NCBI GenBank assembly: GCA_003693705.1
Contig: RBZT01000737.1
Location: 1 to 34,710 of the forward strand
Length of the DNA: 34,710 nt
Reading direction: 5' to 3'
Source of the DNA: Polymyxa betae A26-41
Taxonomy: Eukaryota; Protista; Endomyxa: Phytomyxea
The notes under the pieces are model-generated. The model had not been told where the DNA came from, did not search any database, and was given only the letters and a program-made list of their open reading frames with translations. Positions 1 through 34,710 of this stretch are shown piece after piece (within the stretch, counting starts at the first letter, position 1; every line of letters starts with the position of its first letter). The position numbers were made by a program, and so were the translations under genes.

Positions 1-1326
1 AACGACACCGAACCCAGCCATGGTCGCATCCCTGCCAGCGAGGACAACATCGAGACGGGTTCCAGCCTCGGCGCTGCAGGCGACGCAGCACCCGTCGTAC
101 TGGCCCCGTCCAGCGGGTCGTTTGACGAGCCCGAACGCTATTTGGAGCTTGATCTCATCATTGAGCACGCAGAGCTCGGCTTGAAGCTGTCTTCTATGAT
201 CGCCCAGGTCAGTAAAACAGGCTACGAATATGTCCGGCGCCGGGCTTGCGATGTGTAGCAGCAAGAAATCCGAAGGCGGTCATCGGGCCGCGACCTCATG
301 CAGACATTGCGGGAGATGTTCCCGCATTCGGGCGTCATTTCCGCCGACATCTTCACCGACGAAATTGCCGCTCTGTTCTTGAATCGGCTCCAGACGGCAG
401 CGTGTTATTCACCGGATGCCGTGCTGGATCTGTTCACGAAGAGCGGAATCGGACGGATCCCATCAGTTGGCAGATTAATTCCCGGTTGGGCCGTCTCGAT
501 CCTCGTAACAGCCCATACCGATACACGCTCACTACGAGACGCTCTGGGCAAAATTGTGCAGCTGGTTCCTGAGGAATGCGGCACCATGTCCAGGGCCAGT
601 ATTCCGGAGGATGTTCTCCAACGTAGTCCAATATGATATCTCGAGACAATGCGCAAATCCATCCCGACTATCGTCTGGCGAGAGTAGTCTTCGTTTCCAA
701 GATTATTGCAGCCGAATATATTCGATCACTCCCAGATCTCGACAAAACGTTATTCTTTGTCGGGTTCCCGTTCCATCTGCCGATGGTGAAACTCGGCGAT
801 TTCACGGTCGTCGATCTGCGGGATATTCTGCCGTTCGTGATTGGTGCCGATCAAAGCGCTGAACGAGCACCTTCCAGACCTGATTCAGAGCGGTCGTTTC
901 GACGTGATCGCCTCCGTCATCAACGCGAGAACTTTCGCTTTGCGTCCAGCTGGTGTATCTACAACATCATAATTGAAACTGATCAACATCGAGAGCCAGC
1001 ACGACCTGTTACGTGCTCTGCTGCAGACGTCGTTCGGGGACGGCGTTCTCCAGGAAGCCGCCTCTAACACCTATTTCAGCCCGATTCTGCATTATGCCGT
1101 ACAGGTCGGCAATGAAGCTGCCGTTCGTGATCTTCTGTCAGTTGAGGGACATATTGATTTGAACTTTCTCGATGACCAGTGCCGGACTGCCCGTTCCTAT
1201 GCTGCAGAGGATTCGGAGATCGCGATCTTCTTGGATGGTCTGACCACCGTACTGCCCGTCTCTAATCCGGTCATGGTTCCGAAATCGCGAACTTCTTGGA
1301 TGTCACAGCTATATGTAATATCTTGA
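1..1326 (+). pseudogene. Pseudogene copy of the secreted ankyrin-repeat protein at 5017-6447 (5' end outside the window)
   Basis: Colinear with 5086-6447 (shared TEPSHGR, DIFTDE.AALFL, YSPDAVLDLFTKSGIG, PILH.AVQVGN). In-frame TAG at 256-258 where the paralog has TGG (W). Further stops and frameshifts split it into ORFs 298-636, 633-1067 and 973-1326. Ends YVIS instead of CVIS. Confidence 0.9.
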
Positions 1327-1650
1327 TGAATGTGATGATACTCTATAATTTGGCTCTTTTCTGATAAACCCTCTTTGTTACTAACTGACTTCTGTGCCTG
1401 TGCTGGTTGCTTTGAAACCCTAAAACCTAATTTCCGGGCAATCTTGCGCTTTCAGCCTCCCGTCGTCGCTGTGTAAAAGTATGAAGTAAACCCCGCTGGA
1501 TTCATCTTCCAGTACTGCTCCTGTTGAGAACTTCATTAGATTGCTGCGCCATTCATGCAATCAGACAACAATAATTGAAAGTGTTACGCTGTAGCTTCGA
1601 CAATGGTTTCAGGTCTGGCAGAAATATAGATTTTGCTTCTATATCTTGCA
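1..1650 (+). repeat. Segmental duplication of 5086-6733 (gene plus ~320 bp of 3' flank)
   Basis: 3' flanks align (actctataatttggctcttttctgataaac; tcatcttccagtac; tgtagcttcgac; ggcagaaa.atagattt). Similarity stops at atcttgca (1650 / 6733). Confidence 0.9.
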
Positions 1651-4400
1651 AGTTAGGGTTTAAGGTTTATGGGTTGTTAAATGATACGACACTGTTGATA
1701 TCCTTCAGGAGTGATGTCCGCACTAGGGTAACTGTGCCGCCCTCCCCACCGAAAGGTGCGAACAAATAGTGTAGTCCAATCCAATACAATCCAGCGTTAT
1801 GTTCTCCGCCTGCTTGACAATTCCGATGTTAGTGGCAGATACCACCCTTTTATCGCCCAGAGACGCGCCAATGTAACATAAGGATTCAGATCATTTTTGT
1901 CTTTCAGTAAATCCAGCCGGTTCACCATGTGAAACGACGCGACGCTGTCCATCAGCCAGTCCCTGATCCTTTTCTGACTAACTCTACTTCGAGGTTATTA
2001 TCTTCTCTACTTGGTGTGTTTCTGTCACTGAGAATACCCAGGCGGTGTAGAATTTCATCTAACTAAGTATACCTCGCTGTATGATTTGCTTCGAAACGGA
2101 TATTTCTAGTTTGATGTTTTTTGTTGCAAGATGTTGGGATTTTTTGGTTCAGGTCCTTTTGCCAGTAAAGTGCGCTTTGTGTGCCTGTGTCTGCTGTAGT
2201 ATAGTTTGTAAATCCACTGATTTGTCTATACTGTACTTGCCTACTTCCGATATTCATATTCATCAATGTTTCTGATTTCCGTTAGTAACTCAAGCTGTTT
2301 TCGTTTTTTTTTTCGTTGAGTGAACCCGCGCTCCATTGAAAAATGTTGAGGAAGACATTTCTGTCTTCCGTTGTTGGATCATGTGTGCTCGAGTGGATTT
2401 CCCTATGTGGAGTATAGTCATTGATGTTAGTACCTACTAGGCTGTGTGCTCGCTATATCCCCTTGGGACATTTTGTCAAAATATTCTGTAATATGTCTTT
2501 AGTTGTACTGGGTGCCATGGATTAGTGTTGGAAGACGATATACTTTTGCCTTGCCTTCTTCAATACGAGGATTTTCCCATGCGAGTGCTACGAGTTGGTG
2601 GTAGCGATTACGTCTCTGTGTGATTCCACAGTATCTTTTCTGCTCGAATTCTCCGTTATTTTTGTGCTTTAAGCTTATTATATTCACACAATCTAGGTTT
2701 CGGGTGGCTTTTATTCTTATATGGATTATTAGATTTTTTGGTGAAAACAAGATTCTTTCATTGCTGTTTTGTATTCATTGTAGCTTAAGGGGGCACGAAA
2801 TCCATGTGTGTCTGTCGTTAGAACATGCTGTCGAGTCCGGGAGAGAAGTGATCGGAACTGCTTCTATTGTATTTAAAGGCAGTTAGTAAATTGAAATGTA
2901 AAACAGGAATGTCGAGCTCGGGCAAGATGACGTCGAGGACGAGGTGGCCGCCCTAGGGTTTTGAATCACCGATTGGCTGCTTCCGGAGCTGGAGATGAGA
3001 TTGAGTCATCATTCCGGGAATTATCAGTCGAACCGGAGTTCAGGGTCATGACACATGCCAAGCAGTGTTCAGTCTCGTCTTTCTTAGGGCATTCTTTTGT
3101 ACTATGTGGTGCTGCGCATCGTCCGCATCGGATATTATGGCATTTTGCATCGGAGCAGCTAGCATATTGGCATGTCCTGCATATTCTGGCATTGTGGTTG
3201 TTGAGCAGGGCATCACGATATTTGCGCTTGAATATTGTAACATATCCTTTTCTGATAAGGTATTTGGCTTCATCAGGATAGTTGTAGAATACTTAAATAA
3301 ATCCTGGCGTGCTGATAGATAACTTGGACAGGTTTTGGTCCTGCACAGACTGCAAGCAAACCCTTGGATTTGACAAAGCAATGTGGGACACTGAACCCAG
3401 CTACGTGTCGGTCATCATCAGACTGGACCGTTCGATGTGGTGTGATATTGTTTGACAGGCTTCTTTTGATTGCGGTCTCTTTGAGAATCTTGTATTGCCC
3501 TGTTTATGATTAATTTTGTTTTCACTATATTTTTTGTGTGTGTTACCGGGTTTTAGGTTGGTTGTCGTGATGTCTCCTTTGTCGCTTACATCAATGTTGT
3601 CCATTAGGTCGTTTCCGTTTAAAAGGTTGACAGATTCAGCGTATTTTTCTAATAATTCGACTGGGTGCAAGATGTTACGTACCTTCATTGTCCTGTTCTG
3701 ATTTGATGACGGCTGCACTGTAGTTAAAATCATTGCGATGAATTTTTGGTTGTGGTTTGTAGTTAGCCATATTCTTTAGTCCGCCTTTGTTTTTTGTCGG
3801 TGCAATTTGAGTCTTTTTTGTGGAGGGTTGACTACATCATCAGAGAGGCTTCTTGCGCTTCTCTTGTTGACTGTCGACAACGTTGGTTGCGTCAACGTTT
3901 TCATGATTTCGTCTTCGTTGTTTGCTGTGTTCATTGCTGATTCAAAATGTGTTTGTTCAATTGTTCTTGCTGGAAGGATGTCTTAAGATTGGATATTGCC
4001 GCAAAACCAATTTTTGGTAAGAGTTGGTGTGTTCTATAATGTATACCACTGTTGGAGAGGGTTAGTGGATTCATATGCCAGTGATTGGTCCACGAATCCA
4101 TGTTTTGGATTGCAACACAGTACAGCAAGGTATCGTTCCACTGGGCGACAATGTTGCGCAAGACTACGTGTGGTGGTGTGTTGGCATCAAGAGTAACCTG
4201 GCCGGGAGTCGGGGTTTCGCATCGGATATCAATACAAAATTTTGCGGTCGCAAAACATGTGCGTGAGCGCTGATCAATCACGCAGTTTTCTGAGGAATAA
4301 TTGAGCATCTTGGAAATTTACGAAAATTTATCCAGGGAGTGCGCGGTCTGTTCCGCAGATTCCCTGGCTGTTTCTGCATCTAAGCATCTTCAAACGTCAT
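1651..4400 (-). mobile_element. Degenerate non-LTR (LINE-like) retrotransposon: gag-like ORF1 remnant plus start of an APE endonuclease; no recognisable RT
   Basis: Minus-strand frame reads RICRTCQ...HNIR-CGRCAAPHSTKEC-PKKDETEHCLAC (CX2CX3HX4C at 3089-3127). Downstream, RNVFLNIFQWSAGSL (~2320-2365) resembles the APE N-terminal motif (L.I.QWN..GL). Many stops and frameshifts. Left boundary coincides with the end of the duplication; right boundary is approximate. Confidence 0.7.
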
Positions 4401-5016
4401 GGAGCGATATGATGTGTGTGGCGAGCGTGTCTCGTTCTCTCATAGGTACATGAAAACGATCCGGAAGAAAACTTCGAGTTTCAGCGCAAAATCAGATAAA
4501 TGATACAAGATTTAACCGAATTCCAACGACAGATGTGAGAAGATTCCCTTCAGCAATTGTCCATTCATGAATTCTTTCGTTCGTCGATTTAATAACCTCT
4601 AAAACAACCAAGCAGGGTTGATTGCTTTAGATTCTAAGAATATCTGATAACCGAATATTTCGCTGATTTCGGTATCGGTTATTAGATAACAGAGAACCCC
4701 ATATCGGATCGGATATTGGAGTTTTTCGGTTATTGGAGTATCGGTTTTCGAAATAGTTTATTGATGCTGTTGCATGACTGTATCCTGAGGTGAAGAGTGA
4801 CTGAAAGTTAGGGTTTTGGTTTTGTAGGATGTATATGTTGATAGATATTGAGTACCAATGATACTGGAGTGTGGTTTGGATTTCACAGTTATAGGAACTG
4901 CGGATGAGAGGGCCAACAACTACGACGACGCCCATAGCCCCCGGGGCAGTATTAACTTAAGTCGGATTCAACCGGAATCAATCATTATACAATTGTAGGC
5001 TCAAGACAATATTTAC

Positions 5017-6447
5017 ATGACAGAGATCATGAATCTTGTTTTTGTGATCACTGCACTTCTGTCCGTGACGGCGTCCGCCACACAGAACGCCACCGAACCC
5101 AGCCATGGTCGCGTCCCTGCCTGCGAAGACAACATCGAGACGGGATCCAGCCTCGGCGCTGCTCTCGAACCAATATTCGCCGCACCGGACGTACCGGCCC
5201 CGTCCAGCAAGTCGCCTGATGAGCCCGAGCGTGATCTCGATTTAAATGTCATCTTTCTGCACGAGCTGTACGGCCTGTGGCCAGCTTCAACGTTCGACCA
5301 GGTCAGCGAGAAGAGCTACGAACAAGTCCGGGCTCGGGCTCGCGATGAGTGGCTGCTCGAGCTCAAAGAACGCAGGTCTTCAGACGGCGACTTCTTGCTG
5401 AGATGTCGGCAGCTGTTCGCGCATCCGACCGCCATTCTCTTCGACATTTTCACCGACGAAGCGGCCGCTCTCTTCTTGAGTCGGATCCAGATGGAAGCGC
5501 TTTATTCACCTGATGCCGTCCTGGATCTGTTCACGAAGAGCGGAATCGGACAGATCCCATCAGTTGGCAGATTAATTCCCGGTTGGATCGCGTCCATCAT
5601 ATTATCTGCAGATGATTATATCGAGGGGCAGAAACTAAGAAAGGGTCTGTTCAAGATTATGGAGCTGGCTCCTGAGGATTGCGGCACAATGTCCACGGCC
5701 AGTATTCCCGATGATATTCTCCAAGTACTTCAGCAATTTACCGACAACAGTGAGGTCGATGAAATTGCAGCTCATCTTCCCGGAGTATTTGCAGAAATCT
5801 ATTTCCATATTCGTGTGTATGCGGCAGCCAGCGCCTCCAAGATTATTGCAACAAAATATATTCGGTCGCGCCCAGACCTCGTCAAAACCCTCTACTTTCT
5901 CGGAGTTCCCTTTGATCTGTCGAAATTGAAACTCGATTTCACGGCCTTCCAGCTGCACAGCTTTCTGCCTTTCGTTACTAAGGCGGACTTTGCCCTGGAT
6001 AAGCAGATTGAAGACCTGATCCAGGCCGAACGTTTCGACGTGATCACCTCCATCATGGAGTGCGACAATTTCAGATGTGGTCACACTGCGTCAATCCACA
6101 GCATCATACTGACTCTGATCAACACCGAGGGCCAGCACGACCTCTTACGCGCTCTGCTGCAGACGCCGTTCTGGGACGGCCTGCTCCACGAAGTCGTCTC
6201 TGTATACTATGGCAGCCCGATTCTGCATCATGCCGTACAGGTCGGTAATGTCGAGGCCGTTCATGAGCTGCTCTCTATTGAGGGAATGATCGATTTGAAC
6301 CTTCTCGATTATGAGAACCTTACTGCCCGTTCTTATGCTGCAAAAGGTTCTGAGATCGCGAACTTATTGGATGCTCTGCCCGTCTCTATGCCGGTCAAGG
6401 GAGATCGCGATGATGTTGGATGTTTTGGGCTGTGTGTAATATCTTGA
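5017..6447 (+). CDS. Secreted-type ankyrin-repeat protein with C-terminal CaaX box (candidate effector), 476 aa, intronless
   Basis: Hydrophobic N-terminus MNLVFVITALLSVTASA. Ankyrin-like GSPILHHAVQVGNVEAVHELLSIEGMIDLNLLDYENLTARSYAA. Ends GCFGLCVIS-stop. The true start may be the Met at 5029. Confidence 0.85.
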   Translation: MTEIMNLVFVITALLSVTASATQNATEPSHGRVPACEDNIETGSSLGAALEPIFAAPDVPAPSSKSPDEPERDLDLNVIFLHELYGLWPASTFDQVSEKSYEQVRARARDEWLLELKERRSSDGDFLLRCRQLFAHPTAILFDIFTDEAAALFLSRIQMEALYSPDAVLDLFTKSGIGQIPSVGRLIPGWIASIILSADDYIEGQKLRKGLFKIMELAPEDCGTMSTASIPDDILQVLQQFTDNSEVDEIAAHLPGVFAEIYFHIRVYAAASASKIIATKYIRSRPDLVKTLYFLGVPFDLSKLKLDFTAFQLHSFLPFVTKADFALDKQIEDLIQAERFDVITSIMECDNFRCGHTASIHSIILTLINTEGQHDLLRALLQTPFWDGLLHEVVSVYYGSPILHHAVQVGNVEAVHELLSIEGMIDLNLLDYENLTARSYAAKGSEIANLLDALPVSMPVKGDRDDVGCFGLCVIS

Positions 6448-8353
6448 TGAGTGTGACAATACTCTATAATTTGGCTCTTTTCTGATAAACTTCTTGTTGC
6501 TAATCTGACTTCTGTACCCGTATATGAAATCCTAAAACGTAAATCCCCAATCCCTTCCGTATTTGTGTAGGTAACAGTATGAAGATGAACTCCTCTAGAC
6601 TCATCTTCCAGTACGGCTCCGGATTGCTGCTCCATTCATTCAGTGAGACGACAGTATTTAAAAACGTTACGATGTAGCTTCGACGTCGATTTCAGGTTTG
6701 GCAGAAAGATAGATTTAACTTCTACATCTTGCATAAAAATATTCGCAAAATACGGTTGATTGTTTGCTAGAAGGCTAATAAGGAGGGAATCAAATGTGTC
6801 GATCAGATCCGGACCAAGATGCAATGGTTATGATCTGTGAGCGATCCCTCGGTTCACGTCGGATCGCTCTTCTGGAATCAATGTAGTTAAGATCTGAGCA
6901 GAAAAAGTGTCTGACCGAAACATCTTCCGATCTCAATGCTGTAATAAAATGCTGAATGGAGATGGGATTAATGTGATGCAGTCGGCATCAGCGAACCCTA
7001 AAACCCTGCGTCCGGATGGTCTTCGGGAGACTGTTTCTGGCTCCATCCCTCATGATTGCTGACAATAAACTCATTCTCTTTAATGCCTCTCATTCTCCTA
7101 TCTGAGACATCATCAATGCTTTCTCCATCAAATCTGTATAGACGCCGGCTTTTAGGCCGGCCTTAGACAGCAGCGTCCTTGACAATACACGATAGCAGCG
7201 ATCCAGTATGACAGCCACTGCATTTGGATTCACCAACTGTTGGGGGAAGAACATTTGATTAGAAAATGTTCCGACTGAAATAGTTTGACAAGTGAGGATT
7301 CTGGGGAATTAATTCCTAAGTTCTTTGAAAATATTTTATTCTGCAAGATAAAGCCGGTGGCTGCGGAATGACGGAGATTATCAGCAAACCGTTTCAGGAT
7401 TGGATGAAAACACCTGAAACAGTTGCAGCTAGAACTTCACCTCTCTGATTGCCATTCTCGGTTCTCGTTAAAAAATGACATTTCTAATCTTTTGTTATAT
7501 GGTATCGAAGAATTAGTCGCTACCTAGATTTCAGATCAGCAAGAGGAAATTCGTCACTATCATCGTCCACCATACTCTGCTGAGCCATTTAGCTTTTAGT
7601 CCCCAGCTGTGGAGTAAACTCGTGATCATGACTACCCGTAGAGCTTAGTAACTGGAATAATTGCAAAGCCAAAGCACAGCGAATACCTCGGAAGCCGGCG
7701 ACGCCAATCTCGTCACAATATCTGTGCAGGTCTCGGCTGATTTCCAGCAGCAGTCTGCTATCTACTGTTTAATAGATATTCAAACGGTTTCACCTTTCAA
7801 TGTCGAATTTCTGACTTCTGCGTTTGATTTTGAAATCTAATGTGAAAGTTGGGCTGATTGCGCGTTCTTTTCTCGTGCAGATGCTGTTGCTCGTCCAGAA
7901 TTGAGTCCGAAACCCAGATTGGAAGCCTGGATGAAAGGGACAATTTCAAAATCAACATTTATTCGCTCAGCCCAGACCACATCCCGGGGAGTCGTTCCTT
8001 CTACAAGCGACATCCAGAATGCATGGCGGGATCCTCAGCGTCCGCTCGGCCAACGTCGACGGAACCAGGAATACTGACATTGGCGTTGGTCGGTCGACGC
8101 CAATCAAGCTGTGCCTAACTGCGAGTGAATTAAACTTCGCCGATCGCGATCCCTTCAGATATCCGGCTGATCATCACTTTTTGCAAAATGAGTCTGCCTG
8201 AAGCAAGCGCTCTACAAGTATGGGAAGTTCAGCGAATCTGTCTCGCGAACGTCTTCGTGTAGAACCTATCACTGTTGATCAGTAGAACGTGAAATGATGT
8301 TCAAGCTGATCATATATTTAAAAATGTTTGCAGAAAATGCATTGCCGATGAGT

Positions 8354-11300
8354 TTATTTCGCTTCATACCAGTTTTGTACAATTTTGGCATCGACAACAA
8401 GGTCGACTCGAAGTGGAGCGGAGAACGGATGCTCCATACGCTGTCGAACTATAGATAGTGCTTCATTACTCGATTCTGAAGGACCTTCCAAGATAACCTA
8501 GAATCATCCGATCAGCATTCGTAAATCTTAAAGCATAAAGCTTTAAACCACCTCATCATGAATCTGTAACAGTAACTTCCAGCCGAGCTCTTTAAGGCGA
8601 TCATCTTGCCAGATCTTGATCATGGCCATCATTACAACGTCAGCGGCACTACCTTGTACAGGAGTATTGATCGCCAGACGATTCGCCCTAGCCATGTCTT
8701 TGGAACTCGATTGTGGACGGGTTCCAGTCCTTTCAGAGTTTTTCACTGGAAGAGCAAAAACTCTTCGGGAGCGCCCCATTAACGTCTTGACGGATCTAAG
8801 CTCACGTTCAAAACCGATTGGATAATAAATCAACAGTAACAACCCGGTTTGCTCAGCAAGCTTTTTCTGAAGATCTTGCCAATTTTTCACTTCAGGCCTG
8901 TCGCTGTACCATCGTTGAACAATCTTTTCAGCTTCAGCCACCGAAACACCCCAGTCATTACCCAGTCCACTAAGGCATTTTTAAATTGGTGCAGATATAT
9001 GGCGAAAGATGCAAACCGGGCTGTCTTTCCGTATGCGATAGAGAAGTTCAGCGTTTTCGCTTGCCTTCTTTCAGCTCCGAATTTGTCTTTGAGGAGAGGC
9101 TTTGGGGTAGGTCCTAGATAGCATGAGCTGGGTTGGCGAAGGCAGAGATTAAATAAGCACCTTGAGAGAAATCCCATTCTAGTAAAACTTCTCCGTTATC
9201 GACAGCAGTTTTAATATGATCGTACATGCCAATAGCGGTACGTGAATGAAAGTCGCCGCCAGCTTTGAATGCATCGATCATGCTTTTGCAATTCGAAAGA
9301 TGTGCAAGCAAACGCAGCTTCACCATTCATTATAATTGGAAACCGAGCACAAGAAACTTGAAACAATTGACGTACTTCTAACTGACCGTAATCAGCAATA
9401 ACAAGAGATCGACCAGGAGCAGCAGCAAACGCTTGTCGAATTCTATAAGAATCCTTTTCAAGTGACGGTTGGTTTTGAAGATTTGGCCTTCTTGCAGATA
9501 AGCGCCCGGTTTCAGTGTTCAGATTCAAAGAGCAATGAATTCTCGAATCAGAATCAATTTGAGTCTGCAACGGAATCAAGTACGTGTTCAGGAGTTTCTC
9601 TATTCGACTAGCTTTGACAGCGGCATCCAAGGCAAAACATGCTTCTAGCCCAATATCGCCGCCACCCAAGTCATCGTAGATACGGCCAAATTTGGGAGGG
9701 TCTTTATCTGGGGACTGTCGACAAAGTCAGTAAATATTATACCATTTAAAAAGCAAAGAATACCCCAGCTAAAACAGCCAGTGAAGCAGAATCGGCAGAT
9801 GGTAAATTTTTTGGAGTACGTGACACAGGTTTCAATCCAAGCCCTGAGATAGAAAATGGGCGGAACTTTGATGGTTTCGTCTTTCCAGCTTCAACAAATC
9901 CGTCGATGTTTTCGGTTTTAAATACACGCTCTCGTTTTAGTATTACCTTGCCGTCTCGATCCAATAACGGAGCGAATAGCAGCTGCTGCAATTGCGAAGT
10001 ACTCTTTGGATTGATAAACTTGGCGTCAGGACATTGATGAGCGGCCCACTGACGGAAAGTATTCCTAATATCAATACGCAATTTGGTAAATGAAACAATT
10101 TGGAACAAAACAGCAGAACAAGTAAGGTCGCAAAAAAGATAACATTTCTAGTACCATAATGTTTCAGCATCACCTTCGGCTTCTTTCTGAGCCTGGGCCA
10201 GCCAATTGGTGTTTAGAAAAATACCAGCGCGTTCCATATCAGTCAATAATTCACCAAATGGGCGCCAATACCGCTCGTAGAAATCGTACATTGTGGTTGG
10301 AACTTTTAAAAAAAGAGGTTGGTTTTTGAGCTGAATCTCTAGAGCCCTTCTTAAATCGAATGTTAATTCAGCATCAGATGCAGCATAATCAATCCAGTCA
10401 GAACGAGTCATTGGATTGCGTTGAAGCTGTCGTTTGCAATCAGGCAAAGTATTGAAAACTCCAACAGCATTACCTCCTCTAAATCTGGCATCACATTGAT
10501 TTTGGCTACAGTACCATCTTTGAGAAATTTTTGCCCGAACCGCTCTTTGATGGGGCGCTTCCGATTGTTAAGAAAGTGTTCGGACAGGCCTTCAAGAGAA
10601 TAAGCGCCTTTGCCAGAACGCGTAGGGTCGAGAAGCCGGGCAAGATGCATTGTATCCCCGCCAAAACCCTTGCAATTTATACCATGATTGTAGAGTATAT
10701 GTCGATCGAAGCTATAATTATGCCAGACCTGCAATAGCAAATTAGTGATAAGAATGAAATTTGGTCTATAATAACCAAAGAAAGACAAAAGAGTTCACGA
10801 TTAATGCCAGGAACCCAACTTATGAGAAAGGGAAAGGAAATGATGGAAGTAGAATACAGAAATCGCATAGATACGTTCTGAAATGATAAACTTGATTTGA
10901 AACGCCAGCTAGAGCTGCATGTTAAAAGGCAATACTTACTTTTAAGATGGAATCATTTTCGAAGAATGGCTTAAACACTTCAAGAGTGCCTTCAGCATTG
11001 TCCAGATTATCAATGAAGAGGCGAGAGCCGCTACCGAAATCTATGTCTGATCCTGCATAGACAGTCGCTGCAATCACTCTACCGTGACCAATCGGGCTCT
11101 GCTTTTTAACGTCGATATCAGCAGCCTCAGTATCGCAAGCCCAAAACCGAGTTGGATCTCGCTCGTGAATCAGAAATATCTGTTCCAATGCTCTCTTTGC
11201 TGAATCCACATCGCTGATGACAGTGGTTGGCTTCTTTTCTAAATCAGCATCTTTGACGACAGTGGTTGCAGATGGGGTTGTGGCAGATGGGGCTAATGAG

Positions 11301-11578
11301 AGAGGCCTTCGGAAAGCGGCCGCGCCTCCAAATCTTCTCCTTGAAGTGACGAGGATGGATTCATGGGGCGACCCCAAGCATGACGATGCCGCACAATGCC
11401 GCTCGCTGATCCATGACGAATTTCGTTTGGGTTCGTGAGGTGAGCACCAGCTGAAAGCCGACTGCTGCACGAGTTCAGCCGATCGTAGAGGAATTCGTTG
11501 GGCATGGCATTGGACAAGATAACATGGATACGTTGAGGTGCCTGGATTCCGGCGGCGCAGCACCGACACCCGTAACAT
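8354..11578 (-). CDS. Organellar family-A DNA polymerase (POP / plant PolI-like) with 3'-5' exonuclease, multi-exon
   Basis: Arg/Ser-rich presequence. Exonuclease motifs ACDTE, VWHNYSFDRHIL, DTMHLARL, YAASDAELT. Polymerase motifs TETGRLSARRPNLQNQP, IADYGQLE|LRLLAH, ERRQAKTLNFSIAYG, AINTPVQGSAAD, LLQIHDE. Ends VVDAKIVQNWYEAK-stop. Confidence 0.95.
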
Positions 11579-11741
11579 TTAAAGCCTCTACTGCCGAAAG
11601 TTTGTCGAGCAAGGGCACGGACTCCGATGATCCACACACGGCGAAATCTCAAATGTATTGTTAGAAATGGTGCTTGTAATGGAATGGTCTTGAAGTGAGA
11701 GGATGATCTCTCATCTAGAAACATACTGAACAGAACGATAT

Positions 11742-14700
11742 TCACATAGTTAAAGTTTCAGTGACAGGATAATCAACAGCATCAAGAGTATCGCCGACGA
11801 GGTACAGGGAACCTAGAGCAATTTGTTATTTGAAATCATGTACGAGAATAACGGAAAACGAAAAACGAAATTGAAATGACGGAAACAGAATATTATTCAC
11901 AAAAATCACCTGTGACCAGAACATTGAATTGCGTATCTGGTTCAGCAGATGCCATTCGATGTAGCCGTTCCAAGATCGCCACGACAGACGAGAATCTTTC
12001 ACTTTGTTTCGGGAACGGAACATTCCGATATTGACATAAATACCTCCACGAATGCAAAATAGTATCTTGCCATGTGGATGCCTCCTAAAGAGATAATAAA
12101 AAACTATGGGATTTCAACAAAAACTCATACAGGAAAATCTGATACAGCATTCTTATCGCTAATAAAGTCTGATAGAACTGGTAGCCCCTTGATCAGATCT
12201 AGGCGCTCTTGCTTGAACGGACAGCTAAAAACGAAGTCTATATGCTAGAAAATCGAGTTAGAATATCGTTGCGCAGCAAAGAAGTAATAAGCTTTTGAAT
12301 TATGCAAACTCAGCGTAGCAAATATCAACAAATGTGAGATAAAACATGGACTGCATGTTTAGAAACGAAACAGAGACAAAAGAGATACAGGGACGAAACG
12401 GGATGATAATCCGAGAAAAGGAAACCAACGTGCACAAATAACATCACCAATTGAGCATCAAAAATAGCATCACCAATTGAGCATCTAACAGGTTCAGAGC
12501 CTCGAGCAGCGCAACTGGATTTCGATTAACGGCGCAGTTGAACACAAGCACATTGGTAACAGGGGTGCGGCCAGCAGATTCGATACGAAACCAGGATCCG
12601 CAGGCGGAGCAGCTTTCAGCAGTATGGGCACCGTCAATGAACAGAGTAAGATTGTCGGATACATTCAGCCTTTGACATCTGCCTGTATCTCCACATTAAC
12701 TCCAACATCAGCAAAGTCAGCAGACAAATAAAATGTAAAAATTAAACCTGCAACTCAAGACGCAACGAAAAAGAAATCATACTTGGATATCGAATCAAAG
12801 CAAAAAGTAGCTTCCGAAATTTAGAAGTCAATGTTGCAAACAAAGGAATCGCTAAGAAGCCCTAACCAGGCCATTTGCAGCTACTTAGCGCCTTCCGAAT
12901 TTCAGGATGCGAAAGCAAATCGTCATGTGATCGATCAGGCTGTAGACTGTCCAGAAGGATTTGAGCCAATCGCAGTGCGATGGCCGCATTCTGCAATTGA
13001 TGCTCACCGCCAATTCCTAATCGAATTTCAGCGGAATGCGACCTCAACCCGGTACAGGATCAACCTAACTCGACTGAACCAGGAGCTAAAGGTTTAACCA
13101 CATGAAATGGAACCTAGCAGATTTGATCATTGCCCTGGTAGGATAATACGACACTGAAACGCAGCACATCGAAATTGAAAAAAAGCTGCAACGAAGAAAT
13201 AATTTGAAAACAGAGTCGATTACACCTAAACGAGCAAATTGCATTTTCCAAAACGAAAACAGTCAACGAGCGAAACAGAAACGAGCAATGTCATTTTGCG
13301 ATAAAAAACACTAAAAGGAAGTGAGAGGTCATCTGTATCAAACAAGCACAAAACCGCCAGTATTGAAGTAAAATCAAACCTGCTGACGTTGAGCTTGGGC
13401 TTGAATCACTCGAAGAACGTCGTCATTTGGCTGAACGCAAGTAACCGCTACACAGCCCGGCTATGGTTGGCACGATCAGCAATAGCTATATTGACAGCGG
13501 AATACGCGACCTTGATGATTCCTGCTTTTTGGAAGGCAATCTCATTCAATGTGTTCCCAAGAACATCGCAATGGTCGTACCCAATCGAGGCGATGCCACA
13601 AGCGATTGGTGCGGGAATGACATTCGTTGGATCGAGCAGGCCTCCAATTCCAACCTAAACGCAGAGGCAGATCAGAAATGAAACCGGAAACCAAAACACC
13701 CATTCGAAGGACAAAACAACCAAAGGCAATCTCTGATTGAAAAAACCACCAGCCTTTACAGGCAAGCTAAGCAAGAAATAATCGAATTTGAAAAGCTGAT
13801 ATCGACAAAGACCGATAGCAGTCAATGGTATTTTGGCTTCCAAAATGGCGTTGGAAAACACAATGTGAATGCATAATCGAAAAAGGAGACGACCTCAAAG
13901 ACTGCAACATCGACGTTGTAGGCGAGAAAAACATCAAAAGCGAGAACGGTGAAGAATCGGAAGAAGCCAGGCATCGGTGGCGCATCACCACAATCATGCT
14001 ACAAGACGCATTGAGAATTAGATTGCGGTTATCAGCAGACAATATCCAGTTACTTGTGTTTCATACAAACGGTTGAATACACGCCAGAATCGATCTTCGA
14101 ATTCCTTTTGAGGAAGAGGTCGTCCTCCGATTCGGATACGTTCGGTGACATCGCGAAGATGAGGCGATGTGAACAAACCAGTACGGAGAGGACGCCCCTA
14201 ACAACGCATAAGAAACGAGAGAAGCAGACAGCAATAAAACAACGAGAACAGATCATCTAGTAACCATAAGGCAGTTGTAGAGCTCATCTATGCACAAGAG
14301 GCAAATGATGGAAAGTGGTAAAAAAATCGGTTGTACACGAATTACGTTCAGCGAAGGATGGCATAAAACAGCATCTGAAAAACTGGCTGTGTAAGCAGTA
14401 AAGAAAAGATCGAAATATCGTGATAGAAGACAGCGCTTCACTCAGATAGCTGCATATTAATACAATAAACAGGGAAAGACCACAAAAAACATGCAAAACA
14501 CTTACATATGGTGAATGCCGAAGAATCGATTCAGTGAAGGCCGATACTGACCCTTTTCCTTTCGTACCAGCAACATGGACGATCTTCAGCGATTCGATCT
14601 TAGTCTGAGCATAATTGATGAGAGCGATTTAGAAAAGCAATACTGCCTGGAGCCAACATCGATTTCTAAGCGGCGCAGATAGGAGCGTGTCTCAAAAACG

Positions 14701-15202
14701 GGTGATATTCGCGATCGATGACGCGCCAGGAGCTCGGCTCCTGTCGATTGCAGGGAAAGAATAGCGGCAGATACGCTCTAGAGAAAGTTAGAAAAGCATC
14801 GTTTTAGACTGAGTATGAGAAATGCTTAACAAAGCTTTAGAATCAAATTCGAAAAGATGAAATAAACTAACAGGTTCTATAATACAAATAATGAGAAATT
14901 CTTAAACGAAGCATCAATCTATTTTAAAAAGATGAAAAAAACTAAGAGGTTCTATAATACAAATAACTGACAACACGATCAAAGCAGCAAACTATCATAC
15001 ATCAGCATGCATAACGACAAAATTAGTAAACAGAGTTCACAGCTTGAATCAATACATCCATGACCGTGATATTCAACAAGCAATAAAAGAAAATAAAAAA
15101 CGTGATAAAAAGTCCCACTAAACTCCAGAATGAAATCAGTAAAAGCACAAAGCCTGGTCACAAACAGGTCCCAACACTGACTTTGTAGCCATGGCCTGTC
15201 AT
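11742..15202 (-). CDS. FPGS: Folylpolyglutamate synthase, multi-exon
   Basis: Exons encode VHVAGTKGKGS, TGLFTSPHL...ERIRI, MPGFFRFFTVLAF, VGIGGLLDPTN, IGYDHCDVLGNTLNEIAFQKAGIIK, HQLQNAAIA, KWPGRCQ, FIDGAHTAES, VLVTGSLYLVG. The start is inferred from a 21-nt exon (MTGHGYK, 15202-15182) followed by a gtcagt donor. Confidence 0.93.
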
Positions 15203-16063
15203 GGCGAACGAGAACGGTCCTGCCCTGGCTTCGTCGTCCTGCCTGCTGAGTCTGCTCGAATGCCCAGCCCGGGCGAGAAGTGATGCGACGACGCCTTGAT
15301 GTAAAGCACCGTGATTGTTCGCAGTAACAATTTGAGGTTTGTTCGTGGTTCTGCCAACGCCTTGGCCACTTTGCTCGTCTGCGAGTTTCGTCAGAACGTT
15401 GTACGAGTTGGTCGAAGCCTTGACGGCCGCTATTCAGGACCACTGATTCTACATGCTTTATCAGATGGTGAGATCAGCTGTTGTCATGATGCTCTGAAAC
15501 GTGCAGTTTCGCTCGCCAATGGCTGTCAACAAATCCAGCCAGAGCGGATGGCATCAGAAAGCGACATGAATCTCGTTTTTTGAAATTGCATCTTCCTACC
15601 TGTAATCTCGTACAGAATGGAATAATTCTGAAATCCCAAGATGGTGATATCGGCTGGCTCGACTCTCCAAGATTCCGAATTGATTCGAACTCCAATAGCT
15701 GCATTGACGGGTCCTTTGTTGCTATCTGAGCTAATCGCTGAAGTTGGACATCAAACTACTAGCAATAACGAAGGATATCAGCTTATTCAATACAAAAAGA
15801 GCGAAACGGCTCAGATCGGAGCAAGTACGACACACTCACGCTCGGCATCTTCAACACGAAGGCATCGTTTTATGAACGGGATTCCGGGCAAACGATTTCG
15901 AAAGGATGGCCAGCATTGTTCGACCATTGATACGACGCCTGAGACACTTATAGATACAGAATCGCTGAAGGCGACTGCGTCCATGTGAGCGAAGAAGTCA
16001 TCGGTGACGTCGCAGTGAGTATTCATTACCTGAAAGTGATTCTGGCGTCTCATTGGCTCGTCG

Positions 16064-16898
16064 GTGACAACAGATGAATGGTTCGAGGCTATGCATACCG
16101 GCGCTTATACAGGCGATATCTGCATCAGATCATCCTCTGTATCTGTATATAACAGAGTCATAATGATAATCTCCGTCTGCTTAATGATCCATTTGTCTCG
16201 ATTTGCCTCTATCAAAACCATCTGTACTCCATTAATTGCATCTGAGCTCCATTCGGGTGTCACTGCATCAAGCGCTCTCGTCACGATATCTTCCTGCTCG
16301 CCGCCATGCTATCCACATTCTAATCCATCCGATATGGATCCAATTATTTCTGCGTTTCGCTCGGCTTAGGCAGCGTTTGTTTTTCTCTGCCAGAATGGAA
16401 AGATTGTTTGTCTACGATTTGCTCAGAGGCCTATTTGACGGCAGATTAATGGTTGGATTTATTCATGATCGTATTCATGATTGTCATATGGTACTGATAT
16501 TCACATCAGCTCTGGGGGTTCCGGATCATCTTCAACTGCAGTTTGGCATTACGTTATGTTACCGGATTCACGCTGGTATCGTTAGCATGCCCATTGGGAC
16601 GTGCTCTCTCATATTATCAATGCTGTATGAAGTCGCTGTTTTGTGTGTTGAGCAATTGGATGGAAGGATCGCCAGCTATCTCGGGGCGGCATTCGCTGTT
16701 GGCGCCATCGCTTCGTATTATTGGTCCCTGGATCGCCGTATATGTACTTTCGACTATATTATCTCGCAAATGTGCATGAGAAATTAATGGCGACCATGTA
16801 CAGGTACATTCATGGAGCAATCTTGTCCATATTGGTGATAAACCTACTGATGATGAAGGTCCCAAAGTACGTACATTCGACGCGATTGTCTCTGTATG
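16064..16898 (+). CDS. Probable multi-exon hypothetical membrane protein; frame and start unresolved
   Basis: Regularly spaced ~50-65 nt GT..AG segments (near 16491, 16577, 16738) separate hydrophobic open frames. No family recognised. Confidence 0.3.
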
Positions 16899-17325
16899 AT
16901 AAGAGACTCCCAACCGGCGTCATTCCAGCGCCTTTCTTCAAATGGCGATTCAGCCTAACGGCTTCGCATCACTCTCAAAAGACAATTCTTTCAAAACGAT
17001 TTTTGCGACTTCTCCCATTCTTTCAGCCAAGTAAAAAACGGCGACCTCCAATGCTGCCATATTGATGAATGGATCTTGTAAAGGTCGCTCATCCCGTGAC
17101 AATTGAGTCAACGGGTCAGGTGAGATCGACCTGTCATCGTGGCGCCTTGAGTCACGCCGCTCCTCCCTCGCCATCAACCAATGGCGGCCAGCTCAGAATT
17201 TCGTCACTCCTGAAGCGATTATCTATCTGAATCAGCGCCTCTAAAACAATACCACAAACGAACTCGCTCGTCGTCCCCGTCAGCAGCAGAGCCTAACACC
17301 CACCTCAACACCCCTCAACCTCATA

Positions 17326-17960
17326 ATGCTGGCCCGGCACGATGAACACATTCTGAATTGGCTGTCGCAACGACCGCTTGGCGGTCTGTTCGCCAACACG
17401 TCGCCGTCGATCTCCTGGAAGCCCACGACGGGCGTCCGGACATTGTCGTTGACGCCGAAGCGTGGCGAGTCACCGGCCATGGTGATGGCGTTCAGCAGCG
17501 ACGAAGAAGTGGCGAAATATAACCCTCTGTATAAGACCAACTATTGCAGGGAGTTCACAATCAATGGGCACTGCCCATTTCAGGACAAATGTCATTTCGC
17601 GCATGGCTCTCGTGAGCTTCGCCCGATGCCTACAGGCAGTCCAACGAAGAGTCCGAACGTGCTCAGCGAGCATGTGTACAAGACCGAATTATGTACGGTG
17701 TTCATCAAGGACGGCTCGTGCCGATACGGCGTCCGATGCCATTTCGCGTAGGAATCGACTTAAATGTGGTTAGGGTTTAGGGGTTTAAGGTTTTAGGGTT
17801 TCGCTCTGTTGTTGCTGAATCGTTTCTCAGACACGGGCTGCAAGAGCTGCGGCCGCGATCGACATCGAAGCCCGTCCGGCCCGGCAAATGCCTACAATGG
17901 AGTGTGGACAGGACCTGCCGCTATGGACCAGCATGCCGATTTCAACACAATACCGAATAA
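17326..17960 (+). CDS. TIS11/ZFP36-like CCCH zinc-finger RNA-binding protein with three fingers; intron 17748-17830
   Basis: YKTNYCREFTINGHCPFQDKCHFAHG and YKTELCTVFIKDGSCRYGVRCHFA|HG. After splicing, a third C-x8-C-x5-C-x3-H (CLQWSVDRTCRYGPACRFQH) precedes the stop. Confidence 0.9.
17769..17801 (+). repeat. Interstitial telomere-like tract inside an intron
   Basis: ttaggg-tttagggg-tttaagg-ttttaggg-ttt. Confidence 0.8.
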
Positions 17961-18062
17961 TCGCTTCGATTCGCGAAACCACCATCATACCCCTCATAAT
18001 TTTAATATCTTTTTTACGTCTCGGGTCTAATAAACCTATCACTACACCCTCTCTAAGTTTAG

Positions 18063-18479
18063 ATGGCACGCGTCCTTGCAGCTCCATATGATAAAGTGGC
18101 AAGTATGGCAATCGAGAGTTTCCCTTCGATTGAAGTGGAAATCGAGCCACCAAGCTATTCTGCAGTAATCAGGCAAGATCGTCAAAGCGTCAGAAACCTG
18201 AACCGAACCAGAAGATCGAATCTTGATGTCCCGTTAGCCGAGAAGGCAACGACACGGCCCGCTTGCTGTAAACATTGGCTCCTAATCTTGGGCGTCACAT
18301 TCGCCGTCATTTTCATCATTATTGGTGCGCAAAGCATTAAAGCGAAACACCACAAGACCGAAACGAAGCTGTCCCAACAAGCAGTTCAAGACGGAGATAG
18401 CGACTTTCAGGTCGTAGCCGATAATCAGAGTATGCACACCAGAAGTCCTCAAATTAACGATCGGGAACGTCCAGTTTGA
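18063..18479 (+). CDS. Small single-pass membrane protein with PPxY motif
   Basis: 138-aa ORF. PPSY near the N-terminus; CC just before the hydrophobic WLLILGVTFAVIFIIIGA. Confidence 0.6.
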   Translation: MARVLAAPYDKVASMAIESFPSIEVEIEPPSYSAVIRQDRQSVRNLNRTRRSNLDVPLAEKATTRPACCKHWLLILGVTFAVIFIIIGAQSIKAKHHKTETKLSQQAVQDGDSDFQVVADNQSMHTRSPQINDRERPV

Positions 18480-18686
18480 GGTCGTCGGGGACATATACCG
18501 CCACGTCTTGAGAATCAGTATAAAGTTAATTTTGCAAACTCTCACACAACAAACAAAGAGCTGGGCTCGCAGCTTCATCGCATCGTTATGTTTATCGCAA
18601 CGATAGTCTGCGAACGAAGCGCCAATTATGACCCAAGCATCAGCTCGGGACAGCTGGATGATGATTGAAGTAGTCAGGTTATCTTG

Positions 18687-19818
18687 TCAGGCCTCCATAT
18701 CGGCGATCGGGTTGGCGTGAATCGTGACCGACTTGATGACAATGTCATTGACGGGGCGATTTTTAGGCCCACAGCGACATCTTTCTATCGCATCCAACGT
18801 ATCGAAACCGTCAATCACACTGCGAATGGTTCAGTGTTATGGAAATTATATCTGTAGGGATAGCGGTATTACTGTCCGAATATTGTGGATACATTGTCGA
18901 GATGAGAAGCGGCGTCGAATGTGATGTAGAACTGAACAGCATTTGTGTTCAGGCCTTTGTTGGCGAACGCTACAATACCTCTCTTATCATGCTAAATTGC
19001 ACAGTCAGAAATAATATTAAACAAACTGGTAAGAGATTGGTCATATAAAATTTGAACTATCTGATAAAGTAGGAGAAGCATGATCAAAATAAGATTCACT
19101 ACCAAAATTGATAGTGATAGCAAACGATTTTGACAACATTATAGATAGAAAATTTAAGCCTGGGAAATGTCGCAAAGAGATGATTAGAAACAGTAGAAAT
19201 GAGAAATATGGTGAGCGCATACTATCAGATAGGAAGAAAACTCATCGTTCAGATAGTCGCCATTCCAAGCACGAGCGTCTTTAGCAGATCCAACAGTCGG
19301 GAATCCACCTGTAAGGATAAGAAATTAGCAGTTTTGAAGCGTATTCGAAACTATGGGGACAAATGTTCTATAAGGAAATAGAAGAAAATTTAGCTATTTG
19401 ACGTTGTTGCCAACCTAGTCCTGATAGTATGGATTTAAGTCAGCCAAAGATTTAAACGATTTGGCACTTTACAGAAAGAGAACTATGCAAACATTCCTAG
19501 ATGAATGTGAAATTAGGAGAATGTTTGAAATATCGAAGGCAGAGCACAATGTAGAAATAGTAAAAAGGCAATAAAGCATTATGAGGTCGAGAAATGGCAA
19601 AAACGCGAATGAACCTTGGCACATGAATCCAGGAATGACACGGTGAAAGATGGTGCCATCGTAAACATTGGAAGCGCAAAGGGCCAGGAAGTTCTACATG
19701 ATAAGTCAGCTAATCCGAAAGGTAGAAACCAAGAATATGCCTTTGCAGCTTCGGGAACCAGATCGCATGCGATTTCGATTTTAATATCGCCCAGCGATGT
19801 GTGTAATGTCACAGACAT
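18687..19818 (-). CDS. PPIL3: Cyclophilin, PPIL3-like, 5 exons
   Basis: MSVTLHTSLGDIKIE...NFLALCAS...FHRVIPGFMCQGG...HDKRGIVAFAN...VIDGFDTLDAIE...VTIHANPIADMEA-stop. N- and C-termini match the PPIL3 subfamily. Confidence 0.9.
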
Positions 19819-20218
19819 TGAGAACAGAAAAATGCGAAAGTAACACCTAGAAAAAGTCAGAAACTAAACAGAAAACTGCGCGCTGGTCATCAAAACTCGT
19901 TTGCCTTTTTAAACACCATTACAATCTGCAACATGACTGTCATTAAAAATTTCGCAAAATCCAGCAATGATTTTTTACTGCACCATTGGTATGCAGGCTT
20001 GGCATCCGATAGAAAAATGTGACATTTCATTATTCATGTATTCGTCTTTGGAGATGAAAACTGCTGCTATGATTCTCAAAAAACGCAATCTCTTCAACAA
20101 AACTGCGGCTGCAAATGTATGCGCAGTTTTTGTAATCAGACTATCAGAGGGATAGCGCCTGGAGGCGCCTCCCTTTCATAGTGTTTTGAGGTGATCCTTG
20201 TCAGCATCCAACCGGAAC

Positions 20219-21055
20219 ATGGTTAGGTTGCTGGTTGTATCCGGCATTATACTGGTCGCCTCTGTTTGGGCCGACTTTCAGGTGCCAGAGAATAAGGTGG
20301 TCTGGGAAGTTACGGAAGGCGTCCCCAAATGCTTCTTCGAATCAGGTAGTGTGAATTACTGAGACCGCTAAGCATTGGTTTAACGTAGCTCAGTACCTGA
20401 AAATACTTTAATCTCTGTCCATTACAAGAATTTAGATGCTGGGGTTCCATCCAATCTCAACGCCGCTGATGCTACTCCGCTTTTGGAAATCTATGTCGAG
20501 GTACCTTGATAATGTCTGCGTATAGACCAGGTCGTAATACCATTTGCTATCAGGAACCGACACATGCAGCTGAATTACACTCTGAAAAGATGATAAGGGA
20601 AAACACATTTCGCGTCACTAGTCATGGTATTTCATTTATTGTCGAATGATGTTGTTTTTTATATGATTTTTTTTATTTTTTTGTTTATAGATGAAGGAGA
20701 GCACCGAATATGTGTCGCTGTACAATCGACGAACTGGTTCGGCAATGCTCGTAAGTTCAAGTTCGAAATGTACATCGACACTGGAGACAAGGCCATTGAT
20801 TGGGCTGAAATGGCCAAAGTGGAACATTTGACAGCAATCGAAGTCGAAATAAGGAAGCTTGCTGACGTCACTCGAAACATTCGTAAAGAGCAGACTTTTC
20901 AACGTCATCGTGAAGCAGAATTTAGAAACACAAGTGAGAGCACGAACTCCAGAGTGGCTTGGTGGAGTCTATTCACCACACTGCTGGTGGTCGCTCTTGG
21001 TATTTGGCAGGTTATTTACCTGAAGAGTTTCTTCAAAAAGAAGAAGCTTGTCTAA
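20219..21055 (+). CDS. p24/emp24/gp25L cargo receptor (p24-alpha / TMED9-like), 4 exons
   Basis: Signal peptide, GOLD-domain Cys pair (KCFFE / HRIC), EAEFRNTSESTNSRVAWWS, TM helix, FF plus dilysine tail KKLV. Confidence 0.93.
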
Positions 21056-21221
21056 CTTTTAGCTTGGGCGGTTTCTTCCTACAGCCATCCATGATCCATT
21101 TTATGATCAATACTAAAGATTCAAGATTTCTTTTATATATCGCTGCATTATTCTGGGCTCCAAGCATTATGAACGATAGTGATAACCGGTTGTAGTATTC
21201 CTTTGTTGAGCTTTTTGATGA

Positions 21222-23476
21222 TCATGGTTCCTCTTGAACATACATTTTTTTTAATAATCGACATCGGAATATACCTTGATTATTTCCTTGATACCAGCAG
21301 GCTGCAAGAACGTCAAATAACCGGACCACGTTGAGCTTCAGAAATTGGAAGGATCGGACGCAAATAGATTGGAACATGATAGGTAAAGATCCCATCACTC
21401 CGATAAAGTAGATGCAATATTGCCAAAGCGTGATTAATGCAAAATAACCCTTGGTGAAACATGATCGACTAAAGCCATTCGAAGAAGACAATTGCTGATG
21501 ATTGTTATCATCAGAAGAATCAAATGTAGGTAGCTGGCAAAAATGATGCAATACTTGATCCTTGCCGAAAACAAGGTGATCGTCATCAGAAAGGCATCGT
21601 GGCGGAACAGGATAGCAATGGGCCTGACAAGTTTAATGAAAAAATAAGATGCTCTGCAGGTAATGTGATTCGATTTCATACTTTAGCGGTTCGGCAGCGC
21701 TTTCTGAGAAACCGATCTTCATCTGGAACAAGATCAAGTAAATATTAGCTTAAGAATAAATCGGAATGATTATTAGAAATGTAAAATAGGCATGCAAGGT
21801 GAAATCGAGCAAACAGGGCGAATGATACCTCCCAAGATAGATCTTTTGCGGCGCAAACGACTTCGTGCGGAAGGGGGATCAGAGCAAAGGTCCTGGCTTG
21901 ATAATTGTTCGTCCTCACTTGATGTAAGCGCCGACCTAAAAAAATATCGGTCAACCACAGCATTGGAGAAACCCGAGTGTAGCTGAGCAGGCTGATCCAA
22001 CGAGTGCAAAAGAGATGAAAAAGGTACCTCATGGCCACAGCATACTCTTCCATTCGATATTCTTCATCGCTAAATGCCAGAAAATTCAGCACTCAAGCAA
22101 AGTTTGGGAAGAGTTGTACCTCAATGACAGCACAACATCCTCATTCCCAAGAGAGAGATCTGCAAAGATAGATTCGTGATCGCTTAGTTTACAATACCTT
22201 AGCCTAGTCAGTTGCAAGCATGAGATACTAAACCATTACAGTAGCTGTGAATCCAGAGTATCGTGCTGAGATGGATTCTCCTGGTCACGTAGGTCCCTAT
22301 CATTAAGAGCTAAGCGCGATCTTTTTACATTGCCTGAGTAGATTACTCCAAATCTGAAACATTTTCAACACAGAACACATTGGCTATTGAGGATTCTGGT
22401 TTTGGATACGGAAACTCCAATGGGATGAAGGGTTCATATAATGGAAGAAGATCCCTGAGAGCCGGAAACTAAGGAAATGCTAAAGAAAAGAAAAACTCAA
22501 TTCAAAAGAAAGGGAGAAAAGACCAACATTAACAGAACAAAGCTTCAAAATCACGATTCGCATGGGTACTTACGCCGGAGTGAAGTCTTTATGTTCGTAA
22601 AAATAGATTAGATCTTCCTTCTGAGTTTGTTCAGTGTCATGAGGCTCAGGTTTAGATTTGCTTGAAAACTGGATTAAAATAGAATAAAGCCCAGATGTAA
22701 AGATATACTCTGCGAAACAGCGATTTTGGAACTCAACCCAGTCTAGTGACAAATCTGGAGAGGAGTCGAGGTCTGAAATACCATCACTCGCACAGCCACC
22801 ATTAATGTCAATGATCTCGCATTCGGATCCAGATATAATCTCCTTCTCATCTGAGGGAATTGTCAGAGCCAAAAAGCGTCAAGCAAGAGGCAAACAGATT
22901 ACCACTGCTACATCTTTGCTCCTGTTTTTCACATAAATACTCGAGCGCCTTTGTAACGTCTTCGGACATGACGCGATCTTCGAGCGCCTTCGGCTCATTG
23001 CGATAAAAGATATCAAGTAGAGATGAAGCTTGAAATGGAAGGTCGTCGTCAAGTAGAGGCGAATGAATAGGAGCGGTAGGCGCTGTCATCTCTGCTATCA
23101 TGGTACGAACCGAGACAGAATCGTTATCTAGAAAAAAGGACTCAGGAGAATCATAACATTTATTTACCTGGCCGCAGCAAGAACCAATATCGTTATGATC
23201 TTGGAGGCAAACCTGTTCAATCAGATCAAGAATCACAGACGAAACTATCGGAAGACAGTCAGAATCTTTCAAAGCAGGAGGACTTGAAGAACATGGTGGC
23301 GAAGAAGTGGTAGATTTAATCGACGCGAGAGAGGCGGAGGAGCTACTATGAGATAGATGAAGTGAGGGCAGATCAAAGACGATGTTAGAAGGACGACGAG
23401 ATAGGGCAAGAGCGCGAAGCTTAGCTGCTGCAATGTCAACGATCGCATCATCAACAACAACGCTTTCGACGAGCAT
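21222..23476 (-). CDS. Hypothetical multi-exon Ser/acidic-rich protein with a hydrophobic segment near the C-terminus
   Basis: Successive long minus-strand ORFs (23476-22847, 22872-22570, 22009-21773, 21551-21222) can be joined by short GT-AG introns. No domain recognised. Confidence 0.6.
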
Positions 23477-24517
23477 GTTTCAGACTGAAGCCAATCATGG
23501 ACATCATCGTCATCGTCCCAATAACTTGGGACTAGATGCTTCGGAAATCAAGTCGGTGACAGTGAAGAAGGCGACGATGCTTGCAAAAAGTCAAGAACGT
23601 GATCAGCCATAACGAGCAGACAGTTATCGATAGCAAGCAGGAGCCGCCCTTTGGTGACGAAGCCAATTTCTGTTGGAGATAGAAGCTCCATCAGGATGAT
23701 CGGATTAGATTGGATTGGATTAGTCTAGTTCGTTGATTTTGGTCCAAAAGGCGGCGCTCTATCCGAAACGCAAGGCTGATAGTACTCAGGCGTCTGGCCA
23801 TATTATCTGTCAGTGCTTCTACTTCCAATTTCGAAGCGGTTCATTATTACACCCGTCATCAGGATGATCGGTTTTACCGACATCGACACAATCGCTTTGC
23901 CTTAGAAGCTTGTGAAGGACGACATCGAGAATCTAAAGTGACCTATCTACGGGTTTAAGAATCCGCAATGTCTCTCTCATTTGATAGTGAGTTGGGAAGC
24001 ATCAGCTGTAAATACATTTGAAAAAAAACATGTCAAATTTTCCACAATACAGCTCAAGTCCGCTTGTCGTAACATCGTTCATTTCATCAAGCGTTTTGCT
24101 CACTGTGAATTTCCAAATGCATGGATCTGTGGTCAGTGGCTAACAGAAGAATTCCTTCCGACCGTCTTCGGAAGCTTTGCATTTCTGATATAGGAATCTA
24201 GCGCTAAGTAGCGCAGACTTTCCTGGAAGTCTGCAGATGCGAATGGTGGAGCTACACGATGGACGATTTCGGCTGGGCTATCCCATTCGTCCATTAGTTT
24301 GTTCAAATACTTCAATCCGGGCATCGGCTCCCGGATATGTTAGTGGAGTTTTTAAAGCTGATAAAGTCCAAGTTTCCTGTTCCTGCGAATCCTGCCTCAA
24401 CTCAATACCATTTCATACAAAACAGTCTTGTCATCGTGCTGGTTGCCATTGTATGAAGGCGAAATATCTTCACTGTCCGAGTCGTCTTGAAACCACCAGT
24501 CATTATCGTTGATCTTC

Positions 24518-25450
24518 ATGACCAAGGTGATCGCCATCAGCGAACAGTATGATATCGTGCTGTTGTTTCGCGGACGCCATTACGGCATCTCGAGCCGCGT
24601 AATGGGAACATGCCACGGATGGACGCAGCGACAACGCGATTCCACGACACGAGTGCTGCCCGCAACCATCTTGGTCAATCCGAGCCGAGTTGAATTTCGT
24701 CATGTTCAGCTCGCAGATATCTTCCTGCCGCGGATCATCGATCCCATTAAACCCTACACCACGATCGATGCCGCCTTCCAGCAGTTCTTGTATATCCTTC
24801 ATGAAATAGAAAGTTGCCGCGACGATGCCGAAATCCAAACGCTGCATCTGGCTCGGAGACCTGTTCCTGAATTGGCTCTAATCGCAGCATTATGTCATTC
24901 CACAGGTTACACGAAGCTTCGCAATCTGATCGACCGGGCCCTGTTAGGTCGGATTCCGATCGCCGATCTGGATCTGTATTATTTCACACGTGGCTATGGA
25001 ATGAATCTAATTGAACGACAAAGCCTGATCGCTATGGTTGAGCGGCTCGGCAGTCTCATCGAACATCCGATCTTTGGTGTTCAGTTTCCCGAAGTCCTCA
25101 AGATCGTACGCACCCAGAGCCCAAACTCGTTGACGGCCTTTTTACAAACGGTTCGAATTTTCGCGAGATTGCAGATGCCCGTAGAGGAAATCTTCAAAAG
25201 CAATTGCCCGATTGTTATACCGGAAGCAGGCCGAGTGAAGGCCATGACTGATCAAATCATGCAGATGGATATGACTCAGTGTTCCAAAGAAGCGTTGGGC
25301 GTCGTGGCTCGGATTCGGGTCTTGCAGCCAATAGCTGAATTCTTCATGAAAGTTTTGTTCAATTATCTGAAGGAACCATCCAAACCGCAACAATCGGGGA
25401 CGATGATCAGACGAGCAATATGCCGACCCAATCCATCTGCCAAGCGATAA
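24518..25450 (+). CDS. Intronless hypothetical protein (~310 aa), weak BTB/Skp1-like N-terminal pattern
   Basis: Long uninterrupted ORF, first in-frame ATG at 24518. DIVLLFRGRHYGIS and ELALIAALCHSTGYTKLRNL loosely resemble the first strand and last helices of a BTB domain. Confidence 0.65.
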   Translation: MTKVIAISEQYDIVLLFRGRHYGISSRVMGTCHGWTQRQRDSTTRVLPATILVNPSRVEFRHVQLADIFLPRIIDPIKPYTTIDAAFQQFLYILHEIESCRDDAEIQTLHLARRPVPELALIAALCHSTGYTKLRNLIDRALLGRIPIADLDLYYFTRGYGMNLIERQSLIAMVERLGSLIEHPIFGVQFPEVLKIVRTQSPNSLTAFLQTVRIFARLQMPVEEIFKSNCPIVIPEAGRVKAMTDQIMQMDMTQCSKEALGVVARIRVLQPIAEFFMKVLFNYLKEPSKPQQSGTMIRRAICRPNPSAKR

Positions 25451-27142
25451 TACATTGTTGGGCTGCGTTTCCTCAGGAGCTAACACGAATCCAGTTACGG
25501 GTTACATCACAGCTCTATTACCAATGTAGTTTTTTAAAGCTGTTTTGTAGAACTTTCTGGACGATTAGAACAGCTAAATTGTGGAATTTTTTTATTGGTG
25601 TTGCATTAAATCGAGCGAATCACAATAGCGGTAATCGGATCATGTTGATTAAGTACTTTCTACCAGATTAACCAATCTTATTGATTTTTGATTGTGGATC
25701 AAGTTCCAGGATCGAAATCATACAAACAAATATACTCTAAATGTGAGCAAAAATGAAACTTTACATAGGCAATCGCAAAGACGCCCTTGAGAAGCACAAG
25801 AACGGCCAGCTGATACCAACACACCCAGATATTGCAATATGGAGAGACGGCAGCATTCACCAGATGTCGCATAGATGGTGAGGCTCAGGCAGGCGACGCC
25901 GCAATCGTTCATACTCCCTCACAGCACTGAGATTAAAATAAGCAACGTCCAGTTACGAGTCTGAAATCATCGCCATACAGGCGGGATAGAGAGAAGACAC
26001 TCTTTAACACATTCACAGCGACGCATTCATATCTTTACAGACTCTCTATCATGTATACAGCAACTTCATACATCACTATACAAATTCAAAAAGCACAAAC
26101 TCTGTATAGTCCATGACGTAGCCGAGAAGGGCTGAGCTCCAGCGAGACAATACTGTAGAGTGGCGTTTTATCCCAGTCACACGAAGGAAATCTCGGAAAG
26201 TGACCAAATAGATGACCTTGTAAAAGGTCGCAGCAACCCGCGATGAAATCGATCATGACCCACTGATTTCATCCAATAAGTTGAACGATAAGAAAAGTGA
26301 GAAGAGAACGGTCTTCGGATTTATTCAAACAGCAATCAACAAAGCAGCTTTGCCAACAACACCGACTAAATCCTGTTACGAAGATGATATAACAATACAG
26401 CACCAAGATAAAGACATCAAGAAGCGAATCGACAGCTCACATCCATTAAAGAATCGAGTACGAACAGGTCACATATGGTTCCGAATCCATCTTAAGAACA
26501 TTGGGACAAATTGAGAAACGCCTAAAAGACTTTTGTAAAAAATACGCCCAGAAGGGAATCTCTGACTTTAACACAGCAATCTGCCTACAAGAGAGATTCA
26601 CGACCAACTTCTAATCGCAGCATATGAACACGATCGCTACAGATAACAATATGGTAGATGATAAGCTGGATCACCCGTGAGGCAATCTTTAGGGGGTTGG
26701 GGACATGGTTTCGAGTCCCTGTTGGATTGGGCGGGTGCCTATCCTACTTTCTTGATACTCCTCTAGGTCCTACAGAAATGGCCGAGCTGCTGTTTATTCT
26801 CTAAACGGGTGACATATTTCCAGCTCTGAAAACGTCCTGACGATTTGGTTAGCAACATGATGAGCCGGTTTATCTCACGCCTTGTGCTACCGCCCGTTGA
26901 CACCAACAAAACTCGTCGAATCGAATCGAATCCAATCCCGCCAATAGCTTACGACAGTTTTTTATAGATTCAAGACAAGAAGACATATAAAACTTATCAA
27001 AGGCAGAAGGACAAAGGGGGTCCCGCCCTTTGAATCCCTGAAACAGAAAAGCAAAGGAGGTTGCGCCTTCTTAGTAGGCAATGATGAGAAATCACTTCCT
27101 CCGTTTGGGGAGAGTCGTCGTCGTAATCAAAGACTCTGGTCG

Positions 27143-28420
27143 ATGCTAAAGCCATTCTGGTATGGCGTCGGGTTGGCGTCCATGGCCTCGGTCGTCGGTA
27201 ATTTGGGCATCGCCTTGCAGAAACTATCGCATGCTAGGAATCCTTCTCGAAGCTGTTACAAACGGCCGCTCTGGCTTTCAGGTCTGGGTCTGATTATCTT
27301 GGCCAGCCTGGCTGATTTTGTGGCTCTTGGCCTCGCTGCGCAAAGCGTTGTTGCCCCTCTGGGTTCTTTGACTTTGGTGAGTCTTACTGTATTATCGTTT
27401 CAGGATTTCAGACCAATTTATTTTTAGGTTGCCAATAGCATTTTCGCACCACTCCTTCTGGGCGAGACCTTTACGCGCTGGGATGCTTTTTCAACAATAC
27501 TAATTGTATTTGGGACTTCCACGACAATCTCTTTCGCATCGCAAGAAAATGTTTGCAGACGTTTGCTTTGAAATACCACAAAATAATACTATTTTTTAGG
27601 CAGATTTCACAATTCAAGAATTGAATGGAATGTTTTTCGATTTCAGATTTCTGCTCTTACTTATGTCGCTATTGGCATTTGGGCTTGTAATGCTGAGCTT
27701 CATTTCTGTCATTGAGGCGACTGACTCGAATCCGTTTGAAAGAAGCTCCTCTGTTATCAAGACTCATGCGTTGCTATATGCTGCTCTAGCTGGAACAATC
27801 GGCTCTCAGAATGGCAAGTACAGGATGTATTTCATCATGCGCCAACATTGACGTCTGTTTAGTCATGTTCGCTAAATCCATTGCCGTTCTTACCAGAAAT
27901 TGGTATCATCTTTTCGGATCCTCCTTAAAATTGTATACCAATTTGTATCTAGGTTGTTTAAAGGCCTTTCACCATTCGATTACTGGGAAGTATACGTGCT
28001 GATAGGTTGCTTATCCGCAACTAGTATTCTACAAATGTAAGTTTATACATCCGCCCGATCCCTGCATATTCTCGTGTTTACTATTACTCAGAAGATGGAT
28101 CAATAAAGCTTTAAAGCTGTATGATGCGATCTTTGTCGTACCAGTTTTTGAGGTGGCTATGATATTATGCCATCGTCAATGGCCAACTCTGATTCTCATC
28201 ATAGGTGTTCTGGGTCGTCATATCGGTTATCTCTGGATTGGTATTTTTCCAAGAATACCGGGAATTCGACATTTTTCGTGGTTCGATGTTCCTGATTGGT
28301 CTAATTCTTACGATAATCGGGATCGGGTTGATGACCAGACACAAGATTGATATGGATGAGTTTGAAACCCAATTACTACAACAATTAGATAGACGTCGCG
28401 AGACGGAAGCTTTAATATAA
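27143..28420 (+). CDS. NIPA-family (DMT superfamily) magnesium transporter, multi-exon
   Basis: GNLGIALQK, PLWLSGLGL, DFVALGLAAQSVVAPLGSLTL|VANSIFAPLLLGE, FAKS, WINKALKLYDAIFVVPVFE|VFW, GLVFFQEY. Confidence 0.92.
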
Positions 28421-28506
28421 CATTGTCTCATTTTACATTCGATATTCATCATGTTTCTCTTTAGAGAACGAGATTGCTGTTTCTTATCACTCGCTGTTCC
28501 TGCTAT

Positions 28507-29660
28507 TTATTGTGAGATGCAGCCTGGCAGGCCGCTCTGTGGCGGTTCTTCATTGTCACCTTTGGTGACGTACAGACTCGATCGCCGTCTTGCCTCCAGG
28601 AACGAGAATTCGTCTGCGAAAGAAACTGGTCTAAAGGCAGCATCAACGAATGCGGTTGCTCCTGTAACCGAATCCAGTTTCTCCCAGACGATATCTTTCA
28701 TGTCCATGAAGCTTTCATCCGTCACTAATAAAAATATCGCATCATCTCTACAACCACATAACAACACTCTTAGAAACAAACAATGATCCCGTTCGAAACT
28801 TTCATCAGTATGAATACCAAAATTATCACAAATTATACGAAAAAGCGATAAAAACAAGGGCGAAATCTATTGAATGAAGTCACTTCGATTCGAAACTCGG
28901 CAAGTATAATAGCTAACGCTGTCGTAAATAATCATCAGAAACAGTGACAAAATGTAAACCATCAACCATCAAGAACAATTCGAATCTTTTTCAGAGCTCG
29001 AATATCAGAAAATGCAATTGATTACCTTCTTATCAGCGTACTGAAATGGTTATTTCGAAAGAGGATGCAGGGCTCATCAACCTGGACAGAATGTAAGGCG
29101 TCCAGCCCAGTCGGCGTCAGTTGCGACAGCGTCTCCTGCAGGTAGTCGCGAATCAGATCGTCTTTGAAGTTCTCGTCCACCAGCGATCGTTTGGGGGTTC
29201 GGACGGCTTTAACCACGAGCTCGTTATAATACAAATGAGCAACGGCATCATAGACCGGCGCGTCGGCTGGGTCTGCCAGCCAGCCGTGGACCAGTACGAT
29301 ACCGAGCCGATCAAAGACGTTCATCTCGGCGGTCTTCTCAAACGAGACGATCGAGTCGAAGCGAACGTTGACGTCGAGGCCACGAACCAGTGTTGGAAGC
29401 TGTTTCAGAATGATGTCGGTGACAGCATCGTCATCAGCATCATTTGATGTCGTCATGATGATTTCGCCAACCAGATTACATAATTGATGGGCGGTGATCG
29501 CATTGATTGATGAGAGATCGGCTTGTCCGCGAAGCGAAAGGAGGTTGGCGATGGCGATCAGCGGACAAGGCCCGTTTTGCGATTGCATGACGACGCCTCG
29601 CTCGCTGTGGTTGTACGTGATTCGGCGGACGCGGAACGGCGCCAAGACGTCGTTGGCCAT
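28507..29660 (-). CDS. MINDY-1/2 (FAM63) family deubiquitinase, 2 exons
   Basis: QSQNGPCPLIAIAN (catalytic Cys), GLDVNVRF, LVHGWLADP, QLTPTGL, FRNNHFSTL (catalytic His), LLVTD, IVWEKL. Ends GCISQ-stop. Confidence 0.93.
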
Positions 29661-29782
29661 GCTCAGAGCTAGATTGATTCTAGCTTTGGCAGGACCGACT
29701 TCCGGTTCCTCTGATTCTGGCTAATTCTAGAAATATTAGCGGTACCATAACATGATCCTGGATGAGACCAACTCCTCAAATC

Positions 29783-30848
29783 CAGAAGTCCAGCCGCCGG
29801 CGGCTGGGAGGCCACGCAGGCTCCGGCCGATCCTTCATAGTCTGTGACTGATTGAGGGGAGGCTGGAGCAGCCTTCTAGCCTGCCACAATAAGAGCTTAT
29901 ATCGGCAACGTTTCTGTAATAGATATTTTCAAGCTTTATTTTTAGACGGCAGAGTGATTCTAAGATGTTTTATTAATTCGATTGCCGTCCATGATGCAAC
30001 CCGGTCTCTGTCTGACTATAATCACGACAACTTGTCGTTGATTGACGAGGACGACCACTTTGAAAATAATGATATGAAAGCTTTGCCTGGGTCTTGTGAA
30101 TCAGTACGAAACAATTCACCACCATGCTCCGGATCAGATGAGTGAGATGACGAAATCACTGAGGCCATCAAATCCCATGAACTTTCCACGTTCGATTCAG
30201 GTGAAGTTCTGCCCTTTGACAAATCTCATCCTACCTTCGAAATAAAGATGCTCGAAGTGGTTAAACGGACATGCTCTGACCAAAGTGTTGGGTTGCCAGA
30301 AACACCAAGAATTTTTCACAAGTATAGTTCAGTAATCGATTACAATTCGATGATCAGAAGAGGCTATTTCTATTGTACGTTCGGATTGCCGTAGAAATCC
30401 TAAATCCTCTAGATCCGCGATGCTGTGGTCATCGATGGCATTAAATGGATGCAATCCATACAGAATGACATGTATTGCCAATACCCTTATCAATTCGTTA
30501 GGCCTATCTGTTATCGGCAGTTACTCGCACGCTCGATCGAAGGAATCTAATACTATCATCACAGCAATGAGATCTTTGACACATAAGATCTCAGCTCTTA
30601 GAGAATGCAAGACTTTCCGTTTTCATGGTCTCGTTTCTACAAAAAATCACCGCTCTGGAGCAAAGTGTCCATTTTATAGATCATGAATACAGATTTAAAA
30701 TTGGTGGGCAGGCGAAAGGCGAGGGCAAGAAATATGAGGTTGGGAGGGTAGGAGGCTGCTCCAGCCTCCCTCAATCAGTAACAGACTATGAAGGATCGGC
30801 CGGAGGCTGCGTGGCCTCCCAGCCGCCGGCGGCTGGAACGACTTCCTG
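29783..30848. mobile_element. ~1.07 kb segment bounded by ~105 bp GC-rich inverted repeats; probable non-autonomous DNA transposon
   Basis: 29783-29886 is the near-perfect reverse complement of 30741-30848. Both arms contain the palindrome CCAGCCGCCGGCGGCTGG. The interior is a stop-riddled frame. No target-site duplication found. Confidence 0.7.
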
Positions 30849-31039
30849 AATGTAAGGGGAAATCGATTCAGTTTCTTCTGGAAAAAGTCAACCAATCATT
30901 AAGTTGAAGTCAGAAGCAGAGAGGCATTTCTTGTGGGAATTAATAATATTTATTTTAATGACCCAGTTCAGTTGGGGGTTAAACCTGGTTCGGTTTCCGG
31001 AGGTTGTGTCATGTTTGGATGTCCAAACTAGCAACGCAC

Positions 31040-31440
31040 TCGCTCGAGGAATCATCCCGATGTACAGTCAAAAATATGCTGTTGAAATCCCCAAGCAACG
31101 AATGTCCAACCTTTGAAAAAGTCTGCAAAACCATCAATTTTGTGATGAGAAAGGCAAATGGAACAATATACGATGCGCCGTCTGTATGCAAAATCATCAG
31201 AACTCAAACTGTACCGAAGACAAGAAAAGGCACACTCACTGTGCGACCTGTGGCAGCCTAGGACATTACTACACCAAATGCTCATTGATAAAATACGAAT
31301 AAACTTCAATTACTTACAAGAAACTCGATATACTCCCGAGTGGGCTCGACTGCAGCGCGGCCTTCCAGCAGTCGACTACCAAAACGAGGTAGCGCTGAGT
31401 GAATCAAGAGAGGCAGGAAGACAGGCCAATCTCACATCCT
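31040..31440 (+). mobile_element. Second LINE gag/ORF1 fragment with zinc knuckles
   Basis: 31174-31281 translates CAVCMQNHQNSNC-TEDKKRHTH-CATCGSLGHYYTKC (CX2CX3HX4C plus CX2CX4HX4C), with the same NIRC lead-in as the element near 3.1 kb. Boundaries are approximate. Confidence 0.75.
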
Positions 31441-32021
31441 AAGAATCTCTTGTAATGGCATCAAATCAAACAATTGAAAACCTGTTGCAGGTACCACCCG
31501 AAATCAGAATTTTAACAGTTTTTTTCATATCGTGACTATTACAAACATGTCCTGCCAATATTGGATGAAGAGGGGAGATAAGGGTGCATGGGTTGGAGTC
31601 CATATTGGCTCAAGCAGGTGCCTATCATACTTCAATGAGACATCTTTAGGTCCGGACATAGAAGGCCGGACATTGCATAATCAAATACACAACGGATGGA
31701 ATAAATTCTGCTCCGAAACTGAATAGAAGAAGCTCCTACCATATGTGCCCTTTAAGCCATGTGATTAGGAGATATCACTGCTTTTAAAAAGTAGTCATTT
31801 ATTTAAAAAACGCAATCTGGCCTCTTCAGATCGGATTTTCATTCAAATATTATTCAGCAAAAACTGCGCCCAGAATTGTGTTTTGCCAAGGTTACGCCAA
31901 ACTTTCGCAACGCCGAAGTTCGACGATCAGACTCTCTGTTGCCTGTTTAATGGTTGGCCCAACGATTCCCTTCCTGATACTGAGCCTATCTGAGTGCTTT
32001 GCGGCATTCAGTCTTGAGCAG

Positions 32022-33856
32022 GAGTGAGTTCTCTGTATCAGAATGAAGTCACATCTTCTTTACCTGCAATTGGAGTGTTATCAACACCAACATCTTCACA
32101 GCATCATACAGATAATGGTTCAGAGTTACCTCCTATTCAGGGAACTATCAATGTAATGCTCATTTATGAAATCTCATGTTTTCGAGATCGCTGAGATTTC
32201 CATTATTAGAATGATGAACCAGTTGAAACAATTTCCCGGAAACGTCCTCGTGCTGACGAGACTTCATCGCTGACCGACCTTCCATGTTCCTTCAATCATG
32301 ATGTGACTGATATCAATGATTATTTCAGTCTCTGCAAGTTTCTGGTGATTATTAATGAGCGTAATGTCCCCCTTTATAGTGACTGTAGAATAGATGAAAG
32401 AACCCAATGAGGAAGAACTTCAATCTCTGTTTTCAAAGTCCGATGGTGATGCTGTTCAATCTTCCAAAATCAACTGTCAATTTGTTATCAATGTGAAAGA
32501 ACATGATCTGGATATGAGTGAAATCAAACGAATCCGTTCTGCTCAGAGCACATTACAAAAACTGATTCTGATTGCGAATCTGTATCGGAAATTGATCTGG
32601 GCCTCTCGGAAATATGAATGGATTTGGAGCAAGGTTGATCGGAAGATACGGAATTGGATGTATTATGTGTGTCGTCCTGTACTACGATGTCTCATACAAT
32701 GCTGTGAGAAAGATCTCCGCATATTTCAGACAGTCTGGGGGAATTGCTTCAGTCATTGGGATCTCCATAGAGAATGTTCCGCAAATGAATTCCGATCTAA
32801 AGTATCAGCTGCCCATCAATCTCAGGTCCGAGATAGTTCGTTCATCTCTAACGACCCTCTTCATGACAATTCGTGCTTAAAACGGAACCAATTTAGTTCA
32901 AAAACCAAGAATCTCATTCTGCCCCTGTTTAGCGCTGTCCCTGAATTTCTGAACTATTTTGATTTTGATGTCGAAAAGATCACAGATTACACTACTCTGT
33001 GTGCTTTTCTGGTGAGATTTATTCATATTAAATGGGGAATCTCACACTGAATCTGCTGCTCAGAAAAAGCAGCCTGACGATGACGAGTTCGCTTTTCTTA
33101 CTGATACGAACATCTTGTTCCCATCAATGGGCAACAAATACCGTACAAAAGCCCCCCTTATTATCAATGTTCTCGATGATCAGCTCATAGTGACCGAAAT
33201 CTCGGAAATCTCAACTTCAAAGACCACGTTACACAAGTTGATATTGGTGGCCAGTTTATGCCAAAAATTATTGCGGGCCAAGATTACCGACCCGAAATTG
33301 AGCATGAAACCTGAAGGCTGTGTGAACTGGCTACAGCGAACATGTTACTCTGTACTTTCATGTGTTCGAATATGCTGTCAGAATGATCTTCGGACTTTTC
33401 AATCTCGATGGGGAAATCCGTTTTCGCATTCTGTGTTTCAGACGCTTTGCTCGAGTCACAAAGGCAAGAGTAAACAGTGCGGATTTAAGACTTTCGTTGT
33501 CAGTGACAATAAGAAATATTCCATCGAATCACAACTAGTTCGTGATAGAGGCGGACATGCTCATTGTCTATTGAAATATTCTATGAAAGGAATTGAGACG
33601 GTATTACTGTGTTCAAGTTTTGTGGTGTTTTCTGAATATATCACAGAAGATCATGTTGGAGTGTATTCAACGAATGAATAATTACATGAAGAAGTGGAAT
33701 TTGGATCCGTCATCTGATCTGAGTGAATATCTCCGAGATTCTCTTCATCCAATATTATACTGTCTTGAACATCATTGCAATAATGATGTCAATTATTTCT
33801 CTCATATATTTGGACATTATATAGATCATTACAAGGAGACCAGATTGTCATTTTAA
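32022..33856 (+). CDS. Multi-exon hypothetical protein built from tandem Cys-rich repeats; start unresolved (upstream of 32022)
   Basis: Open frames join through GT-AG introns (~32153-32208, 32345-32393, 33012-33063, 33601-33646). The repeat core occurs three times. Basic RKRPR near the N-terminus. Confidence 0.7.
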
Positions 33857-33868
33857 GAACTCAAAACC

Positions 33869-33989
33869 AAAAATGACACGTTATAGGGTCTTATAACGTG
33901 TCATTTTTAGAATTTATTTTCAAAAATGACACATTAAAAGGTCTTTTAATAATATTAATTTTAATAGTATTAAAAGACCTTTTAATGTG
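33869..33989. repeat. Two adjacent long hairpins at the start of an AT-rich segment
   Basis: 17-bp perfect stem 33869-33885/33892-33908 and 22-bp perfect stem 33930-33951/33968-33989. Confidence 0.95.
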
Positions 33990-34054
33990 ACCGTTTTTGG
34001 CATAAGTGGAACGATTTGGGATAGTAAAATAGGAATAATAATGGGCATTTCTTT

Positions 34055-34208
34055 NNNNNNNNNNNNNNNNNNNNNNNNNNNNNNNNNNNNNNNNNNNNNN
34101 NNNNNNNNNNNNNNNNNNNNNNNNNNNNNNNNNNNNNNNNNNNNNNNNNNNNNNNNNNNNNNNNNNNNNNNNNNNNNNNNNNNNNNNNNNNNNNNNNNNN
34201 NNNNNNNN
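34055..34208. other. Assembly gap
   Basis: Run of N. Confidence 1.
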
Positions 34209-34210
34209 TT

Positions 34211-34708
34211 ACATCGGCACTCCATGAATTAAGATTAGACAATAATGATATAGATATTATCAATATCAATTCTGATATTAATGATTTACAATCATTTTGT
34301 TATGGAACAACTATGAGTTATTCAACAACTCAGGTTATATTTGAAGAAACCGCAGTTGATACTTTACAAGATGTTATACAATATATTCAATATGGTATTG
34401 ATGGAGTTAATACTATCCAATGGAGTTATCAAGCATATCAAGCAGTTCAAAATGGCACATTCTCAACATTTATAGCTCAACAAGCAGGATATAATACACT
34501 TAATGATGCTGAAAATGTAGTTCAAAATACAAATATAGCAACTAATTCAACTGCCATTGTTGCAAACGTTATTTCAATAGCAACATTAACAGCTGGTCAA
34601 ACTTTATTATCTATAAGTTCGGCAGTATTAGATGAAAAAATGGCAATTCATGATAATCAAATAAATAATATTGGTATTTCTGTAAATACAAATTTAGATA
34701 ATAAATTA
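34211..34708 (+). CDS. Partial AT-rich ORF, open at both ends, Asn/Ile/Thr/Gln-rich, possibly a viral structural protein
   Basis: Stop-free frame TSALHELRLDNNDIDIININSDINDLQ...QINNIGISVNTNLDNKL in very AT-rich DNA. Absent from the ORF track because it has no stop inside the window. Confidence 0.65.
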
Positions 34709-34710
34709 AA

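Follow-up and report, generated by a model that had tools for sequence, protein, structure and literature searches.

Effectors of plasmodiophorids are poorly understood, and one of these organisms, Polymyxa betae, is the carrier of the sugar beet rhizomania virus. The plasmodiophorid plasmodium sits within the host cell, so that a secreted protein may meet the host cytosol. In P. betae, the plasmodium develops within the root cell with exchange of cytoplasm (PMC11784302). The secretome of this organism includes five ankyrin-cluster proteins, and its largest cluster was termed 'orphan helical' (PMC12503489).

Host prenylation has so far been described for bacterial effectors, such as AnkB of Legionella pneumophila, an effector that combines an F-box, ankyrin repeats and a CaaX box and is farnesylated by the host (PMC2916131). 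A literature search found no case of a host-prenylated effector from a eukaryotic pathogen. The CaaX tetrapeptide CVIS is S-farnesylated in human ZAP-L (the long isoform of PARP13), in which it drives membrane localization, and its addition to another protein relocalizes that protein (PMC8568172). Recombinant Arabidopsis farnesyltransferase appreciably farnesylated CVI-X reporters with Ser as X (PMC3017772). Here, we analyzed a stretch of 34,710 nucleotides of P. betae A26-41 (GCA_003693705.1, contig RBZT01000737.1; referred to as the window), in which one gene codes for a predicted secreted protein that ends in CVIS.

The 5017–6447 gene and its signal peptide-like N-terminus

The gene is an intact single-exon ORF for a protein of 476 amino acids, located at 5017–6447 on the + strand of the window. 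Its frame is uninterrupted and collinear with those of the paralogs described below: zero internal stops or frameshifts were found across 1428 nt, gaps suggesting introns were absent from the alignment with paralogs, and the nearly invariant residues of the family were all kept (alignment A1). The true start is likely M5, at 5029, and the public gene model for this protein likewise begins there.

The signal peptide-like N-terminus claimed in an earlier note on this DNA was confirmed by reading the sequence. From M5 to A21 (5029–5079, + strand), a hydrophobic core of 13 residues is followed by Ala-Ser-Ala before the putative cleavage site. By inspection, this segment has the classical short n-region, an h-region within 7–15 residues and small residues at positions −3 and −1; the n-region contains no positive charge. 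The layout is common to at least 14 paralogs, including divergent ones (28–61% identity), and the hydrophobic core and the small −3/−1 residues are conserved across divergent paralogs, whereas the linker downstream is not. Cleavage of this segment may be inferred from these features. An N-x-T sequon follows the putative cleavage site (window 5083–5094; A1 columns about 30–45). It is present, as N-A-T or N-D-T, in five of the six closest paralogs in A1, and its conservation would fit entry of the family proteins into the ER.

Occurrence of the family in P. betae and other organisms

A six-frame search of the P. betae assembly (27,085,814 bases in 1001 contigs) revealed at least 95 pieces matching this family, including about 30 long open frames and many others with stops. 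We examined 60 loci and included 19 long members in A1; their identity to the 5017–6447 gene was 28–61%. Even divergent members shared the signal peptide-like segment, the helical body and the motif that closes the last ankyrin helix. Pairwise dN/dS values between this gene and six intact paralogs were 0.64–0.81, which would fit a weakly constrained or diversifying birth-and-death family.

A word-indexed search of protein sequences, with the entire protein as the query, gave no relatives outside this genome. We further searched a profile of the family against 1.84 billion protein representatives and inspected the best 150 matches. Among these listed matches, only P0001, P0002, P0003, P0005 and P0027 matched beyond the ankyrin part; the remaining ones matched the ankyrin part, and P0044 matched best on profile positions 96–132. 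The family appears to be restricted to Polymyxa and its close relatives, as judged from these searches.

Two of these relatives were traced to contigs of other datasets. The P0002 gene (E=1.4e-56 to the family profile) lies at 2210–3028 of L062, a 12.6 kb contig (KI811879.1) of assembly GCA_000510975.1, and is at most 77% identical to the P. betae genome. The same contig has an element of roughly 50 nt (3202–3254) that matches about 20 P. betae contigs with 82–91% identity. KI811879.1 looks like DNA of a related Polymyxa-like organism within another assembly; neighboring accessions are presumably beet and spinach assemblies. P0005, a protein of 343 amino acids with a signal peptide-like start, is encoded at 20–1051 of a 1.2 kb metagenomic contig (L061; JGI metagenome 3300043413, Ga0451711_0079655). 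It matches profile positions 50–360 (E=8e-21), has no DNA match in the P. betae genome, and is probably a homolog encoded by a different plasmodiophorid present in the environmental sample.

Ras-family loci are also present in the P. betae genome. A complete Ras-family domain (E=1.4e-45) was found in an open frame of 268 amino acids (G000:C356:1441-1923, + strand), which is long enough for an N-terminal extension. This frame may belong to the six-member G-domain cluster of the P. betae secretome (PMC12503489).

Domain organization

The protein is predicted to contain, in order, a signal peptide, a disordered linker, a HEAT-like domain, an ankyrin-like solenoid and a disordered tail. The linker (residues 22–97; 5080–5307, + strand) is rich in Pro, Ser and acidic residues and was modeled with low confidence (pLDDT 29–50). 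It is followed by an N-terminal helical-repeat domain of generic HEAT/ARM-like type (residues 98–227; 5308–5697, + strand; pLDDT of the domain model 76.8) and by the ankyrin-like solenoid (residues 228–455; 5698–6381, + strand), which was delineated by profile and fold searches and includes two recognizable ankyrin repeats (residues 398–455; 6208–6381, + strand). An AlphaFold2 model of the full protein, computed with A1 as input, was all-alpha, with a mean pLDDT of 74.3 and a pTM of 0.72; its low-confidence parts were residues 19–95 and 458–476, the latter with pLDDT <50.

The earlier note had also described a C-terminal ankyrin repeat. The single 5017–6447 sequence did not reach the Pfam gathering threshold for ankyrin families: Ank_2 (PF12796) scored 23.7 bits at residues 372–451 (cut-off 27.3) and Ank (PF00023) scored 16.1 bits (cut-off 21.1). 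Weak Ank_2 matches were found in 12 of the 19 family members (best E=3.1e-5), and positions of about 348–432 of the family profile matched many long multi-repeat proteins, with E-values down to 1.6e-24. Given where they match the profile and how many stretches match in each of them, these would be ankyrin proteins. The predicted fold was compared with 48,161 PDB representatives using VIA-align, and the best 50 matches were all ankyrin domains, covering residues of about 228–459. The best of them for the full model was IkB-alpha (Z 8.8, rmsd 4.5, 180 aligned residues); among helical repeats, Z values of about 8 are of medium strength. An ESM Atlas search agreed, all 10 rows listed carrying Ank families, and a Foldseek search with the full model gave nothing significant. 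The ankyrin assignment is supported by the family profile and the predicted fold, but it stays below the Pfam cut-off when the single sequence is considered.

Residues 62–232 were modeled separately as the N-domain (pLDDT 76.8). This model matched generic helical repeats only: the best VIA matches (Z 8.0) were designed and HEAT-type repeats, and the Atlas search detected a HEAT_2 cluster at a TM of 0.51.

An F-box was also sought in the family. At E≤0.1, no Pfam F-box family matched any of the 19 full-length members. The F-box-like family PF12937 matched one of 14 N-terminal pieces (E=0.02), and a weak F-box-like hydrophobic pattern was seen at residues of about 70–107, partly within the linker. 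A PDB search with a profile of the N-terminal region found no F-box protein, its sole match being Arp8 (E about 1), and no F-box or Skp2-type protein was listed in Foldseek, VIA and Atlas searches with the N-domain model. We regard an F-box in the family as not supported by the Pfam, PDB profile and fold searches. Because of this, the analogy with AnkB drawn in the earlier note is weaker than it looks.

Origin of the CVIS terminus

The terminus GCFGL-CVIS-stop, with its second Cys, can be read directly from the DNA, as the earlier note had stated. The CaaX box (C473 to S476) and the TGA stop occupy 6433–6447 on the + strand, with C473 at 6433–6435 and the stop at 6445–6447; C469, four residues before C473, is at 6421–6423. 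CVIS has Cys at position −4, aliphatic residues at a1 and a2 and, as X, a residue that suits farnesyltransferase.

We read about 50 C-termini of the family to the first stop and found a C-a-a-X ending in the 5017–6447 gene only. Most close paralogs end 5–6 residues past the last helix, commonly with Gly-Pro-Ser-Ser-Val-stop. The different ending of this gene can be traced to a partial tandem duplication. Its source copy (6323–6378, + strand) encodes the last ankyrin helix in the normal frame of the family, and segment 6376–6427 is a degenerate tandem copy of it. Direct repeats are seen between 6323–6347 and 6376–6400 (72% identity, spacing 53) and between 6352–6378 and 6401–6427 (78% identity, spacing 49, which amounts to a +1 frame shift). 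As neither spacing can be divided by three, the duplicate is read out of frame and gives a new peptide from L454 onward. The resulting tail of 23 residues (L454 to S476; 6376–6444, + strand; pLDDT about 30–37) consists of the out-of-frame duplicate and the shifted stop region into which it runs.

This stop region is an 18-nt block conserved in the family, which most copies read as Ser-Val-stop: L011 and L041 have the identical block, and L013, L019 and L003 have a nearly identical one. The short-tail copies L011, L041, L013, L019 and L018 read it as TCT GTG TAA (Ser-Val-stop), and in L003 it lies downstream of the stop. Its shifted frame is TGT GTA ATA TCT TGA, that is, Cys-Val-Ile-Ser-stop. 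Since the CaaX box reads a DNA block that is conserved in copies not encoding CaaX, it is a by-product of the frameshift, and the conservation of the block has another cause.

A longer tail is shared by three other copies: a broken paralog in the same window (1–1329, + strand), the intact copy L002, and L016. The shifted frame itself is used by three copies in all, namely the 5017–6447 gene, the broken paralog and L002. The broken paralog is truncated by the contig start, contains in-frame stops and has the same duplicated tail (1182–1237 versus 1247–1302, 75% identity, spacing 65). The Cys codon of the box is TGT in the 5017–6447 gene; at the same position, the broken paralog has TAT (Tyr, 1312–1314) and ends with LYVIS-stop, L002 has TTT (Phe) and a displaced stop, and L016 differs again. 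Retention of the box in intact paralogs, on which the earlier note had made its proposal depend, was not found: none of about 50 other termini had it, including that of L002. In a tree of the last 381 coding nucleotides, the long-tail copies did not form one clade and each paired with a short-tail copy, which points to repeated collapse of the duplicate or to sequence exchange among paralogs.

A 3' intron located after the conserved 'LLD' was considered as a cause of the divergent tails and was ruled out by the homologous stop regions and the tandem duplication.

Past the stop, DNA conservation within the family extends for about 80 nt into the 3' flank (window 6448–6530; L011, L041, L003, L013 and L007). 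The conserved flank contains a GATAAAC-type block and a CTGACTTCTGTG block, and in several copies it is followed by short telomere-like strings of the AACCCTAAAA type. This flank could represent a 3'UTR or a termination element common to the copies, or a mere trace of recent duplication.

Possible roles of the protein and its CaaX box

The reading that we favor, and regard as probable, is that the 5017–6447 protein is an ordinary member of its family whose CaaX box is an accident of frame, neither a conserved nor a selected feature of the family. The intact gene would belong to a large, fast-evolving family of secreted all-helical proteins, which the intracellular parasite most likely releases and whose ankyrin-like surface most likely serves to bind host proteins. 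Normally, members would stop a few residues past the last ankyrin helix. For this gene and a small number of relatives, we propose that the last 50–65 coding bases were partially duplicated in tandem and that the duplicate was inserted out of frame; it and the conserved stop region would then be translated in a new frame that happens to give Cys-Val-Ile-Ser-stop.

We estimated the chance rate of such endings from stop-bounded frames in 248 kb of the P. betae genome. A strict farnesyl-type box terminated 0.06% of random stop-bounded frames, and any C-x-x-x terminated 3%; for one strict box among about 50 family tails, the chance is about 3%. Several strict CaaX endings are expected by chance across the whole proteome. 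Since the frame shift supplies a direct cause of CVIS, selection need not be invoked.

Several points speak against this favored reading, among them the farnesylation of CVIS in ZAP-L (PMC8568172) and by recombinant Arabidopsis farnesyltransferase (PMC3017772), and the position of the plasmodium within the host cell. The strict box is rare among random frames, as given above. Its placement on an accessible tail modeled as disordered, with a second Cys nearby, is the arrangement of real dually lipidated proteins. In addition, the ancestral TGT is retained here and lost in relatives, which could reflect selection in this particular copy. CVIS is chemically competent, and farnesylation could occur if the tail meets host farnesyltransferase.

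The best surviving alternative, which we nevertheless consider unlikely, is that the protein is secreted to the beet cytosol, farnesylated by the host at C473, possibly with additional palmitoylation at C469, and anchored to a host membrane, so that it would represent a new functional targeting device resembling that of AnkB. This would agree with the conserved signal peptide-like N-terminus, with a canonical CVIS on a tail modeled as disordered, with the farnesylation of this tetrapeptide in ZAP-L (PMC8568172) and by the Arabidopsis enzyme in vitro (PMC3017772), with the intracellular life of P. betae (PMC6328671, PMC11784302), and with the six-member G-domain cluster reported in its secretome (PMC12503489). 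Within the parasite, the signal peptide would direct the protein to the ER lumen, so that delivery to the host cytosol would be needed to expose its C-terminus to a cytosolic prenyltransferase. However, the box occurs in one of about 50 family tails and is missing from both the nearest intact tail-sharing paralog and the adjacent dead copy; it was produced by a frameshift across a DNA block that is conserved without coding CaaX; and the AnkB architecture is incomplete, no F-box having been found. Moreover, Cys residues that pass the oxidizing ER may no longer carry free thiols on arrival. We give a low, although not negligible, probability to a real and functional host farnesylation of this protein. 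Slightly less probable still is its stronger form, a newborn lipidation signal, in which the frameshift in the tail would have equipped a secreted protein of the parasite with a functional CaaX box that is farnesylated by the plant in the beet cytosol. If true, and judging from the literature search, this would be the first report of a eukaryotic pathogen with a host-prenylated effector, and the birth of a motif would have been caught in the act. The earlier proposal of an exported, host-prenylated effector holds as far as a secreted-looking, ankyrin-like protein with a competent CVIS on a tail modeled as disordered is concerned, but not as an evolved strategy: a convergent prenylation strategy is not supported by a box that is present in one copy only and was made by a frame-shifting duplication.

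A recent duplicate that is silent or decaying, with the whole tail, CaaX box included, having no biological consequence, is quite improbable. The gene is near a contig end and adjoins a broken paralog, many family copies are broken, and dN/dS is 0.64–0.81, all of which would suit a copy of this kind; against it stand a full-length ORF that is collinear with the family, the nearly invariant residues that it keeps, and 1428 nt free of stops and frameshifts.

Highly improbable is an N-terminal segment that is not a cleaved signal peptide, with a protein that stays in the cytosol of the parasite, or on the cytosolic side of one of its membranes, where the enzyme of the parasite itself would farnesylate it: the uncharged n-region would allow it, but the core and the small −3/−1 residues are conserved in divergent paralogs when the linker is not, a conserved N-x-T sequon lies beyond the putative cleavage site, and all other copies are without CaaX, so that the family as a whole cannot depend on prenylation.

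With the CaaX box regarded as an accident of frame, the analysis defines a large family of predicted secreted, helical and ankyrin-like proteins together with its domain layout, and this family should not be characterized by an accident in one copy. The tail clearly illustrates how a short linear motif can be born when a tandem duplication shifts the reading frame across a conserved stop region. The competence of CVIS in plants makes the gene a specific test case for host lipidation of a secreted protein of a eukaryotic intracellular parasite.

Comparison with known systems

The CVIS tetrapeptide of the Polymyxa protein is the same as that of ZAP-L. However, ZAP-L is unrelated to this protein and is synthesized in the cytosol, and the motif is well conserved in ZAP-L orthologs. 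The likeness to AnkB is more extensive: in both cases an ankyrin region is followed by a C-terminal farnesyl-type CaaX box in a protein exported by an intracellular parasite, and the parasite's own secretory route cannot prenylate the exported protein. The differences are substantial. The Polymyxa protein is without a detectable F-box, and its CaaX box is known from sequence alone, is frameshift-born and is not conserved in the family. In addition, Polymyxa is a eukaryote and would use a signal peptide, whereas AnkB has a type IV secretion signal.

The secreted ankyrin candidates of plasmodiophorids, such as PbANK1 of Plasmodiophora brassicae, provide another comparison (PMC12503489). They likewise combine a signal peptide with an ankyrin-type helical solenoid and belong to an expanded, fast-evolving family in an obligate intracellular plasmodiophorid. 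Unlike them, the Polymyxa family has only about two repeats that are recognizable in sequence, below the Pfam threshold, and a HEAT-like helical domain of its own makes up about half of the protein. Among the proteins of other plasmodiophorids that the searched libraries include, none was found to be related in sequence. The context of an effector family is plausible for these proteins and fits the known plasmodiophorid secretomes (PMC12503489).
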